Virus record (IMG/VR): IMGVR_UViG_2738541308_000001
Coordinates: 1-64,000 of that record
Reading direction: 5' to 3' (one strand)
Length of the DNA stretch: 64,000 bases
Origin: a virus
Lineage: Duplodnaviria; Caudoviricetes
In this document: in pieces, positions 1 to 64,000 of the stretch
How positions within the stretch are numbered: position 1 is the stretch's first letter
How the letters are laid out: the number at the start of each line of letters is the position of its first letter
Translations under genes and position numbers: made by a program
Notes under the pieces: model-generated
Databases searched by the model: none
What the model was told of the DNA's origin: nothing
The model's input: only the letters and a program-made list of their open reading frames with translations

Positions 1-1191
1 CTACGACGCCGGGGCCAGCTTCTCCAACAAATCGGAGAGGTCCGGAGCCCGATGGGTTTGCACTGTGTAGTGCTTCTTCGTCACCCGGGTATCGGCGTGA
101 CCGAGCTGGCTGGCAGCCGCCTCGATGTCGGCTTCCTCCTTGATTAACGTCGCGACCGTCTTACGGAACGCCTTCGGAGTCACCCAGTCGAATTCTTCGC
201 CGCGCGCCGCCCTCCACTGCCGGCCGAGATTGTGCGGATCCCGCAAAGTTCCGGTCGAGGACGGAAACACGTACGGCGTCGTCGCGGTCTCTCGAAGCTC
301 GAGGAGCGTCGTCACAGTGAACTGTGGGAGCGATACGGTACGCCGCGCCGAAGACGACTTACCGTGCTCCTGACGGACCAGCTTGCCGGCGTGGTGAACA
401 TTCGTACCGTTAACCGTCAGGGTTGCCGGTACAGAGTCGAGATCGATGTCTTGCCAACGAAGGGCGCACAGCTCACCCAGACGGATCGCAGTACCGACCC
501 AGACGTCGACGATCTTCAACAAGTCTTGCGTTCGACGTCTGCCCCCCTTCGCCTTGTCAGTGTCGCTCCCGGACTGCCAGTCCGCGATGCGTGCCCGGAG
601 ACGCGCGAGTTCGACGAATGTCAGCGCGCGCTTCTCTGTTGCGGCTGAGACGATCGGAGCGGCCTTGTCGACCGGGTTGATCTTGATGGCGTCATGCCGA
701 ACGGCGAGGTCCATGATTCCGGAGAGGACTACTCGAGCCATTCGGGCGTTGCCGGGCGCCGTCGAGGCAACCTTCTTCAGGAAGCGGTCGGCGGTGCCTG
801 TGCTGATTTCTCCGAGACGCAGCCCACCCAGCGCCGGGATCACTACCCGCTTGAGGGAGTCTTCGTACTTCTCGCGGGTCTGTTGAACGACTTTGTCGGT
901 CGCGGTGATTTCGTCTATCCACATTCCGGCGCACACGGTGAACGGCGTGTCCGTGGTGATGTCGCTGCCGGTTGCTTTGGCCCTGTTGCCGAATGCCTCG
1001 GTCAGAGCTCGTCGTGCGGCTGCTTCGCTCTTGAGGCTGATGCGCTCGACATCACGGGTGCGTCCGTCCGCGTCGCGAAATCGGCCGCGTGCCCGCCACT
1101 TTGTCTTCGTCTTTCCATCCGCCGCGGTGTAGCTGAGTTCTTCGACGCGGATCTTCCCCCAGGTTCCGACGGCCAGCTGTGGCCTAACCAC
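1..1191 (-). CDS. int: Tyrosine integrase (phage integrase family)
   Basis: Catalytic motifs RLGELCALRW, K-A-F-R-K and LGH...T..HY; stop codon at 1-3. Confidence 0.95.
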   Translation of the reverse strand: MVRPQLAVGTWGKIRVEELSYTAADGKTKTKWRARGRFRDADGRTRDVERISLKSEAAARRALTEAFGNRAKATGSDITTDTPFTVCAGMWIDEITATDKVVQQTREKYEDSLKRVVIPALGGLRLGEISTGTADRFLKKVASTAPGNARMARVVLSGIMDLAVRHDAIKINPVDKAAPIVSAATEKRALTFVELARLRARIADWQSGSDTDKAKGGRRRTQDLLKIVDVWVGTAIRLGELCALRWQDIDLDSVPATLTVNGTNVHHAGKLVRQEHGKSSSARRTVSLPQFTVTTLLELRETATTPYVFPSSTGTLRDPHNLGRQWRAARGEEFDWVTPKAFRKTVATLIKEEADIEAAASQLGHADTRVTKKHYTVQTHRAPDLSDLLEKLAPAS

Positions 1192-1558
1192 CGCTCTGTC
1201 GTTCGAGCTTGTGGCGGACGATGGCGCGGATCACCCGGTCGACGGTCTCTCGTTCGGTCGGGTCCAGCAGCATTGCCTCTGCCGGTGGCTCGTAGGGTGT
1301 CGGTTCGTCCCAACTGAGGTTGAGCCAGGAGGCGACCACCTGCGGTCGCTTCTTGAGTGCGGTGGCGATTTGGGTGATCGTTTCCATGTCAGGTAATCGG
1401 GTTCGGCCTTTGATCAGATTCGAGATCGTCGTCGCGTGCACGCCGGCCTTTTCGGCCAACCTGTTCAGCGATGCGCGTCCCGTCTGAGGGGATACTGCGC
1501 CGACATTCTCCATTGCACTTGCCCACGGTTCCGGTACGTCCATAGCTGCCATGTCCAC
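1184..1558 (-). CDS. XRE-family HTH immunity repressor
   Basis: SLNRLAEKAGVHATTISNLIKG HTH; divergent from cro, overlaps the integrase start. Confidence 0.85.
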   Translation of the reverse strand: MDMAAMDVPEPWASAMENVGAVSPQTGRASLNRLAEKAGVHATTISNLIKGRTRLPDMETITQIATALKKRPQVVASWLNLSWDEPTPYEPPAEAMLLDPTERETVDRVIRAIVRHKLERQSGG

Positions 1559-1732
1559 AATGATTCACTACTGGGTATTGGGTGCGCTAGTAGGGGTGTG
1601 GACACCGTGACCACAAATTACATGCCTGTAATTCCCTGAACAGCAGGTAAGCGGCATTTTGAAAAGCTGTCTTGTGGACAAGTGTGGACTAGATGTCTAG
1701 ACTGATGTTAGATAGTAGATGGCTGTCCACAA
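1552..1732. promoter_or_regulatory. Immunity control region (divergent promoters/operators)
   Basis: AT-richer intergenic region with repeated TGTGGAC/GTCCACA half-sites and TGTCTA-N9-TAGATA at 1694-1714. Confidence 0.7.
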
Positions 1733-2090
1733 GAAAACTACATTGGAACCGAGAGGGGAAACAGTGCACGCACTAGACGGAAGGTTGGATGTGAAACTCG
1801 AAAGTCGAGAGACGCTTATCCGGCTGATGAATCACTACAAATTCACCACCCGCAGTTTCGCTGAGGCTGTCAATACCGAACTGGCCCGGACTCATCGCGC
1901 GCTGCGCGGGGCGGGGGAGCCGATCACTACCTCCAAGACCGCAATCGGTTACCTCAGGTCGGGAGAGCGGCGCACGATCCGCATGGAGGTTGCGCAGGCA
2001 ATCGAAGTCGTTTTGCGTCAGGACCCGGGTGTACTTTTTGTACCCAAGGTGTCGCGTGTAGAGCGCGATACCAGACAGCTGGTCGCGTGA
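1719..2090 (+). CDS. Cro-like HTH regulator
   Basis: Divergent from the repressor; SKTAIGYLRSGER...AQAIEVVL HTH pattern. Confidence 0.75.
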   Translation: MAVHKKTTLEPRGETVHALDGRLDVKLESRETLIRLMNHYKFTTRSFAEAVNTELARTHRALRGAGEPITTSKTAIGYLRSGERRTIRMEVAQAIEVVLRQDPGVLFVPKVSRVERDTRQLVA

Positions 2091-2102
2091 ACAAAGAAAA
2101 AT

Positions 2103-2130
2103 GCCCACCCCCACTGGCATGAGGGTGGGC
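2103..2130. terminator. Hairpin after cro
   Basis: gcccaccc...gggtgggc stem with an A-tract on its left. Confidence 0.45.
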
Positions 2131-2212
2131 GACATCGAAACCCGCTCGACACCCACGAAGAGGAGCTTTCAGATGCACAACAAGTCTAACCCGCAGTCCG
2201 TACAGCGAGGCG

Positions 2213-3031
2213 GTGGCCGAGATGAGTAGGGAGATTCGGCGCGTACCCGTCGACTTCGACTGGCCGCTCAAGAAGACGTGGGACGGATACCTCCTTCCCG
2301 AGAAGTTTCACGAGAAGACCTGCATGCAGTGCTTCGGACGAGGCGAAACCCCTGCGGCACAGTGGATCGGCCGCATTGCGCTCATGCTCGACCAGTTGAT
2401 TGACGATCTGGATCAGCAGACGAAACAGCGCCCCATGCATCCGTGGTTGGTGCAGGATACGTACCCACCCACCTACACCGAATATGACGGCAGGGAAGTC
2501 ACCCGCTGCGAAGTGGTGCGCCCCACTGCCGAAATCCTCGAGTTCGCTCAAGCACTCGTCAAAGATGACGAGTACGAGCGCAGTCGGACGATTCGGCGAG
2601 GGCCGATGGCATCGAATCGCGACGCTATCGCACGTGGACTGCTGCGGACCGCCGGGCTTCCCGAGAAGTGGGCTTACTGCCCAAACTGCCATGGTCACGG
2701 AACCCTCGAGGTTTACAAGGGTCAGAGGGCAGAAGGTGAAGCCTGGGAGCAGACCGACCCGCCCTCCGGTGACGGGTGGCAACTGTGGGAGACGGTGTCC
2801 GAAGGTTCACCGATTTCTCCTGTGTTTGACCGACGTGAGGGCATGGTCGGTTACCTGATGTCAGATGCCAACCGGTGGGGAATCTCCCGCCCGCTCAGCA
2901 GAACCGAAGCAGAAGCCTTCGTCGATGCCGGATCCTCCTTCGGCTCCATGGTGGTGGTCGGTGCGCAGATGATCCCGGGGGATGCGGCTGTGCTCGCTCT
3001 ATCGAATGACTCAGAGGGGGAACCTGCATGA
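2213..3031 (+). CDS. Phage protein with DnaJ-like CxxCxGxG zinc-finger motifs
   Basis: CMQCFGRG and CPNCHGHG; WQLWETVSEGSPISPVF. Confidence 0.75.
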   Translation: MAEMSREIRRVPVDFDWPLKKTWDGYLLPEKFHEKTCMQCFGRGETPAAQWIGRIALMLDQLIDDLDQQTKQRPMHPWLVQDTYPPTYTEYDGREVTRCEVVRPTAEILEFAQALVKDDEYERSRTIRRGPMASNRDAIARGLLRTAGLPEKWAYCPNCHGHGTLEVYKGQRAEGEAWEQTDPPSGDGWQLWETVSEGSPISPVFDRREGMVGYLMSDANRWGISRPLSRTEAEAFVDAGSSFGSMVVVGAQMIPGDAAVLALSNDSEGEPA

Positions 3032-3237
3032 CCGTCAAAGCGATCTTGGTACGAGATGTCATCTGCGACAACTGCGGTGAGACTCTCCGGTCAACCGAGC
3101 CAGGACCAGCGAAAGCCCGCCACCAGGCGCAAGAGGCTGGCTGGCTTAGCACCCCGCGAAGGGGAACCATGCACGACTCGCATTACAAGCCAGCGAGGGA
3201 CCTGTGCTCGATCTGCAAACTGATCGAGGCAGCATGA
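3028..3237 (+). CDS. Small zinc-ribbon protein
   Basis: CDNC...CSIC; ATGA overlaps with neighbours. Confidence 0.7.
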   Translation: MTVKAILVRDVICDNCGETLRSTEPGPAKARHQAQEAGWLSTPRRGTMHDSHYKPARDLCSICKLIEAA

Positions 3238-4163
3238 GCACGCTGACAGCGAGGTTGTTCGATCACGACATTCAGCCCGGCAGTGAAGAGTGGCTCCGCT
3301 ACGGGTCTGCATCGAAAGTCGCTGCGATCCTTGGGCTGTCGAATTGGGAGTCGGAGTACTCGCTCTGGTTCAAGATGGCTGGCATCCTCGAGCCGGAACC
3401 GCAGACGGACGAGCAGGCGCGGGGGCACTACCTCGAGCCTGCGATCTCACACTGGTTCACCGACCAGCATCCCGAGTTTCAGGTGTTCAAGACACGCCCG
3501 TGGCAGCACACGGAACGAACGTGGCAGACGGCGGACCCCGACCGGATGCTGTGCCCGGCCGGACCGAAGCTGTATGTACCGACCGCTGCCCTCGAGTGCA
3601 AAACAGCCGCGGACCTCGATACCTGGGGGCCGGACTTCTCGGACGAGTATCCACCCGGGTATCGAGCTCAGGCGATGTGGCAGATGGACACCATCGGTAT
3701 TCGTCGGATCTACCTTGCGGTGTTGTTGCCGTACTTGCAGTTTCGTCAGTACGTCATCGACTACGACGAGGCCGAAGCTGCATCGCATCGGCAGAGGTTT
3801 CGAGAGTTTCTCGACACGCTGCCAGGTGGTCCGAACGAGAAGCGTCCCGAGATCGACGGACACGACGAAACATACAAGGCGGTGCGCCGGATGCATCCCG
3901 ACATCGGCACCGAAGTGTACGAGTTCCCCGATGACGATCCGCTCGCCGACGAATACAAAGCGGCCAACGCCGCGCACAAGGAATCCGAAGCGGAGAAGCG
4001 TCGACTGTCTGCATTGGTGACCGAACGGGCGCGGGGCTACCGGCAGGTCAAGCACAGGGGCCAGGTCATCGCGACTCGAGTGCCCGGCCGGGGTGCGGGA
4101 GCCCCGCCGACGCTGCGAGCAACACCAGTACCGAAAACACACAAGAAGGAGATGGCGGCGTGA
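3234..4163 (+). CDS. YqaJ/RecE-like exonuclease
   Basis: GSEEW...SASKVAAILGLS, DPDR, LECKT, QAMWQM motifs. Confidence 0.9.
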   Translation: MSTLTARLFDHDIQPGSEEWLRYGSASKVAAILGLSNWESEYSLWFKMAGILEPEPQTDEQARGHYLEPAISHWFTDQHPEFQVFKTRPWQHTERTWQTADPDRMLCPAGPKLYVPTAALECKTAADLDTWGPDFSDEYPPGYRAQAMWQMDTIGIRRIYLAVLLPYLQFRQYVIDYDEAEAASHRQRFREFLDTLPGGPNEKRPEIDGHDETYKAVRRMHPDIGTEVYEFPDDDPLADEYKAANAAHKESEAEKRRLSALVTERARGYRQVKHRGQVIATRVPGRGAGAPPTLRATPVPKTHKKEMAA

Positions 4164-5104
4164 CCGTATCGAATGAACTGCAGCAGAACAACTCACAGGC
4201 GCCCGAATCGCAGGAGAAGGGGCCGCACACCCTCATCGTCGAGTACATTCCGGAGTTCGAGAAGGTGCTGCCTCCGCACCTCAAGTCGGAGACGTTCGCG
4301 CGGCTTGCACAGGGTGCGTTGAAGAAGAGTCCTCCTCTCGCCAACGTCGCGAAGAAGAATCCTGCGTCCTTGATGCGGGCTCTGCTGGATTGCGCCCGTC
4401 TCGGGCACTACCCCGGAACGGACCGATTCTGGTTGGTCCCCAATGGCGGCAGGGAGCCGTCGGTCGAGGGGTGGGAATCGTACAAAGGTGTCGTGAACCG
4501 CATGATGCGATCTGGTCAGGTGGTCACAGTGAAGGGTCAGGTGGTGTGCGAGAAGGACTACTTCGAGTTCGATCCGAACACGATGGACGTCCCGGATCAT
4601 CGCATCAACTGGAGGGAAGGCCGGGGTGATCCGCAGCTCTCGTACTGCTATGCAGTTTTGCCGGGTGGAGGGTTCTCCCAGGTAGGTGTCGCGACCCTGG
4701 ACTACATCGAGAAGGTCGAGGCGATGCAGCCGAACAGTCACAAGCCGACGAGCCCGTGGCGGAAGTGGCGTGAGGCGATGTTCCTCAAGTGTGCGGTCAA
4801 CAAGCTCGAGCCGTTCGTCGATACGTCGACTGAGGAGCGACGGACCGCAGCGACAGGTGGGCAGCCGGTGAGCACGGTGTCAGAGCGCATCTATGACCAG
4901 CCCGAAATAGAGGAGCAGGAACCGGATCCCGCTTTGGAACGCGCGGAGCAGGCGGCAGCGGCGGATCTGGCAATCCGCCACGACGAACCTGTCGACGCGG
5001 AGACGGTGGACGTGACCGCCCTCGGTGACGGAGAACGGGTGGATGAGACCGCGATCGACCGGTCAGACGAAGTGCAGGCACTATTCGCGGAAGAAGGTCA
5101 GTGA
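4160..5104 (+). CDS. recT: RecT-like ssDNA annealing protein
   Basis: Follows the exonuclease; SLMRALLDCARLG, SYKG, SPW..W.EAM..K motifs. Confidence 0.88.
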   Translation: MTVSNELQQNNSQAPESQEKGPHTLIVEYIPEFEKVLPPHLKSETFARLAQGALKKSPPLANVAKKNPASLMRALLDCARLGHYPGTDRFWLVPNGGREPSVEGWESYKGVVNRMMRSGQVVTVKGQVVCEKDYFEFDPNTMDVPDHRINWREGRGDPQLSYCYAVLPGGGFSQVGVATLDYIEKVEAMQPNSHKPTSPWRKWREAMFLKCAVNKLEPFVDTSTEERRTAATGGQPVSTVSERIYDQPEIEEQEPDPALERAEQAAAADLAIRHDEPVDAETVDVTALGDGERVDETAIDRSDEVQALFAEEGQ

Positions 5105-5331
5105 TGTTCGGACGACGCAAGCGTGGGCCGTCAGCGCCGCCAGCCCCGGTGAATGTGCGATTGGTGCGTGACGGGAGGGAGATCCCCGCTGAATTGGTGT
5201 TCTCGGGGTTCCGGGACGGTCTCGCGGTGTGGACTGCTGTGTCGGTGCCGTACTTGCCGGGAGACGTACTGCGATGCGACGAATTGCCAGGTCGCACCGT
5301 GATTGCCATCGGTTCTCCGGGGATGTCGTGA
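5101..5331 (+). CDS. Hypothetical protein
   Basis: Operonic overlap with both neighbours. Confidence 0.55.
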   Translation: MMFGRRKRGPSAPPAPVNVRLVRDGREIPAELVFSGFRDGLAVWTAVSVPYLPGDVLRCDELPGRTVIAIGSPGMS

Positions 5332-5555
5332 TGGCAAACGCGGACGCGGCTCAGGAACCGCTGATGACCCTCCTGCAGGTGTGTGAGGTCTTCCAGATCA
5401 CGCCGGCCGCGGTGCACAAGGCCCGCAATCGTGGTGGACACCCATTGTTCAGTAAGGGTTTCTGCCCGTTGGGTACACGTGCGGGACTGCGCTGGCGCGC
5501 GGAGGATGTCCGCGATTTCATCGAAACTCAATACACGAGTGCGGTTTCGGCATGA
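5331..5555 (+). CDS. AlpA/excisionase-like HTH protein
   Basis: LMTLLQVCEVFQIT...LRWRAEDVRDFI. Confidence 0.75.
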   Translation: MANADAAQEPLMTLLQVCEVFQITPAAVHKARNRGGHPLFSKGFCPLGTRAGLRWRAEDVRDFIETQYTSAVSA

Positions 5556-6322
5556 CACAGATGTCTAATGCAGCGGTAGATAGTAGATGGAATGACGCGG
5601 CCGACAAGTGGTGGGAACGCCCGATCTGCGCCTTCGATACCGAAACCACCGGACCTAATCCGCAGTGGGCGCGACTGGTCACAGCGTGTGTCTCGCTGAT
5701 TGACATCGACGGTACGAATGCGACCGTCAAGACCACGAACTGGCTTGCAGATCCGGGTGGGGAGATTCCCGAGGGTGCGACGGCGGTCCACGGAATCACC
5801 ACGGAGTACGCCGCCGAGCACGGTCGCCCGCACGACGAAGTGGTCGGTGAAGTAGCCGACGCGCTGACCCGAGCATGGGCTAACGGATACATCGTCGTCG
5901 CCTTCAACGCCAGCTATGACCTCACTCTGATCAAGAAACTCTCGCGCGACCCGTTCGACATCGCTGGTCTCGTTGTCGACCCGTACGTGATCGACCGCAA
6001 GTTCGACCAGTACCGCAGTGGGAAAAGGAAACTCGCCGACATGTGTGCCCACTACAAGGTGGCTCAAGAGGACGCGCATCAAGCGGAAGGTGACGCACTC
6101 GCCGCCGCGCGACTCGCATACAAGCTGCTCCGAATGCCAGCAGTACCGGATCGACGAGGGGACTTGATCGACTGGCCGAAACTACGTTCTCTCACCGCCG
6201 AGCAGTTGATGTCCCGCCAGGCCGAATGGCACCGCGAGCGGCAGGAATCGTTCGCGGAGTACCTGCGGAAGACCGGAAAACCGGTCGACGACATCAACTT
6301 CGACTGGCCCATTCAAAGCTGA
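5552..6322 (+). CDS. DnaQ-like DEDDh 3'-5' exonuclease
   Basis: FDTETTG, AFNASYD, AHQAEGDA. Confidence 0.92.
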   Translation: MTQMSNAAVDSRWNDAADKWWERPICAFDTETTGPNPQWARLVTACVSLIDIDGTNATVKTTNWLADPGGEIPEGATAVHGITTEYAAEHGRPHDEVVGEVADALTRAWANGYIVVAFNASYDLTLIKKLSRDPFDIAGLVVDPYVIDRKFDQYRSGKRKLADMCAHYKVAQEDAHQAEGDALAAARLAYKLLRMPAVPDRRGDLIDWPKLRSLTAEQLMSRQAEWHRERQESFAEYLRKTGKPVDDINFDWPIQS

Positions 6323-6337
6323 AACAAGGAACACCTG

Positions 6338-6601
6338 ATGACGACACCCACTCAAGAACGAAACCTCATCGACTCGACGACAGCACAACACGTACTGTGG
6401 GCGTTCGGATGCTCGGGCGGAACCCATGGCGGCAGCTTCATCGAAGCTCTGATCAGGGCAATCCAGCGTGCCGACCCACACAACGCTGACCGGCTCGCAA
6501 TCGTCTATCCCGGATACGTTTCCGCGATCCGGATAGTGCAAGGGTCGGAAACCGGCGTCTCCACGCTGCAGTCCATCGCGGCGACAGCGGTGCGGCGATG
6601 A
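6338..6601 (+). CDS. Hypothetical phage protein
   Basis: GGSFIEALIRAIQRADPHN motif; operonic position. Confidence 0.65.
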   Translation: MTTPTQERNLIDSTTAQHVLWAFGCSGGTHGGSFIEALIRAIQRADPHNADRLAIVYPGYVSAIRIVQGSETGVSTLQSIAATAVRR

Positions 6602-7110
6602 CCGACGCAACCCAGGACCCCACACGGATCGACATCGACGTCGACCCGACCACACAACGCCTCAGTGGAATCGCGGCACACGGGATGATGGACTTCGATG
6701 TTCCGTACGTGTCCCAACTCGAGGGCAACCTGTGGCAGGGCGGCTGCGAAAACGGGCTGATCCTGCCGACATTCTTCAAACATGTTGTCTCCCTATATCC
6801 GTGGGAGGCATACACCGTCACGCACACCCTCGACAGTTTCGTCAAAGTACGCATGTACGACCACGAGAGCCAAGGATTCGATCAGGTCGACGCCCTCGCC
6901 GCATGGGTGAACGTCTGCCGTCGATCCGGACCGATCCTGGTTCATTGCCAAGCCGGCCTGAACCGCTCCTCCCTCATCGCGGGCCGCGCCCTCATCCTCG
7001 ACGGAATGACACCCGCTGATGCGATCGCACTGATTCGAGACAAGAGATCCCCAGCCTGCCTGTGCAACCCGGCCTTCGAACAATGGCTCCTCCACGGAAC
7101 GGATGAATGA
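6598..7110 (+). CDS. Dual-specificity/tyrosine phosphatase
   Basis: HCQAGLNRS (CX5R) active-site loop. Confidence 0.9.
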   Translation: MTDATQDPTRIDIDVDPTTQRLSGIAAHGMMDFDVPYVSQLEGNLWQGGCENGLILPTFFKHVVSLYPWEAYTVTHTLDSFVKVRMYDHESQGFDQVDALAAWVNVCRRSGPILVHCQAGLNRSSLIAGRALILDGMTPADAIALIRDKRSPACLCNPAFEQWLLHGTDE

Positions 7111-7239
7111 GATGGCAGGCGGTATGGCTGAGTACTGCGCGCACAAGGACGCCGAACGCCCCGACGGATCAGTGGACTTCTCGCAGGTCCCGATCCGGTT
7201 CGGCGGCACGCACAACACAGGCCACCCGGAGGATCAGGA

Positions 7240-7653
7240 ATGAGCATGGACATCGACTTCGTTGAGGTCAAACGGGACTGGTGCGAGAAGAAAGCCGCGA
7301 CCTACGTAGCGGGTGGTGTCAGCCTGCACTTGGCGCATAGCTCGGCGCTGCGGGAATGGGAAATGTCGGACCTGAACCGGGTGTGTCTGGCGATGATGTC
7401 CCTCGAAGAGGCGCACGCCGCGCAGTCCCGGCAGATCCGCGTCGTGGAGAAGTTCGTCAACGAACGCCCTGGTTTCGTTACCGCCCTGCAGGGGTGCAGC
7501 GGTGATGACACGTCGGACTACTACCGGTGGACCGGGCACGCCGAGAGTCGCCGCCAACTGGCAGAGGATCTGCACTGGACCACCCCGCACCACCCAGGCG
7601 ACCGCACCGAACCCAAGCCCGTTTCGGAAGTGGAGGCAACGCGTGACGTATGA
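7240..7653 (+). CDS. Hypothetical protein
   Basis: RBS and phage-like codon usage. Confidence 0.6.
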   Translation: MSMDIDFVEVKRDWCEKKAATYVAGGVSLHLAHSSALREWEMSDLNRVCLAMMSLEEAHAAQSRQIRVVEKFVNERPGFVTALQGCSGDDTSDYYRWTGHAESRRQLAEDLHWTTPHHPGDRTEPKPVSEVEATRDV

Positions 7654-9187
7654 GCCCCCGATCGCATCGCGGGACATCCCAGACAGTCTCGCATTCTTAG
7701 ACACCGTCATTGCGCTGATCGACGCCACCGATCGGGATGCCTGGTGGGAGGGGCCGACCTTTCGAAGTCTCTGCCAGACAAAGCATTGCGTCCTCTCTCA
7801 TGTCGCTGAGCAGTTGGGGATGGCGGCGATGGATCGTTTCCAGAACGAGTGGTCCACGTCGTATGTGATCGGGGCGCAGATCAACGACAAACCCAGTGAG
7901 CAATATCCGCAGGCGCATCCGAAGGATCAGGTGGCCGCGTACCTCCAGAATCTTCGCAACGGAACCGAAAAGGACGTTCAGGTGTCGACTTACGAGACAT
8001 TCATGCACCACGAACAGCAGGACGCTTTCGCGGCTGCGATCCACACCGCGGTCTGCGAAGCCTCCCCAGAGGAGTGCGCCGAGGAGAACGGCGCGTGCCA
8101 GAAAGGCGCGAGGGCGGTGCAGAACATGCTGACGGCCTCTCAGCCGCTCGACGAAAAGCGCGGCACCATCATCAACGGACTCATTGACTGCCAGGTGAGC
8201 TACACGCTCACTGCCGAGGAGTTCGCCGACCTTCACAACATGATCTGGGAAGGGCGTGGCGATTACAGCTCACGAGATCGCCTCCGCAAGAAGTTCCCGA
8301 TCGACATGCCCGGTGCAGATGCGCTCGTCGTACCTCACGCAACCGAACCCGCCGAGGAGGAGACGAAAGCGGAGGCAGAAACTGAGTGGGCCATCGAGTT
8401 TCCCGGAGGGATCTGCAACATCTCATTCGATCCGGCTGACCCCGAAGAGATGTTGCAGTGGATTCGCGACGGCAAGCTGGTTCGCCGTGAAGTGACGACA
8501 GGCCCGTGGATCGACGCAGTTCCCGCCCCTGCCGAACCCGCCGAGAAGGAGACGAAAGCGGACGGGCCGGGGAAGTTCCGAAAGAAGCCCGTCGAGGTCG
8601 AAGCGATGCAGTACGACGGCGAGGATTGGCGGTCTATCGCGCAGTGGATGGCGGTGCATGGTGCGCCGATGGGGCGTACGGCTTCCGGACTTCTGCGCAT
8701 TCACACCCTCGAAGGGGAGATGGCCGCCCATCCGGGTGATTGGATTATCAAGGGCACGCAAGGCGAGTTCTACCCATGCAAGCCTGCGTCATTCGCGGAC
8801 ACATTCGAACCCGCCTCCTCCCCGGTAGTCCCCGCCCCCACCGAAGCGTCCGTTATCGGGGGTGCCGCAGGCGCTCTCCGTGCCGCGCTCGCTGTGGTCG
8901 ACCCTCACGAGGCTGGGCCCTGGGAACACGCTTGGCTCTCGGTAAGGGACCTCGAGGACTGCGCCGGTCGCGCCGAGGCGCTTGCCACCACCGATACTGA
9001 GTGGCCGTCATTGGATGCCGTGCCCGCGCACGTGCGCACCGTTCGGGACAAGGTAGGGGACGAATACCGGCGAGTCGAGAACGGTGGCTGGGATTTCCGC
9101 TCGAGTGAGTGGCAGACGATCATCTCACCGACCGCCGACTACGACGAGTTCGCACCGTTCGTTGCCGTCGAGGAGCAGGACCGATGA
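7643..9187 (+). CDS. Multidomain mosaic phage protein (includes a KKPVEVEA...GEFYPCKP domain)
   Basis: GTG start inferred at 7643; internal linkers ATEPAEEETKAE and SSPVVPAPTE. Confidence 0.75.
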   Translation: MTYEPPIASRDIPDSLAFLDTVIALIDATDRDAWWEGPTFRSLCQTKHCVLSHVAEQLGMAAMDRFQNEWSTSYVIGAQINDKPSEQYPQAHPKDQVAAYLQNLRNGTEKDVQVSTYETFMHHEQQDAFAAAIHTAVCEASPEECAEENGACQKGARAVQNMLTASQPLDEKRGTIINGLIDCQVSYTLTAEEFADLHNMIWEGRGDYSSRDRLRKKFPIDMPGADALVVPHATEPAEEETKAEAETEWAIEFPGGICNISFDPADPEEMLQWIRDGKLVRREVTTGPWIDAVPAPAEPAEKETKADGPGKFRKKPVEVEAMQYDGEDWRSIAQWMAVHGAPMGRTASGLLRIHTLEGEMAAHPGDWIIKGTQGEFYPCKPASFADTFEPASSPVVPAPTEASVIGGAAGALRAALAVVDPHEAGPWEHAWLSVRDLEDCAGRAEALATTDTEWPSLDAVPAHVRTVRDKVGDEYRRVENGGWDFRSSEWQTIISPTADYDEFAPFVAVEEQDR

Positions 9188-9372
9188 ACCGTGAAGACGC
9201 CATCGAAGCGCTCACCAGCAAAGGCAAGACCCGAGAACAGGCAGAAGCGTTCATCGACCTGATGGGAAGCGCATTCAAACGGTGTGGATGGATACCCGGA
9301 GAACCACTCGACGACAACGCCATTGCTGAACGGTGGGAAACATTCTTTGGACCCGAGGAGCAGAAGTTATGA
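9184..9372 (+). CDS. Hypothetical protein
   Basis: ATGA overlaps on both sides. Confidence 0.55.
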   Translation: MNREDAIEALTSKGKTREQAEAFIDLMGSAFKRCGWIPGEPLDDNAIAERWETFFGPEEQKL

Positions 9373-9803
9373 GCTCACGACTGTTCCATGGCGGGATCCC
9401 GGACCTTCGGGTCGGTGACCTGATCGAGCCGGGCCATAGTCGTCGGGAGCATGACGGCTGCCCGTGGTGCGAAGCCCGCGCCCGAGGTGAAGCGCACCTT
9501 GGGATGGACGGACCGTCCCAACAGTCAGGGCGGGTCTACGCCACAGAGCATCGGCTGTACGCCAAATACCACGCCTCACTGTGGGGGAGGGGCGATCTGT
9601 ACCGAGTTGAACCAGTCGGCAATGTCCAGCCCTCCGACGAGGATTCCATCCCGTCGGTCCACACGCCGGCGCTGAAAGTCGTAGCCGTCGTCGACCGCGC
9701 AATTCTCCTTACGAATAGCGAACGCAGACGGCTCTACCGCGAGTGGGGGATCGCCGACAACGCGAAGGCCCAATCGTCTCGATCAACACGAGGACTGAAA
9801 TGA
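9369..9803 (+). CDS. Arr-like ADP-ribosyltransferase domain protein
   Basis: LFHGG..DLRVGDLIEPG...VYAT...LYRVEPVG resembles the Arr family. Confidence 0.65.
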   Translation: MSSRLFHGGIPDLRVGDLIEPGHSRREHDGCPWCEARARGEAHLGMDGPSQQSGRVYATEHRLYAKYHASLWGRGDLYRVEPVGNVQPSDEDSIPSVHTPALKVVAVVDRAILLTNSERRRLYREWGIADNAKAQSSRSTRGLK

Positions 9804-10360
9804 GCGCACCGACTGAGGTTTACCGCACGATCGCCCCGGAACTACTTGCGGCGTGGGACAAAGCGGCGGAAGAAAAGAGACGGTGGTACGACGCTGTCGC
9901 TGAGTTTTGTGAACAACACTCCGGTGATCGCAGGTGTTGGCACAGCAACTTCCTCGGCAGAGAACACTTCGACGGCCCCCTCGTACCAGCAGACGATGTC
10001 GTGCCTGTTGGCTGGCGCCGCGACCGTAAGCGGCCAGGAATGATGCGGCCCAACCGGCGAACTCCCGAAGGCAAGGAGATCGCCAAAACTATGGCTGAAC
10101 TGTCGTGGGCTCCGTCGTTCGATACCGCTCTGCAAGGAATGCCGAGCACAGTCGACGGGGAACACGATCCTCAGCGAGGCTCGCACAGGGTTCACAGTTG
10201 CGGAGCCTCCCGCAGCAGCGCGTACCTCGAAGTCCAGTGGGGTGTGAAAGTCCCGGCCGATCAGATCGACAGCAGGTGGACGAAAGTTCCGCTCTCGCAG
10301 TGGCATTTGGAGAAAGAACAGGCCGAAGAAGCAAATCTACGAAATGCCGGGACGTCATGA
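9800..10360 (+). CDS. Hypothetical phage protein
   Basis: Operonic overlap. Confidence 0.6.
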   Translation: MSAPTEVYRTIAPELLAAWDKAAEEKRRWYDAVAEFCEQHSGDRRCWHSNFLGREHFDGPLVPADDVVPVGWRRDRKRPGMMRPNRRTPEGKEIAKTMAELSWAPSFDTALQGMPSTVDGEHDPQRGSHRVHSCGASRSSAYLEVQWGVKVPADQIDSRWTKVPLSQWHLEKEQAEEANLRNAGTS

Positions 10361-11343
10361 GCGACAAGACTGCAATCGAATGGACCGACGCCACGTGGAA
10401 TCCGATGACCGGGTGCACGAAAGTGTCTGCGGGCTGCGATAACTGCTATGCGGAGACGTTCTCGGAACGCTTTCGCGGCACGCCCGGCCACTACTTCGAG
10501 GGTGGTTTCGATATCCAGCTCCGGCCGGACAAACTCGATCAACCGTTGCGATGGAAAAAGCCGCGCCGGATATTCGTGAACTCGATGTCGGACCTGTTCC
10601 ACAAGGACGTGCCCAACGAGTACATCGCGGAAGTGTTTGCCGTCATGGCGCTCGCGCCTCAACACACATTCCAGATTCTCACCAAGCGGCACGGACGGAT
10701 GCGCTCGCTGCTCAGCGCTGGCGACTTCCAGACCGCCGTGGCTGAGCACATGTTGGCCATGACCGACGAGGAGCGGCTGCCCGACGTTGGCGATCCGCTT
10801 CCGCTCCCAAACGTCTGGCTGGGCGTCTCGACCGAAGATCAGAAGTGGGCAGACATCAGAATTCCGGCCCTTCTTGACACACCCGCCGCAGTCCGGTTCA
10901 TCAGTGCCGAACCGCTACTCGGACCCATCGATCTCGCAAAGGTCGGTGCGCCACCGTTCTGGTGCCTCGGGCATGGACGCCCGGCCGCCGAATGCCCGAA
11001 CGACTTGCACCTCCCAAGGCAGGGGATCGACTGGGTGATCGTCGGAGGCGAGTCCGGCCGCAACGCTCGTCCGATGCATCCCGAGTGGGCGACATCGTTG
11101 CGTGACCAGTGCGTAACAGCCGAAGTACCGTTCCTGTTCAAACAGTGGGGCGAATGGACGCCGATCGGACCCGACGAGGTCGGACGTGACACCGTTTACC
11201 TCGACGCTGCCAATGGAAAGGGCACTCACTACGCCCACCGTTACCGGCCCGGCGTGAACCAGATGACGAGGGTTGGCAAGAAGGCCACTGGCCGCGAGCT
11301 CGACGGCCGCACCTGGGACGGCTACCCGGGTGATGCGACGTGA
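10357..11343 (+). CDS. DUF5131 / Gp37-Gp68 family radical-SAM-like protein
   Basis: IEWTDATWNPMTGCTKVSAGCDNCYA, FVNSMSDLFH, WVIVGGESG, FKQWG. Confidence 0.92.
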   Translation: MSDKTAIEWTDATWNPMTGCTKVSAGCDNCYAETFSERFRGTPGHYFEGGFDIQLRPDKLDQPLRWKKPRRIFVNSMSDLFHKDVPNEYIAEVFAVMALAPQHTFQILTKRHGRMRSLLSAGDFQTAVAEHMLAMTDEERLPDVGDPLPLPNVWLGVSTEDQKWADIRIPALLDTPAAVRFISAEPLLGPIDLAKVGAPPFWCLGHGRPAAECPNDLHLPRQGIDWVIVGGESGRNARPMHPEWATSLRDQCVTAEVPFLFKQWGEWTPIGPDEVGRDTVYLDAANGKGTHYAHRYRPGVNQMTRVGKKATGRELDGRTWDGYPGDAT

Positions 11344-11588
11344 GCAACATGGTGTGGAGTTTCGTACTCGCGGCATTCGGAATCACAGGACTTGTTCTCG
11401 CGATCCGTGGAGTTTGGTGGGGCTGGATGCTCAACTTGTTTGCGCAATTGTTCTGGTTTGCATTCGGAATCACCACTCAGCAATACGGATTCATCGTTAT
11501 GGCAATTGGCTATGGCGCGACTTACGCGTACGGCGCCCGCACATGGTGGCGCGGCCGGAATCCAGCAGCGGCCGAGGAAGGAATTTAG
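11340..11588 (+). CDS. Small membrane protein (PnuC-like half transporter)
   Basis: Three hydrophobic helices; WWGW..N...Q..W. Confidence 0.6.
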   Translation: MSNMVWSFVLAAFGITGLVLAIRGVWWGWMLNLFAQLFWFAFGITTQQYGFIVMAIGYGATYAYGARTWWRGRNPAAAEEGI

Positions 11589-11930
11589 GTGCCAACACGT
11601 ATTCAACGCCGACGGACCCGCGGTTGGCGGATGCCGGAAGGCGCCGTGTACGTCGGACGGCCAACCAAGTGGGGAAACCCGTACCGAGAAGGTGACGAAT
11701 CAGCGTGGATCGGCGACATGCCAGTGTTCGGCATCGAAGAACCGATCACCTCACGCTTAGCGGTCGACCTATTTCGCTTACACATCACTGCGCCTACATC
11801 TCCGATGTCCTGGGCGCAGATCCGCACTGAACTCGCTGGGAAGGATCTGGCATGTTGGTGTCCTCTTGATCAGTCGTGTCATGCCGACGTCCTGCTCGAG
11901 ATAGCGAACCCGGGTGTTGAGGCACCGTGA
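11589..11930 (+). CDS. DUF4326 protein
   Basis: VYVGRPTKWGNPY; LAGKDLACWC...CHADVL. Confidence 0.88.
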   Translation: MPTRIQRRRTRGWRMPEGAVYVGRPTKWGNPYREGDESAWIGDMPVFGIEEPITSRLAVDLFRLHITAPTSPMSWAQIRTELAGKDLACWCPLDQSCHADVLLEIANPGVEAP

Positions 11931-12184
11931 GTGACAGTCGGCACGAATGGTCCGACCTTCGCCTCCGCATCCTCGCGCGTCTCGAACGCATGGACCCCTG
12001 GGACACGCAAGCCGAACAAGCCGTAACAGCGCTGAAAGATGTTATGGCACTGCATGAACCATGGCCTGAGCCCAGTGAACGGGCCTTCGTGAAACGAAAC
12101 GGCTGCCGGGCGTGCATGTGGCGGCGGCGCAAACGGGACTGCCCGACGGTCGTCGCCATCGGCAAAGCGCTCGGAATCACCTGA
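11927..12184 (+). CDS. Hypothetical protein
   Basis: LHEP...CRAC...CPTV motif. Confidence 0.6.
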   Translation: MSDSRHEWSDLRLRILARLERMDPWDTQAEQAVTALKDVMALHEPWPEPSERAFVKRNGCRACMWRRRKRDCPTVVAIGKALGIT

Positions 12185-12402
12185 CAGCAAGCACTTTTCA
12201 TTCACTCAGATGTCGAGTATCTAGGACGAAAGTAGACAACTATGGACTCAACTCGGACAGAGTTCGCACTCCGAACCGAGGTCGGCTCGATCTTCCCGAT
12301 GCTGTTCAGCACCCTCGAGGAAGCCCAAGCCGCAGCCCGATCCAGCGAGCGAAGCTTCGCGGTCGTGACGCGGACCGTCACGGAATGGGAAGAGGTCTCG
12401 CA

Positions 12403-13842
12403 ATGACGATCACCGTCACCGACCTGTTTTGCGGCGCAGGTGGATCGAGCACCGGCGCGACGCAAGTGCCTGGCGTCACGGTGCGTACGGCGGCGAACCA
12501 CTGGGAACTCGCGATCGAAACCCACAACACGAACCATCCGAACACAGATCACCAGTGTGCCGACCTTTCGCAGGTCGATCCTCGTCGGTTCCCTCGAACG
12601 ACGATCCTGTGGGGTTCGCCCGAATGCACGAACCATTCTCAGGCGAAGGGCGTCAAACGAAACCTCGACTCGACGCCGGACTTGTTCGGGGAGACGTTGC
12701 CCGACGCGGCTGCCGAACGATCCCGCGCAACGATGTGGGACATTCCACGGTTCGCCGAACATCACCGATACGAAGCGATCATCACCGAGAACGTCGTCGA
12801 CGCCGCGAAGTGGATCATGTTCCCCGCGTGGCTCCAAGCGATGGACCTCCTCGGATACAACCACCGGATCGTCTACATGAACTCGATGCACGCCCAGATC
12901 GGCGGACTTCCAGCTCCGCAATCAAGAGACAGGATGTATGTCGTGTTCTGGCTCAAGGGCAACCGCGCCCCGGACCTCGACAAGTGGACCCGACCGGAGG
13001 CGCACTGCTCGACCTGCGACGTCACCGTGACGGCAATCCAGGGCTGGAAGAAGTCAACCCAGTGGGGGCGCTACCGCTCGCAGTACCACTGGCGGTGCCC
13101 GAACGTGACGTGCCGCAACTCGATCGTCGAACCCCGTTGGCTCCCCGCTGCGTCGGCGATCGATTGGTCGATCATCGGGGAGCGAATCGGGGACAGAGCC
13201 AAGCCGTTGGCGCCGAAGACGTTGGCCCGGATCGAGGCCGGCTTGGCGAAGTACGCGGCACCATTCGTGCAACGCGCGTACACGCCGCGAAGCAACCTTG
13301 CGCAGATGTCGACGAGCACTGACGCCCACTTGCCGACGTTGACGGCATCAACCGTGCCAGCGCTGCTCGTGCCAGTGGAGGGTCGTGACGGGAAGCAAGC
13401 ACGGTCCGCGGCCGACCCGCTTCGTACGATGACAGCACGAAACGAAACTGCCGTCGCTTTCCTGTCGGTGATGCGCGGGCAGTCGAAGAATCATCATGTT
13501 GACGAACCGATTTCGACGGTGTCGGCAGGCGGAATCCACCACGCATTCGTCGTGCCGATGCGCAACAACAACACCGTGAAAGCGATCACCGATCCGCTCG
13601 ATACGTTCGCAGCAAACGGACTGCATCACGGACTGGCCAGTGCCGAGTCGCTGTCGGTCGACGACTGCTTGTTCCGGATGCTCGAACCGCACGAGATCGC
13701 AGCAGGAATGGCCTTCCCGTCGGACTACATGATCCTCGGCAACAAACGCGAACAGGTACGGCAGGCCGGAAACGCCGTGACGCCACCGGCCGCACGTGAC
13801 CTGATCGCGGCCGTCGCAGAATCGTTGGGGGTGGCGGCATGA
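12403..13842 (+). CDS. DNA (cytosine-5) methyltransferase
   Basis: DLFCGAGG (I), SPECTNHS (IV), ENV (VI), QSRDR (VIII), GNAVTPP (X). Confidence 0.92.
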   Translation: MTITVTDLFCGAGGSSTGATQVPGVTVRTAANHWELAIETHNTNHPNTDHQCADLSQVDPRRFPRTTILWGSPECTNHSQAKGVKRNLDSTPDLFGETLPDAAAERSRATMWDIPRFAEHHRYEAIITENVVDAAKWIMFPAWLQAMDLLGYNHRIVYMNSMHAQIGGLPAPQSRDRMYVVFWLKGNRAPDLDKWTRPEAHCSTCDVTVTAIQGWKKSTQWGRYRSQYHWRCPNVTCRNSIVEPRWLPAASAIDWSIIGERIGDRAKPLAPKTLARIEAGLAKYAAPFVQRAYTPRSNLAQMSTSTDAHLPTLTASTVPALLVPVEGRDGKQARSAADPLRTMTARNETAVAFLSVMRGQSKNHHVDEPISTVSAGGIHHAFVVPMRNNNTVKAITDPLDTFAANGLHHGLASAESLSVDDCLFRMLEPHEIAAGMAFPSDYMILGNKREQVRQAGNAVTPPAARDLIAAVAESLGVAA

Positions 13843-14294
13843 TCGTCCGGGGACGCGAACTGCCGTTGATTCGCCCAATCGAGACCCAGTGGGGCATCTA
13901 CCAGCCGGGTTGGGTGGTGAAGATCCTGTCCGGCGCCGACGGTGGGGGACTGCGAGTGTGCCTCGACATGGACGGGCACTCGCCGTCCGCGGTATGCCAC
14001 GAGGCGACCGTCGTCTCCGACGACCTGTTCGTCTGGCCCCGCAACATCAAGCACGGCACGGACCGTGGCCATTCCCGGCACCGGTCGCACATGGAACCCC
14101 CGTGCCAGGAATGCCGCGACCACTTCGCGCGCACGAAACGCGCGCAGCGGATCCGCACCGGCACCCAAGCCGGCATCAAAGTTCCGAGGGACTTCCTCGC
14201 CGAGCTGCTGCAGAACGCTCCGCTGCCGGCGTGGGAGAAAGCCGAGCAGATGTGGGGGAGGGCGACCCTCGATGCGCTCCTCGAGGCGTCATGA
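13839..14294 (+). CDS. Hypothetical protein with HGT...C..C zinc finger
   Basis: HGTDRGHSRH...PCQECR. Confidence 0.6.
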   Translation: MIVRGRELPLIRPIETQWGIYQPGWVVKILSGADGGGLRVCLDMDGHSPSAVCHEATVVSDDLFVWPRNIKHGTDRGHSRHRSHMEPPCQECRDHFARTKRAQRIRTGTQAGIKVPRDFLAELLQNAPLPAWEKAEQMWGRATLDALLEAS

Positions 14295-14489
14295 TCGCGC
14301 ACTGGATATTGGGGTAGATCCGGTGCCCTGGCACCACCTGTAGACGACGGTTGCCGATGCCCCTGCCATAGGTGTCTAGTGTCTAATTGAAGACTAGATA
14401 ACCCTCTGGCAGGGGTTCAGCTTCACCTAGCGACACCCATCGATTCGCGCCCGATCCGGCGCACGTTTCACCCCCGGAAGGACACCCAC

Positions 14490-15782
14490 ATGGTCACTCA
14501 GGGCGGGCGCAAATACGCGCAACTGCTCAAGTCCATCTGGAACGACACAGATTGGCGAGCCCTCTCGAGGGACGCCCAGTGGCTCTACGAGTTGTTGATC
14601 TCGCAGTCGTCCATGAACTACGCCGGAGTCCTGGACTTGACCATCAGACGGTGGTCGAACCTTGCCCGCGACACGACACCCGCCGACGTGACGCGTGCCC
14701 TCGAGGAACTCCACATGGCGTACTTCGTGATCGTCGACTGGGATACCGAAGAGGTTCTGGTGCGGTCACTGATCCGCAACGACGGACTGTGGAAGCAGGC
14801 TCGGATGCTGATGATCGCGCTGAATTCTGCGGCCGAGGTTCAGTCTCCGCGGCTGCGTTTCGTGCTCGCCGAGGAGTTGCGGCGACTGCCGGTAGACCAG
14901 ATCACCGAAGGCAAGCGGGACAAGCCGGAGTCTGTCCGTGAGGCGTTGGCGCACACGTTGTTGTTGCTCGACGCCGACCCCGGCCAGCAGCTCCCGTCCG
15001 GTGCATCGTCGCAGGCTGCACGGCGTGAGCTACCCCGTGCAGGACGGTATGACGAGGCATTCGGCGGCGCTGTCGGCCCCGAGGGCGATCCGGATGCTTT
15101 CAGCGACCAGGCGTTTTCGACATATCCGCAGGCTGCACGGCGTGAGCCACCCCGTGACGCATCCCGTGACGATGCCGTCACGACCCCGTCCTCGGAATGG
15201 GGCGACAACTCTGGCGGACCCGACGCGGGGGATACGGCGACCGAACCGGACGACGTGGACCCGGAACAGGTGTTTTCGCAGGTCTCACGGCGTGAGCCAC
15301 CCCGTGGCGCAGGGCATCCTCGCGCGCGCGCACGCGTGCGGCACCAATCACCTAACACCAATCACCTATCACCGGGCACCGGTGCTGCTTCCGTTGGTAA
15401 CTCAACTACAGACCGCGAGCGCGAAAACCGCGACGACCAACCCGCCGGACCGCCAGTGCCAGCGAACGCGTGGGCAGTGATCCGCGAAGTCATCCCCGCC
15501 GAACAACCCCAGACCGTCCGAACCGAACTCGCGCTCCAGGTCTCGACACTCCAGAAGTCCGGGACCGCACCAGACGTCATCAAAGACTCGCTGACCCTCT
15601 GGCTCAAGAAGCCGACCCTCGGACCCCGAGCACTCCCCGTCATCGTCTCCGAAGTCCTCAAACGCCGAAACGGCGCAACCGGCAACACCAAACCCGGCGG
15701 CGCCGACCGCGCCCAATCGATCCTCGACCGCACCAACCGACTCACCGCGACCACGGAGGCCTCCCATGCCCAGCTCGACTGA
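14490..15782 (+). CDS. Replication initiator (lambda O/DnaD-like)
   Basis: IWNDTDWRALSRDAQWLY N-terminal domain; internal iterons; upstream of loader and DnaB. Confidence 0.8.
   Translation: MVTQGGRKYAQLLKSIWNDTDWRALSRDAQWLYELLISQSSMNYAGVLDLTIRRWSNLARDTTPADVTRALEELHMAYFVIVDWDTEEVLVRSLIRNDGLWKQARMLMIALNSAAEVQSPRLRFVLAEELRRLPVDQITEGKRDKPESVREALAHTLLLLDADPGQQLPSGASSQAARRELPRAGRYDEAFGGAVGPEGDPDAFSDQAFSTYPQAARREPPRDASRDDAVTTPSSEWGDNSGGPDAGDTATEPDDVDPEQVFSQVSRREPPRGAGHPRARARVRHQSPNTNHLSPGTGAASVGNSTTDRERENRDDQPAGPPVPANAWAVIREVIPAEQPQTVRTELALQVSTLQKSGTAPDVIKDSLTLWLKKPTLGPRALPVIVSEVLKRRNGATGNTKPGGADRAQSILDRTNRLTATTEASHAQLD
15010..15307 (+). repeat. Three ~30-bp iterons (putative origin)
   Basis: cgcagg(ctg/tct)cacggcgtgagc(t/c)accccgtg starting at 15010, 15127 and 15277. 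Confidence 0.75.
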
Positions 15783-16269
15783 CATCGAGATCGCCGGACT
15801 CACCCTCGCCAAAGCCGCACTCCTCGACCACCGCATCACCGCCGACGACCCCCAGATCCTCGCCTGGGCCGAATGCTTCACCGGCCAGGACATCGGACAC
15901 GGCGAAGCCCTCGACGCCGTCCTGACGCACTACCGCAAACCGAACCCGTTCGCGATCATGCCCGGCGACGTCCTCGCCACCATCCGAGAACAACCCCTCG
16001 GACCCACCAGCTCCGACGAACGCATCAACCGCTGGCTCCTCCGCTGGATCGACAAACCCCACGCCCGAACCATCGAAGCCATCAGCGGCATCCCGACACC
16101 CCACTGGGAACCACCCACCGAACTCGACCCCACCGCCGCCGACACCTGGGCCAAAAACCGGCACCGCGACTGGATCCGCGAAAACCGGCACCGCATCGCC
16201 GACGCCATACGCGGCAAAACAAGCCCCCAGAGCGCCATAGAGCGCTCAAACGGCCCCGCAGGTGTCTAA
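15766..16269 (+). CDS. Putative helicase loader/inhibitor
   Basis: Lies between initiator and DnaB; AW...ALDAVLTHYR...IMPGDV. Confidence 0.6.
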   Translation: MPSSTDIEIAGLTLAKAALLDHRITADDPQILAWAECFTGQDIGHGEALDAVLTHYRKPNPFAIMPGDVLATIREQPLGPTSSDERINRWLLRWIDKPHARTIEAISGIPTPHWEPPTELDPTAADTWAKNRHRDWIRENRHRIADAIRGKTSPQSAIERSNGPAGV

Positions 16270-16322
16270 ACCCTGCCTAGACACCCACAAACGCCCGTAG
16301 CGCCGGAGAAGAGCACCCAACA

Positions 16323-17609
16323 ATGACCGACGAACCCACCTGCGACCTCGACGCCGAACGCGCCATCCTCGGCGCCGTCATCACCGAACCCCACTACGCC
16401 AAACAACTACTCGACATCCCCCGCGAACACTTCTACGCACCCGCCCACCAAGACCTCCACACCGCCATCACCACCATGGTCCTCAACGGCGACCCCCTCG
16501 ACCCCACCACCATCCTCGCCACCACCCGAAACCACACCACCCCCAACGCCCGCAACCTCCACCAACTCGTCACCCAACTCGTCGGCACCGGCTACGGCGA
16601 ATCCATCCCCTACCACGCACGCAGACTCCACCAACTCCACACAGCCCGCACCCTCATCACCACCGCACAAACCCTCCTCCACCGCACCACCGAAGCCATC
16701 CACAACAACAACCCCGAAGACCTCGCCACCGCAGCACGCACCGCCACCACCGCACTCAACAACACCAACCCCGAAACCCACCACACCACCACCTACGAAA
16801 ACACCCTCGAAGACTGGTGGACCGACACACTCCAACCCCTCGACCTCACCAACGTCATCCCCACCCCCTGGCCCGAACTCAACGACATGCTCAACGGCGG
16901 ACTCCACCCCGGACGCAGCTACATCCTCGCCGGCCGACCAGGCGTCGGAAAATCAGTCGCCGCACTCAACATCGCCGGACACGCAACAGAAAACAACAAA
17001 CACACCAGCCTCTGGTCCCTCGAAATGCCCACCCTCGAAGTCATGTCACGCATCCTCGCCAACGGAGCCCGCGCCGAATACAGCCAAATCACCAAACACC
17101 AACTCGACCAACACAACCAAAACCTCCTCGCCGCCTACACCGACGCCTACCCAGCCCTACCCCTCACCATCAACGACCGCGCCAACATCACCATCGACCA
17201 AATCACCACCGAAGCCCACACCCGCAAAAACACCGGCAACCTCGACCTCGCCGTCATCGACTACCTCCAACTCGTCACCGCCGCCCAAACCGACACCCCC
17301 CGACAAGAACAAGTCGCCTACATCAGCCGCAACATCAAAATCCTCGCCAAAGAACTCAAAATCCCCACCGTCACCGCCTGCCAACTCAACCGCGGCCCAG
17401 CAACACTCAACCGCCCACCCGCACTCACCGACCTACGAGAAAGCGGCGCAATCGAACAAGACGCCGACACCGTCATCCTCCTCCACCACGAAACCGACCC
17501 CACCGGACAACCAACCGGCTACATCACCCTCATCATCGCCAAAAACCGAGCAGGCAAAACCGGCCAACTCCAACTCCCATGGCGCGCCTACCAACAACGC
17601 ATCGGATAG
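16323..17609 (+). CDS. dnaB: DnaB-like replicative helicase
   Basis: AGRPGVGKS, SLEM, IDYLQL, QLNR, DLRESGAIEQDAD, AKNR. Confidence 0.95.
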   Translation: MTDEPTCDLDAERAILGAVITEPHYAKQLLDIPREHFYAPAHQDLHTAITTMVLNGDPLDPTTILATTRNHTTPNARNLHQLVTQLVGTGYGESIPYHARRLHQLHTARTLITTAQTLLHRTTEAIHNNNPEDLATAARTATTALNNTNPETHHTTTYENTLEDWWTDTLQPLDLTNVIPTPWPELNDMLNGGLHPGRSYILAGRPGVGKSVAALNIAGHATENNKHTSLWSLEMPTLEVMSRILANGARAEYSQITKHQLDQHNQNLLAAYTDAYPALPLTINDRANITIDQITTEAHTRKNTGNLDLAVIDYLQLVTAAQTDTPRQEQVAYISRNIKILAKELKIPTVTACQLNRGPATLNRPPALTDLRESGAIEQDADTVILLHHETDPTGQPTGYITLIIAKNRAGKTGQLQLPWRAYQQRIG

Positions 17610-17763
17610 AGACATCGAGCAGCAGCCGTGCACCCGGTCGGAGTGTCGCGTGCGCGTGAGTGCGCGCGTGGTCGGTCGTGAGCCTGATTGCGAATTGGCG
17701 GGCCTCGACCGTCAATGTTTCATTGGGGGAAATATTATCGGGAATTTGTGATATTATTCGGTC

Positions 17764-18384
17764 GTGAGAAACATTGCGCTGGCTGTCCAGCACTCAATCG
17801 CCCCGCTGGTGGAGCCGATGCATGAAGCTCTCGAATCAGCTCGCCACTTCATTGACGTCGAACACCGAGGTGTCGTCGGCAAAGACCAACACTGGCTGCG
17901 GACCGCAAACATGCGCGGCAGTGTATTTCGGTACCTCAAACGGCAGGATCTCGGCGACTGGTTTCTGGACGAGTCGGCGCACGGGCAGAACGGAGCTGTC
18001 CATCTGACGAACAACGATGGCACCAGCCAACTGCGCGTCCTTCACGCGAGCGCAGACCAGGCCGACCCTGTAGCCGGACACAGCCGACGCCGACGGGCCT
18101 ACTTCACGAACAATCCACTGATCGAAGAAGAAGACCTTTTTGGGACCGTGCACCACAAGCTGCTCATGCTGTGGGAGGAGCCCGACTCGGAGTCCGAGTT
18201 CGGGCTGAGGGTGGTTCGGACGCTCGGTCCGGGCACCTATGGGAAGTCGATGAAGACCGACATGTTGATTGACATGCCGCGCACGAAGACGGATTTCGAG
18301 AGTCTCGAATTCGTCGTGCAGGATGAGGAACTCGACTACGAGATCGCAGAGGACGAGGAGGAAAAGGGGAATGGTGCTGGCTAA
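17764..18384 (+). CDS. Putative toxin of a RosmerTA-like pair
   Basis: AT-rich upstream region; overlaps the downstream XRE-ImmA gene; acidic tail. Confidence 0.55.
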   Translation: MRNIALAVQHSIAPLVEPMHEALESARHFIDVEHRGVVGKDQHWLRTANMRGSVFRYLKRQDLGDWFLDESAHGQNGAVHLTNNDGTSQLRVLHASADQADPVAGHSRRRRAYFTNNPLIEEEDLFGTVHHKLLMLWEEPDSESEFGLRVVRTLGPGTYGKSMKTDMLIDMPRTKTDFESLEFVVQDEELDYEIAEDEEEKGNGAG

Positions 18385-19501
18385 TGCCGCCGGCGCACGG
18401 TTGACCGAACTCCGCGAGCTGCTGGGGATGACCCAGGCTGAGTTGGCGGCAAGAACTGAGATCAAGCAGTCCGTCATTTCGGACGTCGAAAAGGGAAAGC
18501 GTGAGTTCCGCCCGGAACTTCAAGTAGTTGTCGCGAATTCTGTGCATGTTCCGTTGAGCTACTTCGGGGTTGAGCCATTCCCGATCGACTCGGACTCAGT
18601 CAACTTTCGCAAACTGTCCGGGTCTAGTGTCAAAAGCACAAAACGTGCCCTACGAACCTTCAGGGAGGCCGAGCGGGTCACCCAATGCCTATACGTAGCA
18701 GCAGAGCACGAAGGCGCGAAATTCACGCCGGTAAGCGATCGGCCCGTGTCACCTGGCGACATCGAACAAGTTGCATCCGGCGTTCGCAGTGAGCTCGGCT
18801 TGAGTGCTGTTGCACCGGTCAAACACATGATGAGAGCTGTGGAACGTGCAGGCGTAGGAGTTGTTCCCCTGTCACGGATCGGTGACGAATTGCACGGTTT
18901 GGACGGTCATTCCGGGATGTCGAGGGCATTCACGGATATGCATCAAGCTGTCGTCGCCTACGTTCCATCGAAGGCGGGGGACCGCCAGCGCTTCACGGTC
19001 GCCCACGAGTTGGGCCACTTGGTACTCCATTCGAAACGAACTGTTCCAGAGTTGAAAGTTCGTGAGGCGGAAGCGATGCGATTCGCGGGGGCCTTCCTGT
19101 ACCCGCAGGATCTAGCACAGAGCGATATTTCCGAAACCCTCAGTCTGAACGGATATGCTCGACTGAAAGCGCGCTACGGAATCTCGATTCAGGCGCTCAT
19201 CCGCCGTGGCAAGGACCTGAAGCTGGTTTCGGCTGATCGATACCGGTCGCTGATGATCCAACTATCAAGTCGGGGATGGCGTTCCGAGGAACCCGTCGAG
19301 GTGGGCGTCGAACGTCCGGCCTTGATGTGGAAGCTTCTCAGTGATGTTTATGGCCCAACGCCGTATGCGCGCGCGTCTCATGACCTGGGTGCGCGCCTCG
19401 ACGATTTGAAGACTTGGATCCCCTCACGTGAGCTGTCGGAACAGGGCGCGGGCAAATCTGATACTGGTTCGGTCGTTAGCCTGTTTGGCAATAGGCGTTA
19501 G
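18371..19501 (+). CDS. XRE HTH + ImmA/IrrE metallopeptidase
   Basis: LRELLGMTQAELA HTH; RQRFTVAHELGH; EAEAMRFAGAFL. Confidence 0.92.
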   Translation: MVLANAAGARLTELRELLGMTQAELAARTEIKQSVISDVEKGKREFRPELQVVVANSVHVPLSYFGVEPFPIDSDSVNFRKLSGSSVKSTKRALRTFREAERVTQCLYVAAEHEGAKFTPVSDRPVSPGDIEQVASGVRSELGLSAVAPVKHMMRAVERAGVGVVPLSRIGDELHGLDGHSGMSRAFTDMHQAVVAYVPSKAGDRQRFTVAHELGHLVLHSKRTVPELKVREAEAMRFAGAFLYPQDLAQSDISETLSLNGYARLKARYGISIQALIRRGKDLKLVSADRYRSLMIQLSSRGWRSEEPVEVGVERPALMWKLLSDVYGPTPYARASHDLGARLDDLKTWIPSRELSEQGAGKSDTGSVVSLFGNRR

Positions 19502-19525
19502 TCGCCCAATTCGCGAGCAAACGAA

Positions 19526-19556
19526 AGCCCCGGTGTGCGAATTGCACACCGGGGCT
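19526..19556. terminator. Bidirectional intrinsic terminator
   Basis: 13-bp perfect stem agccccggtgtgc/gcacaccggggct between convergent genes. Confidence 0.75.
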
Positions 19557-19592
19557 ATCTCTCTGACAAGGAAATCTGTGTAGATCGGTAGG

Positions 19593-20117
19593 TCAGGAGC
19601 CGAAAGGGCTGCTGAGGCTTCCGGTTCCGTTGCCGGGCTCAGTTGTCGGCGTGCCGATCGTGAACGGTGTTTCAGTCAGTGAGTAGACAGGTTTGTTGCC
19701 TTCGATGGCCACGCAGACAACACCGGAAACGTAGTTGCCGTCGTCGATGAAGAGGATCTTCGCAGTCTTTGTCTCACCTGCATTCACGTCAACCCAGGCG
19801 TCTCGGTCAGCCCCCTGCGAGGTGCCGGTGTTAGGGGACACCGGCGTTCCCACGAAGAAGTTGATCGGGTTATTGGCGATGTCGAGTTCGGCGCTTTCGT
19901 GAAGCTTCTTTGCTTCAGCTGCCGTATGCACCCACGGCCCCGTGCACTGCCCGATGTTTCCTCCGTCGGGGGCTTTGATTGTCACGTTCGCAGTGTTCGC
20001 CACGCTCGTTACTGTCACTGTGGCAGCGGGCGCAGCGTGTGCGAGGGCGGGGACTGCGAAGGCGGTCGCTGCCGCGAGGGCCGTGACGGTGGTGGCGCGT
20101 CTGATCAGGCTGGTCAT
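19593..20117 (-). CDS. Secreted protein (paralogue 1)
   Basis: Signal peptide ending AHA-AP; two Cys; C-terminal GSLSSPFGS. Confidence 0.8.
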   Translation of the reverse strand: MTSLIRRATTVTALAAATAFAVPALAHAAPAATVTVTSVANTANVTIKAPDGGNIGQCTGPWVHTAAEAKKLHESAELDIANNPINFFVGTPVSPNTGTSQGADRDAWVDVNAGETKTAKILFIDDGNYVSGVVCVAIEGNKPVYSLTETPFTIGTPTTEPGNGTGSLSSPFGS

Positions 20118-20232
20118 TGGGCCTTCTTTCGTTCGGTCATAGGGAATCTTGGCGTGAATGAGGAACCTCCGGCGCGCGATTTGCTCACCGGGGCTGCATT
20201 TGTGGAGAAGAAGACGTGTGTTGGGCGGTCGG

Positions 20233-20745
20233 TCACGAACCGAACGGGCTCCCGAGGCTTCCGGCTCCGTTGCCGGGCTCAGTTGTCGGGGTACCAACCG
20301 TGAACGAAGTCCGAGCTAGCGTGTAGACGACTTTCCCGTCCCAGTCCTGGCATAGGGCCCCCGCCACGTATTCGCCGTCCCTGAGGAACGGAATCGTCAG
20401 GGTTTTCGTCTCGCCAGGCTGAAGGTAGGCGTACGACTCGAACGACGGGTTGTCGGCTGCTGTCGGGGATGCAGGATTGCCGACTAGCCAATTTCGTGGA
20501 TTGTTCGCCAGGTCGAGCAGTGGACTTGCGTCCATGAGTTTGGCGTCCTGGGCTGTGTGCACCCACGGCCCCTGGCAATTGCCGTTCCGGGTGAGACTGT
20601 CCGGCGCGTGAATGGTCACGACGGCCGAGTTGGTTCCAGGCTCAACGGAAATAGTGGCGGGCGTCGGCGCTGCCATAGCAATCGCAGGAACCGCGAGGGC
20701 TGCCGCTGCTGTGAGTGTGGTGATGGTCGCGAAGCGTTTAATCAT
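20233..20745 (-). CDS. Secreted protein (paralogue 2)
   Basis: Signal peptide ending AMA-AP; C.GPWVHTA shared with paralogue 1; C-terminal GSLGSPFGS. Confidence 0.8.
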   Translation of the reverse strand: MIKRFATITTLTAAAALAVPAIAMAAPTPATISVEPGTNSAVVTIHAPDSLTRNGNCQGPWVHTAQDAKLMDASPLLDLANNPRNWLVGNPASPTAADNPSFESYAYLQPGETKTLTIPFLRDGEYVAGALCQDWDGKVVYTLARTSFTVGTPTTEPGNGAGSLGSPFGS

Positions 20746-20902
20746 GCCGGCGATGTCCCTTCTTTGGATGAATCCAGAAAGAGTACCAATCGGTCGGCAT
20801 AACCGAACGGGAGTTGACCCCACTTGTCGAACAGGCGGAACGAAGAGAGTGCCCCCGGACAGGGTGATGTTGCCTGCCGGGGCTTCGTTCTCGGGTGAGG
20901 AG

Positions 20903-21151
20903 CTACGCGGCGTCCTTATCAACATCAACGTCATAGAACGCCGCGTAGGCGTTGAACGGCTCGATCACCTCAGTGATGTATCGAACGGCGATGTGGTGAC
21001 GGTCCGGCGAATACTCAGGCTGAACGACCGCGACCGCATCAGGGTGCTCGCCGCGGACTGCGCATACTCGCCCCGTCAGTGACGGGCCGTTCGCAATCGT
21101 AAGTTCAACTCGGATGTTCTTAGCTGCGGCATAGGTGAGGAAATTCAACAT
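20903..21151 (-). CDS. Small protein, possible Sm/Hfq-like fold
   Basis: FL......VELTIANG.SLTGRV...HIAVRYITEV pattern. Confidence 0.5.
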   Translation of the reverse strand: MLNFLTYAAAKNIRVELTIANGPSLTGRVCAVRGEHPDAVAVVQPEYSPDRHHIAVRYITEVIEPFNAYAAFYDVDVDKDAA

Positions 21152-21304
21152 GTGGCGGTGCTCCTGGGTTGTCTCACTGATGTCGACGGCCGGTCGCCGT
21201 CGCTGCGCCGAGACTACACACACTCAACGCTCTACGGCAACCAAGGAAGCATCGAAAGATGTTCTGGTAGTTAGTGTTTGACACTTCCCTGGCTGCTGGT
21301 CGAC

Positions 21305-21565
21305 CTACTCCGCAGGTTTGCAGTGGTTCGCATCGGCGACTTCCATCATCAGCTGAGGGATGAAAGTGTTGATATCCCTACCGAGGTAGGAAATCTCCTT
21401 GGCACGGAACCGTTCGGAGATGATAGCGACGTAGTCGTTCCACCACACCCCGAAGGCGGTCGCGGTGTCGTGCTCGCTACCTTCTCGGCCGGCGGCGAAC
21501 GCTGCCCGTGCCATTGCCTTGTGCTTCTGCATCACGAAGCGGACTTGACTCTCGCTCATCACCAA
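21305..21565 (-). CDS. Hypothetical protein
   Basis: End of the leftward operon; overlap with upstream gene. Confidence 0.55.
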   Translation of the reverse strand: MVMSESQVRFVMQKHKAMARAAFAAGREGSEHDTATAFGVWWNDYVAIISERFRAKEISYLGRDINTFIPQLMMEVADANHCKPAE

Positions 21566-21846
21566 TCACCGTCTTCGTATTCGTCAGGCGGAATCGGTGT
21601 GACGGTGAAGCGTTCGTCTTCGATCTTGGTTTCGGTTCCGTCCTCGTGCAGGATGCTGCTGTCATAACTGGCTTCGACTTCTATGTCGTGAATCTTCTCG
21701 ATGCCAAAGTCTCGGAGCGGGTTACCTTTACCGACCGTGATTCGGAGGTTCGGCCCCCACTTCGCTTTCCATTGCTCGTGGCTGTCGGCGATCTTCTGCA
21801 GGATCTTCACCAGTAGCTCAGCCTGGCTGTCGGTGTAGTCGCTCAT
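21559..21846 (-). CDS. Hypothetical protein
   Basis: ATG overlapping the upstream stop. Confidence 0.55.
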   Translation of the reverse strand: MSDYTDSQAELLVKILQKIADSHEQWKAKWGPNLRITVGKGNPLRDFGIEKIHDIEVEASYDSSILHEDGTETKIEDERFTVTPIPPDEYEDGDW

Positions 21847-22436
21847 GACTCCCCGTCCAAAGCTGTGCCGATGAGTCGTGCTGCTCCCCACTGCGCTATG
21901 AGATTTCCGCCGCGCAGGAATAGGTCACCTTTCAGCGCTTCCACCCTGGCGATCGTGGCGTGCGCAGTAGCAAGTGCGGCATCTTGGACCGCCAGCGCTC
22001 GCCGAAGATCCTCAATCACCAATCGGCTCGGGACTTCACGCTCGGCTTCGAGTTCCGCTACCCGAACGATCAAACGTTGGACTTCCTGCTGAGCGACGCC
22101 GATCATTTCCCACACCGGCTCGGGTGGCCGTTCCTCTTCGTCCCAGCATTCGATCTCGGACTGTGCCATGTGGCCGATCATGTGTTCAAGCGCGGCGTAC
22201 GTTGTGGGCCGTTCGTAGGTGAAGCCGGTCGGAGTCGTCTTCGGCCATCCGTGCAGCCCGTTGGTGCGCTGCTCCACCACCAACTTGAAGGCAGCCGAGT
22301 TACGGAGGTCGGCAAGAGCTGCAACGTAGCCCGCGTCATAGTTGTCTTCCTCATGGTTCGGAGCAGGTGCATCCGTGATGAGTTCCGTCAGGTGCGCTGC
22401 GATGAGGTCGGTCAACCTCGGATCAGGCGCGGTCAC
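21843..22436 (-). CDS. Hypothetical coiled-coil phage protein
   Basis: Operonic overlaps; RVAELEAE. Confidence 0.6.
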   Translation of the reverse strand: MTAPDPRLTDLIAAHLTELITDAPAPNHEEDNYDAGYVAALADLRNSAAFKLVVEQRTNGLHGWPKTTPTGFTYERPTTYAALEHMIGHMAQSEIECWDEEERPPEPVWEMIGVAQQEVQRLIVRVAELEAEREVPSRLVIEDLRRALAVQDAALATAHATIARVEALKGDLFLRGGNLIAQWGAARLIGTALDGES

Positions 22437-22627
22437 GACGACACCCCTTCCGGCTTCGCTGGAGTGACATCGTCAATCCGAACTTGTACGGCCACCGCCA
22501 GCCGACCCTCGCGCCGTGCGTACAGCCAATTCCTCGTGATGCGCGTGACTTTGAGTGGTGGACCAATTGGACCGAACATCACTTCCGGCTTGAGGTCTAC
22601 GAGGTCGCCAACCTTGATCTCGCTCAT
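22433..22627 (-). CDS. Small SH3/KOW-like protein
   Basis: MSEIKVGDLVDLK. Confidence 0.5.
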   Translation of the reverse strand: MSEIKVGDLVDLKPEVMFGPIGPPLKVTRITRNWLYARREGRLAVAVQVRIDDVTPAKPEGVSS

Positions 22628-22629
22628 GC

Positions 22630-23934
22630 TCACCCCTCCACGGCCGCAACGAACGGGGCGAGAGTTCCGACAGGTGCGCCGTTCCACAGCCTGTGGTCGC
22701 CGTTGGGAGTGATCCGGTACCCCAACGCGGTCTTGACGATGTAGCTCGGACCGGTATATCCAGCGGGCCGGAATGCAGCGCCAATCGGGATCTCTTCCAC
22801 TGTTGCCCACTCGGTTTCGTTGGGGGCGGGTGTGTCGGCTCGTTTGGTGTTGTCGAGGGCGACGGCAAGCGCAAATGCACTCTCGGCAGCCCGATCAAGC
22901 TCAGCGACAGGAACTTCCTGGTAGATCGCGCCCTCGTTCTCGTCGAGGAAGTAGAGGCGGTACTCGTTGATTCCGGCGCGCACACCTCGTTCGAACTCGG
23001 TTTCGGTGGGGGCAGGGACAACCGGCGAGGAGGTGTACGGGATGCGTAGCGCCCAGAATCCGTCGCCACGATCAATCCATTCACCGACCGAAATGCTTGC
23101 GCCCTGAGGGTTCTCCACCTCCACGAATCGCCCCGAGTCGTGCGACGGTGGGCCATCGAACACGATGTCGATGAACTCGCCCTCCTTTGCCGTCGTAGGT
23201 GTTGCGACTTGCTTCTCACCGAAGAGTGTTGGGCGGTAGTGCCCATAGGTGCGGGGCTGGTCCGGATTGAATGAGTCGTCGCGGACGATGAAGCCGCCCT
23301 TGACCAGTGATTCGATGTCCTCAGTCCAGTAGCGCCAGGCCCAACCATCAGGCTTACTGGTCGCGCTGGAGGCGGCGATGCTGCGGAGTGTGAGCAGCTG
23401 CTCGTCGGTCAACGCCTCCGCTTTCGTCTCCTCCTCGGCGGGTTCACCAGGGGCGGGTGGGTCGATGTGGTGATGTGCAGTGTGTCCGTCTCGACGTTTG
23501 CACTGAAGGCAGCCATGTTGCTCGGTTTCCGCATAGAAGTCGCAACGCTCCTCGTCGGCGGGTTCCGTTGCCGGGAACAGGGCAGGTGGCAGTAGCGGAT
23601 TCTCGGGCCACTTCATCACGCCGAGTGCATCCCGTGACAATTCAGCGAAACGCGGGTCGGCTGCCATGCGCTGGTAGTGCGACCACTGTTCGGCGGTGAG
23701 TGTCATACCGCCGGCACGGGCGAGACGGCCAGCAGCGGTGAGATGCGCAAGAACAACCGCGGCCACCTCCTCCCATTGCGACCACCGATCGCATGTCACG
23801 GAGAGCTCTTCGACGAGGGCTGCAGTTTCAGGGGCATGTGTGGTGACATCAGCTGCATCGGCGCGCATCTCGGAGACTGCGGCTGCCATCTCCTGGCTGA
23901 TCCTTGTGAACTTCTCGATTCGGCTCTCAGTCAT
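22630..23934 (-). CDS. Multidomain mosaic phage protein
   Basis: Same linkers as 7643-9187 (EPAEEETKAE, SSPVVPAPTE); IVFDGPPSHDSGRFVEVE domain. Confidence 0.75.
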   Translation of the reverse strand: MTESRIEKFTRISQEMAAAVSEMRADAADVTTHAPETAALVEELSVTCDRWSQWEEVAAVVLAHLTAAGRLARAGGMTLTAEQWSHYQRMAADPRFAELSRDALGVMKWPENPLLPPALFPATEPADEERCDFYAETEQHGCLQCKRRDGHTAHHHIDPPAPGEPAEEETKAEALTDEQLLTLRSIAASSATSKPDGWAWRYWTEDIESLVKGGFIVRDDSFNPDQPRTYGHYRPTLFGEKQVATPTTAKEGEFIDIVFDGPPSHDSGRFVEVENPQGASISVGEWIDRGDGFWALRIPYTSSPVVPAPTETEFERGVRAGINEYRLYFLDENEGAIYQEVPVAELDRAAESAFALAVALDNTKRADTPAPNETEWATVEEIPIGAAFRPAGYTGPSYIVKTALGYRITPNGDHRLWNGAPVGTLAPFVAAVEG

Positions 23935-24150
23935 TTCGTACTCTGTCCGTCGTAGTTGATGGTTATCTACCTCGACACTAGACACCGGAGGTGTGCAGCG
24001 CCGCTTGTCGATTCACTCAGGGCTGAACCGCGCGCTCACGATCCCGACGAATGCAGCGAGCGTCGTACGCCAGCGCCCACAGCATCACCCGACCCCGCGC
24101 CCGCTGCTTCGCGCGCAAGTAATGCCACCGCGCCAACTCCGCGTAGTACC

Positions 24151-24420
24151 TCACGACAACCACCCCGCATCCTCACGGTCCTCGACGTACTGCCCGCCTG
24201 GGGGATGGTCGTACGCCGAGGCAAGCGCCGCCCGTACTGTCTCGGACGACGCCGCAGCCAGATTCGCATCCCGCCTCGCGCGCCAGTCCTCCCAATCCCA
24301 GCCAGCGCCCGCGTCGATGACGTACTCGGCACTCTTCACCGGTACGCCGTCCACGAACACATACACATCCGTCGGGCCGTCCGGATCCCGAACGACAATC
24401 GTTTCGATCTTCGCGCTCAT
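24151..24420 (-). CDS. Hypothetical protein
   Basis: VVRDPDG...IDAGAGWDW motif. Confidence 0.65.
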   Translation of the reverse strand: MSAKIETIVVRDPDGPTDVYVFVDGVPVKSAEYVIDAGAGWDWEDWRARRDANLAAASSETVRAALASAYDHPPGGQYVEDREDAGWLS

Positions 24421-24641
24421 TCGCCTGCCACCTCTCCGCTGCGCACGATCAACGCCGTGTAGTCGTACACATCGACATCGATGTCTGCGCGCGACTCAGC
24501 GTCGATGTCGATCGTCACGACACCGGAATCGTGCACGTACAAATGCACATTGACCCGCTTGCTCAGATTGGGGTCGCCAGCCGGAATGAGGGACACAACT
24601 GCCTCATTCTCGTTTGACGAAATCACCTCTACGTTCATCAT
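24417..24641 (-). CDS. Hypothetical protein
   Basis: RBS (aaggaacggagag) and overlap with the next gene. Confidence 0.55.
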   Translation of the reverse strand: MMNVEVISSNENEAVVSLIPAGDPNLSKRVNVHLYVHDSGVVTIDIDAESRADIDVDVYDYTALIVRSGEVAGE

Positions 24642-24747
24642 CGCTCTCCGTTCCTTCGTAACAACTTCCGTGCTGGAAGTGCAGGCTGCTCGTCTCGCAT
24701 CCCCATCCGATACGAGCAACCAGCGCCCCCAGCAGGGGGTTTCAACC

Positions 24748-24984
24748 TCAGAAATACGCAACCCAATGCGGCCACACACCCGGCGCAGGGCCGGCCGCGA
24801 CCGCGACGATCGGACGCCACGGACTCCACGGCGGCGTCCGGTACGCGTCAGGCTCGTGGCCCGGACACATCACCGCCTCACCATTGGTGACGGTCGGCGT
24901 CTGCACGCACTCGAAGTAATCGCAGTACGGCTGCGACAGCCGCACATGCGAGCGGACAATCGGCTCAACGACGCATTCATTCAT
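24748..24984 (-). CDS. Small Cys-containing protein
   Basis: RBS; CDYFEC...C..H. Confidence 0.45.
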   Translation of the reverse strand: MNECVVEPIVRSHVRLSQPYCDYFECVQTPTVTNGEAVMCPGHEPDAYRTPPWSPWRPIVAVAAGPAPGVWPHWVAYF

Positions 24985-25093
24985 GCTCGATTCCTTCCTC
25001 AGGGTTCACTGGCGAACTGTCGCGCGGTGTGAAAAGGTGACCGACGGGACGAACCCTGGCGCGTCGCTTGCGTCAGGGCTCCTCCCGCCGAAC

Positions 25094-25450
25094 TCACACA
25101 GGTGACGCGTCGAACTGCGCCGCGATCCTCAGCAGCCGTTCCTGCCACACAACCGGCAACGAGACAGTCTCGCCTTCGCCGTCGGTGGCCGTGAACACCA
25201 CGATCCCGTAGTACGCCTGCCACGTGTACCCGAAGATCCGCGCAAGAGCCGTTGCCAACAGGTTGACTTCCGGCTCGGCGACGCACAGACCTTCGTCGTC
25301 GATCCACATGTCGACCTCGTCGGGAACGAGCCGCACCACATCCACTGACCTGCAATCGATCTCGCGATAGAACCCCTTCAACGTGTCGTCGCCGAGGTCT
25401 ACCAGCGTCGCTGCGCCGTCAGTGTCAATCCGTACTGCCTGAACACCCAT
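25094..25450 (-). CDS. DUF3846 protein
   Basis: MWIDDEG...NLLAT...YGIVVFT..D.EG. Confidence 0.8.
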   Translation of the reverse strand: MGVQAVRIDTDGAATLVDLGDDTLKGFYREIDCRSVDVVRLVPDEVDMWIDDEGLCVAEPEVNLLATALARIFGYTWQAYYGIVVFTATDGEGETVSLPVVWQERLLRIAAQFDASPV

Positions 25451-25555
25451 GATCGGGTTTCCTCTCCACTCGGGGGATGACCTACCACCCGAAGTTCGGA
25501 CGGTAGGGGCTTGTGAACAGCCATCAGGGCTCGCCGGACGACGAAACAGGGGGAG

Positions 25556-25759
25556 TCAGGCGCCCACGAACAGACGGGCGCGCTTGAGAGAGTCGGAACT
25601 GTCGATCAAGTTCTGAGCGAGACTGTCGAGCGACTCACATGCATCGAGCAGCAACGCGGAATGTACGCACAAGACGGGATCGGTGACCAGCTTACGGAGC
25701 TGATCCTCGAGGGCCCGGACGTGGGACAGTGCAGCGAAATCTTCACGGAAGTCGGACAT
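25556..25759 (-). CDS. Small hypothetical protein
   Basis: aggag RBS; enclosed by a 26-bp inverted repeat. Confidence 0.65.
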   Translation of the reverse strand: MSDFREDFAALSHVRALEDQLRKLVTDPVLCVHSALLLDACESLDSLAQNLIDSSDSLKRARLFVGA

Positions 25760-25868
25760 ATCGTTCTCCTAAGGGGATGACGACGAGCCCAAAAAGCCGT
25801 TCACAACACGGGACATGAGCAACCATCAAGGGCTGCCGGCCGGAGAGGTTGGGTGTCGAGCGGGTGGA

Positions 25869-26168
25869 TCAGTAGTGGAACGCTGCGAACGCCTCGACGA
25901 CTTGCCAGTCGCCGTCGTGGACGTACTCGACGCTGGCACGTTCGCATGCGCGGTTGCGTGCCTTCACGTGCTGGTGGTGCTGCCCGGGGAACATGCCGGA
26001 CGGAAGGTCCTTCCATCGCGGCGTGTGGCCCTGGAGGATCTGAACGAGGTAGAACTGCTCATGCTCGTCGCACCGAGCGGGCACGATGTCGAATGCGGTG
26101 TCCGGTTCGGTGATGAGCATGAGTACCGCAACTGCGCCAAAGAGATTCGCGATCTGAGATGTGGGCAT
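25869..26168 (-). CDS. Small hypothetical protein
   Basis: aggagg RBS; enclosed by a 29-bp inverted repeat. Confidence 0.65.
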   Translation of the reverse strand: MPTSQIANLFGAVAVLMLITEPDTAFDIVPARCDEHEQFYLVQILQGHTPRWKDLPSGMFPGQHHQHVKARNRACERASVEYVHDGDWQVVEAFAAFHY

Positions 26169-26267
26169 GTTTCCTCCTGTGTGGGGGTGACGTGCCGACA
26201 ACCCTTAAAGGCTGCTCATGTCTGCTTTTCGTGCACCCTATGGGGCCACCGCCGGTGATGGGCGGGG

Positions 26268-26510
26268 CTAGGGCTTGACGCCCCACTCCCGCATTCTCGC
26301 GACGTACTGTCCGAGAAGTGCCGGTTCGTGTTGTGCGAGGAGCTGCTGATATGCCGACGGCAGGGCCAGTCCGTCCCGGAACTGTCGTTCCCGGAGGGTG
26401 CTGTGTACCCGGATTTTGCCGCGCTGGATCTTGTTGTGAAGCAACTGTTCTGGGGTGAGATGAGCGTTGCGCTCACGGGCTTTTTCTGCCAGGGTTGCGG
26501 TTGTTCGCAT
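26268..26510 (-). CDS. Small hypothetical protein
   Basis: ggaagg RBS; enclosed by a 23-bp inverted repeat. Confidence 0.6.
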   Translation of the reverse strand: MRTTATLAEKARERNAHLTPEQLLHNKIQRGKIRVHSTLRERQFRDGLALPSAYQQLLAQHEPALLGQYVARMREWGVKP

Positions 26511-26680
26511 AGGGGTGACCTTCCGTGAGTGGAGGGTGGTCCTATGGGGTGCACGAATGTGCTCACACTGTGGAGTTCTCAAGGATCATGGGGGAGCGGA
26601 TTTCACCCGACCAGATTCGGTGTCCGCACCCCAGCTGAGACTGGGGGGACTTACGGCCTTGCCGGCGGGCTTTCGTTGCC

Positions 26681-27087
26681 GGCTTCCAGTGGCCTTGTCA
26701 GTGACTGTCACTCACTGGCATGACCATAGTTTGCACTATGGGTGCATAGTCTGTCAACACTTGGGTTAGATCCCAGGTCAAGGGTGGTTTGTCATGCCCC
26801 CAGGTGGGAGCTAGGGGAGTGGCTACCCCCTGAGTGGTGGTCAGTATGGGCACTGCACTGGTGGCCCCCTGGTGGCCCCTGGGGGCTCAATTGCCCCTTG
26901 GGGTACCCAAGGGGGCAGGATGGCACTTTCTGGCCCCTTAAGGGCAAATAGGGGGCACTATGACCAAATAGCCAGAATTAGCCCTGAGGACTTGACACAC
27001 TATGCCCCCATAGTGTTACCTCAGTGCATGAAACCAGCTGCCCCACAACACAAAGGAGGTGAACCAATGACAATCAAACAACACCCC
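26681..27087. promoter_or_regulatory. Divergent promoter region 1, CpG-free, with CACTATG-N4-CATAGTG operators
   Basis: TTGACA on the - strand at 26752-26757 and on the + strand at 26992-26997, each abutting an 18-bp palindrome (26734-26751, 26998-27015). Confidence 0.8.
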
Positions 27088-27351
27088 GAAAGCCGACACG
27101 CCCACGCGATCCAGGCCTACCAAGCGATCCGAGACCTCGCCGACGCGCGAGCCCAACTCGACAATCTCCGCGCCGACGAAGGCCCGAGGTACGAGGCCCA
27201 ACTCGACGCCGTTGCCCGCGCCGAAATCGAACGCGCCCACTACGGCGACTATCCGGACACTCACAACCCGTTCTGGAACGCCGCCGACAACCCGTTCGGC
27301 AACACCCCGCGTCGACCCGAATGGTACGAGAACGACCCGGTAGACGCCTGA
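27067..27351 (+). CDS. Hypothetical protein, first gene of the rightward operon
   Basis: Strong aaggaggtg RBS. Confidence 0.7.
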   Translation: MTIKQHPESRHAHAIQAYQAIRDLADARAQLDNLRADEGPRYEAQLDAVARAEIERAHYGDYPDTHNPFWNAADNPFGNTPRRPEWYENDPVDA

Positions 27352-27468
27352 ATCAGGTGTCTACTATCCATCGCGACATCCGGTCGTCTACTATCCAACA
27401 CAACACACAGAAACCGGATAGAATGGCAATGCCCCTGGCAGGGCGAACAATCCGAGAGGACACCCACA

Positions 27469-27666
27469 ATGAACACCCCCAAAAACCGCAGAGCCCGGCA
27501 CACATTCCGGCCCACCGACAACCGCGAACCCATCGCTGTCGAAACCCTCGCGAACCGCATCCACCGCGAAACGCCGTTGCAGTCGTTCAAAGCCGACCAG
27601 CGCGCCATGATCCACGCCGAAGCACGGCGCAGCATGATCGCCGCAGGCAAGGAGCTGAAACTGTGA
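27469..27666 (+). CDS. Hypothetical protein
   Basis: RBS; overlap with next gene. Confidence 0.55.
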   Translation: MNTPKNRRARHTFRPTDNREPIAVETLANRIHRETPLQSFKADQRAMIHAEARRSMIAAGKELKL

Positions 27667-27986
27667 CCACCGCACTCGTCCGCAACGTCCACCTCACCGA
27701 CAACGAACGAGCCGCGCTCACCGAACTCGGCATCGACACCAACCAACGCGACGTCGCCATCACCATCACCGCCGACACGTCCTGGCTCAACCTCACCGAG
27801 CCACACGCATGGATCGCCGATTGGCACACCGGCACCGACCACACCGATCGCGACGACAGCGGCACTCTCGACGAACTGCCCGAGCGCATCCAGGCAATCA
27901 CCGACGACCCCGAGTTCAACCGGGGAGCCGGACTGTCCATCGAAATCTGCCGCTGGCACCTCTGGATCAACGGGCACCTGTCATGA
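27663..27986 (+). CDS. Hypothetical protein
   Basis: GTG start overlapping the upstream stop. Confidence 0.5.
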   Translation: MTTALVRNVHLTDNERAALTELGIDTNQRDVAITITADTSWLNLTEPHAWIADWHTGTDHTDRDDSGTLDELPERIQAITDDPEFNRGAGLSIEICRWHLWINGHLS

Positions 27987-28330
27987 GTCCCGAAACCTGC
28001 ACCCTCAACATCGAATTCGCCGAAGAGGTCTACCAGTACCTCATCGATCACCCCGACGAACACAACCAAGGGCAGTGGACGAAGACCACGCCATGCGGCA
28101 CCGTCCGATGCATCGCCGGAACCGCCTGCCACCTCGCCGGATACGAAATCACCCCTGCTTTCGGTGTCACCGGTGCGCTCGCCTACACAGCCCGCAAGCT
28201 ACTCGGACTCACCGCCTGGGAAGCCGACCGACTGTTCTTCCTCACCGACAACGAGGCAGCGCTGCACCTCTTCCGCGAATACATCGACCGCGCCGAAGAC
28301 GAACGCGACGCAGCCCTCGTCCAGCTATGA
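27983..28330 (+). CDS. Conserved actinophage protein (paralogous to 30146-30472)
   Basis: HPDEHNQGQW...CGTVRCIAG...ARKLLGL..EADRLF. Confidence 0.65.
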   Translation: MSPETCTLNIEFAEEVYQYLIDHPDEHNQGQWTKTTPCGTVRCIAGTACHLAGYEITPAFGVTGALAYTARKLLGLTAWEADRLFFLTDNEAALHLFREYIDRAEDERDAALVQL

Positions 28331-28764
28331 GCACCACCTTCGAGGTAGAAGCCGACATCAGCTTCGACGACCTCGTACCCGCACCCAAAGCCCCACCACG
28401 CACCGTCGGCCACGACCCCCACATCGTGGCCGACAACTACCACTGGCTCCACACCACAGGCCACCCCGAAGACGTCATCGCCGAACGGCTCGGACTCGAC
28501 CGGGAGACCCTTCGCAAACACCTCCGGACAGCCAACTACCAACCACCGCTTCTCGGCCGGAACCTCCACGTACAACGCACCATCGACCGACTCATCGCCA
28601 CACGGCAGCCGTTCACCTGTGAATCGCTCCCCGAAGGCGACAGCAAATACGCCACCAACTCACTAGTCCGGCTCGCACACAAACAGGGGCGCATCCGCAG
28701 GGCAGGAAAATCCACCCTCGGCTACATCCTCTGGGAAGCCACCACAGAACAGGCCAGCGCATGA
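28327..28764 (+). CDS. HTH DNA-binding protein
   Basis: EDVIAERLGLDRETLRKHL. Confidence 0.6.
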   Translation: MSTTFEVEADISFDDLVPAPKAPPRTVGHDPHIVADNYHWLHTTGHPEDVIAERLGLDRETLRKHLRTANYQPPLLGRNLHVQRTIDRLIATRQPFTCESLPEGDSKYATNSLVRLAHKQGRIRRAGKSTLGYILWEATTEQASA

Positions 28765-28927
28765 ACGCCAAACTCACAGCCGCGACCGCCATCGCGACCA
28801 TCGGCGCCGCACTCACCGCCGCATCACTCATGGAACTCGGCAGCGCACTCCCGCTCACAGCCGCCCTCGCAGTCGGCATTGCCGGCATCTTCGGCCTCCT
28901 CATCGCACTCACCGCGAGCGTGCCCCG

Positions 28928-29125
28928 ATGACCGACACAACCAGCCGCACCCCGAACGCCGTCCACGTCTGCGGCCCCACCGCCGCCCAGCACGAGGAAA
29001 TGATCACGGACCTGGCCTACGACCTGCGCGTCTGCGCCCGCTTCGCCACCGGCACACGACTCACCCCCGACGAAGCCCGCGCCATCGCCGACGTCCTCGC
29101 CAACCAGCGAGGGTGGGTCCGATGA
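28928..29125 (+). CDS. Hypothetical protein
   Basis: LTPDEARAIADVL motif. Confidence 0.5.
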   Translation: MTDTTSRTPNAVHVCGPTAAQHEEMITDLAYDLRVCARFATGTRLTPDEARAIADVLANQRGWVR

Positions 29126-29335
29126 CCCTCGAGGAACACGCCGAACACCTGATCCGGCAGGCCTACGACCTCGACCGCGAACCCGGCGACCCGGACTGGC
29201 CAGACCTGCCCGCCGACCTGAAATCGGCCGCAACCAACCTGATCCCCGCCGTCGTCGCGGCCCTGGAAACCAAACACCTCGAACCGGTCCGCTGACCGGC
29301 ATCGACGGCAAACCAACGAGAGGAATGAGCTGAGC

Positions 29336-29656
29336 ATGCCCGCCCGCGACGCTCTGGCCGAGTTCCAGGCACTCGCAGAGCACTGGAAGGTCACCGCCCG
29401 CAAGCTCTACCACCGCGGCCGAACCCGCGAAGCGACGCAGTACGCGAACTTCGCCGACCAACTCGAAAAGACCATCGCGACAGCACCACTCGGCCAATCA
29501 GCGCCAGAACCGACCATCGAATACGGACTCCGCTGGCCCGACGGCCTCATCGTCCCGTGCACCCTCGACGAAGCCAAACGCTGGGTGCGCGACCCGACAC
29601 TGAAACTCGTCGCCCGGCACGTCACCGAATGGCACAACAAGAAGAAAGCAGACTGA
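29336..29656 (+). CDS. Hypothetical protein
   Basis: EYGLRWPDG...LVARHVTEW domain. Confidence 0.55.
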   Translation: MPARDALAEFQALAEHWKVTARKLYHRGRTREATQYANFADQLEKTIATAPLGQSAPEPTIEYGLRWPDGLIVPCTLDEAKRWVRDPTLKLVARHVTEWHNKKKAD

Positions 29657-29658
29657 CC

Positions 29659-30111
29659 ATGGCACTACCCGTCATCCGAGGCGAAACCGCCCGCCTCACA
29701 CGTGATCCCGAGATCCGATTCACCGGCGGCGGCAAAGCCGTCGTCAACCTCGACCTCGCGTTCAACAAGAGAATCAAGGACCGAGCCACCCAGGAATGGA
29801 AAGACGGACCGACGCTGTTCGTCAAAGGCACTGCCTGGGAACAGTTCGCCGAGAACATCGCCGAATCGCTGAGCAAAGGCGACGAAGTGATCGTCTCCGG
29901 CGAACTCGACACCGACACCTACGACAAACGTGACGGCACCGGCCAAGGCTTCTCGGTCACACTCGCCATCTACGCGATCGGCCCGAATCTCAAGAACGCC
30001 ACCGCCAAAGCAACTCGCACCGCCAAAAACGACGGGGGAGGGCAGGGTACCTACGGCGGCGGCACCAGCAACGGGTACAGCGGCGCGAGCAGCGACGAAC
30101 CACCGTTCTAG
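29659..30111 (+). CDS. ssb: Single-stranded DNA-binding protein
   Basis: LTRDPEIRFT..G, AENIAESLSKGDEVIV, Gly-rich tail ending DEPPF. Confidence 0.93.
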   Translation: MALPVIRGETARLTRDPEIRFTGGGKAVVNLDLAFNKRIKDRATQEWKDGPTLFVKGTAWEQFAENIAESLSKGDEVIVSGELDTDTYDKRDGTGQGFSVTLAIYAIGPNLKNATAKATRTAKNDGGGQGTYGGGTSNGYSGASSDEPPF

Positions 30112-30145
30112 CCGCCAACCGGCACATCCCCGAAAGGCCCGACCG

Positions 30146-30472
30146 TTGCGCAACCCCCTGCAACTACTCGAAGCGACAGTTCTCTACCTGGAAGAGAACC
30201 CCGACAAGCACACCGAATACCACTGGCACGACGGAACAGTCGGCGGCATCGCCGGATGGCTCTGCATTTTTGCCGGCGCCGCCATCAACGGGACCGGTTT
30301 CAAAACATGGGCCACGTACCACGACGAAGACATCGGGATCTACGACCTGGCCCGCCAACTCCTCAAATTGGACCGGGCCACCGCCAACGACATCTTCATC
30401 GCAGACAGCAAGGCCGACGCCCTCGCAGCCGCGCGGGCATACATCGCCGACAGGAAAGAGCACCACCGATGA
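30146..30472 (+). CDS. Conserved actinophage protein (paralogue of 27983-28330)
   Basis: NPDKH...GTVGGIAGW...ARQLLKL. Confidence 0.55.
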   Translation: MRNPLQLLEATVLYLEENPDKHTEYHWHDGTVGGIAGWLCIFAGAAINGTGFKTWATYHDEDIGIYDLARQLLKLDRATANDIFIADSKADALAAARAYIADRKEHHR

Positions 30473-30837
30473 GTGACACCACCGACGAGCAGGTTGCACG
30501 CGCATTCGCAGCCACACTGCAAGAGCTCGACAAAGGCAGAGTGCACAACGAGCTCACCGACCGCCTCCACGAACTGATCGCAGCGGCGCGCAGCACCGGC
30601 AAGGGTGGCGCACTGAACCTCTCGATCAAGATCACACCGGACAACAAGACCGACATGCTTCGGTTCTCGACGAACGTCACCGCGAAGCTCCCGCAGGCCG
30701 AGCGCGCCGAAACGCTGTTCTTCGTCGACAAGGAAGGCAACCCGACCCGCCAGGACCCGCACCAGCTGGCGATGTGGGAAGCGAACGAGAACCGAATGGC
30801 CGCAGTACCCGACCCGACCGAGAAGAAAGAAGCCTGA
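30469..30837 (+). CDS. YfdP-like partner of DUF2303
   Basis: TGKGGALNLSIKI...FFVDKEGNPTRQDPHQ. Confidence 0.7.
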   Translation: MSDTTDEQVARAFAATLQELDKGRVHNELTDRLHELIAAARSTGKGGALNLSIKITPDNKTDMLRFSTNVTAKLPQAERAETLFFVDKEGNPTRQDPHQLAMWEANENRMAAVPDPTEKKEA

Positions 30838-30842
30838 CCAAG

Positions 30843-31706
30843 ATGTCTAATGCAGATCGCGACACTAGAGAAAACGAAGTAGTCGCCAACCTGGCCAAGC
30901 AGTCCGTCGACCGAGGCCACGCCGTCACCCCGGACCCGATCGACATCCACACCTTCACGATCGCCGAAGGCTACGGCAGCGAAAAGGTGGTCACCAGCTC
31001 GTTCGAGCAGTACCTCCCGGCGCCGCGCCGTCAACGAGGAACTACGACGGTCACCGACACCGAATCGTTCATCCAACTGGTCGCAGCGCAGACCCGACGC
31101 TGGTCCACACCCGAACAGACCGTCATCTTCGCCGACGTCGACCAGTTCAACGTCACCGCAATCCTCAACTTCGACGACTGGAAGGACCACCGCGTCAGCC
31201 TCGCCATGCAGCGAAGCCCCGAATGGCTGCTCTGGAAGTCCCTCGACAACAAACTCGTCACGCAGTCGACCTTCGCGCAGCACCTCTCCGACGGACGCCG
31301 CTCGATCCTGTCCCCGGACGCCGCAACGCTCATGGAGATCGCACAGACCTTCAAAGCCAAGCGCAACGTCTCCTACGAATCGGGAGTCCGCCTGCAGTCC
31401 GGAGACGTCCAATTCACCTACCACGAAGAGACCAAAGCCGGTGCCGGAGTGAAGGGGAACATCGAGATCCCCGAACGCTTCGAGCTGAACCTCCCAGTGT
31501 TCCTCGGCGGCACCGCATTCAAGTTGGGCGCCGACCTCCGCTACAACGCAGACAAGGACGGACTCGGCCTCGGGTACCGACTCGACAACCCCGACGAAGT
31601 CGTGCGAGCCGCCTTCGCCACCGTCCTGAGCCAGATCGGCACCGACCTCGGCGAAGGGCACCTGCTGCTGCAAGGCAAAGCGCCGCAGTCGATCACCGCG
31701 ATCTGA
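30843..31706 (+). CDS. DUF2303 (YfdQ) family protein
   Basis: SPEW..W, Q..FA..L, IPERFELNLPVFLGG, LRY. Confidence 0.85.
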   Translation: MSNADRDTRENEVVANLAKQSVDRGHAVTPDPIDIHTFTIAEGYGSEKVVTSSFEQYLPAPRRQRGTTTVTDTESFIQLVAAQTRRWSTPEQTVIFADVDQFNVTAILNFDDWKDHRVSLAMQRSPEWLLWKSLDNKLVTQSTFAQHLSDGRRSILSPDAATLMEIAQTFKAKRNVSYESGVRLQSGDVQFTYHEETKAGAGVKGNIEIPERFELNLPVFLGGTAFKLGADLRYNADKDGLGLGYRLDNPDEVVRAAFATVLSQIGTDLGEGHLLLQGKAPQSITAI

Positions 31707-31828
31707 TCCGCTCCACCCCATGACGCCCGGCCGGGGCGGGTGAGGAAGACACCTCGCCCCGGCCCGGGCCACACAGAAACCGAGAACCCATGGACGAAAC
31801 ACCCGCACCTGAGCGGCGTCGGCTGAGC

Positions 31829-31966
31829 ATGAGCAACCAGATCCTCCGCGGCCTGCAGGACCCCCGTAAGCACGTCTACAGCGGAAGCCTCGACGCCGCA
31901 ACGAAAGCCGAACGCCGCGCCAAGAACCGTGCCGCCCGCAGCTCCCGGAGGAAGAACCGCCGATGA
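31829..31966 (+). CDS. Small basic protein
   Basis: MSNQILRGLQ..KHVY.G...RRAKNRAARSSRRKNRR; ATGA overlap; below the ORF-track cutoff. Confidence 0.6.
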   Translation: MSNQILRGLQDPRKHVYSGSLDAATKAERRAKNRAARSSRRKNRR

Positions 31967-32418
31967 ACCACAACGACTGGCGCGACTACCGCGCCTTCAT
32001 CTTCTCCGGAGTACTCCTGTTCGTCGTCGTCCTCGTCGTCGGGGGCATGGCGACACTCGGCATCGGACTCTTCAAGAAAGAAACCGCCGACTTCCGAGGC
32101 GGAGTCGCCGCTACCGAACAAGTCCACGCCAACGGTGCATACCGCATCGCCGCGTACGACCAGTTCTTCAACCGGTGCGCCGAAATCCAAAGCAAGGAAG
32201 CGACTATCGCGTTCCTGACCACCGAAGCGAAAGACGCGACCCCTGAACGCGTCGCACAGATCAACTCCACCCTCACCGCCGTTCGCGCCGGACGCGCCGC
32301 CGACATCGCCCGCTACAACGCCGACGCCGCCAAGACCGACACACTCGCGAACTTCCTCGCCAGCAGCCTCCCGTACGCCATCGACCCGACACAGGACCAC
32401 ACAGCATGCGCAAAATGA
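31963..32418 (+). CDS. Membrane-anchored protein
   Basis: N-terminal TM helix. Confidence 0.7.
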   Translation: MNHNDWRDYRAFIFSGVLLFVVVLVVGGMATLGIGLFKKETADFRGGVAATEQVHANGAYRIAAYDQFFNRCAEIQSKEATIAFLTTEAKDATPERVAQINSTLTAVRAGRAADIARYNADAAKTDTLANFLASSLPYAIDPTQDHTACAK

Positions 32419-32972
32419 CTCGACTCGCCGCCACGTGCGCCGCCGGCATCACCTCCATCGCACTCCTCGCCGGATGCGGACCGAACGAACCGGACTCCCG
32501 CAACTCCGAACGCGCCACCGTCGACAACACCTACGACAAGCTCGTCGCGAACCAGCCCGCACACAGCATGGACTTCTCGCCGACCCGCGCGACGAAGAAC
32601 TTCTGGATCGACACCTGGGGAAAGAACCCCGGCAAACTGTCCTACGTCTACCTGCAGTCCGCCGACGGGAAGCTGCTCGGCTACTACGTACTCGAAGGAC
32701 TGCCCGTCAACTACTGCACGAGCCTCGTTCCGACGTACGAAATCAACAGCAGCGAAAACGGCAAGGTCGTCGTACCCCGACCCAGCATGGACGGCACCTG
32801 GTCATCGGGCAGCGGCGGCTGCAACGCCTACTACGGCAAGGACGCCACCAGCGGCGCATACATCGAATACACCGCAGGCCTGGGCATCAACGTTCTCCTC
32901 TACGACGCACCGCTCGCACGACAGGACGTCCAACCCCTCGGCAACACCCGCATCGAAGACCTACCGAAGTAG
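32406..32972 (+). CDS. Lipoprotein
   Basis: LLAGC lipobox. Confidence 0.75.
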   Translation: MRKMTRLAATCAAGITSIALLAGCGPNEPDSRNSERATVDNTYDKLVANQPAHSMDFSPTRATKNFWIDTWGKNPGKLSYVYLQSADGKLLGYYVLEGLPVNYCTSLVPTYEINSSENGKVVVPRPSMDGTWSSGSGGCNAYYGKDATSGAYIEYTAGLGINVLLYDAPLARQDVQPLGNTRIEDLPK

Positions 32973-33142
32973 GCCATGAGCCATCCCGAAGAGACACGGT
33001 TGGGCGACGGATTCCTCCTCGCCCAACCGCTGTCAGACGAGACCATCCACAAAGCGCGGCTCGCGGTCTGCGCCGCAGCCGATCACGCAGACGACGCCAC
33101 CACCATGCTCGCCATGCTGGGAATCCTCCCCGGAGACAACCA

Positions 33143-33739
33143 ATGAAGATCGTCACCCACACCAACGGCATCGACTTCGCCTTCCAACGAGTCCGGGAAC
33201 TCCGACTCGACGGCCGAACCGACGACGCCGCATACCTGCTCACCTACCTGCAGACAATGGCCGCGTATGCGTCGGTGCATTCGCACCACAACTCGATCCC
33301 TTTCCGCGGCGACGAACCCGAAGACGAATTCCGGGTCAAGTTCGACGAAGCAGTCGGACTGACCGCCCGAACCGATCGACCGGACATCATCCACGTACGA
33401 CCGGCGTCCGAAAAGCCCACTGCGACATTCCTGTTCTGGGGTGAATCCGACGACTGCATCGAAGTCGACGGCGCCGTACGCGAGGAGTTCAGCCAGTACA
33501 ACTCGATGTGGACTGCGACCCTCACCGCACCTGACGGCAAACAGAAGATGCTCATCTCCGGCTGGTACGCCGACAACGGCTGCTGGAACTTCGCGGTCGG
33601 ACAGGTCGACGAAGAAACACCGCTCCCGAAATGGCCGACCTCGATCAGCCAGCGACACGACAGGGGAGAGCACTACTCGACGCTCCTCGAGGTCACCGCC
33701 CCGGCAGGCTCCACCCTCACTCCGAGCAAGAGCGAGTGA
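33143..33739 (+). CDS. Hypothetical protein
   Basis: FWGESDDCIEVDG..REEF C-terminal domain. Confidence 0.6.
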   Translation: MKIVTHTNGIDFAFQRVRELRLDGRTDDAAYLLTYLQTMAAYASVHSHHNSIPFRGDEPEDEFRVKFDEAVGLTARTDRPDIIHVRPASEKPTATFLFWGESDDCIEVDGAVREEFSQYNSMWTATLTAPDGKQKMLISGWYADNGCWNFAVGQVDEETPLPKWPTSISQRHDRGEHYSTLLEVTAPAGSTLTPSKSE

Positions 33740-33862
33740 TGGCCACCAAAATCCCGCCGCTCGATCCGGCAATGCAACGCGACATCGACGAAGTGCGGGC
33801 GCACATCTTCAACGACGGCTACGACACCGGATACCGGGCAGCGATGAGAGAGAAGGAAACCG

Positions 33863-34120
33863 ATGGCAACGTACCGGGACAGTGAAGAATGGCGTGCCGT
33901 CGAGCAGGCCGTGTCGAACCTCGCGATGTCGGTGCTCGGCGAAGACTATCGGGCGGGGGATTTCGTGCTGTGCGTTCACAGCATGCCGATGACTGATCGA
34001 GCCGAACATCTCGGCCACTACGGGCATTTCTCGACGAGCATCATGCCTCACGTCAACCGCGGATTACTCATCGAATCCGATGAATACTGGGGCGACCTGG
34101 CCGGATCGGACGACGAATGA
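33863..34120 (+). CDS. Hypothetical protein
   Basis: MPHVNRGLL motif; overlaps neighbours. Confidence 0.55.
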   Translation: MATYRDSEEWRAVEQAVSNLAMSVLGEDYRAGDFVLCVHSMPMTDRAEHLGHYGHFSTSIMPHVNRGLLIESDEYWGDLAGSDDE

Positions 34121-34749
34121 CCCGCTACTTCTACGACACCGAATTCATCGACGACGGCCATATCATCGAGCTAATCTCGATCGGAATCGTCGCCGACGAC
34201 GGCCGCGAGTACTACGCGGTCAATCAAGACGTATCGCAGGATCGGATACTGCAGTCGACGTGGCTTCGGGACAACGTGTGGCCGTCGCTCCCTACCCGTG
34301 CCCTGACACAGCACGAGGAACTGATCCTGGGTGCCAGGCAATTCAGGCCACCAGCGCAAGCGCCACTGGCAACGGACCTGTACTACCGACTCGGAGCGAT
34401 CGACACCGAAGCACCTGAAGTCAAACACAAGACGGTCATCGCTGACGAAGTGCGAGACTTCATCCTCCAACCCGCAGGGAACGAGATACGTGCCGACGTC
34501 GAACTCTGGGCAGACTACGCCGCATACGACCACGTCGCGCTGGCACAGCTTTTCGGCCCGATGATCGCTCTCCCGCACGGAATTCCGATGTTCACGAACG
34601 ATCTGCAGCAGCTCGTCGGTCACGTCGTCGCACGTTCTACCCAGTCGTTGACGTTGCCGGTGCAGGAAAGCGGAGCGCATAACGCGCTCGCCGACGCCAG
34701 GCACCTCAAAGCCTGCTACGACGCCATCCGACAGATTGGTGGCGTCTGA
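34117..34749 (+). CDS. 3'-5' exoribonuclease (Rv2179c/RNase AS-like DEDDh)
   Basis: FYDTEFIDDG..IELISIGIV, AAYDHV, HNALADAR. Confidence 0.9.
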   Translation: MTRYFYDTEFIDDGHIIELISIGIVADDGREYYAVNQDVSQDRILQSTWLRDNVWPSLPTRALTQHEELILGARQFRPPAQAPLATDLYYRLGAIDTEAPEVKHKTVIADEVRDFILQPAGNEIRADVELWADYAAYDHVALAQLFGPMIALPHGIPMFTNDLQQLVGHVVARSTQSLTLPVQESGAHNALADARHLKACYDAIRQIGGV

Positions 34750-34750
34750 C

Positions 34751-35530
34751 ATGGCTGAAATCGCGCACAGTGAACTGAAATTCAAGGCGATCGCCGACGC
34801 CAACACCGTCCTGCGCGGCCAAGTCGGATCAGGACTCCACGGCGTCACAACCGGCAACGACGACAGAGACGAGATGGGTGTTTGCATCGAACCACCCGAG
34901 TTCGTCATCGGCGTCAGCAAATTCGAGCAATACCAGTACCGCACCCAGCCCGAGGGCGTCCGATCAGGTGCCGGCGATCTCGACATGGTCGTGTACTCAC
35001 TTCGCAAGTGGGCACGACTAGCCGAGGCGGGAAATCCGACCGTACTACTGCTCATGTTCATCCCACCGCACGAACTCGTCCTCAACACCTACGTGGGCGA
35101 GGACCTGCAGGCGCACCCCGAACGGTTCGTCTCACGGCAATCAGCCTTCCGATTCGCCGGATATCTGAAGTCGCAACGCGAACAGATGCTCGGCCTCCGA
35201 GGTAAGAAGCACACGAACCGACCCGAACTCCTCGCGGTCCACGGATTCGACACCAAATTCGCGTATCACATGGTCAGGCTTGGCATTCAGGGCGTGCAAC
35301 TGTTGACCGAAGGCAAAATCACGCTACCGATGCCCGCCGGCGACCGCGCATGGTTGACCGAACTCCGTAACGGTGAACACACCCAGTTCGAAGCGCTCGA
35401 CCGGGCAGCGGAACTCGAATCGCAGTTGATGCAACTATCGCGAACCGCCGACTATCCGAAGCAGCCAGACCGCGCACAGATCGACTCGTGGCTCGTATCG
35501 ACCTACCGAGGATGGTGGGACTCGAAATGA
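34751..35530 (+). CDS. Pol-beta superfamily nucleotidyltransferase (YcgL/RlaP-like)
   Basis: VGSGLHG.....DDRDEMGV; GNPT; DTKFAYHMVRL. Confidence 0.85.
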   Translation: MAEIAHSELKFKAIADANTVLRGQVGSGLHGVTTGNDDRDEMGVCIEPPEFVIGVSKFEQYQYRTQPEGVRSGAGDLDMVVYSLRKWARLAEAGNPTVLLLMFIPPHELVLNTYVGEDLQAHPERFVSRQSAFRFAGYLKSQREQMLGLRGKKHTNRPELLAVHGFDTKFAYHMVRLGIQGVQLLTEGKITLPMPAGDRAWLTELRNGEHTQFEALDRAAELESQLMQLSRTADYPKQPDRAQIDSWLVSTYRGWWDSK

Positions 35531-36063
35531 GCGACATCATCGACGAAATCGATGCACTCGTCGACGAGCAACTCAGCGCCTACGACAGCAGGTCCGGATA
35601 CGACCACAACGTCAACCAAGAACGGTGCTGGCACTGCGGCCGAGAATGGCATGGACTCAAAATCACAGCGCGCATGGAAAGGATGGCCGCGCAGGTCGCC
35701 TACGACGAGGACTATCGCTACGCAGACGATGACAGCGAAGTCCTTTGCCCTGGTTCGAGTTTCATTGGACCGACCCGAATGCCCTATCGTGCGAATGTTC
35801 ATGCAATCGCTATACCCGACCTGTCCGACCTTCCGTTCTCCTTGCAGGAAGCCATAGCGCGGGCAATCCGGGCGGCGTGGGGGCTCGACGTCGAACGCAG
35901 CGTCGGCCTGTTTCAGCAAATACCGACGACATTCGCGCCGGAACCGGAACCAGATCCCCGAACACCGCAAGAGCGAGCACTTCCACGTCCATCGCCCACA
36001 CCACCGATGTGGGCAGCGCCGATCACACGCCGACACAACCGGCGGGTACGCCATGGCCGATGA
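35527..36063 (+). CDS. Hypothetical actinophage protein
   Basis: IIDEIDALVDEQL; CWHCGREWHG; RALPRPSPTPPMWA. Confidence 0.65.
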   Translation: MSDIIDEIDALVDEQLSAYDSRSGYDHNVNQERCWHCGREWHGLKITARMERMAAQVAYDEDYRYADDDSEVLCPGSSFIGPTRMPYRANVHAIAIPDLSDLPFSLQEAIARAIRAAWGLDVERSVGLFQQIPTTFAPEPEPDPRTPQERALPRPSPTPPMWAAPITRRHNRRVRHGR

Positions 36064-36244
36064 CATCCCAAACGACTACAGCAACGTCATCCAGTTCACC
36101 GGCCAACGCCTCACGCCCGCGAACTACCAGTGCGATTGCGGCAGCGAATGGTTCAACGCTTCCATCGTCCTCGCCGGTAGGGAGGTCACCGGCTACCTCC
36201 TGCCGTTGACCTGCACCGAATGCGGAAAGGAACACTCCCCGTGA
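36053..36244 (+). CDS. Small zinc-ribbon protein
   Basis: CDCGS...CTECG. Confidence 0.6.
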   Translation: MADDIPNDYSNVIQFTGQRLTPANYQCDCGSEWFNASIVLAGREVTGYLLPLTCTECGKEHSP

Positions 36245-37158
36245 ACCGCTACGCACTCGGCCTGAGCATCGCACTGTCGACCCTGGCAGTCATACTCATC
36301 GTCGCGGGAAACGCGCTACTGCCAGCGATTCTGCTCGCAGTCTCCGCCGGCAACATCACCCACTCGCGCATGCTCACCCACCGGCGAGCCCACGAGGCGC
36401 GTCGACTGGAATCCGATCGGCGTGCAGAACTGTCCGCCCGAGCCGACCGCGAGCACTCCCAGTACCTGGTTGGCGACTCGATGTCGGACGCGAAAACCGA
36501 AGCCCGCACCGCGCTCGTCCAAGCTCTCTTCGACGCGGAGAACCCCACGCCGGGCCTGATCGAGCGCGTCAATCGCGAGCTGTCCGCACCCGAACAATTG
36601 CTGTGCAATCTGACCTACCTGCGCCGGGAGTTGCTCGAACCGGAGAAGGGCGAAGATGGGGAACCAGCTCTGGAATCGGCACCGGACAGGGGAAGCGACC
36701 CCGACGGTGACTTCGTCACGATCGCGGCGTGGGGGAGGGTTGAACCGGTTCGCACAGATGCGCTTCCGACGGCAACCGAATTGATGCCGACCGTCGACGA
36801 TACACTCTCGAACGCCGCACGTATTTCACCGCGCGCCTACACCGCACACCCGGGCGGGCCCCGCCGCTGGTACCTCCCCACTGGGCGGCGCCCTACGCCG
36901 GCCGAGGGATACAAGGTCGTCGCAATCGCAGGCGGAATTGTCGACGGGATCGGCTGGACGATCTGGGAAGAACGGCCACGAGAACGCGACAACGCCTCGA
37001 GCGCACTCGCGAAGGCTTACATGAGTGCCGTCCGGTCCTCGACTGAGGCCGAAGCCCGCGCCGTACGTCTCGCGGAAGAGTATGCAGCCAACGCCGACCG
37101 CTTCCGACGAATAGGACGGGAACGGGACGCACGAGAGAGAAGACGGAGGCGGCAGTAG
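36241..37158 (+). CDS. Membrane-anchored hypothetical protein
   Basis: N-terminal TM helices; ARADREH motif. Confidence 0.55.
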   Translation: MNRYALGLSIALSTLAVILIVAGNALLPAILLAVSAGNITHSRMLTHRRAHEARRLESDRRAELSARADREHSQYLVGDSMSDAKTEARTALVQALFDAENPTPGLIERVNRELSAPEQLLCNLTYLRRELLEPEKGEDGEPALESAPDRGSDPDGDFVTIAAWGRVEPVRTDALPTATELMPTVDDTLSNAARISPRAYTAHPGGPRRWYLPTGRRPTPAEGYKVVAIAGGIVDGIGWTIWEERPRERDNASSALAKAYMSAVRSSTEAEARAVRLAEEYAANADRFRRIGRERDARERRRRRQ

Positions 37159-37274
37159 CCTCGCAGCCGCGAATCGGTGCGCTATCCTCAACCCTAGCTA
37201 TCTACTATCGAGCGCGATACTAGATAGCGCAGGTGGGGGGTAGCCCACCGCCCACGCATGAAAGGTCGCGAGGC

Positions 37275-37709
37275 ATGGCCACGTTCTTCGTCCCCGGAAT
37301 CCCCGCACCCCAAGGGTCGAAGTCCTTCAAAGGCTTCCGTGGCGGCAAACCAGTACTCGCCGAATCGTCCAAAGCGCTCCCGAAATGGCGCCGCACCGTC
37401 CGCGAAACCGCAGCCGTCAACGTCACACGCGACGCAGCGCTATTCCCCACACAAGCCGCGGCCATCCACCTCGAGTTCGTAATGCCCCGCCCCAAGTACG
37501 CCATCGGGAAACTTCTCCCCGCCGTCAAACGCCCCGACATCGACAAGCTGACACGCGCCGTCCTCGACTCCCTCTCCGGCGTGATCTACAAGGACGACAA
37601 CCAAGTCACCGACCTCAAAGTCACCAAACGACTTGCCAGTTCAGACGAACCGACCGGCGTGCACGTGACCTACCGGCAGGACACCACCCACGAGAGCCGA
37701 AGCGCATGA
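37275..37709 (+). CDS. rusA: RusA Holliday-junction resolvase
   Basis: PAPQGSK; KRPDIDKL.RAVLDSL....YKDDNQV. Confidence 0.92.
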   Translation: MATFFVPGIPAPQGSKSFKGFRGGKPVLAESSKALPKWRRTVRETAAVNVTRDAALFPTQAAAIHLEFVMPRPKYAIGKLLPAVKRPDIDKLTRAVLDSLSGVIYKDDNQVTDLKVTKRLASSDEPTGVHVTYRQDTTHESRSA

Positions 37710-37957
37710 ACGACTCACCGGAACGCCGAAACAAAATCGCAGCGATCACCACCAACTACTGGCGTGGCCGCATCATCCAAGACGCCGTCACACTTCCTGC
37801 CGGAATGCGCGCGATCCTCCCCGCCGACCACACCATCACCATTCTCGACGCCATCGTGAAAGCCCTCGGAGGAGAAACAGACATCGCTGCACTGTCGATC
37901 GACCCGGACTCGACCCCAGCCCTCCAAATCCAATATCTGATCGGAGACGACCGATGA
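37706..37957 (+). CDS. Hypothetical protein
   Basis: ATGA overlaps. Confidence 0.5.
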   Translation: MNDSPERRNKIAAITTNYWRGRIIQDAVTLPAGMRAILPADHTITILDAIVKALGGETDIAALSIDPDSTPALQIQYLIGDDR

Positions 37958-38163
37958 ACTACGAACAGATGGTCAACGCGAACCTCGAAGTAATGCAGAA
38001 GATCGCCGACCAGCTCGAACGGATCGCAGACACACTCCAATCGCCACCAAAGGTCGACAACACCATCAACGTCAGCACTGGCGTCAACGACCTGGTCAGT
38101 GACACCATCGAACGTGTCGGCAGCATCATCGGCGACCAGTTCTTCAAGAAGTCCGGTCGATGA
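37954..38163 (+). CDS. Hypothetical protein
   Basis: ATGA overlaps. Confidence 0.5.
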   Translation: MNYEQMVNANLEVMQKIADQLERIADTLQSPPKVDNTINVSTGVNDLVSDTIERVGSIIGDQFFKKSGR

Positions 38164-38942
38164 CTGCGACCCTCTACGTAGTCGGCGGCACCGGCGAAAA
38201 ACCCACCGCACGACTACCTCACGGACTCTTATCCGACACCACACGCCGCGTCGGCACCCGATTCACGACCCAATGGATCGACTACCCCGCGGCCTACGGC
38301 ATCGGATTCTCCTACGCAAACTCCGTCCACCACGCCAAAGCGCAACTCCGAGAACGAATCCTCGCCACCACAGAGCCATTCGCAATCATCGGATACAGCC
38401 AAGGCGCGGACATCGCCGGCCGAGTAGCCCAGGAACTCGGCAGCGGCGCCCTCGACGGCCGCGACAGACTGCTCGCAGCTGGCCTCGTCGCGAACCCCAT
38501 GCGCCACGAGACGGGAGAGTTCACCGGATGGGGCGTCGCCGGACAGCACGGCTCCTACGGCGCAGTGGCACAGAAGGTGTACGACTTCGCGAACCCCGAC
38601 GACATGATCACCAACGCGGACCCGGACTCGCTCATACGCGACGTCGCCGACCTCACCCGCATGATGGGGCCGGACTTCTCGGCATGGGCGTTCGACATTC
38701 AACGGTTGCTGAAAGAGCGTTCATGGCAAAACCTCTGGCTTGCCAAGCGCTGGTGGGATGCACCGTATCAGCGTGACCGCGTCCGCCGTGCTGGCCTCGA
38801 ACTCGCCGGGTATCTGCCCGTCTCGATCCTCAACCCTGCCGGTGGACAGCACACCGCCTACGACAAAACCCAGATGTACGTCGGGGGACCGACGTACACC
38901 GAACGACTCGCGCAACTCCTCACAGAAACGGTGAACACATGA
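38160..38942 (+). CDS. Cutinase/PE-PPE-like alpha/beta hydrolase (LysB-like)
   Basis: IDYPA, GYSQGA nucleophile elbow, ANPMR, HTAY. Confidence 0.82.
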   Translation: MTATLYVVGGTGEKPTARLPHGLLSDTTRRVGTRFTTQWIDYPAAYGIGFSYANSVHHAKAQLRERILATTEPFAIIGYSQGADIAGRVAQELGSGALDGRDRLLAAGLVANPMRHETGEFTGWGVAGQHGSYGAVAQKVYDFANPDDMITNADPDSLIRDVADLTRMMGPDFSAWAFDIQRLLKERSWQNLWLAKRWWDAPYQRDRVRRAGLELAGYLPVSILNPAGGQHTAYDKTQMYVGGPTYTERLAQLLTETVNT

Positions 38943-39298
38943 CCTTCCGAATCGAAGACGTCGCCCGCATCGCACACGAAGCGAACCGCGCTGTCCAACT
39001 AGTAGCGGGTGATCCCAATCCGTCGCCGCATTGGGACGCAGCACCCACCTGGCAGCGTGACAGTGCAGTCGAAGGTGTGCAGAAGGCGCTCGCAGGGGCC
39101 ACAGCGGAAGGATTGCACCTGTCCTGGTGCGAATCGAAAGTTAAGGACGGGTGGAACTTCGGGCCAGTCAAGGACGCGGAGGCGAAGACACATCCATGCC
39201 TCGTCCAGTACTCGGAACTGCCCGAAGGCCAGAAGGCAAAGGATCATCTGTTCGGCGCCATCGTCAACGTGCTCGCACCCTACATCGAGGAGAACTGA
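38939..39298 (+). CDS. RyR-domain protein
   Basis: H.SW...K..DGW.FGPVKD...KTHPCLVQYSELP..QK.KD. Confidence 0.8.
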   Translation: MTFRIEDVARIAHEANRAVQLVAGDPNPSPHWDAAPTWQRDSAVEGVQKALAGATAEGLHLSWCESKVKDGWNFGPVKDAEAKTHPCLVQYSELPEGQKAKDHLFGAIVNVLAPYIEEN

Positions 39299-39299
39299 A

Positions 39300-39533
39300 A
39301 TGACCGAGCAGCTACCTACCGTCGGACGAAGCGTCCACTACCATTCGTACGGCACCCCGAACGGCGAGTACCTCCCCGAACCCCGCGCCGCGATCGTCAC
39401 CGCGGTACCCGACGACTACGACGGCACCCTCTCCCTCGTCATCTTCAACCCCACCGGACAGTTCTTCAACCCCTCGGTCCCGTTCTCGCCCGAACCCAAA
39501 CCAGGACACTGGAACTGGCCACCACGCGTCTGA
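39300..39533 (+). CDS. Hypothetical protein
   Basis: PTVGRSVHY...RAAIVT...W.WPPRV motif. Confidence 0.65.
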   Translation: MTEQLPTVGRSVHYHSYGTPNGEYLPEPRAAIVTAVPDDYDGTLSLVIFNPTGQFFNPSVPFSPEPKPGHWNWPPRV

Positions 39534-39785
39534 CACCTCGCACACCCACCATGACTGAACAGCCCTACGGCGTCGGTGGCCTGATCACCACCGCCACCGC
39601 GACTCGACCGCTCATCCTGCACCCCGACGAATGCGTCCGAAGTCCCCGCGGTGAAGTTCTCGTCTGCGTCCGACCCGCACACCAGAACCGACAATGCCCC
39701 GACCTGAACATCGGAGCGACCCTTGCCCTCCTGAAACACATCACTGCCGCGCAGCAACCGCACGACCAAGGGAGCTCTCTTGACC

Positions 39786-40451
39786 ATGGCGACCACACCG
39801 AACCACCGCACTGACGACGAAAGCCTGCACGCCGCCAGGCGCGCATTCGACGACGCAGTGCAACTACTCACCGGACCCCGCATCGACATCAAAAACGACG
39901 ACAACGGAAACCGGATCGTCTGCACATCAGGTTCCCTGTACGCAGAAATGACCGAAAACCTTGCAGGACAGCAGGGCACAGCTCACGGGGGAGTGGCCCG
40001 CTCACTCCCGCCAGTCTGGGTCGACGGCTTGGACTGGATTGTCCTGGTGGACAACACTGTCACAGCGTGGGCGCCAGGCTCGGACGGCGGCACCGCGACG
40101 CGGCTCGCCTATCTGGCGGACTGGTCATGGCGCCCGCAGGATGCGGTGTGGTTGCAGGCTGCGGCGATGGAGATCCGCACATGGGTCGAGAGTGCGGAAG
40201 AACTGATCGCGGGGCGCAACCGCTTCACGTTGGCCGCGGCGTGCCCGGCCTGCGGTGAAACGCATGTCACGAGGACCGATTCGGACGGTGAGCACGTTCG
40301 GGTACCGGTCCTGCAGGTATCGCGTTCGGGTGCTTCATGCGTCGCTTGCGGGCACGAGTGGGGGTTGGACCGCCTGATGTGGCTTGCCCGCACGTTGGGT
40401 TGCGACCCGCTGGACGGAATCGACCCCGGTGTAGCCACAATCATCCGCTAA
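39786..40451 (+). CDS. Zinc-ribbon protein (possible late regulator)
   Basis: CPACG...CVACGHEW; last gene of the operon. Confidence 0.65.
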   Translation: MATTPNHRTDDESLHAARRAFDDAVQLLTGPRIDIKNDDNGNRIVCTSGSLYAEMTENLAGQQGTAHGGVARSLPPVWVDGLDWIVLVDNTVTAWAPGSDGGTATRLAYLADWSWRPQDAVWLQAAAMEIRTWVESAEELIAGRNRFTLAAACPACGETHVTRTDSDGEHVRVPVLQVSRSGASCVACGHEWGLDRLMWLARTLGCDPLDGIDPGVATIIR

Positions 40452-40459
40452 GTGCTGGG

Positions 40460-40480
40460 TGTCTAACGCGATGCTAGACA
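40460..40480. promoter_or_regulatory. TGTCTA-N9-TAGACA operator upstream of the Y RNA array
   Basis: Perfect palindromic copy of a motif repeated ~10 times in the window. Confidence 0.65.
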
Positions 40481-40516
40481 TCGAGACATTCATCAGTTAG
40501 TCTCGATCACGTCACC

Positions 40517-40589
40517 ACACCGGTGCGAAGCCCACAGGCAGTTACTTCCTCTTCGAAATACACTGTCGCCCGGCATTTTTACTCGGTGT
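40517..40589 (+). ncRNA. Y-RNA-like unit 1 (minimal, no tRNA-like domain)
   Basis: acaccg/cggtgt terminal stem; ccggtgcgaag, gttacttc and actcgg motifs. Confidence 0.7.
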
Positions 40590-40613
40590 CACAACTTTTC
40601 TTACAACTCAATA

Positions 40614-40758
40614 GAGTTCCGGTGCGAAGCACCGAGGGTTACTTCCAATCGCAATGGGGATGTCACGGGTTCGAATCCCGTCACCGGATCTGCATCCGGT
40701 GTAGCTCAGTTGGCTAGAGCGCCTACGTCACCCTCACCGCAACCATTACTCGGAACTC
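40614..40758 (+). ncRNA. YrlA-type Y RNA unit 2
   Basis: gagttccg/cggaactc stem; T arm acggg-ttcgaat-cccgt, loop-closed acceptor caccggat/atccggtg, D arm gctc-agttggcta-gagc. Confidence 0.88.
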
Positions 40759-40772
40759 ACAACAACTTTCGC

Positions 40773-40845
40773 GCTCCCGGTGCGAATCGGTCCGGCTACT
40801 TCTTTGGGTGAAATTTGCCGACACCGAGCCCATTTCCTCGGGAGC
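40773..40845 (+). ncRNA. Y-RNA-like unit 3 (minimal)
   Basis: gctcccg/cgggagc stem; ccggtgcgaa, gctacttc, catttcctcgg. Confidence 0.7.
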
Positions 40846-40859
40846 CGCACACTTCACAC

Positions 40860-40991
40860 CTCCCGGTGCGAAGGGATGCGGATACTTCTTCCATGAGAAG
40901 ACGGGGGTTCAAATCCCTCCCAGCCGAACATGATTCGACTGGTACACACAAGCGGCCTAGTGCGTCCCGCGTCCCACCTCATCCTCGGGAG
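40860..40991 (+). ncRNA. YrlA-type Y RNA unit 4
   Basis: ctcccg/cgggag stem; T arm ggggg-ttcaaat-ccctc, acceptor ccagccgaa/ttcgactgg, degenerate D arm. Confidence 0.8.
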
Positions 40992-41003
40992 CCACAACTT
41001 CAC

Positions 41004-41148
41004 AGAGTTGATGCCGGTGCGAAGGAGTACCGCTACTTCGTGTGTTGCGGGTTCAAATCCCGTCAGCAGCCCCGGCTGCTGTAGCTCAACTGGCAGAGTA
41101 ACGGACCCCCTCAGCGGCACCCCAACCTCATTACTCGGCATCAACTCT
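41004..41148 (+). ncRNA. YrlA-type Y RNA unit 5
   Basis: 13-bp stem agagttgatgccg/cggcatcaactct; T arm gcggg-ttcaaat-cccgt, acceptor cagcagc/gctgctg, D arm gctc-aactggca-gagt. Confidence 0.88.
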
Positions 41149-41185
41149 CGTGGTGGCTCCCTCCGAATTGAACACGGAGAACACC

Positions 41186-42784
41186 ATGACCAAGTTCAAC
41201 ACCCCCGGAACACGAGCAACCGGACGACATCCGATCACCACCGACCGCCACCCATCCGGGCGGACCCACGAAGGCGCAGCCGGATACGCGCGTGACACCC
41301 AGTCCGAACTGTTCCTCCTCGCAGTGACCAACATGGTCGGTGAGAAGACGTTCTACGAATCCGCCGCCTTACGCGATAACCGCTTCGGCGAACTGATCCG
41401 CACACTCGCCGCGCAACCGGACCCCGACCTCTGGCTCACACGCTTCGCCGGATGGCTCCGCAACTCCGCGAACATGCGTTCAGCCTCCCTCGTCCTCGCG
41501 GCAGAAGTCGTCCACGCCCGCCTCGCAGCCGGCCTGGCCGGTGGCAACAGGCAGATCATCAATTCCGTGCTGCAGCGCGCGGACGAACCAGGCGAATTCC
41601 TCGCATACTGGCACACGAACTATGGCCGCAACCTCCCGCAGCCGGTCAAGCGCGGTGTCGGCGACGCCGCCACGCGCCTCTACACCGAGCGGTCTGCCAT
41701 CAAATACGACACCGCATCTCACAGTGTCCGCTTCGCCGACGTCATCCGTCTGACTCACGCCGCCCCCAAAGCCGAATGGCAGAGCGACCTCTTCACCCAC
41801 CTCGTCGGCGCCCGACTCGGCGTCGAAGACCTCACGATCCCCGAGTCGCTACTCATGCTGCGAGAAAACGCAGCCATGAAGGCACTGACTCCACAGCAGG
41901 CCGTCGACCTCCTCTTCACCCCGAACGACATCACCGACAACGCGTCCACTGCGCTCGCCGCTGCAGGAATGACATGGGAGCAGATCCCGTCCCTGATCAA
42001 CGGACCGTGGACGGCCGCGATGTGGGAAGCGATCATCCCGTCGATGGGGTACATGGCGCTGCTGCGGAACCTCCGCAACTTCGACCAGGCCGGGGTCTCC
42101 GATGAAGTCGCAGAGCGGGTATGTAAGCGGCTCGTAGATCCCGAGCAGGTAGCGCGCTCGCGACAGTTCCCATTTCGGTTTTACTCGGCGTACAAGCACA
42201 CGAACTCGCTGCGCTGGGCATACGCGCTCGAGAAGGCGCTCGGGATGTCGCTCGCAAATGTTCCCCCGATGCCCGGCCGCACATTGATACTGGTCGACCA
42301 GTCGCCGTCGATGTTCCCCGGCTACTATTTCTCGACCCGAAACAGCAGTGACATCACGCTCGCCGAGCAGGCCGCACTCTTCGGGTCCGCGCTTGCGCTA
42401 CGCGCGGAATCTGCGGATCTCGTCGGCTATGGCACCAATAGCTACTCGGTGCCATTCACCCAGGGTGAAGCTGTCCTGCGCACGATGACGAAGTTTCACG
42501 TTGAAGACGGCACCGACACGGCCGCCGCAGTCGTTCACCGATTCAAGGGCCACGACCGCATCGTGATCGTCACCGATGAGCAGACCCAGCGCAGTCGCTA
42601 CGGCCGCATCGACGACTATGTTCCGGCGGGTGTTCCGGTCTATACCTGGAATCTCGGCGGCTATCAGCACGGCCACGGCCCGTCCGGGAACGCCCACCGG
42701 TACACCTTCGGTGGTCTAACCGATCAGATGTTCGCGATGATCCCGCTCCTCGAGCGTGGCGCCAACACATCGTGGCCGTTCTGA
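41186..42784 (+). CDS. rsr: Ro60/Rsr TROVE-domain RNA-binding protein with vWA domain
   Basis: THEGAAGY, ELFLLAV, QRADEPGE, MGYMALLRNLRN, SRQFPFRF, LVDQSPSM (MIDAS), VTDEQ. Confidence 0.93.
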   Translation: MTKFNTPGTRATGRHPITTDRHPSGRTHEGAAGYARDTQSELFLLAVTNMVGEKTFYESAALRDNRFGELIRTLAAQPDPDLWLTRFAGWLRNSANMRSASLVLAAEVVHARLAAGLAGGNRQIINSVLQRADEPGEFLAYWHTNYGRNLPQPVKRGVGDAATRLYTERSAIKYDTASHSVRFADVIRLTHAAPKAEWQSDLFTHLVGARLGVEDLTIPESLLMLRENAAMKALTPQQAVDLLFTPNDITDNASTALAAAGMTWEQIPSLINGPWTAAMWEAIIPSMGYMALLRNLRNFDQAGVSDEVAERVCKRLVDPEQVARSRQFPFRFYSAYKHTNSLRWAYALEKALGMSLANVPPMPGRTLILVDQSPSMFPGYYFSTRNSSDITLAEQAALFGSALALRAESADLVGYGTNSYSVPFTQGEAVLRTMTKFHVEDGTDTAAAVVHRFKGHDRIVIVTDEQTQRSRYGRIDDYVPAGVPVYTWNLGGYQHGHGPSGNAHRYTFGGLTDQMFAMIPLLERGANTSWPF

Positions 42785-43437
42785 TGGCGATGTCGACTGC
42801 CGCGGACTGGGCGGCGAAACTCCGAGACCTCCAACCGGTAACCCTCGACGCAGTAGACATTGATCCGGAGTCTGGCTGGATTCGCTGCGGCGGAGACAGC
42901 ATGGTCTTCGGACTCAAAGTCGCAGACTGCGTAGGAATTCCGATGGTCGGTCACACATACGAGCTGGAGACAGTACTCGGCTCCACCGTCACCGGACTCC
43001 GAACCGGGGACTTCTGGCTCATGCGTAAGACCGATCAACAGCTCGCCGATGAGCACAACACGATGGTTGCCGGTTTCCAGGACGAACGGCGACGGACTCT
43101 CGAGACCTGTCGGGAGACGTGGACCGAACAGGAAGCAGCGTTGCCGGACTGGCTACGTGAACGACTGCCACGGTTCCGCACGAATGGCGGCGAACGGTTT
43201 GACCTCGACGGGTGGGGCTACGAACTGATGATCTGCCGCCTCGCCGCGGTTCTCGCCGACGGCGACGAAGACGCTGCCAACGCCCTCGCATCGGAGAGCG
43301 GTGCATCCGGCAACCAATGGGACTGCGCGAAAGCCCTTGCCTCCCATCATGAGGGCGGTGCCGACCTAACCGAATTCCCGGCCGGGTTGACCCCGCTCAC
43401 CGGTGACCCCTACTACCTCGGAAAGACGGAATCATGA
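42784..43437 (+). CDS. Hypothetical protein
   Basis: Coupled to the rsr stop; GASGNQWDCAKALA. Confidence 0.65.
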   Translation: MAMSTAADWAAKLRDLQPVTLDAVDIDPESGWIRCGGDSMVFGLKVADCVGIPMVGHTYELETVLGSTVTGLRTGDFWLMRKTDQQLADEHNTMVAGFQDERRRTLETCRETWTEQEAALPDWLRERLPRFRTNGGERFDLDGWGYELMICRLAAVLADGDEDAANALASESGASGNQWDCAKALASHHEGGADLTEFPAGLTPLTGDPYYLGKTES

Positions 43438-43706
43438 CTGCAGCATCAACGATCCACCCGGACCGACACCCCCAAGCCGGGACCGCCGTCACCATCGACG
43501 TCCCCGGGATCGGGGCAGGGGAGTACTGGATCGAAGACTGGTGGGACCGCGCCGCAGGAATGTCCTGGATGGTTGCGGACGGTAACCCTGCAGCGCTCAA
43601 GTATGCGATTCGCGTCGGATTCTCCAACCTGCCCGTCGACAACGAAGTCGTCTACGGGCACCTCGGTAGCTTCGGGCACCTGATTCACACCTCGGAACTG
43701 CCATGA
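43434..43706 (+). CDS. Hypothetical phage protein
   Basis: IEDWWDR...GNPAALKYA...DNEVVYG..G..GHLIH.SEL. Confidence 0.7.
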   Translation: MTAASTIHPDRHPQAGTAVTIDVPGIGAGEYWIEDWWDRAAGMSWMVADGNPAALKYAIRVGFSNLPVDNEVVYGHLGSFGHLIHTSELP

Positions 43707-44302
43707 CCGCCGCCGCAGTAACCGAGAAGCGTAAGCAACAGCGCGCCACACGAACCCGCACCAAGATCCTCGTCAAAGCAGCACACCTCTTCGACACCCA
43801 CGGCTACGCCGCGACCACCATCAACGATGTCTGCGAGTCCGGGCTCCTCACCAAAGGCGCGATCTACTACCACTTCACTTCCAAGGAAGAGATCGCCGGT
43901 GCACTGATCGGAATGTGGGTCGACGCAGCCACAGACATCAGCAACGACATCGACGGCGACCCAGTCGACGCGCTCACCACCCTCGCGAGCAAGCTCGCTG
44001 ACACCGCCGCGAAAAACCCGGAACTCCGCGCCGGACTGAAACTGAGCACCGAAACACAGATCGACGCCAGCTACACCGGCTACGAATCGTGGACCAGCCT
44101 TGTCACCGAACGCATCTGCGATGCAGTCGACGCCGGCCAGCTCGTCAACACTCCCGCCGCGCGGCTCGCCGGAAACGGCATCTGCGCGGCGCTAGTCGGG
44201 TTCCTCATCACCCCTGGCAGTGGCTTCACCTTCACTGACCGTTTCGCAGAAACAGTCAACGCGATCCTCGCCGGACTCCGACCACTGAAAGAAGCAGCAT
44301 GA
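43703..44302 (+). CDS. TetR-family regulator (ScbR/ArpA gamma-butyrolactone-receptor-like)
   Basis: KQQRATRTR..IL..AA.LF...GY...TKGAIYYHF.SKEE. Confidence 0.85.
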   Translation: MTAAAVTEKRKQQRATRTRTKILVKAAHLFDTHGYAATTINDVCESGLLTKGAIYYHFTSKEEIAGALIGMWVDAATDISNDIDGDPVDALTTLASKLADTAAKNPELRAGLKLSTETQIDASYTGYESWTSLVTERICDAVDAGQLVNTPAARLAGNGICAALVGFLITPGSGFTFTDRFAETVNAILAGLRPLKEAA

Positions 44303-44559
44303 GTACCCAATACGGCACCGTCGACCTCGAGCTGATCGAATATGTCCGCGATCAGGACGAACTCGACGCCGTCAACGCGCTCGGCATCATCAAACCGAAT
44401 ACGGTCCTGCTCAACGGCCGCCACCTTCGGATCCCTGTGGATCAGTCCATCACCGTCGACTCCGTTGAAGTACCCGGACACGATGTCGCGAAAGTGACGC
44501 TCACTTTGTTCGTTCGCAAGGTCAACATCGAAGCGCGAGTGAGGCCGGAAGCCGAATGA
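44299..44559 (+). CDS. Hypothetical protein
   Basis: ATGA overlaps. Confidence 0.55.
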   Translation: MSTQYGTVDLELIEYVRDQDELDAVNALGIIKPNTVLLNGRHLRIPVDQSITVDSVEVPGHDVAKVTLTLFVRKVNIEARVRPEAE

Positions 44560-44882
44560 CCGGGTTCCTCGTCCATTTCTTCATCATCGTCGCAACGATC
44601 TGCAACGCAATCCTTGCAGGTTTCGCCATCGTGTTCGTCGTCTCGACAGTCCTGCCGAACCCTCGACTGTTCAACATCCTCATCGGTTGGCTGACCGCAC
44701 TCGGACCCGAAAGCAACGAGGATGCCGACGCGTGACCGACTCCGGTACACGCTGCGCCAGTGGCGGGGTCGCATCCGCCGAACCCTTCGCCGAGTACTGA
44801 CCGCTGAATGGTTCGGACACATCGACCCCGCCGACTGGTGGGACTGACCAACACACTCACTACCGGTAAGGAGCACCGCTCG

Positions 44883-45476
44883 ATGAGCAACATCTGGCTC
44901 ACCGCAGACCTGCACCTCGCACATCCGAAGGTCGCAAAACTCCGCGGCTTCGACAGCATCGACGAGCACGACCGAACAATCCTGTCGAACATCGCCAACA
45001 CCCTCAACCGAAACGACCACCTGTGGATTTGCGGTGACCTCTCCAGCGGCGGCTCCGGGTCCGAACGGTCAGCACTCGATCAACTTCAGCAGTTCACACC
45101 GTTCTTCACCATGCATCTCGTCGCCGGAAACCACGATTCCGTGCACCCGATTCACCGGAAGGCCTACACACGGCAAGGAATCTTCGGGGAAGTGTTCGCG
45201 TCGATCCAACCGTTCGCCTACCGACGCGCGGCCGGGCACCGACTTTGGCTGTCCCACTTTCCATACTTCGGGGACGGCGACCGCGACGCCATCGAACGAT
45301 TCCCGGAAGTGCGACTACACGACAACGGCATCGACTTCCTCGCACACGGCCATCTGCACTGCACCGAGCAGTGGACCGGCCCCCGCTCCCTGCACGTCGG
45401 ACTCGACGCCTGGAACCTCGCGCCAGTCAACATCGACACCGTCGTCGACATGATCGTAGAAAGAGCAGCAGCATGA
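44883..45476 (+). CDS. Calcineurin-like metallophosphoesterase
   Basis: DLH..H, GD, GNHD, SHFPY, HGHLH. Confidence 0.9.
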   Translation: MSNIWLTADLHLAHPKVAKLRGFDSIDEHDRTILSNIANTLNRNDHLWICGDLSSGGSGSERSALDQLQQFTPFFTMHLVAGNHDSVHPIHRKAYTRQGIFGEVFASIQPFAYRRAAGHRLWLSHFPYFGDGDRDAIERFPEVRLHDNGIDFLAHGHLHCTEQWTGPRSLHVGLDAWNLAPVNIDTVVDMIVERAAA

Positions 45477-46009
45477 GCGCCGACCAACATCTCCTCGTCG
45501 CCGAGTTCCACCGCGCCTTCGGCCACCCCGTCGCGTTGATGCCGACCTGGCGCGACCAGAAAACCCGCGAACTCCGCATCCGGTTGCTCCTCGAGGAATA
45601 CGACGAACTACGAGCAGCCGAGGCCGCGAACGACCGCGTCGAAATCGCAGACGCACTCGCCGACATCGCGTACATCGCACACGGCACCATGTGGGTGCAC
45701 GGTCTGCCGTACTGGGCGAACAAAACCTTCGACGGAACTCTCGACGACGCAGTCGAAAAGTACCGCAACGCAGGCACACTCATCGAGGCGCACCTCGCGC
45801 TCTCCGTCATCCAGGTCCAGGTCCGGACCCACGCCGACACAGCAGGCATCCCGTTCGCTGCCGTGTTCACCGAAGTCCACGCATCCAACATGAGCAAACT
45901 CGGGCCCGACGGTAAGCCGATCTACCGCGCCGACGGCAAGATCCTCAAAGGCCCGAACTACTTCGCCCCTGACATCGCTCGCATCCTCGCCGAAGTTGAT
46001 GCCGCATGA
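45473..46009 (+). CDS. MazG/PRA-PH-like nucleotide pyrophosphohydrolase
   Basis: EEYDEL, DALADIAY, EVHASNMSK, DGKILKGPNY. Confidence 0.88.
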   Translation: MSADQHLLVAEFHRAFGHPVALMPTWRDQKTRELRIRLLLEEYDELRAAEAANDRVEIADALADIAYIAHGTMWVHGLPYWANKTFDGTLDDAVEKYRNAGTLIEAHLALSVIQVQVRTHADTAGIPFAAVFTEVHASNMSKLGPDGKPIYRADGKILKGPNYFAPDIARILAEVDAA

Positions 46010-46103
46010 AGCAGATGATCGCGGCACTCGCGGCAGCCGCCGTCACATTCGCCGCCCTCGTCTACATCGCATGGGTGGTGCTCACCGAAGGATTCGACAA
46101 CAG

Positions 46104-46739
46104 ATGAACGATGCCTGCCTGTGTGGCCTGTGCCCGGCATGCCGACGGGAGGACAGAATCTCCCAGCGGCCAACACCGACCGCGCCTCCCGTATTGTCGG
46201 AACCCGCGCGCCGCATTCTCGCTGAACCCGCCGGATACACCCCACCGCCTCGACCTCGCGTATCCACCTCGGCTCCCAAGCCGCCGAAGCGGAAACCGAC
46301 ATCCGCGCGCAAACCGCAGAAGAAGAGGACCCCTCGTCCCGCGCCAGCGAACCCGCGACCAGTCGGACCAGCGGACCAATTCACCCCAACCCCGTGCGAC
46401 GAATGCGGCGAACCGCGGATCGTAATCCCCTACGGACGCGCATTCACCCTCGCCGGCCGAAACGGACTGTGCGAGTTGTGCTTCGACAGCAGCAAAATGA
46501 CATCGGAACTTGCACGCCTCGAGGCGCTGCCGCTGCCGTACACCCCGCAAATCCGCAACCGGCTGAGAATGCTGCGTCGCCACCGAGAACGCGTCCTCCG
46601 CGACGGACGCCCGTATCACCAGGCCGCACCGCACGGGAAAGTCAGCGCCTACCAAGTTTTCGGATGCCGCTGCGCCCCGTGCCGCGCCGTCAAATCCGCG
46701 TACCTCCACGAGTACCGCTACCGCCGAACCAAGGACTGA
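46104..46739 (+). CDS. Cys-rich hypothetical protein
   Basis: HGKVSAY...GCRCAPCR zinc finger. Confidence 0.55.
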   Translation: MNDACLCGLCPACRREDRISQRPTPTAPPVLSEPARRILAEPAGYTPPPRPRVSTSAPKPPKRKPTSARKPQKKRTPRPAPANPRPVGPADQFTPTPCDECGEPRIVIPYGRAFTLAGRNGLCELCFDSSKMTSELARLEALPLPYTPQIRNRLRMLRRHRERVLRDGRPYHQAAPHGKVSAYQVFGCRCAPCRAVKSAYLHEYRYRRTKD

Positions 46740-46841
46740 TCAATGGTCGATGGGCGAGGGAACTTGCGGGTCAGATTAGCCATCATGTGTCAATGCGACC
46801 CTAAACATCCGAAGCGGTCTGCGATAAGCGACAATCTCCCC

Positions 46842-48197
46842 ATGATCATCGTTCTTGACACGACAGTTGTGCTTTCGGACCCGCAGCTGCGGGCAGCGTG
46901 GTGGAATACTCTCAAGGAGACAGCCAAGCGAAATACTGCGCGAATCTTGGTCCCGGAAGTAGTCGTGATCGAGGCGGTCGCCAATCAAAGGCGAACCCTG
47001 GCCGCGTTGTCGAAGAAATTGATCGAGGCAGCTCAGCGGGAAAAGCGATTCGGTGTCGACTCCATCTGTGATGCTATTGGCGCCGCAATTGATGCGAAAA
47101 CTGAGGCATTTGAGCGAGAATTGCGCGGGCACCTGTCGTCTGTCGGTGCGACGTTCGTTCCACCCGCCTCGATTGATCATCTTGAGCTGGTCGCCCGTGC
47201 GGTGATGTTTCGCAAGCCCTGGGATGGTGACGAACGGAAAGATGGTTACCGAGACACGCTCAATTGGCTGACCGTCATCGATATTGCCGAGTCGAATGCA
47301 GGACACGAGGTCTGGTGGGTCTCGCAAAATTCCAAGGACTTCGGCGCCAACGATGACGACGACAACCCTACGAAGTGGCACCACGACATCAATGAGGAGC
47401 TTCAATCGAAGGGGCTCATCGATCGGGTGAATTGGGCACACGACATTGCCTCACTCCTATCCGCCATCGCTGAGCGCACTGCACCGGTTGCGGCTGGAGA
47501 CAAGCAGGAGTTCGTCGAAAAGATATCCGAGAAAGAACTCTTCGGATACGTCTACTCTGAGCTAGTAGGTTGGAAACTTGAGGGTGCGGCAATTGGCCTT
47601 CCAAAGGCCACGCGGTCAGCGGAGATCGTATTCATGACGGACTTGCGCGACATCGAGTGGGAGAGCTTGGCAGGAGACGGCGATGGCGGATATGTAGCGC
47701 GTTTCAACTCGATCGTGCACGCTGGGATCAAGGCAGTGATTCCAGATGAGGACGGACTGCACTCGGTTACCCCAGAACGCGATTTCAGTATTTCCGGAGT
47801 TGCGAGCCTGACGCGAGATGGGTCAATTACCTCGGTTTCTCTATCCTCGATTGAGGTGAGTTCCGCACTCCTTCGCGAGGCGTTGGCAAATATCAAGCAT
47901 GCAGCTCGTCATGCAGCGGATCGGCATTTGGATAGCAATCTTGGAGATCGAAATACACGCCGGAGGGTCCTTGCTGACGTACTGCTCATGGCTATCGCCG
48001 GCCTGAATAACCCGCAGCTAGCGGACCTTGACTTCGCTGCGCTCGAAACCACTTTGCGCGAATCTGGCGTTTCAGAGGATACGGTTACGAGCCTCTTGAA
48101 ACAGGCAAAGCATATGCGCAACGCGACCCTTCACGGACGACCGCTCGAACCATTCGAACTAGGGTCCGGAGAAGCGGCCTTGAACGATGATGACTAA
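46842..48197 (+). CDS. PIN-domain (DUF4935-like) protein
   Basis: IVLDTT, VPEVVVIE, KDGYRDTLNWLT, SQNSKDF; atypical codon usage. Confidence 0.85.
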   Translation: MIIVLDTTVVLSDPQLRAAWWNTLKETAKRNTARILVPEVVVIEAVANQRRTLAALSKKLIEAAQREKRFGVDSICDAIGAAIDAKTEAFERELRGHLSSVGATFVPPASIDHLELVARAVMFRKPWDGDERKDGYRDTLNWLTVIDIAESNAGHEVWWVSQNSKDFGANDDDDNPTKWHHDINEELQSKGLIDRVNWAHDIASLLSAIAERTAPVAAGDKQEFVEKISEKELFGYVYSELVGWKLEGAAIGLPKATRSAEIVFMTDLRDIEWESLAGDGDGGYVARFNSIVHAGIKAVIPDEDGLHSVTPERDFSISGVASLTRDGSITSVSLSSIEVSSALLREALANIKHAARHAADRHLDSNLGDRNTRRRVLADVLLMAIAGLNNPQLADLDFAALETTLRESGVSEDTVTSLLKQAKHMRNATLHGRPLEPFELGSGEAALNDDD

Positions 48198-48247
48198 CCC
48201 CAAGCAACATAGCTTCAGGCTTGTTTGTCGATTGGTTGGAGGTGAAA

Positions 48248-48718
48248 ATGGAACTCGCACAACTGGTGACTGTGATTGATTCTTTGCAAGCCGCACAGCC
48301 GGTAACGGATGCCTACGAGCCGCGCAGCGACGGCACGGTCCGGTATTCCTCACAGAAGGAGCACCTGCTCGGCTTCTGGGGCGAATACAACACTCCCGGT
48401 GCCTACAACCGGAAGCACACCGATCGTGACGCGAAGTTCGCCTACAACCACCTGCGGTGCGCCCCAGCGTTGCTCTGGCTCGCCGAGGCATTGGGTGAAG
48501 AACGCGATGTTCTCGAAAAGGCAATCGCCGCAATCCGCACTGCCGGACCTAACCGATCGTCGCAGTGCGCGGCATTCCGAAAGGTGTTGCCGTGGTCGAG
48601 AATCGAGTCACTGATCGAGGCGGGAGATTTCGCTCGCCCAGGTTTGTCCAGGCATGTAGGCGCCCTCGTGACGCGAATCAGCAGGTTGATTCCGGCGATG
48701 ACTAGACAACCCGCGTAG
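48248..48718 (+). CDS. Hypothetical protein
   Basis: SQKEH..G...Y...GAY.R....AK..YNHL.C...LLWLAEALG. Confidence 0.7.
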   Translation: MELAQLVTVIDSLQAAQPVTDAYEPRSDGTVRYSSQKEHLLGFWGEYNTPGAYNRKHTDRDAKFAYNHLRCAPALLWLAEALGEERDVLEKAIAAIRTAGPNRSSQCAAFRKVLPWSRIESLIEAGDFARPGLSRHVGALVTRISRLIPAMTRQPA

Positions 48719-49511
48719 ACAGCGTCTACTCTGTCTCTCGCGGGACACGTGTCGAAAAATCCGGTCCCAAATTCTCCGGTACTTCCTAGACCATTCGGGT
48801 CTCTGTAACCACGCTCTCCGGAACGTAGATGCAGACCGGGGCACAACCGAATAGCGGGCAATGCCCGGACGTCCCTCGCGGTCGGCGTCCGGGCATTGTC
48901 GCACCCAGACTCCCTCAGGATGCAGCCAGCCAGCAGCGCCGAGGGCTTCGCCCCGACCGCACGTTTCCGCTACCTCGGGATGCGGTCGGGGCACACAAAC
49001 TAGACGAGGTGCGGATGAAGCGAAGACTCTCGAATTGGTTGCGACGCATCGCCTATCGACTCGACCCAGAACCGACGCGACCTCAGAGTCGGGACTATGG
49101 ACAGGTGCCGTACGTGCCGAAAGTCCCTACCCTGACCTTCGGTCGACAGTCTGGCCAGACAGAACAGATGCAACAGTACTTGGCGCGGAACAATGACCGC
49201 CCGAACCATCGGTGACATCGACAGGCTTCTCAGCCGAGTGGTCGAATTCCGACGACGTGCGCCTGACCAACGATTTCACCAAATCCTCAGTCGCAGAATC
49301 GACTCACTCCTCGCGGACCGAACACACGCGAAGGCACAAACTTGGCCGGCCGCCGAACCCCTCGACCTCGAGGATCGGCTTGTCAACGTCACCCGGCCCT
49401 GGCACGAGTCAGCCAGGGCCGGGAGCGAAGCGCACCCACGACATACCCACCGTTCAATGGGTGAGGTGTTGCTGCCCGGCCAACCAACCGAAGAAGGAAA
49501 CGGGGGAGACG

Positions 49512-49739
49512 ATGCAATCACCACGTCGTGACCCGTTCCTGCAGTACTGGACCAGCAGCGCAGAAGGCCTCGCGAAGTGGGCCTCCACGCCTGACGGCGC
49601 ATGGACGCGATTGGTGGCCCACCTGCGCAAACACATGTCCGAACGCCACGCGAAAGGCCTTGCCTCCAAGTACTACCGCGTGGTGTTCGGCATGTGGGTC
49701 GGGGAACGGAAAGGGAAAAACCCGGTCGGGCCGGGCTGA
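49512..49739 (+). CDS. Hypothetical phage protein
   Basis: YW....GLAKW......WTRLVAHLRKH; RBS. Confidence 0.6.
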   Translation: MQSPRRDPFLQYWTSSAEGLAKWASTPDGAWTRLVAHLRKHMSERHAKGLASKYYRVVFGMWVGERKGKNPVGPG

Positions 49740-49742
49740 CGA

Positions 49743-50294
49743 CTACTGCTGAGTCATCGACGTGATCTCAACGCTGTACTTCGAGTCGCCCATGAACTGC
49801 ACATTGCACTCGTAGTTCGCGCGCAACACTGTGCCGAGGGCGTTCTGACTGTCGACACCACCGGAAATCGTCCACGTGTCTGTCGGATCCTCGCGCACTG
49901 CCGGATCTGCCGTGAACTCCGCTGAGGCCGGCGCCGACAACCGATCGGAAACAGTGTCCTGGCAAGCCTGAACCGCGTTCTCGACGCGACTCGTGCGCGT
50001 CGGAGATGTCAATGAGAAGATCACGACAAGCGCCACGAACAAGACGACGACCCCGCCGAGAATCCACGGCCACCGCTTCTTCTTTTTCGGAGGCTGGGGC
50101 ACCGGGTACCCGGCGGGCTGCCCCGACCAGTTTTGCTGCGGCTGCTGCGGGTACGCGCCCGAAGGCTGTCCGTACCCGTACGGCGCGCGCGGATCTGCTC
50201 CTACCGGCGGGTTGACGCCGGGTTGACGCGGATCTGCTCCTGGATGGGGATAGCCACCGTTCGGCGGGGGCTGAGTCATCGTCACAACCTTCAC
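49743..50294 (-). CDS. Pro/Gln-rich membrane protein (possible superinfection-exclusion moron)
   Basis: Pro-rich N-terminus, KKKKRWPW plus TM helix, extracytoplasmic domain with 2 Cys. Confidence 0.7.
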   Translation of the reverse strand: MKVVTMTQPPPNGGYPHPGADPRQPGVNPPVGADPRAPYGYGQPSGAYPQQPQQNWSGQPAGYPVPQPPKKKKRWPWILGGVVVLFVALVVIFSLTSPTRTSRVENAVQACQDTVSDRLSAPASAEFTADPAVREDPTDTWTISGGVDSQNALGTVLRANYECNVQFMGDSKYSVEITSMTQQ

Positions 50295-50313
50295 TCGTCC
50301 AGAGGGCCGGTGA

Positions 50314-50613
50314 TCAGCCCTTTTCTATGCGGTTCTTCCGCGCCTGTGACTTGCGTTCCTGTGCGACCTCTTTGGTGCGGGGTCGAGGAGCGGACTTATC
50401 GGAGTTGATAAGGCCGAGCTTGTTCAAGCGCAGTCTCAGAGTGTAGAGCGACAGGCTGGATGCTTCGGTGATCTCATCCCAGGTCCACCCTTCCGGGTAC
50501 ACCTTTTTCAGGCTCTTGTTGATGCTCTCTTCGACCGCCTCGAGTTCCGCACGCAGCTCCCGCCGGCGCTCGCCGAGAGCGGTCAATGCGTCGATGTTCT
50601 TCCTCGATACCAT
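50314..50613 (-). CDS. Small HTH DNA-binding protein
   Basis: GWTWDEITEASSLSLYTLR. Confidence 0.6.
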   Translation of the reverse strand: MVSRKNIDALTALGERRRELRAELEAVEESINKSLKKVYPEGWTWDEITEASSLSLYTLRLRLNKLGLINSDKSAPRPRTKEVAQERKSQARKNRIEKG

Positions 50614-51228
50614 GTCCGGGATCGTAGTCACGATCCTTCGGGGCCGCAATCTTCGTGATGGGGCCATAGTCGCGGCCGGGGCGTATGTTCTCACGGGATC
50701 GTCGATATTCGGACGGTCGGAGCGGACTTCGATACGAGGCGCTCCGAGTGGTCAGCGTGACGAGTGAGCGCAGACGCGAGTGTGCGTGCGGCTTTGGGGG
50801 AGAGGTCGACGAGCCCGTGAGGCATGGTCGCTGCCAAGGTCACCAACGGGGCTTCGTCGATGCAATCCGAGGTGACGGTCACTTCGCACCCGAGAGTGCT
50901 CAGGACGGTGACTGGAGCCTCCTCCGACGGGGGATGGCTCGGAACTGCGGGCAGATGCGTGTCGTTTCGCATGGGTTGGGTACTCCGTGATCGCGCGTGT
51001 TCGTTTGTTTGAGGGGACATCAGGTCGGGCACCCAGGGAAGGTGTGGCCTGAACCACAGGTGTCTCTCCCGGTGGAATTAGACCACCTGCCGCCGACACC
51101 GAAAAATCCGACCCTTCGGACTTGGGGTCGTTGGCCGAGGCGACACCTCGAGGGCGCATTCTAAGGGTTTGACCTGCGGATATGCTGCATGATGCTTGCA
51201 TCATTCAACAGCTTCGTGAGGGTAGCCG

Positions 51229-51261
51229 AAAAGGCCCCCACACCTCTCCGGTGTGGGGCCT
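51229..51261 (-). terminator. Intrinsic terminator
   Basis: Stem aggccccacacc/ggtgtgggggcct followed by a U-tract on the - strand. Confidence 0.65.
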
Positions 51262-51268
51262 GATCGAC

Positions 51269-52021
51269 TTACCCGATGGCCTGCCTTCCGGCGCCGACGC
51301 GGGTGTTCCCTACGTCGGCACGGTCACCTGCAGCATGGCCGGCTCGGTAACCTTCGCCGCGGCCGACGGAGCGCCCGCGACCCTGGCCGATCATTCCGGC
51401 GTACTTCTTGTACATCGCCGCCTGCGCTCGATCGAAGTCGCTCTTGAGCATCAGGGACGCTCCGGTGCCGCCGTTCTCACGGTCGTACGTCGACGCCGCA
51501 TTGTCCTCGCTCTCCTGGATACGAGAACCGATGCGGTCCGCGAACCCGATCATGAATTCCGCGCGGTGTTCGGCGGTGAGGCGGGCTGAATCCTTCGGAT
51601 CCCGTCCTGCGAACGGATTCGCTGGAATAGCTTGCGTTGCAGATGAAAGCAGCTGCGGCATCAGGAGTTGGATCAAGAACTTCACGCGCTCGAGATGACG
51701 GGACAGCCCGAAAATCTGCAACACATGCTCACCATGCAGTTGAACGGCGTCGCAATGCAGGGACTTGGATACGCGATTGACCAGATACATCTTCTCGTAG
51801 CCGAACCGGTCACCGGTGTAGGTGAACGTTACCGCCTTCATTGTGTCGCCATCCACGTTGCCGGAACCGGCAGAACCACGGGCCATTGCTTCGTCGATGC
51901 CGTACTTCGCCAGGAGTTCGAATGCCTTCTCGCGCAACGTATCGGCCTCGAGTGTACCTTCGACCGAATCCGCCTTTGCGAACAGACCCTTGATCCTGTT
52001 GAGCATCTTGTTGTCAACCAT
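51269..52021 (-). CDS. DUF2786 protein
   Basis: LNRIKGLFAKA...EA.....KA.ELLAKYGI. Confidence 0.85.
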   Translation of the reverse strand: MVDNKMLNRIKGLFAKADSVEGTLEADTLREKAFELLAKYGIDEAMARGSAGSGNVDGDTMKAVTFTYTGDRFGYEKMYLVNRVSKSLHCDAVQLHGEHVLQIFGLSRHLERVKFLIQLLMPQLLSSATQAIPANPFAGRDPKDSARLTAEHRAEFMIGFADRIGSRIQESEDNAASTYDRENGGTGASLMLKSDFDRAQAAMYKKYAGMIGQGRGRSVGRGEGYRAGHAAGDRADVGNTRVGAGRQAIG

Positions 52022-52144
52022 TGTGCGTGTCCTAACCTTTCGAGACTGAGGGTGAATTCCGAACGTCAGGGTGGGCACCGGGGACGGGTGCCCACCCTTG
52101 CTCCGGCGAGTGCCAGCTCGCCGGAGCCCACTGTCGAACGATGG

Positions 52145-52666
52145 TCACTCTTCGATGACTTCTTCTGCGGTGACTCCCGATTGGGGAGCGTCATCGCCGT
52201 CATCGTCGAGGTCGATGGTCTGCTGGCCGGCGTTCTTTCCGTCACCGATTGCCTTCTGCCGGCTCTTACGCTTCGGCTTTGGGGCCTCGATCGGATTGAA
52301 CATCCATTCAGCGGTGTGATTGCCCAGGTAGTTGATCAGCAGATCAGAACTCTTGAAGTCGATCGCTGCGCCGTCGGCGCCGATCTTCTTCTTGAGGTAC
52401 CCGGTTTGTTCTGCGATGCAGAACCATTCACCACCGACGTGTTCCCATACGAGTTGGATTTCACGGGCCTTACCTTCGGGAGATCCGTCGGCTTTGACCT
52501 TGTGTGCGCGGACGGTGATCCGCGCAACCACCTCGTTGACCACGCTGTGTTCGACGGTGTAACTCCAGCCCATGAGGAGCATCGCTCCGAGCACGTTCGT
52601 GAAGTCGTCCGGAAGGGTCTCAGTCTTGAAAACCGGGACATACGCTTCGGTGGACTTGCTGGACAT
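52145..52666 (-). CDS. Hypothetical protein
   Basis: ggaaagggg RBS; acidic tail. Confidence 0.7.
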   Translation of the reverse strand: MSSKSTEAYVPVFKTETLPDDFTNVLGAMLLMGWSYTVEHSVVNEVVARITVRAHKVKADGSPEGKAREIQLVWEHVGGEWFCIAEQTGYLKKKIGADGAAIDFKSSDLLINYLGNHTAEWMFNPIEAPKPKRKSRQKAIGDGKNAGQQTIDLDDDGDDAPQSGVTAEEVIEE

Positions 52667-52828
52667 AATGGTCCCCTTTCCGAGGGATCATCGGCAGCAA
52701 CACCATTGGGCATTGCTGCCTTGTGGTTGTGGGTGTCTCACGCTATTGAGTTCTCAAAGATCATGTGCTCGAGGGTTTCTCCCCTGGCCTATTCAGGGTT
52801 CCCAAGAGCCGGCATTCAGACTTGTGAC

Positions 52829-53352
52829 GATATGAAGTTGTTGGGACAGACCAACACTGAGGTTTTCCAGACTCTGAGCTGGTATCCAGATTGCTTGCCA
52901 GCTGGCCTGTGTTGCTGGCCCCTACTGGCTTGCTGATGCATAGTTTGCCCTATGGGGGCATAATCTGTCAACCCTGCAGGTGGGAGGCTATTTCTGGGGC
53001 AATTTATGGGCCTTGTTGACCTCTCAGGGCTGTGAACTGCCCCTTGGGCTGCACTGCACCACTGGCCAACCTCAGGGATGGGTGGTCCTGGCCCTGAGAT
53101 CAATTCTCAGAGCCTGTGAGTCACTATGGGTACATAGTGCCCAGAATGGCCCAAGGATTGCCCAGGGCCTCCCTCAGGGGCATTAATTGCAATAGTTGTA
53201 ACAGAGCTTGCACTATTGGGGCATAGTGACCTAATGTCAGGGGCACACCAGCTAGTCAAGCTGGCCCAGGGGGCAAGTGCCCCAGGGGAACATCCCAAAC
53301 CAGTGAGGTCACTCATGGGAGAACATCACCCAAATGTCACCACAGCCCAGCC
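52829..53352. promoter_or_regulatory. Divergent promoter region 2, CpG-free, with CACTATG-N4-CATAGTG operators
   Basis: TTGACA on the - strand at 52966-52971 abutting an operator at 52948-52965; further operators at 53122-53139 and 53211-53228. Confidence 0.8.
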
Positions 53353-53387
53353 GGCCCAACACCTCCCCAGCGAGACAGGGGAGTGAG

Positions 53388-53579
53388 ATGAAAAAGATCA
53401 GAGTCATCTGGGAAGAACACAGCACACACCAGCAGGAGTTCGACGTTCCGGACGACTTCGCAGTCGAACCACACGAAGAGGGATACGACCTCAGCAACGC
53501 GCTCGCCAGCCTCGTAGACGAGCGCGGCGACGGATTCCTGGGACTCGAACGCACCGTAATCGACGTGACCGAGCTATGA
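53388..53579 (+). CDS. Small acidic protein
   Basis: ggggag RBS. Confidence 0.6.
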   Translation: MKKIRVIWEEHSTHQQEFDVPDDFAVEPHEEGYDLSNALASLVDERGDGFLGLERTVIDVTEL

Positions 53580-53890
53580 GCGACCAAACGACAGTCGCCG
53601 TCATCGAATACACCGATCACCACGGTGAAGTCAGATACTTCGACGACGGAGTCTGGGCTGACATCGAACTACCGAGCATCCGTGCGCACGCCGGCAGATA
53701 CCTGTTCACCAACGAATCTCTCACCTGCACCGGCGACCACAAAAACGGAAGTTTCACCGTCGACTTCGGTGGCGGAGAAACGATTTGGTACGCATGGCGA
53801 CTGCTGACCCTCGACGCACAGGACGCCGCGAACACCAGAATCATCGGTTGCGATTCCGACGCGACTGTGACTGAACGGAGCACCACATGA
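53576..53890 (+). CDS. Hypothetical protein
   Basis: ATGA overlaps. Confidence 0.6.
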   Translation: MSDQTTVAVIEYTDHHGEVRYFDDGVWADIELPSIRAHAGRYLFTNESLTCTGDHKNGSFTVDFGGGETIWYAWRLLTLDAQDAANTRIIGCDSDATVTERSTT

Positions 53891-54654
53891 TCGAACTCGA
53901 CGGAATCACCCCGTCGAAGCAGATGCTCGACGACCTCGCAGCGGAAGGTCGACCCGTCATCCTCAACTTCTCCCGCGGCAAAGACTCAGTCGCCGTCTGG
54001 ATCGAACTCGAACGACGAAACATGCAGGTCATCCCGATCCACAAGTCGATCGTGCCGGGACTGAAGTTCGTCGAGGACGATCTCAAACGCTACGAAGACT
54101 ATTTTCAAACACATATCGTCGACCTGCCGGCAGATGCGTTCTACCGCATGCTCAACAACCTCACCTTCCAGCCGCCCGAACGCTGCGCGATCATCGAAGC
54201 TGCAGGATTCCCGTCGCCGACACGCGAAGAGTGGGACATGCTCATGCGCGACAACTTCGCCGAGGACGACACCTGGATCCTCGACGGCGTGCGGGCAACA
54301 GACTCCGCCCAAAGGCGAATGGCGATCATGCGCCACGGCCCGATCAAACACCGCACCCGACGCCAGTCCGTCATCTGGGACTGGGGCATCGCAGACGTGC
54401 GACGGGCGATCAAGGACCGCGGCATCACACTCGGCCCCGACTACGAGTGGTTCGGCAAATACCTCGCCGGAAAAGTGAACCCCAGACACAGAGGCGGGCT
54501 CGACGGCAACGGTCGGTCCTTCGACGGAATTCGCTACGACTTCCTCAAGCCGATCCGCGACCACGCCCCCGACGACTACCAGCGAATCCTGCACTGGTTC
54601 CCGCTGGCTGAACTCGAACTGATGAGAATGGACATGATCAATGGCTCTGTCTGA
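53887..54654 (+). CDS. PAPS-reductase-like PP-loop (adenine nucleotide alpha-hydrolase) protein
   Basis: NFSRGKDS PP-loop, GVRATDS..RR, IWDW, DYEWFG...RSFDGI. Confidence 0.85.
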   Translation: MIELDGITPSKQMLDDLAAEGRPVILNFSRGKDSVAVWIELERRNMQVIPIHKSIVPGLKFVEDDLKRYEDYFQTHIVDLPADAFYRMLNNLTFQPPERCAIIEAAGFPSPTREEWDMLMRDNFAEDDTWILDGVRATDSAQRRMAIMRHGPIKHRTRRQSVIWDWGIADVRRAIKDRGITLGPDYEWFGKYLAGKVNPRHRGGLDGNGRSFDGIRYDFLKPIRDHAPDDYQRILHWFPLAELELMRMDMINGSV

Positions 54655-55021
54655 CGAAGTGAAAGCAAAGCTCAAAGCCGGAGGCAATCGCGCGAAGTTC
54701 TCCCGCGCAGACGTCGTCTCCGCCTTGAAAGCGAAACCCCACCCCGACCCCCTCGCCGACGTCGAATACACCGACGACATCGAGCACGACACGAAGGCCG
54801 AACTCAACGCGCTCGGCAAAGGCTTGTCCGGAGCGTCGAAAGAGTGGGCTGAACAGTTCGGCCAGATGAACGACTCCGAGTACTGGGTCGCACTGTGCTT
54901 CAAGAACCGTGCAGCGAAAGATGCCTTCCTCGCCAGCGCCGGCGTGCTCGAACTAGGGGACAAGTACCTCGACGGTCACAAAGCCGCAGAGATCCTCGGA
55001 ATCGAATTCGAGGGCCGGTAA
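54641..55021 (+). CDS. Partner of the PP-loop protein
   Basis: DSEYWVALCF....KDAFL...GDKYLDG; overlaps the upstream gene. Confidence 0.7.
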   Translation: MALSDEVKAKLKAGGNRAKFSRADVVSALKAKPHPDPLADVEYTDDIEHDTKAELNALGKGLSGASKEWAEQFGQMNDSEYWVALCFKNRAAKDAFLASAGVLELGDKYLDGHKAAEILGIEFEGR

Positions 55022-55150
55022 CCACCGACTTCCCCACCCGGGCAACCGGGTTGCGGGTTGACCAAAAGCCCACCAGCAGCTGAAAGCCCCGAGTCGCCGA
55101 AGTGTCTCGGGGCTTTCTGCTGCCCGGATCACAGGAAAGGAGGGGTGACC

Positions 55151-55273
55151 ATGCGTAATGCAGCCCGTCGTCTCGGCCAGCGCATCTCCGGTGTTTTCAA
55201 CCGAATCACTGGCCGTAACCGCAACCGCACCGCCGCAAGCCCGGCAGCCGGTTCTCTCAGCGGTTCGACCTAA
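55151..55273 (+). CDS. 40-aa Arg-rich peptide
   Basis: Very strong RBS aggaaaggagggg before MRNAARRLGQRISGVFNRITGRNRNRTAASPAAGSLSGST. Confidence 0.6.
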   Translation: MRNAARRLGQRISGVFNRITGRNRNRTAASPAAGSLSGST

Positions 55274-55373
55274 GAGGTCAGGCGTTGGTCGCGTGCTTGA
55301 AATGTGCACCGACCGACGTCACAACCCGTCCCCACAACTGAACAATCGAGCCGACTCTGACGGGAGGGCCAAC

Positions 55374-55724
55374 ATGAGCAGCCCGGAGCTTTCCGTAGTT
55401 TCCCTGCGCCCCAACCACAAACCACCTGAGCCCACTTCATCGGACGCGCCACCGGAGACACCAGAGTGGCTGACCGACATCGGCAAACAGACGTGGGCAC
55501 GGTTGGCCCCCTTGTTCAATCTCACGCCCGCTGACATCGACGAATTCGCCGCCTACTGCGAGGCGATCGCCGAATATCAGGAATCGACCGTCATCATCGC
55601 CGAAGCTGGACTGCTCATCATCGACCCTGCGTCGGGCATGCCGATTCCGAACCCGATTCAGGCCGTTCGTGATCGAGCGGACCGCAAACTCGCATTTTGG
55701 GCCGGCCGCTTTCGAGGCGCGTGA
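55374..55724 (+). CDS. P27-family terminase small subunit-like
   Basis: PEWL...GKQTW.RLAP......D...AAYCEA...G.PIPNP. Confidence 0.7.
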   Translation: MSSPELSVVSLRPNHKPPEPTSSDAPPETPEWLTDIGKQTWARLAPLFNLTPADIDEFAAYCEAIAEYQESTVIIAEAGLLIIDPASGMPIPNPIQAVRDRADRKLAFWAGRFRGA

Positions 55725-55727
55725 TAC

Positions 55728-56366
55728 ATGGCTCCGCTTCCACCCGCGTCTCGATCGCGGACAACTCGCCCGAAGAAGGGCACGAAGAAGCCGGACCTCA
55801 CACAGGCTGAACGCGACAAGATCGCTGCGTTGCATGCACAGGGCAAGGGACGCAACGAGATAGCGCGCGAGATCGGCCGGTCCGCGTACTCGGTCACCAA
55901 GGTCGCCAAGGAACTCGGGCTTTCATTCGACGAAGCTGCGACGGTCGAAGCGACAGCCGCTCGCGTCGCGAAGATGAAGGCCCGCCGAGTCGACCTCGCC
56001 GAGCAACTTCTCGACGACGTCGTCAAGCTCCGTGAGCGCCTGTGGTCCCCACACAACTACTACGAACGCGGCCAGGACGCCATGATCCCGGTGACCTTGC
56101 CGCTGCCCCCGCTGCGCGACGCCCGCGACGGCTACGCCGCACTGCAGATCGCGCTTAAAGGCCACATGGATCTCATTGCTGGCTCTACCGATTCGTCGGT
56201 CGAGGACAAGCGGTCCGTGCTCGCCAATCTCATCGATCGCATCAAGACGGTCGTCGACGAGGACAAGAAGAACGGTGCGCCGCCGCCGGACACATCAGTG
56301 CCCGTCAACGACGAAGCCGGTACCGCCGCAGAGCAGAAGGAGGTGGCGGGTGACGACGTTCAATGA
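55728..56366 (+). CDS. HTH terminase small subunit
   Basis: LHAQGKGRNEIAREIGRS; directly upstream of TerL. Confidence 0.75.
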   Translation: MAPLPPASRSRTTRPKKGTKKPDLTQAERDKIAALHAQGKGRNEIAREIGRSAYSVTKVAKELGLSFDEAATVEATAARVAKMKARRVDLAEQLLDDVVKLRERLWSPHNYYERGQDAMIPVTLPLPPLRDARDGYAALQIALKGHMDLIAGSTDSSVEDKRSVLANLIDRIKTVVDEDKKNGAPPPDTSVPVNDEAGTAAEQKEVAGDDVQ

Positions 56367-57633
56367 CCTGCCACTGTCGCGGAAGCAGCTCTACTCGATA
56401 GCCGAGGCCGAAGCCCGCATCAACATCTGGGAAGGCGCAATCCGGTCCGGAAAGACCTTCGGCTCGATGATGCGGTGGCTGATGTTCTTGTCGAACCCGC
56501 CAGGGGGCGGACAGTTCGTCATGGTCGGGCGTACCCGCGAATCCCTCGCTCGCAACGTTATCTCACCGATGCAGGATCCCGACATCTTCGGGGAATTCGC
56601 CGACACCGTCCACTACGTCACAGGCGCGCCGTCTGCGACGATCCTGGGTCGCCGCGTCTACATGCTCGGTGCGTCGGACGCGAAGGCGGAGAAGTCCCTT
56701 CGAGGGCTCACCGTTGCCGGTGCCTACGCCGACGAAATCACCGTTATCCGGTCGGACTTCTTCCATCAGCTACTCGGTCGTATGTCTGTCACCGGCGCGA
56801 AGTTGTTCGGAACGACGAACCCCGACAACCCGATGCACTGGCTCAAGGCCGAGTATCTCGACCGACTGCATGAGCTTCCAGACTGGCGCAGTTGGCATTT
56901 CACGCTCGACGACAACCCTGCATTGTCCGAGGACTACAAGAACTCGATCAAGCGCGAGTACACAGGCCTCTGGTACCGCCGCTTCATCCTCGGTCACTGG
57001 GTCGCAGCGGACGGCGCCGTCTACGACATGTGGGAGCCGTCCAAGCACGTCGTGCGGTGGCAGGACCTACCGCAGATGGTGGAACTGTTCGGCGTCGGAG
57101 TGGATTACGGCACCACGAATCCCACCGTGGCGTTGTTGCTCGGCGTGGGTGCCGACGGCGTGCTTTACCTGATCGACGAATGGTCGTACACGCCACGATC
57201 GGACGCCACCCGATGGACCGACGCGCAACTTTCCCGCGGCCTGCGTGACTGGCTCGCGGAAGGTCACCTGCCGTACCCGACGCGAATGCCTCCCGGGCCG
57301 GTCATCGTCGACCCCGCTGCGGCGTCGTTCCGGGTTCAGCTCCTCCAGGACGAACTCCCGACGTATGCGGCCGAAAACGATGTGCTGTATGGGATTCGGA
57401 CCATCGCAACGTTGCTCTCGACTGGAAAGCTGAAGGTCACCGATCGCTGCAAGACCTTCATGACCGAGGTCGCCGGTTACTCGTGGGACACGCAAGCAAC
57501 ATCCGAGGGCTACGACCAGCCCATTAAGTCTGCGGATCACGCGCTCGACGCTGCCCGCTACGCCATCGTCACCACCGAAAAGCGGTGGCGGCGCTACGTC
57601 GATGTGAACGGAGGCGAGTATGCCGCTTCCTGA
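56350..57633 (+). CDS. terL: Terminase large subunit (PBSX-type)
   Basis: EGAIRSGKT, ADEIT, TTNPD, VDYGTTNP, DHALDAARY. Confidence 0.95.
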   Translation: MTTFNDLPLSRKQLYSIAEAEARINIWEGAIRSGKTFGSMMRWLMFLSNPPGGGQFVMVGRTRESLARNVISPMQDPDIFGEFADTVHYVTGAPSATILGRRVYMLGASDAKAEKSLRGLTVAGAYADEITVIRSDFFHQLLGRMSVTGAKLFGTTNPDNPMHWLKAEYLDRLHELPDWRSWHFTLDDNPALSEDYKNSIKREYTGLWYRRFILGHWVAADGAVYDMWEPSKHVVRWQDLPQMVELFGVGVDYGTTNPTVALLLGVGADGVLYLIDEWSYTPRSDATRWTDAQLSRGLRDWLAEGHLPYPTRMPPGPVIVDPAAASFRVQLLQDELPTYAAENDVLYGIRTIATLLSTGKLKVTDRCKTFMTEVAGYSWDTQATSEGYDQPIKSADHALDAARYAIVTTEKRWRRYVDVNGGEYAAS

Positions 57634-59179
57634 GAAGTCCACCGAATGGCCGCCGAAACCTTTCGACCGCGCGCAGAAAGAAATGCGCACCTGGAATGCG
57701 TGGTACACCGGCAACGTCGAGGTGCTAGAAGAAATCTACCGGGAAAATAACCGGCAGCGCCCATCTCAGTACGCCGGGGGAGTCGTCGGGAAGTTGGCTC
57801 GATTCTTCTGGGGTCGGCCAAATCCCCAGCAGTCGCACCGACTTCACGTACCCGCAGCGTCCGACCTCGCCCGAGCTTCGGCGGACCTGTTGTTCGCGCA
57901 GCCACCGATGTTCGTGGTCGGAGAGGACGATGCGCGTGGTGATCATCAGGCAACGCAGGACCGTCTGCAGAAGCTCTTCGGTGAAGACGATGCCGCAGCG
58001 ACACTGGCGGAGTCCGCTGAAGTGGCGTCCGCGTTGGGTGGCACGTACCTGCGCTGGTGGTGGGACAAGGAAGTCGCTGACAAGGTCAAGCTCGGGGCAG
58101 TCGCCGCTGACGCAGCGGTCCCGACATGGAAGTACGACCAACTGGCAGGGGTGACGTTTTGGACCGTCGTGAACGACGACAACGACACGGTCTACCGACA
58201 CCTCGAGCGGCATGAGCCGGGGCGAATCCTGCACGGCCTCTACGAAGGTGACCGGGGCCGTCTGGGCAGAGCCGTTCCACTGACCGAGCACTCGTCGACG
58301 TCATGGGCAGCTGACCTAGTCGACAGTGAAGGTGCCATCGAAACTGGCATCGACGCGCTGACGGCAACGTACATCCCGAATGTGCGTCCCAACCGGAAGT
58401 GGCGACCGATCCACGGGCTCTCCCCGCTCGGCCGGTCCGATTTCGACGGGTTGGAGCCGCTCTTCGACGCGCTCGACGAGTCTTACAGCTCGTGGATGCG
58501 TGACATCGACCTCGGTAAGGCGCGGCTGTTCGTCGACGAATCGATGCTCAAGCCACTCGGTCCCGGTAAGGGATCAGCCTGGGACGGTGAGCAATCGATC
58601 TTCACGCCGATGGCATCCGGGCTCGGTTCGATGCAGAACGGCAACGCGCCAGTTCAGGCGAACCAATTCACGATCCGGTGGCAGGAACACGCCAACACGT
58701 GCGCGGAACTTCTGAATGCGATCCTGCGAGGCGCTGGCCTGTCGGCGGGATCGTTCTCGGACAATTCCCTCACAGCCTCTACCGGTGCCGCGACGGCAAC
58801 TGAGGTCAACTCCCGTGACCGTTTGTCGGAACGTACTCGGGACAAGAAGATCAACTACTACAAGGCCGGTCTTCGCCCGTTCGCGCGGGCAGGGTTCGAA
58901 CTCGACAACATCCAATTCGGAACAGGTCTCGAGCTGAAGGACATGCCGGAGATCCGGTTTCCGATTCGGCCGCAGCAAAGCCCGGTCGAGTTGGCCCAGA
59001 CGCTCGGAACATTGTCGGCGGCCAATGGCGTCTCGGTCGAACAGATGGTTCGCCAACAGCACCCGAACTGGTCGAGTGACGACGTCAACGACGAGGTCGA
59101 CCGGATCTGGAAGGACGTCGAGCGCAAGGCGAAGCTGGCGTACGTCGCCGAACCCGACGTTCCGGACAGCGAGTACTGA
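57620..59179 (+). CDS. Portal protein
   Basis: Position after TerL; GRSDF...DALDESYSSW; TATEV. Confidence 0.9.
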   Translation: MPLPEKSTEWPPKPFDRAQKEMRTWNAWYTGNVEVLEEIYRENNRQRPSQYAGGVVGKLARFFWGRPNPQQSHRLHVPAASDLARASADLLFAQPPMFVVGEDDARGDHQATQDRLQKLFGEDDAAATLAESAEVASALGGTYLRWWWDKEVADKVKLGAVAADAAVPTWKYDQLAGVTFWTVVNDDNDTVYRHLERHEPGRILHGLYEGDRGRLGRAVPLTEHSSTSWAADLVDSEGAIETGIDALTATYIPNVRPNRKWRPIHGLSPLGRSDFDGLEPLFDALDESYSSWMRDIDLGKARLFVDESMLKPLGPGKGSAWDGEQSIFTPMASGLGSMQNGNAPVQANQFTIRWQEHANTCAELLNAILRGAGLSAGSFSDNSLTASTGAATATEVNSRDRLSERTRDKKINYYKAGLRPFARAGFELDNIQFGTGLELKDMPEIRFPIRPQQSPVELAQTLGTLSAANGVSVEQMVRQQHPNWSSDDVNDEVDRIWKDVERKAKLAYVAEPDVPDSEY

Positions 59180-59198
59180 TCTTCGGGGGTGACGGCTG

Positions 59199-61034
59199 AT
59201 GTCGTTAGGCCCCGAGCAGATCGAAGCTCTCATCCGGGCGTCGTCGGCGGTGTACGCCTCAGCCGAGCAAGTGCTGATCGGCCGTGTCGCCGCGGCCGTA
59301 GCCGAGGATGCCCGCCAACCGCGGTCCGGCGTGCGTCGGTGGAGCCGCATGAACGAATTCCGCAGCGCGGCGCGGGAGTTGATGGCCGGTACCTACGTCC
59401 GTGGACGAAGAGAGGCGATGCGGGCTCTGGCCGAGTCCGCGGATCGAGGCCGGCGTGCGGCGATGAAAGAGCTCCCGTCGGTATGGCTTCGGGAGTCAGC
59501 ACCACACGTGCCACGCACATCAGCCGCAACGCTGGTTCGCGCACCTGCGGGGTTGTTGCCGTCGTTGTCGCGGATGCATCCGCACATCCTGGCCTCAACC
59601 GAAGGCCTCTACCGGCAGGTCATGGCAGGAGTCCTATCCTCCCGGATCCAGGGGGAAGCCGGTCGGGTGGCGCTCGCGCAGCAGATGCTCGACCGGTTCG
59701 CAGCACGCGGAATCACCGGCTTCGTCGATCGGCGCGGTCGCAGGATCAACCTGGTCAACTACGTCGAAATGGCAACCCGCACAGCATGTGCGCGGGCTGC
59801 GATGGATACGCACACGGCACTGCTGTCGGAGAATGGCTACGACCTGGTGCGTGTAAGCACCGTGGCGAATTGCTCACCACAATGCGCACCGTTCCAGGGT
59901 CGGCTCCTGTCCCTGACTGGCGCCACACGCGGTGCGATCCACGCCGGCCGATCAGTCCCGGTGGTGGCGTCATTATCCGAGGCACGCGCACGCGGACTGC
60001 ACCACCCGGGCTGCCGCCACGGTTTGCGACTGTGGGTGCCCGGCGACGATCTCCCGAACGTGACACCGGTTGATCCCGCTGGATACGTGGCCACGCAACA
60101 GTTGCGAGCCCTCGAACGAGAGGTGCGGGCCAGCAAGCGGATGCGCGCGGCAGCGATCACCCCCGCTGCAATAGCAACGGCGAACACTCGCGTGCGCGCA
60201 GCACAGAAGCAAATCCGAGAACTGGTCGACGAGACCGGCGTGCCACGCTTGCGGCGCCGAGAACAGATCGACCTCGGATACCGCACACGGCTCGAGCGCC
60301 CGGCGATGGTGACGGGCAACCCAGGTCCACCAGCTCCTGACTCGCCTCGCTCCCATGGCGGCGACGGATACCAACGCCAACTGCAACGGCTCACCGACAT
60401 CGACGTCGCGGCGACCGGATTCGAGGTCGCAGACCTGGACACATTCGGAGAACTGGTGGACGCGGTCGTCGACATGCATTACAGGTATCCGTGGGCGCGG
60501 GCGCCCCGCTTGCGAACACGAGACCTCCCCGAGCGGCACCTGGCGAACGCGGGCGGCAATCCGGATCCCGACAACCCCGGAGGATGGATCGTCGGCAGGC
60601 TCTCGGTTTCGGAGACAGTGCTCCGCGACCGGTCAGCCCTGCTGGCTTCACTCGAACAGGACGAGCAAGGCGGTTTCCACCCACGCAACTCAGCCCGCAG
60701 AGGGATGTGGTCGGTCATCGTCCACGAATTCGGGCACGTCATCGACCACCTCGGCAATCACACGGCGCGCCGGAAAGTACTTCGGACGGTCACAGAGGTC
60801 ATGTCACGGCATCCTGAGGTGGTGAAAGGCGACAACGACACTCAAACCCGATGGCTGCAGAGTCAGATGTCGGGGTACTCGTTCCGCCACGACAACTCCA
60901 TGATCGTCGATCCGGTCGAAGTTCTCGGCGAAGCGTTCCTCGACGTCGAACTCAACGGCGACGACGCAACGGAAGTCTCGCGCGCACTGCACGAGATGCT
61001 GCTCGCACAGGTTCCGGAGGCTAGAAAGCAATGA
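59199..61034 (+). CDS. Minor capsid (MuF) protein with C-terminal HExxH metallopeptidase extension
   Basis: YVEMATRT, CAPFQG, GLHHPGCRH, then VHEFGH. Confidence 0.85.
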   Translation: MSLGPEQIEALIRASSAVYASAEQVLIGRVAAAVAEDARQPRSGVRRWSRMNEFRSAARELMAGTYVRGRREAMRALAESADRGRRAAMKELPSVWLRESAPHVPRTSAATLVRAPAGLLPSLSRMHPHILASTEGLYRQVMAGVLSSRIQGEAGRVALAQQMLDRFAARGITGFVDRRGRRINLVNYVEMATRTACARAAMDTHTALLSENGYDLVRVSTVANCSPQCAPFQGRLLSLTGATRGAIHAGRSVPVVASLSEARARGLHHPGCRHGLRLWVPGDDLPNVTPVDPAGYVATQQLRALEREVRASKRMRAAAITPAAIATANTRVRAAQKQIRELVDETGVPRLRRREQIDLGYRTRLERPAMVTGNPGPPAPDSPRSHGGDGYQRQLQRLTDIDVAATGFEVADLDTFGELVDAVVDMHYRYPWARAPRLRTRDLPERHLANAGGNPDPDNPGGWIVGRLSVSETVLRDRSALLASLEQDEQGGFHPRNSARRGMWSVIVHEFGHVIDHLGNHTARRKVLRTVTEVMSRHPEVVKGDNDTQTRWLQSQMSGYSFRHDNSMIVDPVEVLGEAFLDVELNGDDATEVSRALHEMLLAQVPEARKQ

Positions 61035-61255
61035 GAACCAACGGCACTCCGACCGGCTACTCCGAATGGCGAACACTATTCGAGTACGACATCAACCTCG
61101 CGATCGATGAGGGAGAAGTCAACTCTTGCAGCCCGTTCGGGCCATGGCACGACGACGCACTCGCAGCCATCATCACCGCCACACCGTCCGACAGACCTGC
61201 CGCGATCGCCGCGGCCTGGACGCAGTTCCACGCCGAACACCCCCAAGGCATCTAA
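61031..61255 (+). CDS. Small protein, candidate immunity partner
   Basis: ATGA-coupled to the MuF-peptidase gene. Confidence 0.55.
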   Translation: MRTNGTPTGYSEWRTLFEYDINLAIDEGEVNSCSPFGPWHDDALAAIITATPSDRPAAIAAAWTQFHAEHPQGI

Positions 61256-61270
61256 CCCAACCGAACAGCC

Positions 61271-61308
61271 GACAAGCCCGCACACCACACCGGTGTAGCG
61301 GGCTTGTC
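61271..61308. terminator. Hairpin upstream of the tRNA
   Basis: gacaagcccgc/gcgggcttgtc 11-bp stem. Confidence 0.5.
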
Positions 61309-61316
61309 GCCGTTCA

Positions 61317-61388
61317 TGGTGCGTAGCTCACCCGGAGAGCAACCGGTTCCTGACCGGCGAGTCGCAGGTTCGACCCCTGCCGCATCAA
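61317..61388 (+). tRNA. tRNA-Arg(CCT)-like gene, slightly degenerate
   Basis: Acceptor tggtgcg/cgcatca, D arm gctc/gagc, anticodon loop ttCCTga, T arm gcagg-ttcgacc-cctgc; no encoded CCA. Confidence 0.7.
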
Positions 61389-61534
61389 CGTCCCCCGTAC
61401 CTGCCCTGGCGGCAGAACCGGGACCTTCAAGCCTCTGACCTGGCGTCGGGGCTCCTTTCACATTTCCCGCGGTACCGACCTGGCGTCGTGCCGTCTGCCT
61501 ACCCGCCGCCCGGCGCGGCAAGAAGGGCCACCTC

Positions 61535-62296
61535 ATGTCCGACAGCACCAGCACAGTCGTCGAAACCGACAGCCCCGCAGGTGATCCCACCGACAACGAC
61601 ACCACCGTCGAGGAGACCACCACCACCGAACCCACCACGGGTAACGAAGGCGGCGCAACGACCACCGACGACGACGATCCCGTCATCAAGGTTTCCGAGG
61701 CGCGCAAACTCCGCCGCGAAAACCAGCAGCTCCGACAGGCGAACCAGGAAGCGATCGCCAAGGCCGCCGAAGAAGCCGCCGACAAGGCACGCGAAGAAGC
61801 CCGCGCAGCAGCCGAACAGCAGCAGCGGGAGTTCACCGAACGACTCGGCAAGGAACTCGGAATTCTCCCCGCAGAGGACAAGACCGAAGTCGACCCCGCC
61901 GAGGTAGTTGCCCAGGCGAAGGCCAAGGCAGACGACGCCGAAGCACGCGCGACAGCGCAGACCAAGGCAGCCGCCGAAGCCCGACGCGACCTCGCCCTCT
62001 ACCGCGCTGCAGACGACACCGACGCCGATGCTGTCGCACTGCTCGACTCCCTCACGTTCCGAACCACCATCGCTGCGATCGACCCGGACGCAACGGATCT
62101 CGAGGACCAGCTGAAGACCGCGATCGAGAACGCGATCGCCGAGCACCCACGCCTGCGCAAGCCGAAGAAGGACGGCCCCGCACGTTCGGGTGCCGACCTC
62201 TCCGCCGGCAACGGCGACCCCACCGCCGGTGAGCCCAAGGCCACCGACATCGATTCCCTCCGAGTTTCGCGCCGCAAGCGGCGCGATGCCCGCTGA
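61535..62296 (+). CDS. Scaffolding protein
   Basis: Acidic/Thr-rich N-terminus, coiled coil LRRENQQLR, upstream of MCP. Confidence 0.85.
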   Translation: MSDSTSTVVETDSPAGDPTDNDTTVEETTTTEPTTGNEGGATTTDDDDPVIKVSEARKLRRENQQLRQANQEAIAKAAEEAADKAREEARAAAEQQQREFTERLGKELGILPAEDKTEVDPAEVVAQAKAKADDAEARATAQTKAAAEARRDLALYRAADDTDADAVALLDSLTFRTTIAAIDPDATDLEDQLKTAIENAIAEHPRLRKPKKDGPARSGADLSAGNGDPTAGEPKATDIDSLRVSRRKRRDAR

Positions 62297-62315
62297 CCCG
62301 TAAGGAGCCCACACC

Positions 62316-63239
62316 GTGGCAAACAACTTCCTCACCCCCGACGTCATCGCACGCCAGGCCCTCGCGACGCTCTACGAATCGCTGGTCATGGTGCCACTCG
62401 TGCACACCGACCACTCTCGCGAGTTCACCGCGCAGAAGGTCGGCAACACGGTCAACGTCCGCAAGCCCGCTGTCTTCGAGGCCAAGGATTTCAACCGAGC
62501 AACCGGCATCGAGATCCAGTCCGCCACCGAAGGCCAGATCCCGGTGGTCCTCGATCGCATCGCAGACGTCTCGTTCGAGGTGACCTCGGAAGAGCTCACG
62601 CTCGATATCGAGGACTTCGATGAGCAGCTTCTCACCCCGGCCATGGAGGCGATTGCGCAGAAGATCGACCGCGCCATCCTTTCCCTGCGGGACGACGTAA
62701 CCCAGGAAGCCGGTCTGCCTGCGCAGGCAGGATTCGAGTGGAACAAGCCCGAGGCGCTGATCGAGGTTGGGCGCGTCCTCGACATCAACAAGCTCCCGGA
62801 GACGCTGCGGCACGCAGTCATCGGCCCCACGACCAAGGCCCAGTGGCTCAACTCCGACATCATCAAGCACGCTGACAAGTCGGGCAGCACCGAGGCACTG
62901 CGCCGCGGCTCTCTCGGCCGCGACGTGTTCGGCTTCGACGTCTACCAGACGCAGAACGTCGGTCAGCCGAAGGCTCCCGGCGCGCAGGCAGCCGGCGACC
63001 CCACGACCGAGGTCGGCGTCGGATTCCACCCGACCGCGTTCGCCTTCGTCAGCGCACCTCTGGAGATTGCACCCGGCAGCAACGCCGAGGTCGCAACCTA
63101 CAAGGGCATCAGCATCCGCATCGCTTCGGACTACGACATCAACAAGAAGGTGTCGGTCATCTCGCTCGACACGCTGTACGGCGTGAAGACGATCGACAAG
63201 AACCGTGCGGTGCTGATCAAGGGCGCCGACAAGGCCTGA
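62316..63239 (+). CDS. Major capsid protein (P22 coat-like)
   Basis: ANNFLTPDVIARQAL, GNTVNVRKP, LDTLYGVK. Confidence 0.92.
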   Translation: MANNFLTPDVIARQALATLYESLVMVPLVHTDHSREFTAQKVGNTVNVRKPAVFEAKDFNRATGIEIQSATEGQIPVVLDRIADVSFEVTSEELTLDIEDFDEQLLTPAMEAIAQKIDRAILSLRDDVTQEAGLPAQAGFEWNKPEALIEVGRVLDINKLPETLRHAVIGPTTKAQWLNSDIIKHADKSGSTEALRRGSLGRDVFGFDVYQTQNVGQPKAPGAQAAGDPTTEVGVGFHPTAFAFVSAPLEIAPGSNAEVATYKGISIRIASDYDINKKVSVISLDTLYGVKTIDKNRAVLIKGADKA

Positions 63240-63244
63240 GCCTG

Positions 63245-63715
63245 ATGCCCACCTTCCGTAATTGCAACAGCGGCCAGGTTGTGCAGGTAGACGACGATCC
63301 GTCGCACCTGTCCGACCTGGCCCGCTGGGAACGCATCGAGGAGGGGCTCAGCGCCCCAGCCGAATTGACGCACACCCCGTCGAGTGATGTCACTTCGGAA
63401 GTCGGCGGTCACACCGTCGAACCGACAACCAACGATGGCCTCGAATCGGCCGAAGCGGCCATCGAATCGGCCGAAGCGAAGGTCGCCGACGCGACCGTCG
63501 CAGCCGAGGACGCACAGACGGCACTCGAGGAAGCCCACGAGGACGCCACCGCACAGGTCCAGGAACTCAGCGGCGAACTCGCGGGCACACTCCCGGCAGC
63601 CGACGCAGAACGATCCGACTGGGTTGCCTACGCCCTCGCGCACGGCAAGACCGAGGACGACGTCAAGGGCGTGTCGACCAAGAAGATCGCGGCTTGGTTC
63701 CTGCCGGCCAAGTGA
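63245..63715 (+). CDS. Head-associated hypothetical protein
   Basis: Follows MCP; DWVAYA C-terminal motif. Confidence 0.6.
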   Translation: MPTFRNCNSGQVVQVDDDPSHLSDLARWERIEEGLSAPAELTHTPSSDVTSEVGGHTVEPTTNDGLESAEAAIESAEAKVADATVAAEDAQTALEEAHEDATAQVQELSGELAGTLPAADAERSDWVAYALAHGKTEDDVKGVSTKKIAAWFLPAK

Positions 63716-63732
63716 TCGAAAGGCGGTGACCG

Positions 63733-64000
63733 ATGGGCATTCTGGTTCACGCAACGCCTGACGATCTCGTCGACGGGGACTGGTTCGAGTCAGTCCCCGT
63801 CGGGGCGGCGTCGCTACTGCGGTCTGCGAGCATCCTGGTCAGCAAAGCGACCAGGCATGACCGATACGACACAACACCGGCAGGAGCGCCGTCCGACCCG
63901 ACGGTTGCCGAAGCGTTCCGCGATGCGACGTGCCTGCAGGTCACCGAGTGGAGCGCGGCGAAGGTGGATCCGAACAAAGGTGCCTTCGGGCAAGACCTTC
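63733..64000 (+). CDS. Head-to-tail adaptor (partial, runs off the window)
   Basis: HATPDDL...LLRSAS.LV..AT...AFRDATCLQV..W. Confidence 0.7.
   Translation, partial: MGILVHATPDDLVDGDWFESVPVGAASLLRSASILVSKATRHDRYDTTPAGAPSDPTVAEAFRDATCLQVTEWSAAKVDPNKGAFGQDL

What the first reader, a model, noticed from the sequence alone, without database searches (positions are those of the whole stretch)
26681..27087. CpG desert 1: 407 bp with no CG over a divergent promoter pair
Seen: between the CG at 26680-81 and the CG at 27087-88 I find no CG dinucleotide. The region is still G+C-rich (ccccc/ggggg runs, many GC, CC and GG), and CG is among the commonest dinucleotides elsewhere in the window, so dozens would be expected. 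It holds two outward-facing TTGACA promoters driving small-gene operons. Inference: strong selection against CpG in promoters that must fire first, as expected if virion DNA carries a CpG-specific modification that blocks RNA polymerase, or if a CpG-binding/cutting factor must be avoided.
Basis: partly seen in the sequence, partly recalled or inferred. Interest (0 to 1): 0.87.

Follow-up and report, generated by a model that had tools for sequence, protein, structure and literature searches.

The report
CpG-free control region in actinobacterial prophage
A 405-base stretch between two outward-facing gene groups of this prophage has no CG dinucleotide at all, and related phages keep the same kind of region CG-free while the rest of its sequence changes fast, so something unknown seems to select against CG there.

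Summary
Window 26682-27086 (405 bp, 56% G+C) has 0 CG where about 31 are expected. A second stretch, 52830-53351 (522 bp), also has none. Every other 405-bp window of the 84-kb provirus holds at least 18.

Both stretches are non-coding regions between divergent operons. They share a promoter-like cassette and an 18-bp palindrome, CACTATG-N4-CATAGTG. Six of its seven matches in the genome lie in these two stretches, and the outer copies are 264 and 263 bp apart.

The trait runs in a phage lineage:
- 14 of 14 loci found through the downstream PP-loop gene carry such a stretch. One is a near-identical contig and 13 are Nocardia prophages.
- 4 of 4 Gordonia phages examined (Kruegerviridae) carry one.
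- 0 of 25 terminase-related control loci do.

Among the 13 Nocardia copies the sequence is only 65% identical, yet CG occurs 8 times against 73 expected. This points to selection against CG itself, not to composition, repeats or ancestry.

The cause is unknown. The Gordonia relatives lack a C5-methyltransferase, VanLee avoids CG-containing restriction sites, and VanLee is circularly permuted.

My best reading is a looped or wrapped regulatory region that must stay free of some CpG-reading agent. The scan has noted CG-free early regions in unrelated lake phages before; I did not check those notes.

The parts
26682..27086 (.). CpG-free stretch 1 (405 bp, 56% G+C), the finding itself
   Evidence: 0 CG against 31.5 expected.
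26719..26757 (-). Leftward promoter-like cassette: TTGACA (26757-26752), an 18-nt spacer that is the operator, then CAAACT (26733-26728)
   Evidence: It is a 39-nt inverted copy of 26992-27030 (77% complementary). 31 of its 34 bases recur in desert 2. The generic promoter scan does not call it.
26734..26751 (.). Operator-like palindrome CACTATG-N4-CATAGTc
   Evidence: 1 mismatch to the palindrome pattern.
26956..26973 (.). Degenerate operator-like copy
   Evidence: 3 mismatches to the pattern.
26992..27030 (+). Rightward promoter-like cassette: TTGACA (26992-26997), operator 26998-27015 as an 18-nt spacer, then TTACCT (27016-27021)
   Evidence: The palindrome is perfect (0 mismatches). It lies 264 bp from the operator at 26734.
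27067..27351 (+). First gene of the rightward operon (94 aa, no family). The CG-free stretch ends 20 nt inside it.
   Evidence: ORF with GGAGG upstream. No Pfam or PHROG match.
26268..26510 (-). First gene of the leftward small-gene operon (80 aa, no family)
26511..26681 (-). Leader of the leftward operon, with normal CG content. It holds the conserved word TCACACTGTGGAGTTCTCAAGG at 26563-26584.
   Evidence: 11 CG in 171 bp. The word recurs left of desert 2 and in 13 of 13 Nocardia prophages.
52830..53351 (.). CpG-free stretch 2 (522 bp), the paralogous control region. Operator copies at 52948-52965, 53122-53139 and 53211-53228.
   Evidence: 0 CG against 39.4 expected. Operators; the outer copies are 263 bp apart.
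52145..52666 (-). First leftward gene at desert 2 (173 aa), with homologues at the same position in relatives
   Evidence: tblastn hits in 15 loci.
51269..52078 (-). DUF2786 protein in the leftward operon
   Evidence: PF10979 at E 1.7e-10. phrog_421. Syntenic in 14 loci.
53887..54654 (+). PP-loop ('PAPS reductase-like') protein downstream of desert 2. Used here as the marker gene of the lineage.
   Evidence: phrog_2302 at E 1.9e-20. No Pfam match at E < 0.01. Present in 18 of 18 desert loci and 0 of 25 control loci.
54641..55021 (+). 126-aa partner of the PP-loop protein
   Evidence: Syntenic in 18 of 18 desert loci. No family match.
12112..13842 (+). C5 cytosine DNA methyltransferase (576 aa). 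Context only; not shared by the Gordonia relatives.
   Evidence: PF00145 at 57.9 bits. phrog_116 at E 1.4e-69. 0 of 4 Gordonia relatives have one.

Best explanation
**What it is.** Desert 1 is one of two paralogous, non-coding control regions of a temperate actinobacterial siphophage. Each lies between a leftward and a rightward operon. Each carries outward-facing promoter-like cassettes whose 18-nt spacers are copies of one palindromic operator, CACTATG-N4-CATAGTG. The outer operators are 263-264 bp apart, about 25 helical turns, and A/T-rich dinucleotides recur about every 10 bp.

**Shown.** The whole region (promoter cassettes, the DNA between them, and the short rightward leader) is kept free of the self-complementary dinucleotide CG by purifying selection.

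**Inferred.**
- The region most likely assembles a looped or wrapped regulator-DNA complex that shuts or opens both operons together.
- Something that reads CpG on duplex DNA would disturb this assembly. It could be a base modification in CpG context, a CpG-binding protein, or a CpG-specific DNA ligand. Every CpG that arises is therefore removed.

The identity of the CpG reader is unknown.
For: **The depletion is extreme and local.**
- Desert 1: 0 of about 31 expected CG. Desert 2: 0 of about 39.
- Equally G+C-poor non-coding DNA in the same genome, and in VanLee, has normal CG.

**It is specific to CG.** In 6,845 bp pooled from 18 such regions there are 5 CG (o/e 0.01). No other 2- to 4-mer is comparably missing. 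CA/TG is raised to 1.58.

**It is selected.**
- The Nocardia copies vary in 233 of 318 columns, yet show 8 CG against 73.2 expected. The adjacent leader shows 198 against 196.
- 0 of 17 natural variants create a CG.

**It runs in the lineage.**
- 14 of 14 loci found with the PP-loop gene have a CG-free stretch.
- VanLee has 340 bp with none. Cafasso, Morgana and Aleemily have 516-674 bp with 1-2 CG.
- Aleemily has a second small CG-free divergent intergenic region that uses the same words.
- 0 of 25 terminase-related control loci have one.

**It has a regulatory character.**
- 6 of the 7 genome matches to the operator (up to 3 mismatches) lie in the two deserts.
- The promoter cassettes are inverted copies of each other.
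- Operator spacing is 264 and 263 bp.
- The 10-bp A/T periodicity puts W2 in the top 1% and W1 in the top 5% of genome windows.
Against: **No CpG reader is identified.**
- A phage C5-methyltransferase is absent from 4 of 4 Gordonia relatives.
- VanLee avoids CG-containing restriction palindromes, which argues against blanket CpG modification.

**The promoters are not proven.** They have poor -10 hexamers and the generic scan does not call them. Contigs from two soil RNA libraries cover 26789-27500 and 26851-27500, which starts upstream of the predicted rightward promoter. One contig appears to span desert 2. Part of the region may therefore be transcribed, or the libraries contain DNA.

**Other gaps.**
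- No repressor has been tied to the operator.
- The loop is inferred from spacing and periodicity only. The periodicity signal is modest.
- The 13 Nocardia copies are related to each other, so they are not 13 independent tests.
Confidence: 0.45

Rival explanations
1. **The first reader's version.** Virion DNA carries a CpG-specific covalent modification, made by a phage enzyme such as the C5-methyltransferase or the PP-loop enzyme next to desert 2. Promoters that must work on incoming modified DNA stay CpG-free.
For: - CG is a self-complementary word, typical of a DNA enzyme's target.
- The provirus encodes a C5-methyltransferase.
- A PP-loop enzyme and its partner sit downstream of the desert in 18 of 18 loci, just before the terminase genes.
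Against: - 0 of 4 Gordonia relatives encode a C5-methyltransferase.
- VanLee avoids ATCGAT, TTCGAA, CCCGGG and TCCGGA, so these CpG sites appear exposed to restriction.
- Other promoter regions keep normal CG, for example VanLee's Cro/repressor intergenic region (13 CG, o/e 0.94) and window 1559-2100.
- More distant phages carry the PP-loop gene with no large intergenic region beside it.
- The link between the PP-loop gene and the desert is confounded by shared ancestry.
Confidence: 0.15
2. **Pure DNA mechanics.** The roughly 260-bp operator loop, or the negative supercoiling built up between divergent promoters, needs DNA with particular bending, twisting or melting behaviour (for example no Z-DNA-prone steps). 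CpG steps are disfavoured for physical reasons, with no CpG-reading molecule involved.
For: - Operator spacing is conserved at 264 and 263 bp.
- There are few length changes among the Nocardia copies despite 65% identity.
- A/T and G/C dinucleotides show 10-bp periodicity.
- GG/CC and CA/TG are enriched.
Against: - A single CpG should change the mechanics of 300-500 bp very little, yet exclusion is nearly absolute (o/e 0.01).
- The equally stable GC step is not avoided (o/e 0.92).
- The other flexible pyrimidine-purine steps are enriched (CA/TG) or much less depleted (TA, o/e 0.61).
- From my own knowledge, no known physical property sets CG apart so sharply.
Confidence: 0.15
3. **RNA-level constraint.** Most of the region is transcribed as long or overlapping leaders, and CG is avoided in the RNA, for example because of a CG-reading ribonuclease or RNA-binding factor. 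CG is its own complement, so this would look the same on both DNA strands.
For: Contigs in two soil RNA libraries cover 26789/26851-27500, and one appears to span desert 2. The rightward leader and the first codons of the rightward gene are CG-free.
Against: - The transcribed leftward leader next to the desert has normal CG (11 in 171 bp in the window; 198 against 196 expected in Nocardia). So do all the coding regions.
- RNA-library contigs may come from contaminating DNA.
- No bacterial CG-reading RNA factor is known to me.
Confidence: 0.1
4. **No selection on CG as such.** The pattern comes from turnover of CG-free short repeats or binding-site words, or from a local mutation process that destroys CpG.
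For: - VanLee's stretch is mostly a tandem array of 9- and 12-nt units GCCACCAGG / GTGGCCACCAGG.
- Short words are strongly over-represented: CACCAG/CTGGTG 15-21 copies in the Gordonia phages, and GGGGCA/TGCCCC 14 copies in the window.
- The CA/TG excess resembles a deamination signature.
Against: - Deserts 1 and 2 contain only tiny tandem repeats (22-29 bp).
- The Nocardia copies are not repetitive and vary in 233 of 318 columns, yet stay CG-free.
- A local mutation process would need sharp borders, and neighbouring non-coding DNA is unaffected.
Confidence: 0.08

Closest known systems
Temperate-phage operator/promoter switches with cooperative looping (lambda OL-OR, 186 CI wheel); recalled from textbook knowledge
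   Same: Divergent transcription units. Palindromic operators lie inside the promoter spacers. The same operator recurs at two distant control regions. Operator pairs are spaced by a whole number of helical turns.
   Different: No repressor gene has been tied to the operator. The classical HTH repressor sits beside the integrase at 1184-1558, and that region has normal CG. None of these known switches is described as excluding a dinucleotide.
Restriction-site-free first-step-transfer (pre-early) region of phage T5 / BF23; recalled, and named in earlier notes of this scan
   Same: Local avoidance of a short DNA word, under selection, in a phage region thought to act early.
   Different: - Here the word is only 2 bp.
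- Only non-coding control DNA is cleared; flanking genes are CG-rich.
- VanLee is circularly permuted, so no fixed end enters first.
- Desert 1 lies in the middle of the genome.
CpG depletion of vertebrate genomes and of vertebrate viruses (methylation-deamination; CpG-sensing host factors); recalled
   Same: CG is lost while TG/CA is in excess. A two-letter self-complementary word is what is being read.
   Different: - Bacterial host.
- The depletion covers only 0.3-0.7 kb.
- The genome as a whole is CG-rich (o/e 1.2).
- No CpG methyltransferase is shared by the phages.
CG-free early-gene islands noted earlier by this scan in lake phages (e1-6149496, e1-5366079); AI notes, not checked here
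   Same: Sharp, selected loss of CG in a host-promoter-driven part of a phage genome, with no identified reader.
   Different: Those islands are coding gene arrays in unrelated phages with low or medium G+C. Here the cleared DNA is a non-coding operator/promoter region in high-G+C actinophages.

Membership tests
Divergent promoter/operator control region of a temperate phage | Two outward-facing promoters | tested here: inconclusive
   Perfect TTGACA boxes face outward, with 18-nt spacers. The -10 hexamers are poor and the generic scan gives no call. RNA-library contigs are ambiguous.
Divergent promoter/operator control region of a temperate phage | Repeated palindromic operators that overlap the promoters | tested here: met
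   CACTATG-N4-CATAGTG: 6 of the 7 genome matches (up to 3 mismatches) lie in the two deserts. Three of them are promoter spacers.
Divergent promoter/operator control region of a temperate phage | A cognate repressor or activator is identified | not tested
   The first genes on either side have no family. The HTH_3 protein at 1184-1558 is 25 kb away. No binding test is possible with these tools.
T5-type word-free first-entering DNA | Lies at a fixed genome end that enters the cell first | tested here: not met
   VanLee is circularly permuted (PMC8320454, passage read). Desert 1 is internal to the prophage.
T5-type word-free first-entering DNA | The early genes themselves are cleared of the word | tested here: not met
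   The flanking genes are CG-rich: 27087-27351 has 45 CG against 27.9 expected.
Methylation-driven CpG depletion | A CpG methyltransferase shared by the carriers | tested here: not met
   PF00145 is present in the provirus but in 0 of 4 Gordonia relatives. Its sequence specificity is unknown.
Methylation-driven CpG depletion | Depletion extends beyond one short region | tested here: not met
   Genome CpG o/e is 1.22-1.24. Other intergenic DNA has o/e 1.11.
Tandem-repeat or low-complexity DNA | The stretch is made of head-to-tail copies of a CG-free unit | tested here: not met
   Deserts 1 and 2 contain only 22-29-bp arrays. The feature is met only in VanLee.
Target of an Lsr2-type xenogeneic silencer | A local drop in G+C relative to the genome, and binding by the silencer | not testable with these tools
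   There is a G+C drop: 0.50-0.58 against 0.62-0.68. Binding cannot be tested, and a G+C drop does not explain the loss of CG alone.

The most novel reading that the evidence does not exclude
Mycobacteriales hosts, their Kruegerviridae-like temperate phages, or their soil environment contain an unrecognised activity that reads the bare dinucleotide CpG on double-stranded DNA. It could be a protein, a base modification, or a CpG-specific natural-product ligand such as an intercalator or cross-linker. The phage's master control regions have evolved as 'inverse CpG islands', the only DNA in the genome that this activity cannot see.
Probability: 0.3. Interest if true: 0.9.

Novelty: categorically new. 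Interest (0 to 1): 0.8.

Why it matters
Readers of a bare CpG are, to my knowledge, known from eukaryotes and from a few mollicute methyltransferases. They are not known from actinobacteria or their phages.

Here a 0.3-0.7-kb control region stays CpG-free in every member examined of a phage lineage with 62-68% G+C, while its sequence otherwise evolves fast. That means a strong, specific and unexplained selective force acts on phage regulatory DNA.

Culturable members exist: VanLee, Cafasso, Morgana, Aleemily and ObLaDi, on the harmless host Gordonia rubripertincta. The question can therefore be tested directly at the bench.

Whatever the cause turns out to be (a new DNA mark, a new DNA-binding principle, a chemical defence, or an unexpected physical requirement of a regulatory loop), it would add a new rule for reading phage genomes. 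It may connect with other dinucleotide-free early regions that this scan has noted in unrelated phages.

Tried and rejected
**Searches that found nothing useful**
- Megablast of 26000-28000 against phage records: no match.
- The search for related loci with the single PP-loop protein and with the 94-aa first rightward gene in viral contigs: nothing.
- The 34-nt cassette pattern in viral contigs: nothing.
- Rfam at E <= 1 over L001, L034 and L046: only chance-level hits, none in the leaders or deserts.
- Pfam gave no family for 9 of the 10 flanking proteins.
- The two first leftward genes (80 aa and 173 aa) are not homologous.
- Aligning the window's deserts with the Nocardia ones gave no trustworthy alignment.

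**Ideas rejected**
- Chance or composition.
- Tandem repeats as the general cause.
- The phage C5-methyltransferase as the general cause.
- First-entering DNA of the T5 type.
- An upstream ORF reading of the conserved leader word (MILENSTV / MIFENSIA). The frame is broken in 3 of the 13 Nocardia copies (L036, L046, L047).

**A hit that was not a member.** A 1-mismatch match to the leader word elsewhere in one Nocardia genome (L062) has no CG-free stretch (longest gap 68 bp).

**RNA-library contigs.** These are contigs, not reads, at depth 3-11. Their ends, and the uncovered part 26759-26788, are not evidence of transcript starts.

**Literature.** Four searches found no paper describing CG-free zones in actinobacteriophages.
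- For PMC8320454 and PMC12451628 I read only the passages returned by 'find'.
- The other listed papers I saw only as search listings.
- Supplements were not opened.

**Overlapping samples.** The six IMG/VR loci found with the leader word all have a CG-free stretch. Five have the same gap lengths as GTDB loci, so they are probably the same prophages and are not counted as independent.

**Rows left out of counts.**
- Cafasso was left out of the pooled count, because its locus starts inside the region.
- ObLaDi was not fetched.
- Only the right 50 kb of Aleemily was scanned.

Full report
**1. The observation**

The window has 61.8% G+C, and CG is its commonest dinucleotide (7,470 copies, o/e 1.23). 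Between the CG at 26680-81 and the CG at 27087-88 there is none.

The CG-free stretch 26682-27086 is 405 bp with 55.8% G+C. It should hold 31.5 CG by its own base composition. In 20,000 shuffles the mean was 31.5 and the minimum 17; Poisson P(0) is about 2e-14.

The window is part of an 84,259-bp provirus record. Over the whole record, only one other gap is comparable: 524 bp at 52828-53352, with 39.4 CG expected. The third longest gap is 98 bp. No 405-bp window away from these two stretches has fewer than 18 CG.

**2. It is not a property of non-coding DNA**

- The intergenic region beside the integrase and HTH repressor (1559-2100, 53% G+C) has 39 CG against 37.7 expected.
- The non-coding leaders that directly adjoin the two deserts have 11 CG in 171 bp and 6 in 163 bp.
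- In the annotated relative VanLee, the 35 other intergenic stretches of at least 60 bp hold 580 CG in 5,132 bp (o/e 1.11). That gives P(0 in 339 bp) = 2e-18.

Tandem Repeats Finder finds only 22-29-bp arrays in the two deserts.

**3. Anatomy**

*Genes.* Desert 1 lies between two operons.
- The leftward operon is made of small genes. The first is 26268-26510 (80 aa); further on is a DUF3846 protein at 25094-25450.
- The rightward operon starts at 27067 (94 aa). It runs on through SSB (29557-30111), DUF2303 and a TROVE/Ro60 protein.

*Promoter-like cassettes.* TTGACA stands at 26992-26997 (+) and at 26757-26752 (-). Each is followed by an 18-nt spacer that is a copy of the palindrome CACTATG-N4-CATAGTG, and then by TTACCT or CAAACT. 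The two cassettes are 39-nt inverted copies of each other. The generic sigma-70 scan calls neither, because the second hexamers are poor. The promoters are therefore inferred, not shown.

*Desert 2.* It has the same leftward cassette (31 of 34 bases) and three operator copies.

*The operator.* With up to 3 mismatches the palindrome occurs 7 times in the genome, and 6 of those are in the two deserts. The outer copies are 264 bp apart in desert 1 and 263 bp apart in desert 2, about 25 helical turns.

*Periodicity.* A/T-rich dinucleotides show a period of about 10 bp. On this measure desert 2 is in the top 1% and desert 1 in the top 5% of 559 genome windows. This is a modest signal.

*Outside the shared elements,* the two deserts do not resemble each other.

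**4. Relatives**

*Gordonia phages.* The terminase and portal genes match Gordonia phages VanLee, Cafasso, Morgana, Aleemily and ObLaDi at about 67% DNA identity. These are now placed in the family Kruegerviridae (PMC12451628, passage read).
- VanLee (67.8% G+C) has one CG-free stretch of 340 bp, with 39.7 CG expected. Its next longest gap is 84 bp. The stretch sits between a long leftward small-gene operon and a 'PAPS reductase-like' gene.
- Cafasso, Morgana and Aleemily have 516-674 bp with 1-2 CG at the same place.
- Aleemily also has a second CG-free stretch of 176 bp over another divergent intergenic region. It uses the same words, CATAGTG and CCTGGTGG.

*Loci found through the PP-loop gene.* An alignment of that PP-loop protein found 14 loci in species-representative genomes. 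One is a near-identical 3.8-kb contig and 13 are Nocardia prophages. All 14 have a CG-free stretch of 203-525 bp, with 15-39 CG expected, directly upstream of the gene. The next longest gaps in those 20-kb loci are 40-93 bp.

*Synteny.* The order is DUF2786, a homologue of the 173-aa protein, the leader, the desert, the PP-loop gene, then its 126-aa partner. This is conserved: the PP-loop gene and its partner are in 18 of 18 desert loci.

*Controls.* Of 25 IMG/VR loci found with the terminase, none has such a stretch and none has the PP-loop gene. Seven of these have at least 57% G+C, and their longest CG gaps are 28-72 bp.

**5. Selection**

*The Nocardia alignment.* In the alignment of the 13 Nocardia copies, the desert varies in 233 of 318 columns. 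Mean pairwise identity is 65% and the minimum is 51%. CG occurs 8 times where 73.2 are expected if neighbouring columns were independent. All other dinucleotides tested have ratios of 0.73-1.16. The adjoining leader is 88% identical and has 198 CG against 196.1 expected.

*Pooled regions.* Over 18 regions (6,845 bp) there are 5 CG (o/e 0.01). No other word of 2-4 letters is comparably absent. CA/TG is raised to 1.58 and CC/GG to 1.34.

*Natural variants.* Four public runs hold close variants of desert 1. Of 17 substitutions inside the desert, none creates a CG. The null mean is 3.15 and P(0) = 0.018.

The Nocardia copies share ancestry, so they are not 13 independent trials. However, the window's two deserts, the two Gordonia genera and the Nocardia group are mutually unalignable versions of the same rule.

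**6. What reads CG?**

No call answers this.
- A C5 cytosine methyltransferase is encoded in the provirus (12112-13842). None is found in 0 of 4 Gordonia relatives.
- VanLee strongly avoids CG-containing palindromes: ATCGAT 0 against 29.8 expected, TTCGAA 0 against 11.6, CCCGGG 5 against 48.1, TCCGGA 4 against 27.3. This is hard to reconcile with blanket protection of CpG.
- Other regulatory intergenic regions keep their CG.
- VanLee is circularly permuted, so a fixed 'first DNA in' is unlikely.

*Target size.* Removing 30-40 of roughly 10,000 CpGs cannot protect the genome from a cutter or from a damaging agent. The benefit must therefore lie in what happens on this DNA itself, such as binding of regulators and polymerase, or looping and wrapping.

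*My preferred reading.* This is a looped or wrapped control region that must not be marked or occupied by a CpG-reading agent.

*Alternatives that remain possible:*
- a purely mechanical requirement;
- an RNA-level constraint, since RNA-library contigs cover part of the region;
- repeat turnover or local mutation.

**7. Comparison and novelty**

The region works like a temperate-phage operator/promoter switch. The local avoidance of a word recalls the restriction-site-free pre-early region of T5. The defining features of both analogies are only partly met (see the membership table).

Four literature searches found no description of CG-free zones in actinobacteriophages. The VanLee announcement does not mention the region: 'repeat' and 'intergenic' each occur 0 times in it.

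Earlier notes of this scan describe CG-free early-gene islands in unrelated lake phages. I did not check them. If they hold, dinucleotide-cleared early or regulatory DNA may be a wider phenomenon.

**8. Verdict**

- The phenomenon appears undescribed.
- It can be tested in culturable Gordonia phages.

Noticed in passing
window 26511-26681 and 52667-52829 (minus strand); L035-L047 about 9372-9640: The leader of the leftward operon is a conserved, CG-containing element of about 250 nt (88% identical among 13 Nocardia prophages). In the consensus fold, the conserved word CUCCACAGUGUGAAC pairs with the ribosome-binding region of the first gene. Two hairpins show compensatory changes. No Rfam family matches. 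It may be a translational control leader.
   Followed up: partly
window 12112-13842 (+): A 576-aa C5 cytosine DNA methyltransferase with about 230 residues between the conserved N- and C-terminal motif blocks. Its specificity is unknown. It is absent from four Gordonia relatives.
   Followed up: partly
L003 32424-32726 (VanLee 82424-82726, minus strand): The annotated 'membrane protein' gene lies wholly on the tandem array of 9- and 12-nt units. It would read as Pro-Gly-Gly(-His) repeats. Both unit lengths are multiples of three, so either a real repeat protein or a mis-called ORF is possible.
   Followed up: no
VanLee whole genome (L002 + L003); provirus whole genome: Strong avoidance of some 6-bp palindromes. 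In VanLee: ATCGAT 0 against 29.8 expected, GCATGC 0 against 10.7, TTCGAA 0 against 11.6, CCCGGG 5 against 48.1. In the provirus: AGATCT 1 against 13.7. These are probably footprints of host restriction systems.
   Followed up: no
L063 30797-30973 (Aleemily 67015-67191): A second, small CG-free stretch (176 bp) covers another divergent intergenic region of Aleemily. It contains CATAGTG and CCTGGTGG, the same words as the main deserts.
   Followed up: partly
window 26300-27500: This stretch, or close variants of it, is held by 20 public runs from 15 studies. They include biofilm, wastewater, gut and factory metagenomes and six soil RNA libraries. The host or phage therefore seems widespread.
   Followed up: partly
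window 41150-42784 (+): A TROVE (Ro60-like) protein is encoded in the rightward operon driven from desert 1. VanLee has one too, annotated as a Ro-like RNA-binding protein.
   Followed up: no
L034 (3.8-kb contig labelled Streptomyces sp.): A contig 99% identical to the desert 2 / PP-loop region carries a Streptomyces species label, while all the more distant relatives are in Nocardia and Gordonia. At 59% G+C it would be unusually low for Streptomyces.
   Followed up: no

What the first reader, a model, noticed from the sequence alone, without database searches (positions are those of the whole stretch)
52829..53352. CpG desert 2: 524 bp with no CG, same promoter/operator design, 26 kb away
Seen: no CG between 52828-29 and 53352-53. 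It shares with desert 1 a 33-bp element (catagtttgc[a/c]ctatggg[t/g]gcata[g/a]tctgtcaa) but otherwise differs in sequence, so the CpG loss is not simply a duplication. It sits between a leftward operon (including DUF2786) and a rightward operon leading into the PP-loop cluster and terminases. Two independent deserts, both at divergent promoters, make chance very unlikely. Inference: together they mark an undescribed phage CpG-modification/promoter-licensing system; this one may lie near the pac site and first-injected end.
Basis: partly seen in the sequence, partly recalled or inferred. Interest (0 to 1): 0.86.

Follow-up and report, generated by a model that had tools for sequence, protein, structure and literature searches.

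The report
Conserved CG-free control region in actinophages
A 524-base non-coding control region of a Gordonia/Nocardia-type temperate phage contains no CG dinucleotide, and related phages keep the matching region CG-free even though its sequence changes fast, so something still unidentified and specific to this phage lineage makes CG harmful there.

Summary
Window 52829-53352 has 0 CG against about 40 expected. A second stretch, 26681-27087, has 0 against about 32. The next longest CG gap in the 84-kb provirus is 98 bp.

It is not chance, duplication or decay. The syntenic region, between a leftward p173/DUF2786 operon and a rightward PAPS-reductase-like/terminase operon, is CG-free or nearly so in four Gordonia phages (VanLee, Morgana, Aleemily, Cafasso), 6 of 8 IMG/VR relatives and 13 of 13 Nocardia prophages. 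Homologous deserts differ by 62-118 substitutions. Simulations expect 9-24 CGs where 1-3 are seen (0 of 2000 runs as low).

The pressure is local. Genes of the same genome do not avoid CG, and 22 other VanLee intergenic regions have CG o/e 1.10.

It is specific to this lineage. Fourteen unrelated actinophages, nine from the same host genera, have gaps of at most 111 bp.

The PP-loop link is circumstantial.

Best reading: a promoter/operator hub kept CG-free by selection, through an unidentified agent encoded by the lineage. This scan has noted similar purged islands in unrelated phages.

The parts
52829..53352 (.). CG-free zone 2: 524 bp, 55% G+C, 0 CG
26681..27087 (.). CG-free zone 1: 407 bp, 56% G+C, 0 CG; same design
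52939..52971 (-). 33-bp element: TTGACA followed by the palindrome, read leftward (promoter-like with operator)
   Evidence: no consensus -10 found
26725..26757 (-). copy of the 33-bp element in zone 1 (30 of 33 identical)
52948..52965 (.). operator-like palindrome, CACTATG-N4-CATAGTG type (3 mismatches)
53122..53139 (.). perfect palindrome CACTATG-N4-CATAGTG
53211..53228 (.). palindrome (1 mismatch) inside a rightward promoter-like site; its repeat unit lies 263 bp from the left copy
26734..26751 (.). palindrome in zone 1 (1 mismatch)
26998..27015 (.). perfect palindrome after TTGACA, rightward; 264 bp from 26734
52667..52828 (-). leader of the leftward operon, containing CG (5 CG); partly alignable by eye to the conserved structured leader of the Nocardia prophages
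53350..53356 (.). GCCGGCC carrying the first CG at the right border; the same word stands at the border in VanLee and in the Nocardia prophages
52145..52666 (-). first leftward gene, p173 (173 aa, acidic tail, no family match)
51269..52078 (-). DUF2786 protein gene
53388..53890 (+). two small acidic genes (63 and 104 aa) at the head of the rightward operon
53887..54654 (+). PAPS-reductase-like PP-loop protein (PHROG 2302, E 1.9e-20)
54641..55021 (+). 126-aa conserved partner, no family match, poor structure model
55158..57633 (+). terS, HTH protein and terL
12112..13842 (+). C5 cytosine methyltransferase; considered and rejected as the cause

Best explanation
Desert 2 is the core of the phage's main lytic control region. 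It is the non-coding DNA between the leftward p173/DUF2786 operon and the rightward PAPS-reductase-like/terminase/structural operon.

It carries TTGACA-type promoter elements overlapped by a 7-4-7 palindrome (CACTATG-N4-CATAGTG). Three copies lie in each desert and none elsewhere in the genome. The outer repeat units are 263 and 264 bp apart, which suggests one dimeric or tetrameric regulator and possibly looping. Short repeated words are also present.

Shown: the absence of CG is actively maintained while the sequence turns over quickly. The pressure acts on this locus only. It does not act on the genes or on other intergenic DNA. It is found only in this phage lineage, and not in other phages of the same hosts.

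Inferred: purifying selection removes every new CG because a factor encoded by the lineage itself acts on CG there. The conserved genes around the desert are the obvious candidates. The factor would either mark or bind CG and so disturb the regulatory (or packaging) nucleoprotein complex that assembles on this DNA. The agent is not identified.
For: Reality and scale.

Conservation at the syntenic place:
- VanLee: 340 bp.
- Morgana: 388+164+123 bp, interrupted by only 2 CG.
- Aleemily: 466+206 bp.
- Cafasso: 389+206 bp.
- 6 of 8 IMG/VR loci: 203-372 bp.
- 13 of 13 Nocardia prophage loci: 203-393 bp, ending 30-165 bp before the PAPS-reductase-like gene. A 99%-identical contig (L033) has 525 bp.
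- These 19 Nocardia-type sequences reduce to 14 distinct ones.

Active maintenance:
- In 9 pairwise comparisons, 62-118 substitutions separate homologous deserts.
- Simulations with the same substitution spectrum give a mean of 9.5-24.4 CG. The observed count is 1-3, all pre-existing. None of 2000 runs was as low.
- In strain variants, 18 listed substitutions inside the desert create no CG, although 18-20% of possible substitutions would.
- The desert evolves faster than its flanks: column identity is 0.63-0.75, against about 0.9 for the adjacent leader.

Local pressure:
- In the phage's own genes, NNC before G is used at 0.82 and xCG codons at 0.37.
- 22 other VanLee intergenic regions have CG o/e 1.10 overall.
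- No word other than CG is missing.

Lineage-specific: the largest gaps in 14 other actinophages are 49-111 bp. Four of these were isolated on the same Gordonia rubripertincta strain, and six of the nine from the same host genera are temperate or carry an integrase.

The palindrome is confined to the deserts. Morgana, Aleemily and Cafasso have a second CG-free divergent intergenic region of 176-179 bp, and in Morgana and Aleemily it uses the same words.
Against: No transcription start, regulator binding or DNA modification has been measured.

The consensus promoter scan found only 1 site in desert 2 and none in desert 1. The promoter reading therefore rests on TTGACA plus position.

Identified motifs cover only about a quarter of desert 2 (my estimate). 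Protein sites alone therefore do not explain why the remainder is CG-free.

In VanLee most of the CG-free stretch is a tandem array of a CG-free 9-12-bp unit, which by itself needs no selection against CG.

Selection cannot be formally separated from a CG-specific hypermutation confined to this locus.
Confidence: 0.45

Rival explanations
1. The region dodges the phage's own mark. The PP-loop PAPS-reductase-like enzyme and its 126-aa partner are made from the late operon just before packaging. They would write a covalent mark at CG on virion DNA. The control hub is kept CG-free so that promoters and operators behave the same on marked (incoming) and unmarked (prophage) DNA. This is a special case of the best explanation, with a named writer.
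For: The enzyme pair lies directly downstream of the desert in our phage, VanLee and all Nocardia-type relatives. PAPS-reductase-like, partner, p173 and DUF2786 are the only non-structural, non-packaging genes shared by all five relatives compared. TerL/HTH relatives that lack these genes have no desert: L115, L116, L117 and L138 have gaps of 40-70 bp at 58-70% G+C. PHROG 2302 matches at E 1.9e-20. That the fold family includes the DNA-sulfur enzymes DndC and SspD is my recall, not a call result.
Against: Phages with a homologous enzyme in another layout have no desert. L014/L015 (56% identity) have maxima of 98 and 78 bp, and the rest of that contig reaches only 48 bp. Cutibacterium CA1NRNZ has only an AT-rich gap with 5.8 CG expected. 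BigBern1 reaches 110 bp. VanLee's immunity switch and 21 other intergenic regions have normal CG content, so regulatory DNA in general does not dodge anything. Pfam PF01507 did not reach E 0.01 on our protein. No modification data exist.
Confidence: 0.2
2. The region is a packaging (pac) landing pad. It would be an array of weak binding words for TerS or the adjacent HTH protein. The first CG-containing sequence at the border (conserved GCCGGCC) would be where cutting or loading occurs. CG is excluded so that nothing is cut or bound inside the pad.
For: The region lies upstream of the terS-HTH-terL module in all relatives. In VanLee it is a tandem array carrying 27 CCWGG cores in 9- and 12-bp units, averaging roughly one helical turn. 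The repeated words differ between sublineages, as expected for co-evolving sites. GCCGGCC is conserved at the right border. VanLee packages by headful (PMC8320454).
Against: Our phage has a second desert 26 kb away, and three Morgana-group phages have a second small one, far from the terminase genes. In the Morgana group nine small genes separate the desert from the PAPS-reductase-like and terS genes. Termini have not been mapped. CG-specific cutting by a terminase is pure conjecture.
Confidence: 0.1
3. The region avoids a host factor: restriction enzymes, methyltransferases or another CG-reading defence of Gordonia or Nocardia.
For: By my recall, most classical Nocardia restriction sites contain CG; this was not tested. 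This scan has noted similar purged islands in unrelated phages.
Against: Phages of other lineages isolated on the same strain (CaiB, NHagos, Powerball, Suerte) or the same genera (Yago84, BetterKatz, Yeezy, Jace, Mbo4) have no desert. The rest of this genome is CG-rich, including at synonymous sites, yet a cut anywhere would be lethal.
Confidence: 0.05
4. Mutational decay: CpG methylation followed by deamination erodes CG in unconstrained DNA. This includes the first reader's C5-methyltransferase idea.
For: TG and CA are 1.55-1.63 times expectation. Our phage has a C5-methyltransferase.
Against: Forbidding CG alone predicts about 1.4-fold for CA and TG. Synonymous sites of the same genome show no CG loss. 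Other non-coding DNA of VanLee has CG o/e 1.10. The methyltransferase is absent from all 10 relatives' records searched, including three complete desert-bearing genomes.
Confidence: 0.03
5. A by-product of repeats or composition: the region is built from CG-free repeat units or is simply A+T-richer promoter DNA.
For: The VanLee array. Short tandem duplications occur in our desert 1 and in Morgana. The deserts are 6-15 points lower in G+C than their genomes.
Against: At 51-59% G+C, 30-40 CG are still expected. Recognisable motifs cover only about a quarter of the region. Point substitutions between well-aligned pairs (81-84% identity) also create no CG.
Confidence: 0.04

Closest known systems
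Restriction-site and oligonucleotide avoidance in phage genomes
   Same: A short DNA word is kept out of phage DNA by selection.
   Different: The known cases are genome-wide and concern 4-6-bp palindromes matched to host enzymes. Here a dinucleotide is purged from one or two non-coding regions, while the rest of the genome is CG-rich. Other phages of the same host do not show it.
Divergent early control regions of temperate actinophages and lambdoid phages (for example L5 Pleft with repressor sites, lambda OL/OR looping); recalled, not tested
   Same: The position between divergent operons, a strong -35-like TTGACA overlapped by a repeated palindrome, and two sites about 263 bp apart.
   Different: No such region is known to exclude a dinucleotide. 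L5 itself has a largest CG gap of 80 bp in the 50 kb examined.
pac regions with repeated TerS-binding words (SPP1 pacL/pacR; P1 pac with methylation-sensitive hexamers); recalled
   Same: A non-coding repeat-bearing region upstream of terS. P1 shows that base modification can gate packaging.
   Different: The distance to terS is 1.8 kb or more. A second desert lies elsewhere in the genome. No termini data exist.
Dinucleotide-purged islands noted earlier in this scan in unrelated phages (e1-6053086, e1-6149496, e1-5757198, e1-179886; AI notes)
   Same: Sharp local purging of one dinucleotide, in early or regulatory DNA, maintained among relatives, with an unknown cause.
   Different: As summarised in those notes, most of those islands include genes and some lie at genome ends. 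This one is purely non-coding and lies in a temperate phage whose relative VanLee is circularly permuted. I did not check those notes.
Vertebrate-type CpG depletion by methylation and deamination
   Same: Missing CG together with extra TG and CA.
   Different: There is no genome-wide deficit, no loss at synonymous sites, and no methyltransferase in the relatives.

Membership tests
Genome-wide restriction-site avoidance | The word is depleted across the whole genome, coding DNA included | tested here: not met
   Genome CG o/e is 1.23. NNC before G is used at 0.82 and xCG codons at 0.37.
Genome-wide restriction-site avoidance | Shared by phages exposed to the same host enzymes | tested here: not met
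   9 of 9 other phages of Gordonia or Rhodococcus hosts have largest gaps of 57-69 bp.
Methylation-driven CpG decay | A CpG-methylating enzyme is present wherever the deficit is present | tested here: not met
   PF00145 is absent from all 10 relatives' records searched, 3 of them complete genomes that carry the desert. Host enzymes were not examined.
Methylation-driven CpG decay | Deficit at weakly selected sites everywhere (synonymous sites, other intergenic DNA) | tested here: not met
Temperate-phage divergent promoter/operator region | Lies between divergently oriented operons | tested here: met
Temperate-phage divergent promoter/operator region | Repeated palindromic operator sites confined to the control regions | tested here: met
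   6 sites, all inside the two deserts. The only other matches, each with 3 mismatches, are 2 scattered ones.
Temperate-phage divergent promoter/operator region | Sigma-A type -35 and -10 hexamers at proper spacing, and mapped transcription starts | tested here: inconclusive
   TTGACA is present, but the consensus scan found 1 site in desert 2 and 0 in desert 1. RNA-library contigs span the region but may derive from DNA.
pac site / TerS landing pad | Repeated short words next to the terminase genes | tested here: inconclusive
   Clear in VanLee and Morgana. Weak in this window.
pac site / TerS landing pad | Packaging-series start or termini map to the region | not testable with these tools
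   Only contigs could be laid. VanLee is circularly permuted (PMC8320454).
Dnd/Ssp-type DNA phosphorothioation | A PP-loop PAPS-reductase-like ATP pyrophosphatase (DndC/SspD-like) | tested here: inconclusive
   PHROG 2302 matches at E 1.9e-20. Pfam gave nothing at E 0.01 or better. FSRGKDS stands where a PP-loop is expected.
Dnd/Ssp-type DNA phosphorothioation | Companion cysteine desulfurase, nicking or ATPase partners (DndA/D/E, SspA/B/C) | not tested
   Only a 126-aa partner without a family match was seen next to it. No dedicated search was made.
T5-like first-step-transfer / pre-early region | Lies at a fixed physical genome end that enters the cell first | not testable with these tools
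   The record is a provirus, and the relative VanLee is circularly permuted (PMC8320454).

The most novel reading that the evidence does not exclude
This phage lineage encodes an undescribed CG-directed DNA chemistry. The PP-loop PAPS-reductase-like enzyme and its 126-aa partner, expressed just before packaging, would mark CpG steps of virion DNA, for instance on the backbone or base. The master control region is kept free of CG so that it is read identically on marked and unmarked DNA. That would amount to an inverse 'CpG island' logic in a bacterial virus.
Probability: 0.15. Interest if true: 0.9.

Novelty: new variant of a known kind. Interest (0 to 1): 0.66.

Why it matters
If selection really forbids a single dinucleotide in one fast-evolving control region, then something in these phages reads CG on double-stranded DNA at that place. 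It could be a modification enzyme, a nuclease or an architectural protein. No such reader is known in actinophages.

The system can be tested directly. VanLee, Morgana, Aleemily and Cafasso are cultured phages of a harmless laboratory Gordonia strain. The candidate genes number only four.

The finding also adds a clean, purely non-coding case to the local dinucleotide purges this scan has noted in unrelated phages. It thereby hints at a general and unexplained rule of phage genome design. If the cause turns out to be trivial, the region still marks the lineage's main lytic control hub, and it corrects a likely spurious 'membrane protein' annotation in VanLee.

Tried and rejected
Chance. Rejected.

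Simple duplication of desert 1. Rejected: only the 33-bp element and the palindromes are shared.

C5-methyltransferase as the cause. Rejected. Its specificity could not be read; the only solved relative matched at E 7e-4 over 59 residues.

Genome-wide CG hypermutability. Rejected.

General property of non-coding or regulatory DNA in the lineage. Rejected for VanLee.

Host-imposed pressure. Weakened.

Known RNA family. No Rfam match at E 1 or better in L001, L008 or L013.

Helical periodicity of GG/CC, TG/CA or A/T. Only weak signals at lag 10-11.

Other missing words. None found.

Close relatives sought through p173, through the single PAPS-reductase-like protein and through the 33-bp pattern in IMG/VR. 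Nothing found. An alignment query then worked.

Structure of the 126-aa partner. AlphaFold mean pLDDT was 56, too poor for a fold search, so none was run. Pfam found nothing for any of 15 members.

Transcription evidence. Contigs of two RNA libraries (X15, X16) cover the desert at depth 3-8, including one 821-nt contig across 52612-53430. Contigs cannot show starts or strand, and DNA carry-over cannot be excluded.

Outward orientation of the CTGG/CCAG words. Clear in Morgana and Aleemily, weak here and absent in the Nocardia relatives. Their likeness to the E. coli Chi octamer is my recall and was not pursued.

tRNA-like fragment beside the Morgana desert. ARAGORN finds no gene.

Literature. 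Searches listed nothing on CG-free regions in actinophages; only listings and abstracts were seen. The VanLee paper was read whole. Passages of the CaiB and Vardy papers were read. Supplements were not opened.

ObLaDi was not examined.

Full report
OBSERVATION

The window is the first 64 kb of an 84,259-bp IMG/VR provirus. Between the CG at 52828-29 and the CG at 53352-53 there is no CG. The stretch is 524 bp at 55% G+C, and 39.8 CG are expected from its own base composition. A second stretch, 26681-27087 (407 bp, 56% G+C), also has none against 31.9 expected.

In the whole record the next gaps are 98, 76 and 70 bp, and CG is over-represented overall (o/e 1.23). CA and TG are 1.6-fold enriched. 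Simply forbidding CG predicts about 1.4-fold for every dinucleotide that starts with C or ends with G, so this is weak evidence for deamination.

No other 2-, 3- or 4-mer is missing from 5.7 kb of pooled deserts.

ANATOMY

The genome is syntenic with Gordonia phage VanLee but starts at the integrase.

Desert 2 lies between a leftward operon and a rightward operon:
- Leftward: p173 at 52145-52666, the DUF2786 protein at 51269-52078, and further small genes.
- Rightward: two small acidic genes, a PAPS-reductase-like PP-loop protein at 53887-54654 (PHROG 2302, E 1.9e-20), a conserved 126-aa partner, terS, an HTH protein, terL, portal and so on.

A palindrome, CACTATG-N4-CATAGTG, occurs three times in each desert. 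Elsewhere it appears only as two 3-mismatch look-alikes. In each desert one copy follows a leftward TTGACA; this is the 33-bp element, 30 of 33 identical between the deserts. Another copy sits in a rightward promoter-like site. The two repeat units are 263 and 264 bp apart.

The simple consensus scan found one promoter-like site in desert 2 and none in desert 1. 'Promoter/operator' is therefore a reasonable but unproven reading.

GGGGCA/TGCCCC (14 copies against 2.7 in shuffles) and CTCAGGG/CCCTGAG (6 against 0.45) are also enriched. All recognisable motifs together cover only about a quarter of desert 2 (my estimate).

RELATIVES

The syntenic region is CG-free or nearly so in every relative that has the same divergent layout.

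- VanLee has 340 bp without CG at 68% G+C. Most of it is a tandem array of GCCACCAGG/GTGGCCACCAGG units, annotated as a 'membrane protein'.
- Morgana, Aleemily and Cafasso have about 600-720 bp interrupted by only two CGs. In Morgana and Aleemily, where I read the sequence, those CGs sit in the spacer of the same kind of palindrome, downstream of TTGACA.
- Six of eight IMG/VR loci found with a PAPS-reductase-like alignment have 203-372 bp without CG directly upstream of that gene.
- All 13 Nocardia prophage loci from GTDB genomes have 203-393 bp ending 30-165 bp before it. A 99%-identical 3.8-kb contig (L033) has 525 bp.
- Five of the 13 are identical to IMG/VR loci over the 672 bp compared. 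That leaves 14 distinct Nocardia-type sequences.

Whole-record scans of VanLee, Morgana, Aleemily, Cafasso and two partial proviruses show exactly one major desert each, at this place. Morgana, Aleemily and Cafasso also have a second 176-179-bp CG-free divergent intergenic region. In Morgana and Aleemily, whose sequence I read, it uses the same words.

MAINTENANCE, NOT ANCESTRY

Homologous deserts are only 60-84% identical. Placing the observed substitutions (62-118 per pair, same spectrum) at random gives a mean of 9.5-24.4 CG. The real sequences have the 1-3 they started with. In nine comparisons, none of 2000 simulations was as low.

Contigs of near-identical strains in public runs differ from the window at 18 listed positions inside the desert. 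None of these differences creates a CG, although 18-20% of possible substitutions would. A further 101 differences were not listed by the tool.

In the Nocardia alignment the desert is the least conserved part (column identity 0.63-0.75, with 0 CG per sequence). It is flanked on the left by a roughly 90%-conserved, CG-containing, structured leader of the leftward gene. That leader has 74 predicted pairs, 12 of them with compensatory changes. On the right, the flank is a short CG-containing stretch that starts with a conserved GCCGGCC. The same word stands at the border in this window (53350-53356) and in VanLee.

WHERE THE PRESSURE ACTS

It is local. In 30 confident genes of this genome, C at synonymous third positions before G is used at 0.82. 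Before A, T and C the figures are 0.92, 0.79 and 0.68. xCG codons make up 0.37 of C-second four-fold families. In VanLee the 22 other intergenic regions of 100 bp or more have CG o/e 1.10 (range 0.72-1.41), and the immunity switch has 0.94.

It is lineage-specific. The largest CG gaps in 14 other high-G+C actinophage genomes are as follows.
- Giles, Bxb1, phiC31, Che9c and L5: 49-111 bp.
- CaiB, NHagos, Yago84 and Jace: 57-66 bp.
- The integrase-bearing Powerball, Suerte, BetterKatz, Yeezy and Mbo4: 58-69 bp.

Four of these were isolated on the very strain that hosts VanLee and Morgana.

Of 25 IMG/VR relatives found through TerL, none has PAPS-reductase-like, partner, p173 or DUF2786 within 6 kb. 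The seven with 57% G+C or more have largest gaps of 28-70 bp. The other 18 are A+T-rich, and their gaps carry at most 6.4 expected CG.

CANDIDATE CAUSES

The C5-methyltransferase of this phage is not the cause. PF00145 is absent from VanLee, Morgana and Aleemily and from seven further relatives' records.

The PP-loop pair is the obvious enzyme candidate. It always lies beside the desert. Together with p173 and DUF2786, it makes up the only non-structural, non-packaging genes shared by all five relatives compared.

Against it, homologues in another gene layout come without a desert:
- L014/L015 (56% identity): maxima of 98 and 78 bp, and 48 bp in the rest of the contig.
- Cutibacterium CA1NRNZ: only a 32%-G+C gap with 5.8 expected CG.
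- BigBern1: 110 bp.

The normal CG content of VanLee's other control regions also argues against a general need for unmarked regulatory DNA. The partner has no family match, and its structure model is poor.

A packaging role is suggested by the VanLee array and by the position upstream of terS. It does not explain the second deserts.

JUDGEMENT

What is shown: a CG-free, fast-evolving, non-coding region at one syntenic control point. It is conserved across a Gordonia/Nocardia temperate phage lineage and maintained against mutation. It is local to that locus type and absent from other phages of the same hosts.

What is inferred: purifying selection against CG, because a lineage-encoded factor acts on CG where the regulatory (or packaging) complex assembles. 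I put 0.45 on this general reading. Of the more specific versions, I put about 0.2 on the PP-loop own-mark version and 0.1 on the pac-pad version.

My four literature searches listed no description of such regions in actinophages. Earlier AI notes of this scan report comparable dinucleotide-purged islands in unrelated phages. I did not verify them.

Noticed in passing
L034:4345-4641 (minus strand) and the matching stretches of 13 other Nocardia-type loci; partly window 52667-52828: A roughly 300-nt leader of the leftward gene is about 90% conserved, more than the neighbouring proteins. It folds into several helices: 74 predicted pairs, 12 with compensatory changes. One is a hairpin followed by a T-rich run about 50 nt before the start codon. 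There is no Rfam match. It may be an undescribed cis-regulatory RNA.
   Followed up: partly
VanLee record 82424-82726 (L004:37424-37726): The annotated 'membrane protein' gp163 lies on a tandem array of 9- and 12-bp GCCACCAGG-type units. It is probably not a gene.
   Followed up: partly
L006:4698-5373 (Morgana) and L007:4712-5432 (Aleemily): There are many CTGGTG(G)/CCACCAG words: 18 copies in Morgana against 2.2 in shuffles. They are oriented outward from the centre of the region. From memory, the word resembles the E. coli Chi octamer. Whether it is a Chi-like or a protein-binding word is open.
   Followed up: partly
Morgana record 70079-70258; Aleemily 67015-67191; Cafasso 67620-67798: A second, small CG-free divergent intergenic region (176-179 bp). 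In Morgana and Aleemily it carries CCCCTGGTGGGC, a CATAGTG half-site and a TGGCATAAT extended -10-like site. It parallels desert 1 of this window. The Cafasso sequence was not read.
   Followed up: partly
window 53350-53356; VanLee record about 82665-82690; Nocardia alignment columns 727-745: A conserved GCCGGCC at the right border of the desert. In VanLee it forms a perfect 9-bp inverted repeat (TGCCGGCCA ... TGGCCGGCA). In the Nocardia loci it could pair with GCCGG just before the GTG start of the PAPS-reductase-like gene.
   Followed up: no
window 26692-26700: TTGTCAGTG stands at the left edge of desert 1. From memory it resembles the -35-like part of the mycobacterial RecA-independent (PafBC) DNA-damage promoter motif, but the expected TANNNT 8 nt downstream is absent.
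   Followed up: no
L006:4640-4680 and L007:4350-4380: A stretch that looks like the T-arm and acceptor end of a tRNA lies beside the Morgana and Aleemily deserts. ARAGORN finds no tRNA gene in L006 4300-5700. It may be a fragment or an att-like remnant.
   Followed up: partly
window 1537-1750: The immunity switch region of this phage has only 3 CG in its 160-bp intergenic part (7.8 expected, 46% G+C). This is a mild depletion. The VanLee counterpart shows none (o/e 0.94).
   Followed up: partly
L033 (GTDB genome contig, 3825 bp): A 99%-identical copy of the desert and the PAPS-reductase-like gene lies on a short contig of an assembly labelled Streptomyces sp. Twenty public runs, including soil, wastewater, biofilm and gut metagenomes, hold 24-100% of the sampled words of this stretch. 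The phage or close kin is therefore widespread.
   Followed up: no

What the first reader, a model, noticed from the sequence alone, without database searches (positions are those of the whole stretch)
53887..55273. PP-loop enzyme + partner + Arg-rich peptide next to the terminases: candidate DNA hypermodification module
Seen: a PAPS-reductase-like protein (FSRGKDS), an overlapping 126-aa partner, two hairpins (about 55020-55123), then a 40-aa basic peptide with an exceptionally strong RBS, all directly upstream of the terminases and downstream of CpG desert 2. Known: PP-loop enzymes (TilS, QueC, DndC) adenylate substrates to modify nucleic acids, and phage DNA-modification genes often flank terminases. 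Inference: a packaging-coupled modification, possibly of C or G in CpG and possibly using an amino acid or the peptide, which would explain the CpG-free promoters.
Basis: inference. Interest (0 to 1): 0.72.

Follow-up and report, generated by a model that had tools for sequence, protein, structure and literature searches.

The report
Phage PP-loop enzyme, partner, tailed peptides
Just ahead of its DNA-packaging genes this phage carries a widespread three-part gene set that has not been described: an ATP-activating enzyme usually mislabelled as a sulfur-metabolism gene, an unknown partner protein, and a tiny, very basic peptide with a conserved tail; its chemistry is unknown.

Summary
The window is part of an 84-kb actinophage. 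Gene 53887-54654 encodes a PAPS-reductase-fold PP-loop enzyme with no conserved cysteine. It overlaps a 126-aa partner from a large unnamed family (1286 representative clusters). The 40-aa ORF (true start 55151) is under purifying selection.

In 134 related loci, the enzyme lies directly upstream of the partner in 129 of 129 testable cases. Two proteins fuse enzyme and partner. In 115 of 132 loci, one to three basic peptides follow the partner, starting MR and ending R-[ST]-S-G-[ST]. The same tail appears in an AT-rich Pasteurella phage.

The module sits before four different terminase types. Three related phages without the enzyme pair also lack the peptide.

Most likely (about 0.5) the enzyme-partner complex uses ATP to modify or ligate these peptides at packaging time. 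Sulfate reduction is very unlikely. DNA hypermodification remains unproven. The CpG link fails in general: CpG-free DNA upstream occurs in 21 of 121 loci, 20 of them Nocardia.

The scan has seen this before. I could not run a complex prediction.

The parts
53887..54654 (+). PP-loop ATP pyrophosphatase of the PAPS-reductase fold (255 aa). It has no conserved cysteine. Motifs: FSxGKD(S/A), DGVRAxDSxxRR, RSFDG.
   Evidence: phrog_2302 E 1.9e-20 and phrog_424 E 3.1e-5. No Pfam hit at E<=0.1; 8 of 28 family members hit PF01507 at E<=1. AlphaFold2 model pLDDT 94.5. VIA-align matches: CysD 1zun_A Z 13.2 (rmsd 3.4, 147 aligned), FAD synthase PAPS domain Z 13.2, APS/PAPS reductases Z 11.4-12.2. The best Cys column is occupied in 15 of 28 members, and 0 of 28 have an ECG[LIV]H motif.
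54641..55021 (+). Obligate partner protein (126 aa, acidic). It has a conserved PDPLADVEYTD-type motif, a long helix, and a small DSEYWxAxCF...GDKYLDG domain.
   Evidence: No Pfam, PHROG, NCBIfam or PDB sequence hit. 1286 representative clusters at E<=1e-3. The enzyme lies directly upstream in 129 of 129 testable loci. Fusion proteins P0299 and P0300 join the enzyme to two partner repeats. Model pLDDT 77; no fold match above Z 4.8.
55036..55123 (+). Three stem-loops between partner and peptide. The large one (55076-55123) is GC-rich and followed by TTTCTGCTG.
   Evidence: Fold dG -72.8 kcal/mol, z -5.4. Equivalent hairpins are visible in 7 of 7 close relatives printed. The simple terminator scan did not list it. 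RNA contigs of four runs include the large hairpin.
55137..55143 (+). Shine-Dalgarno AAGGAGG, 7 nt upstream of the peptide ATG.
   Evidence: Sequence read. Matches of 5-7 nt to AAGGAGG stand before the peptide ORFs of relatives.
55151..55273 (+). 40-aa basic peptide MRNAARRLGQRISGVFNRITGRNRNRTAASPAAGSLSGST. It belongs to a family with consensus MR...RRAAS....R[ST]SG[ST]-stop.
   Evidence: pN/pS 0.167. Both variants in RNA contigs of a relative (55159 and 55195) are synonymous.
55281..55320 (+). Predicted stem-loop between the peptide and the small terminase gene.
   Evidence: Fold. Statistical support is weak (z -1.69; 9 of 200 shuffles fold as well). Clearer inverted repeats sit at this position in relatives (sequences printed, read by eye).
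55374..55724 (+). Small terminase subunit. This is context: the gene that the module precedes.
   Evidence: PF05119 Terminase_4, E 7.5e-10; phrog_83, E 6.4e-18.

Best explanation
This is a three-component late-gene module of tailed phages.

Shown:
- The enzyme is a PP-loop ATP pyrophosphatase of the PAPS-reductase/CysD/FAD-synthetase fold. It lacks the cysteines needed for sulfonucleotide reduction or Fe-S sulfur transfer.
- It always travels with, and is sometimes fused to, an acidic partner protein.
- The pair is followed by one to three short, strongly basic peptides with a conserved MR start, an RRAAS core and an R-[ST]-S-G-[ST] tail.

Inferred:
- The enzyme-partner complex binds these peptides, with the partner acting as adaptor.
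- It uses ATP to adenylylate either the peptide (the tail carboxylate or a Ser/Thr hydroxyl) or a second substrate that is then joined to the peptide.
- This produces a modified or conjugated peptide when DNA packaging begins.
- The product most likely acts on or with the phage DNA.

The module is not a sulfur-assimilation gene.
For: Fold and motifs.

Enzyme-partner pairing:
- 78 of 80 viral loci by tblastn; the other two are cut by a contig end.
- 54 of 55 genome loci.
- 129 of 129 testable loci when pooled.
- Two enzyme-partner fusion proteins.

Peptides:
- An exact tail in 111 of 132 loci, and an extended tail in 4 more.
- The tail ends 153 of 1439 downstream frames against 4 of 12,049 elsewhere.
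- S and G are invariant at -3 and -2; R is at -5 in 88 of 105 distinct tails.
- The AT-rich Pasteurella phage Pm86 has two unannotated ORFs with the same tail. Bifidobacterium phage BigBern1 has one ORF with the S-G-S motif followed by three further residues. This rules out a GC-composition artefact.
- In the L057-type loci the first peptide ORF starts 6-7 nt before the end of the partner match, and up to three peptides share the tail.
- pN/pS is 0.167.
- Charges are complementary: partner median pI 5.3, peptide pI 12 and net +8.

Controls: three phages with related TerS or TerL but no enzyme or partner (RootBeer, PSonyx, Keanu) have no tailed peptide at the terminase.

Lactobacillus phages: the enzyme homologue is followed by basic 123-141-aa proteins ending in Gly/Ser tails. 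So basic, tail-bearing products follow this enzyme even where the partner family is absent.

Precedent: PP-loop enzymes form stable complexes with a small protein that appears to be their substrate, as in QatC-QatB (PMC13376578; abstract and passages read).
Against: - No binding or chemistry was tested.
- In this window a strong hairpin separates partner and peptide. RNA contigs of four metatranscriptomes begin at 55040-55050 and run into TerS. The peptide may therefore be transcribed with the terminase rather than with the enzyme.
- In Cutibacterium phage CA1NRNZ the basic ORF lies on the terminase strand, opposite the enzyme pair.
- The tail is not always terminal. This window has one extra residue and others have 3-9.
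- 17 of 132 loci, and 5 of 14 partner clusters, show no recognisable tail ORF.
- The nearest solved folds (CysD, FAD synthase, CysH) act on small oxyanions or nucleotides, not on peptides (their chemistry is recalled).
- Many loci are close relatives, so the counts overstate the number of independent cases.
Confidence: 0.5

Rival explanations
1. The enzyme-partner pair acts directly on phage DNA or nucleotides, as a DndC/IbrA-like marking step at packaging. The basic peptide is a separate small DNA-binding or packaging protein that merely opens the late operon.
For: - The module lies directly before four unrelated terminase types: Terminase_4, Terminase_7, Terminase_6N/6C and GpA.
- In this window there is a hairpin between partner and peptide, and a separate RNA contig covers peptide plus TerS.
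- In CA1NRNZ the peptide is on the terminase strand.
- Lactobacillus phage JNU_P7 has ParB-like genes beside the enzyme.
- Earlier scan notes describe sister modules with ParB partners (unchecked here).
Against: - Enzyme and partner are both acidic (median pI 5.5 and 5.3), and neither shows a DNA-binding domain.
- The peptide tracks the enzyme pair, not the terminase type.
- Three related phages without the pair lack the peptide.
- In many loci the first peptide ORF overlaps the partner's end.
Confidence: 0.27
2. The enzyme is a true PAPS/APS reductase (CysH), an auxiliary metabolic gene that boosts host sulfate assimilation, as phage annotations and several papers assume.
For: - Database names such as 'PAPS reductase'.
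- Fold similarity to APS/PAPS reductases, Z 11.4-12.2.
- Papers that interpret phage PAPS reductases this way: bioRxiv 10.64898/2026.02.18.706556 and PMC13369170, PMC6145125, PMC9144972 (passages read).
Against: - No cysteine is conserved. The best column holds Cys in 15 of 28 members; 0 of 28 have ECG[LIV]H; 10 of 28 have a single Cys.
- CysD and FAD synthase score as high as the reductases.
- The window protein has no PF01507 hit.
- It is bound to a partner and to tailed peptides beside the terminases in several phyla, which a metabolic gene would not need.
Confidence: 0.03
3. The 40-codon ORF is a regulatory leader. Its translation between two hairpins would set read-through into the terminase operon, and the peptide itself would have no function.
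For: The ORF sits between stem-loops, has a very strong RBS, and lies directly upstream of TerS. RNA contigs run from the hairpin through the ORF into TerS.
Against: - There is purifying selection on the amino-acid sequence (pN/pS 0.167).
- The same start and tail are conserved from actinophages to a Pasteurella phage, despite opposite base composition.
- Some loci carry up to three paralogues.
- In some loci the ORF overlaps the partner's end with no hairpin.
Confidence: 0.05

Closest known systems
PAPS-reductase-like branch of the PP-loop superfamily (CysH, CysD, FAD synthetase; Pfam PF01507)
   Same: Rossmann-like fold with an S-x-G-K-D-S PP-loop and a G-x-R-x-x-(D/E)S-x-x-R second motif. 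Z 13.2 to CysD and to the FAD synthase PAPS domain; Z 11.4-12.2 to APS/PAPS reductases. 8 of 28 family members touch PF01507 at E<=1.
   Different: - No catalytic cysteine or ECGLH motif.
- The window protein itself misses PF01507.
- It has an obligate non-GTPase partner and adjacent tailed peptides.
- It occurs in phages, beside the terminases.
IbrA/IbrB-type phage pairs (PAPS-reductase-like enzyme plus ParB-like partner) beside terminase genes. The name is recalled and taken from earlier scan notes, not checked here.
   Same: A PAPS-reductase-like PP-loop enzyme with an obligate small partner directly upstream of the packaging genes. The enzyme matches phrog_2302 and phrog_424. Function is unknown in both.
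   Different: - The partner here is a different, unnamed family with no ParB_N signal.
- The enzyme has no DUF3440-type C-terminal domain hit.
- Tail-conserved peptides are part of the set.
DndC / SspD / BrxP DNA phosphorothioation enzymes
   Same: PAPS-reductase-fold ATP pyrophosphatases that act on DNA together with partner proteins (PMC12914056 and PMC12839542, passages read).
   Different: - No Fe-S or cysteine motifs.
- No PADLOC model hit.
- No DndD/SspC/BrxC-type NTPase and no cysteine desulfurase among the neighbours.
QatC-QatB and Cap9-CD-NTase (QueC-like PP-loop enzymes with a protein substrate)
   Same: A PP-loop enzyme forms a pair with a small protein of no known family that is its likely substrate (PMC13376578, abstract and passages). 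Cap9 is among the structural matches at Z 10.4.
   Different: - They belong to a different PP-loop branch (QueC-like).
- They are host defence systems, not phage late genes.
- They have no separate adaptor-plus-peptide arrangement.
- The Cap9 chemistry was seen only as a reference title.
Lasso-peptide and other RiPP logic: ATP-dependent enzyme, small recognition protein, short precursor peptides (recalled, not tested)
   Same: A gene trio of an adenylating enzyme, a protein of about 100 aa, and one to three short peptides with conserved ends.
   Different: - No protease, exporter or immunity gene.
- The enzyme is not Asn-synthetase-like.
- The peptides are Arg-rich and lie at the head of a phage packaging operon.

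Membership tests
PP-loop ATP pyrophosphatase superfamily | SGGxDS-type PP-loop at the end of the first strand of a Rossmann-like fold | tested here: met
   F28 S29 G31 K32 D33 are invariant in 28 sequences. In the model the motif follows strand 24-27. 35 PDB representatives score Z>=8; the listed matches down to Z 7.2 are PP-loop-type (adenine nucleotide alpha hydrolase) enzymes.
PAPS/APS reductase (CysH) | Catalytic cysteine in a C-terminal ECGLH-type motif (feature recalled) | tested here: not met
   0 of 28 members have ECG[LIV]H. No invariant Cys; the window protein's only Cys (C100) is shared by 15 of 28.
PAPS/APS reductase (CysH) | Pfam PF01507 above its gathering score | tested here: not met
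   The window protein has no Pfam hit at E<=0.1. 8 of 28 relatives hit at E<=1, best 2.3e-7.
DndC/SspD/BrxP phosphorothioation enzymes | Cysteine/Fe-S motifs and an adjacent DndD/SspC/BrxC NTPase (from PMC12914056 and PMC12839542 passages) | tested here: not met
   No conserved Cys. No PADLOC hit at E<=1. The neighbours are the partner, the peptide and the terminases.
IbrA/IbrB-type pairs | ParB_N-like partner | tested here: inconclusive
   No Pfam hit for the partner at E<=0.1. One Atlas structural row is a ParB-like cluster at TM 0.31. The fold searches are dominated by the long helix.
IbrA/IbrB-type pairs | Enzyme of the phrog_2302 family with a DUF3440-type C-terminal extension (feature recalled) | tested here: inconclusive
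   phrog_2302 E 1.9e-20 over residues 93-245, matching profile positions 121-276 of 381. No Pfam domain is found on the protein. That phrog_2302 equals IbrA rests on earlier scan notes only.
Enzyme-adaptor-precursor peptide systems (RiPP-like or PP-loop with protein substrate) | Short peptide genes with conserved recognition ends adjacent to the enzyme | tested here: met
   111 of 132 loci have an exact tail; 153 of 1439 against 4 of 12,049 frames.
Enzyme-adaptor-precursor peptide systems (RiPP-like or PP-loop with protein substrate) | Physical binding and covalent change of the peptide by the enzyme | not testable with these tools
No biochemical data were found.

The most novel reading that the evidence does not exclude
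The enzyme-partner complex covalently joins the Arg-rich tailed peptides to the phage genome while it is packaged. The link could be to a base, in TilS-like chemistry, or to the 5'-phosphate ends made by terminase. The second route would use adenylylation of a phosphate, as FAD synthetase and CysD do, followed by attack of the tail Ser/Thr. Either would give a peptide-DNA hypermodification or end cap that shields injected DNA from host nucleases.
Probability: 0.15. Interest if true: 0.95.

Novelty: new variant of a known kind. Interest (0 to 1): 0.75.

Why it matters
Phage 'PAPS reductase' genes are routinely counted as sulfur auxiliary metabolic genes, and ecological conclusions are drawn from them (passages read in PMC13369170 and bioRxiv 10.64898/2026.02.18.706556). 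I did not check whether the genes in those papers belong to this clade, and their supplements were closed.

For this clade the label is almost certainly wrong. The enzyme cannot do thiol-based reduction. It is one part of a fixed trio with an unnamed partner family (1286 representative clusters) and mostly unannotated micro-peptide genes.

The trio spans Actinomycetota, Pseudomonadota and Verrucomicrobiota, and always sits at the packaging genes. The enzyme-partner pair also occurs in Myxococcota, Bacillota and Acidobacteriota MAGs, where no tailed ORF was found.

Its chemistry would be either a new kind of peptide modification or a new kind of DNA marking. It can be tested directly, because cultured, non-pathogenic carriers exist: Gordonia phages Cafasso, Aleemily, ObLaDi, Morgana and VanLee.

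Tried and rejected
Searches that found nothing or little:
- Megablast of 53300-56400 against phages: no match.
- tblastn of the peptide against phages at E<=10: no match; the query is short and of low complexity.
- Atlas search with the peptide: no usable hit.
- Atlas search with the partner: only unnamed viral clusters.
- Partner fold searches: PDB representatives best Z 4.8, on the long helix only; BFVD best E 0.86; PDB sequence search nothing below E 0.09.
- Enzyme PDB sequence search: only the PP-loop segment of TtuA, E 0.015. Foldseek PDB gave TM about 0.45 to TtuA, GMP synthetase, LarE and TilS.
- NCBIfam and PADLOC: nothing meaningful.
- Rfam on 52600-55450: only F6 sRNA at 26 bits, against a gathering score of 46, on both strands of the big hairpin. 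I took this as chance.
- Simple promoter/terminator scan: it did not list the hairpins.

Searching from the peptide side failed. Alignment A3 had no searchable stretch. The narrower alignment A5 returned one locus, on a contig I already held. Whether tailed peptides exist without the enzyme pair therefore rests on three control phages only.

Literature:
- The search for IbrA/IbrB returned only retina papers.
- The YbdN/YbdM search gave nothing useful in its listing.
- I found no paper describing the partner family or the tailed peptides. Supplements were closed and were not consulted.

RNA: no contig covered 54788-55040 in the four RNA runs. That proves nothing.

CpG: I considered and rejected a general link between the module and CpG deserts.
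Full report
**What the window is.**
The window is the first 64 kb of an 84,259-bp virus record, classed as a provirus and 98% complete. It has 61.8% G+C. Gene order around the finding is:
- enzyme (53887-54654);
- partner (54641-55021);
- stem-loops;
- 40-codon ORF (55151-55273);
- small terminase (55374-55724, Terminase_4);
- an HTH_38 protein (55728-56366, phrog_5536);
- large terminase, portal and a MuF-like protein.

Gordonia phage Cafasso has the same order once its permuted record is closed: gp166 enzyme, gp167 partner, gp168 48-aa ORF, gp1 TerS, gp2 HTH, gp3 TerL, gp4 portal, gp5 MuF.

**The observation.**
- The enzyme has F-S-R-G-K-D-S at residues 28-34.
- The partner overlaps the enzyme's stop by 14 nt.
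- The stretch 55015-55160 folds far better than shuffles (dG -72.8 kcal/mol, z -5.4, 0 of 200). Stem-loops lie at 55036-51, 55055-71 and 55076-123.
- AAGGAGG lies 7 nt before an ATG at 55151. My first reference to the ORF began at 55152, one base off; this was corrected.
- A further stem-loop is predicted at 55281-55320, with weak statistics (z -1.69).

**The enzyme.**
It matches phrog_2302 (E 1.9e-20) and phrog_424 (E 3.1e-5). Both are labelled PAPS reductase. It has no Pfam hit at E<=0.1. A word-indexed search found 374 relatives, named 'adenine nucleotide alpha hydrolase family' or 'PAPS reductase'. Only 2 of the 120 listed carry PF01507. Scanned individually, 8 of 28 aligned members touch PF01507 at E<=1.

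The AlphaFold2 model is confident (pLDDT 94.5, pTM 0.90). Against 48,161 PDB representatives the top rows are tied:
- CysD, Z 13.2 (rmsd 3.4, 147 aligned);
- human FAD synthase PAPS domain, Z 13.2;
- TilS/MesJ, Z 12.6;
- APS and PAPS reductases, Z 11.4-12.2;
- LarE, Z 11.8.

Invariant residues are the PP-loop (F28 S29 G31 K32 D33), G134 R136 D139 R143, D165, and S211 D213, among others. None is a cysteine. The best Cys column is filled in 15 of 28 members, 10 of 28 have a single Cys, and none has an ECG[LIV]H motif. Thiol-based PAPS/APS reduction and Fe-S sulfur transfer (DndC, TtuA, LarE types) are therefore very unlikely. What remains is the common chemistry of the superfamily: ATP-dependent adenylylation of an oxygen, with release of pyrophosphate. 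This is established knowledge, summarised in passages of PMC13376578.

**The partner.**
It has no Pfam, PHROG, NCBIfam, PADLOC or PDB-sequence relative. The family is nevertheless large. A profile of 19 sequences found 1286 representative proteins at E<=1e-3 and 849 at E<=1e-10. Many of these hold two copies of the domain.

Conserved features are a PDPLADVEYTD-like acidic motif, a long helix, and a small C-terminal unit with invariant W82, A84, C86, F87, R90, K93, G106-D-K-Y109 and G112. The model is of middling confidence (pLDDT 77) and matches no solved or viral predicted fold beyond the helix.

Two metagenomic proteins (P0299, 445 aa; P0300, 473 aa) consist of the enzyme followed by two partner repeats. 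This is Rosetta-stone evidence that enzyme and partner work as one unit.

**Gene neighbourhood.**
- A scan of IMG/VR with the partner profile confirmed 239 relatives and kept 80 loci. tblastn found the enzyme directly upstream of the partner in 78 of 80; in the other two the partner sits at the contig edge.
- A scan of one genome per species gave 55 loci. They are in Nocardia, Amycolatopsis, Saccharopolyspora, Lentzea, Actinomadura, Microbacterium, Brachybacterium and Arthrobacter. They also occur in Myxococcota, Pseudomonadota, Pedosphaera, Orrella, Hydrogenophaga, Eubacteriales and Holophagaceae assemblies. The enzyme was upstream in 54 of 55. The exception, L141, is a weak partial partner match, which I left out of later counts.
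- Pooled, the enzyme is upstream in 129 of 129 testable loci out of 134. Five have too little upstream DNA.

These loci are not independent. Single-linkage clustering at 60% partner identity gives 14 clusters; 25 loci belong to one gut-type group; and several viral loci duplicate genome loci.

The four named phages I inspected (Cafasso, Cutibacterium CA1NRNZ, Pasteurella Pm86, Bifidobacterium BigBern1) show the same pair next to terminase genes.

The terminases that follow are of at least four unrelated kinds: Terminase_4, Terminase_7, Terminase_6N/6C and GpA. The link is therefore to packaging, or to the start of the late operon, and not to one terminase lineage.

**The peptide.**
This is the main new result. 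In the seven closest relatives printed, a hairpin, a strong RBS and a 38-48-codon basic ORF follow the partner. A filter for short basic ORFs with an RBS then found one to three such ORFs right after the partner in most of the 80 viral loci. They begin with MR and end in R-[ST]-S-G-[ST] followed by stop.
- An unbiased count of all stop-delimited frames of 20 aa or more shows the tail [STL]SG[ST]-stop in 153 of 1439 frames within 1.6 kb downstream on the same strand. Elsewhere in the same loci, in all six frames, it appears in 4 of 12,049. 69 of 80 loci have at least one.
- Over the pooled set, 111 of 132 testable loci have an exact tail and 4 more have the motif followed by 1-9 residues. At cluster level this is 8 and 9 of 14.
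- Among 105 distinct tails, S at -3 and G at -2 are invariant, R is at -5 in 88, S or T at -4 in 101, and S (81) or T (24) at -1.
- An alignment of 29 peptides gives the consensus MRxxx..RRAAS....R(S/T)SG(S/T).
- Some loci have variants instead: tails such as ..NSGGSPQQR..GGRVYTS..STSNS and ..LAGS. Five loci yielded nothing under the looser filter (L046, L073, L129, L137, L140).

The window's own peptide carries the S-G-S motif one residue before the end.

**The peptide ORFs are real genes.**
- In the Nocardia-type group, 13 distinct DNA versions give pN/pS 0.167 in frame, against 3.3 and 2.6 in the other frames.
- The AT-rich Pasteurella phage Pm86 has two unannotated ORFs directly after its partner gene with the same start, RRA(S/A) core and RSSGS-stop tail. 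BigBern1 has one ORF with the S-G-S motif followed by three further residues. Base composition cannot explain the motif.
- In the L057-type loci the first peptide ORF starts 6-7 nt before the end of the partner match, and up to three paralogues share the tail.
- Three phages with related packaging genes but no enzyme or partner have no tailed ORF near their terminase genes. They are Arthrobacter phage RootBeer (TerS 40% identical), and Corynebacterium phage PSonyx and Streptomyces phage Keanu (TerL 54% and 49% identical). This is a small control, 3 of 3.
- In Lactobacillus phages LR1 and JNU_P7 the enzyme homologue (profile E 1e-32 to 1e-34) is not followed by the partner family. It is followed by basic proteins of 123-141 aa that end in Gly/Ser tails, and JNU_P7 adds ParB-like genes.

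Enzyme and partner are acidic (median pI 5.5 and 5.3). The peptides have pI about 12 and net charge about +8.

**Expression.**
Four soil metatranscriptome runs, available only as assembled contigs, hold a 95-99% identical relative.
- Contigs cover the enzyme and the first part of the partner at word depths of 2-7.
- In each run a separate contig begins at 55040-55050 and covers the big hairpin, the peptide ORF and the start of TerS (to 55800 in one run) at depths of 22-48.
- In two runs the contig starts with sequencing-adapter letters. That fits many fragments beginning there.

Contig depth is a poor measure and DNA can contaminate RNA libraries, so this is only a hint. Still, a five- to ten-fold step between adjacent parts of one genome is not what contaminating DNA would give. 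It suggests an abundant RNA whose 5' end lies near 55048 and which carries the hairpin as a leader. Both nucleotide differences inside the peptide ORF (55159 and 55195) are synonymous.

**Interpretation.**
The fixed trio, the fusion proteins, the complementary charges and the conserved peptide ends fit a known pattern. In that pattern, an ATP-using enzyme with an adaptor acts on short gene-encoded peptides. PP-loop enzymes with protein substrates are known. QatC forms a stable heterodimer with QatB, whose N-terminal loop reaches the active site (PMC13376578, abstract and passages). Cap9 conjugates a deazaguanine to a CD-NTase; I saw this only as a reference title, and Cap9 appears at Z 10.4.

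I therefore favour the reading that the enzyme-partner complex modifies or ligates the peptides (0.5).

Which atom is adenylylated, and what the final acceptor is, remain inference. The position in front of the packaging genes and the peptides' charge point to DNA as the place of action. This is no more than a pointer.

The main rival (0.27) keeps the enzyme pair on DNA and treats the peptide as an independent small packaging protein. It draws on three observations: the hairpin and separate RNA contig in this window, the CA1NRNZ arrangement with the basic ORF on the terminase strand opposite the enzyme pair, and ParB genes in sister modules.

**The CpG idea.**
The window does hold two extraordinary CpG-free stretches:
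- 52828-53352, 524 nt at 55% G+C;
- 26680-27087, 407 nt at 56% G+C.

Elsewhere a 300-nt window holds about 20-45 CpG.

The first stretch fills most of the apparent ~670-nt gap between leftward ORFs and the rightward ORFs that lead to the enzyme (mechanical ORF list). A CpG-free run of 150 nt or more lies within 1.1 kb upstream of the enzyme in 21 of 121 loci. These are the 19 loci of the Nocardia-prophage clade closest to the window, plus L115 and L140. The other 100 loci carry the same enzyme-partner pair and have no such run.

Six of these stretches align poorly (51% mean column identity). They share only a short ATTGTTGGGGC(A/G)ACCC motif at one end. The desert is thus a real, clade-specific property that is kept without sequence conservation. 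It deserves its own study, but the module does not depend on it.

**Literature.**
Papers that mention phage PAPS reductases treat them as sulfur auxiliary metabolic genes. I read passages in bioRxiv 10.64898/2026.02.18.706556, PMC13369170, PMC6145125 and PMC9144972. I do not know whether the genes in those papers belong to this clade, and their supplements were closed.

Phosphorothioation by BrxP, SspD and DndC needs cysteine-rich features and an NTPase partner, according to passages in PMC12914056 and PMC12839542. These are absent here.

Five full-text searches turned up no description of the partner family or of the tailed peptides.

They also record ParB-type sister modules, some with glycine-tailed basic peptides. 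I did not verify those notes beyond the Lactobacillus loci.

**Limits.**

There is therefore no computed or experimental evidence of contact between the three products.

**Verdict.**
- Observation: confirmed.
- Interpretation: partly supported.
- Novelty: a new variant of the poorly understood phage PAPS-reductase-like modules.
- Interest: 0.75.

Noticed in passing
window 52828-53352 and 26680-27087: Two stretches of 524 and 407 nt have no CpG at all, at 55-56% G+C, in a window with CpG o/e 1.23. The first fills most of the apparent ~670-nt gap between leftward ORFs and the rightward ORFs leading to the module. Equivalent CpG-free runs (203-393 nt) precede the enzyme in the 19 Nocardia-clade loci, yet the sequences align poorly (51% column identity) apart from a shared ATTGTTGGGGC(A/G)ACCC start.
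   Followed up: partly
window 55040-55050: RNA contigs of four soil metatranscriptome runs all begin here, two of them with adapter letters at the end. They run through the big hairpin and the peptide into TerS at 5-10 times the word depth of the enzyme contigs. This may be an RNA 5' end with the hairpin as a stabilising leader.
   Followed up: partly
L003 (Pasteurella phage Pm86) 5134-5382; L004 (Bifidobacterium phage BigBern1) 2219-2320: Small basic ORFs carrying the conserved S-G-S motif (terminal in Pm86, three residues before the stop in BigBern1) lie right after the partner gene and are not annotated in the public records.
   Followed up: yes
L142 (Lactobacillus phage LR1) 4163-4588; L143 (JNU_P7) 4166-4962 and 4965-5663: Here the enzyme homologue is followed not by the partner family but by basic 123-141-aa proteins ending in Gly/Ser tails (..GSSGKSSG..GSTGSKGG..GSTGSRGG). 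In JNU_P7 two ParB-like genes follow as well. This may bridge to the ParB-type modules noted earlier in the scan.
   Followed up: partly
proteins P0299 and P0300 (metagenomic): Single polypeptides of 445 and 473 aa join the enzyme to two partner repeats. Two-repeat partners without the enzyme are common: Cafasso gp167, BigBern1, and many rows.
   Followed up: partly
window 55728-56366: A 212-aa HTH_38 protein (phrog_5536, E 1.8e-44) sits between the small and large terminase genes. An HTH gene lies directly before TerL in Cafasso (after TerS) and, as gene 1, in PSonyx and Keanu too. It may be a second DNA-recognition subunit for packaging.
   Followed up: no
window 59199-61034: The 611-aa ORF after the portal gene, in the position of the MuF-like minor capsid gene of Cafasso, has a long C-terminal extension with an H-E-x-x-H motif (..VHEFGHV..). 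This suggests a fused metallopeptidase-like domain (translation; the comparison with MuF is by position only).
   Followed up: no
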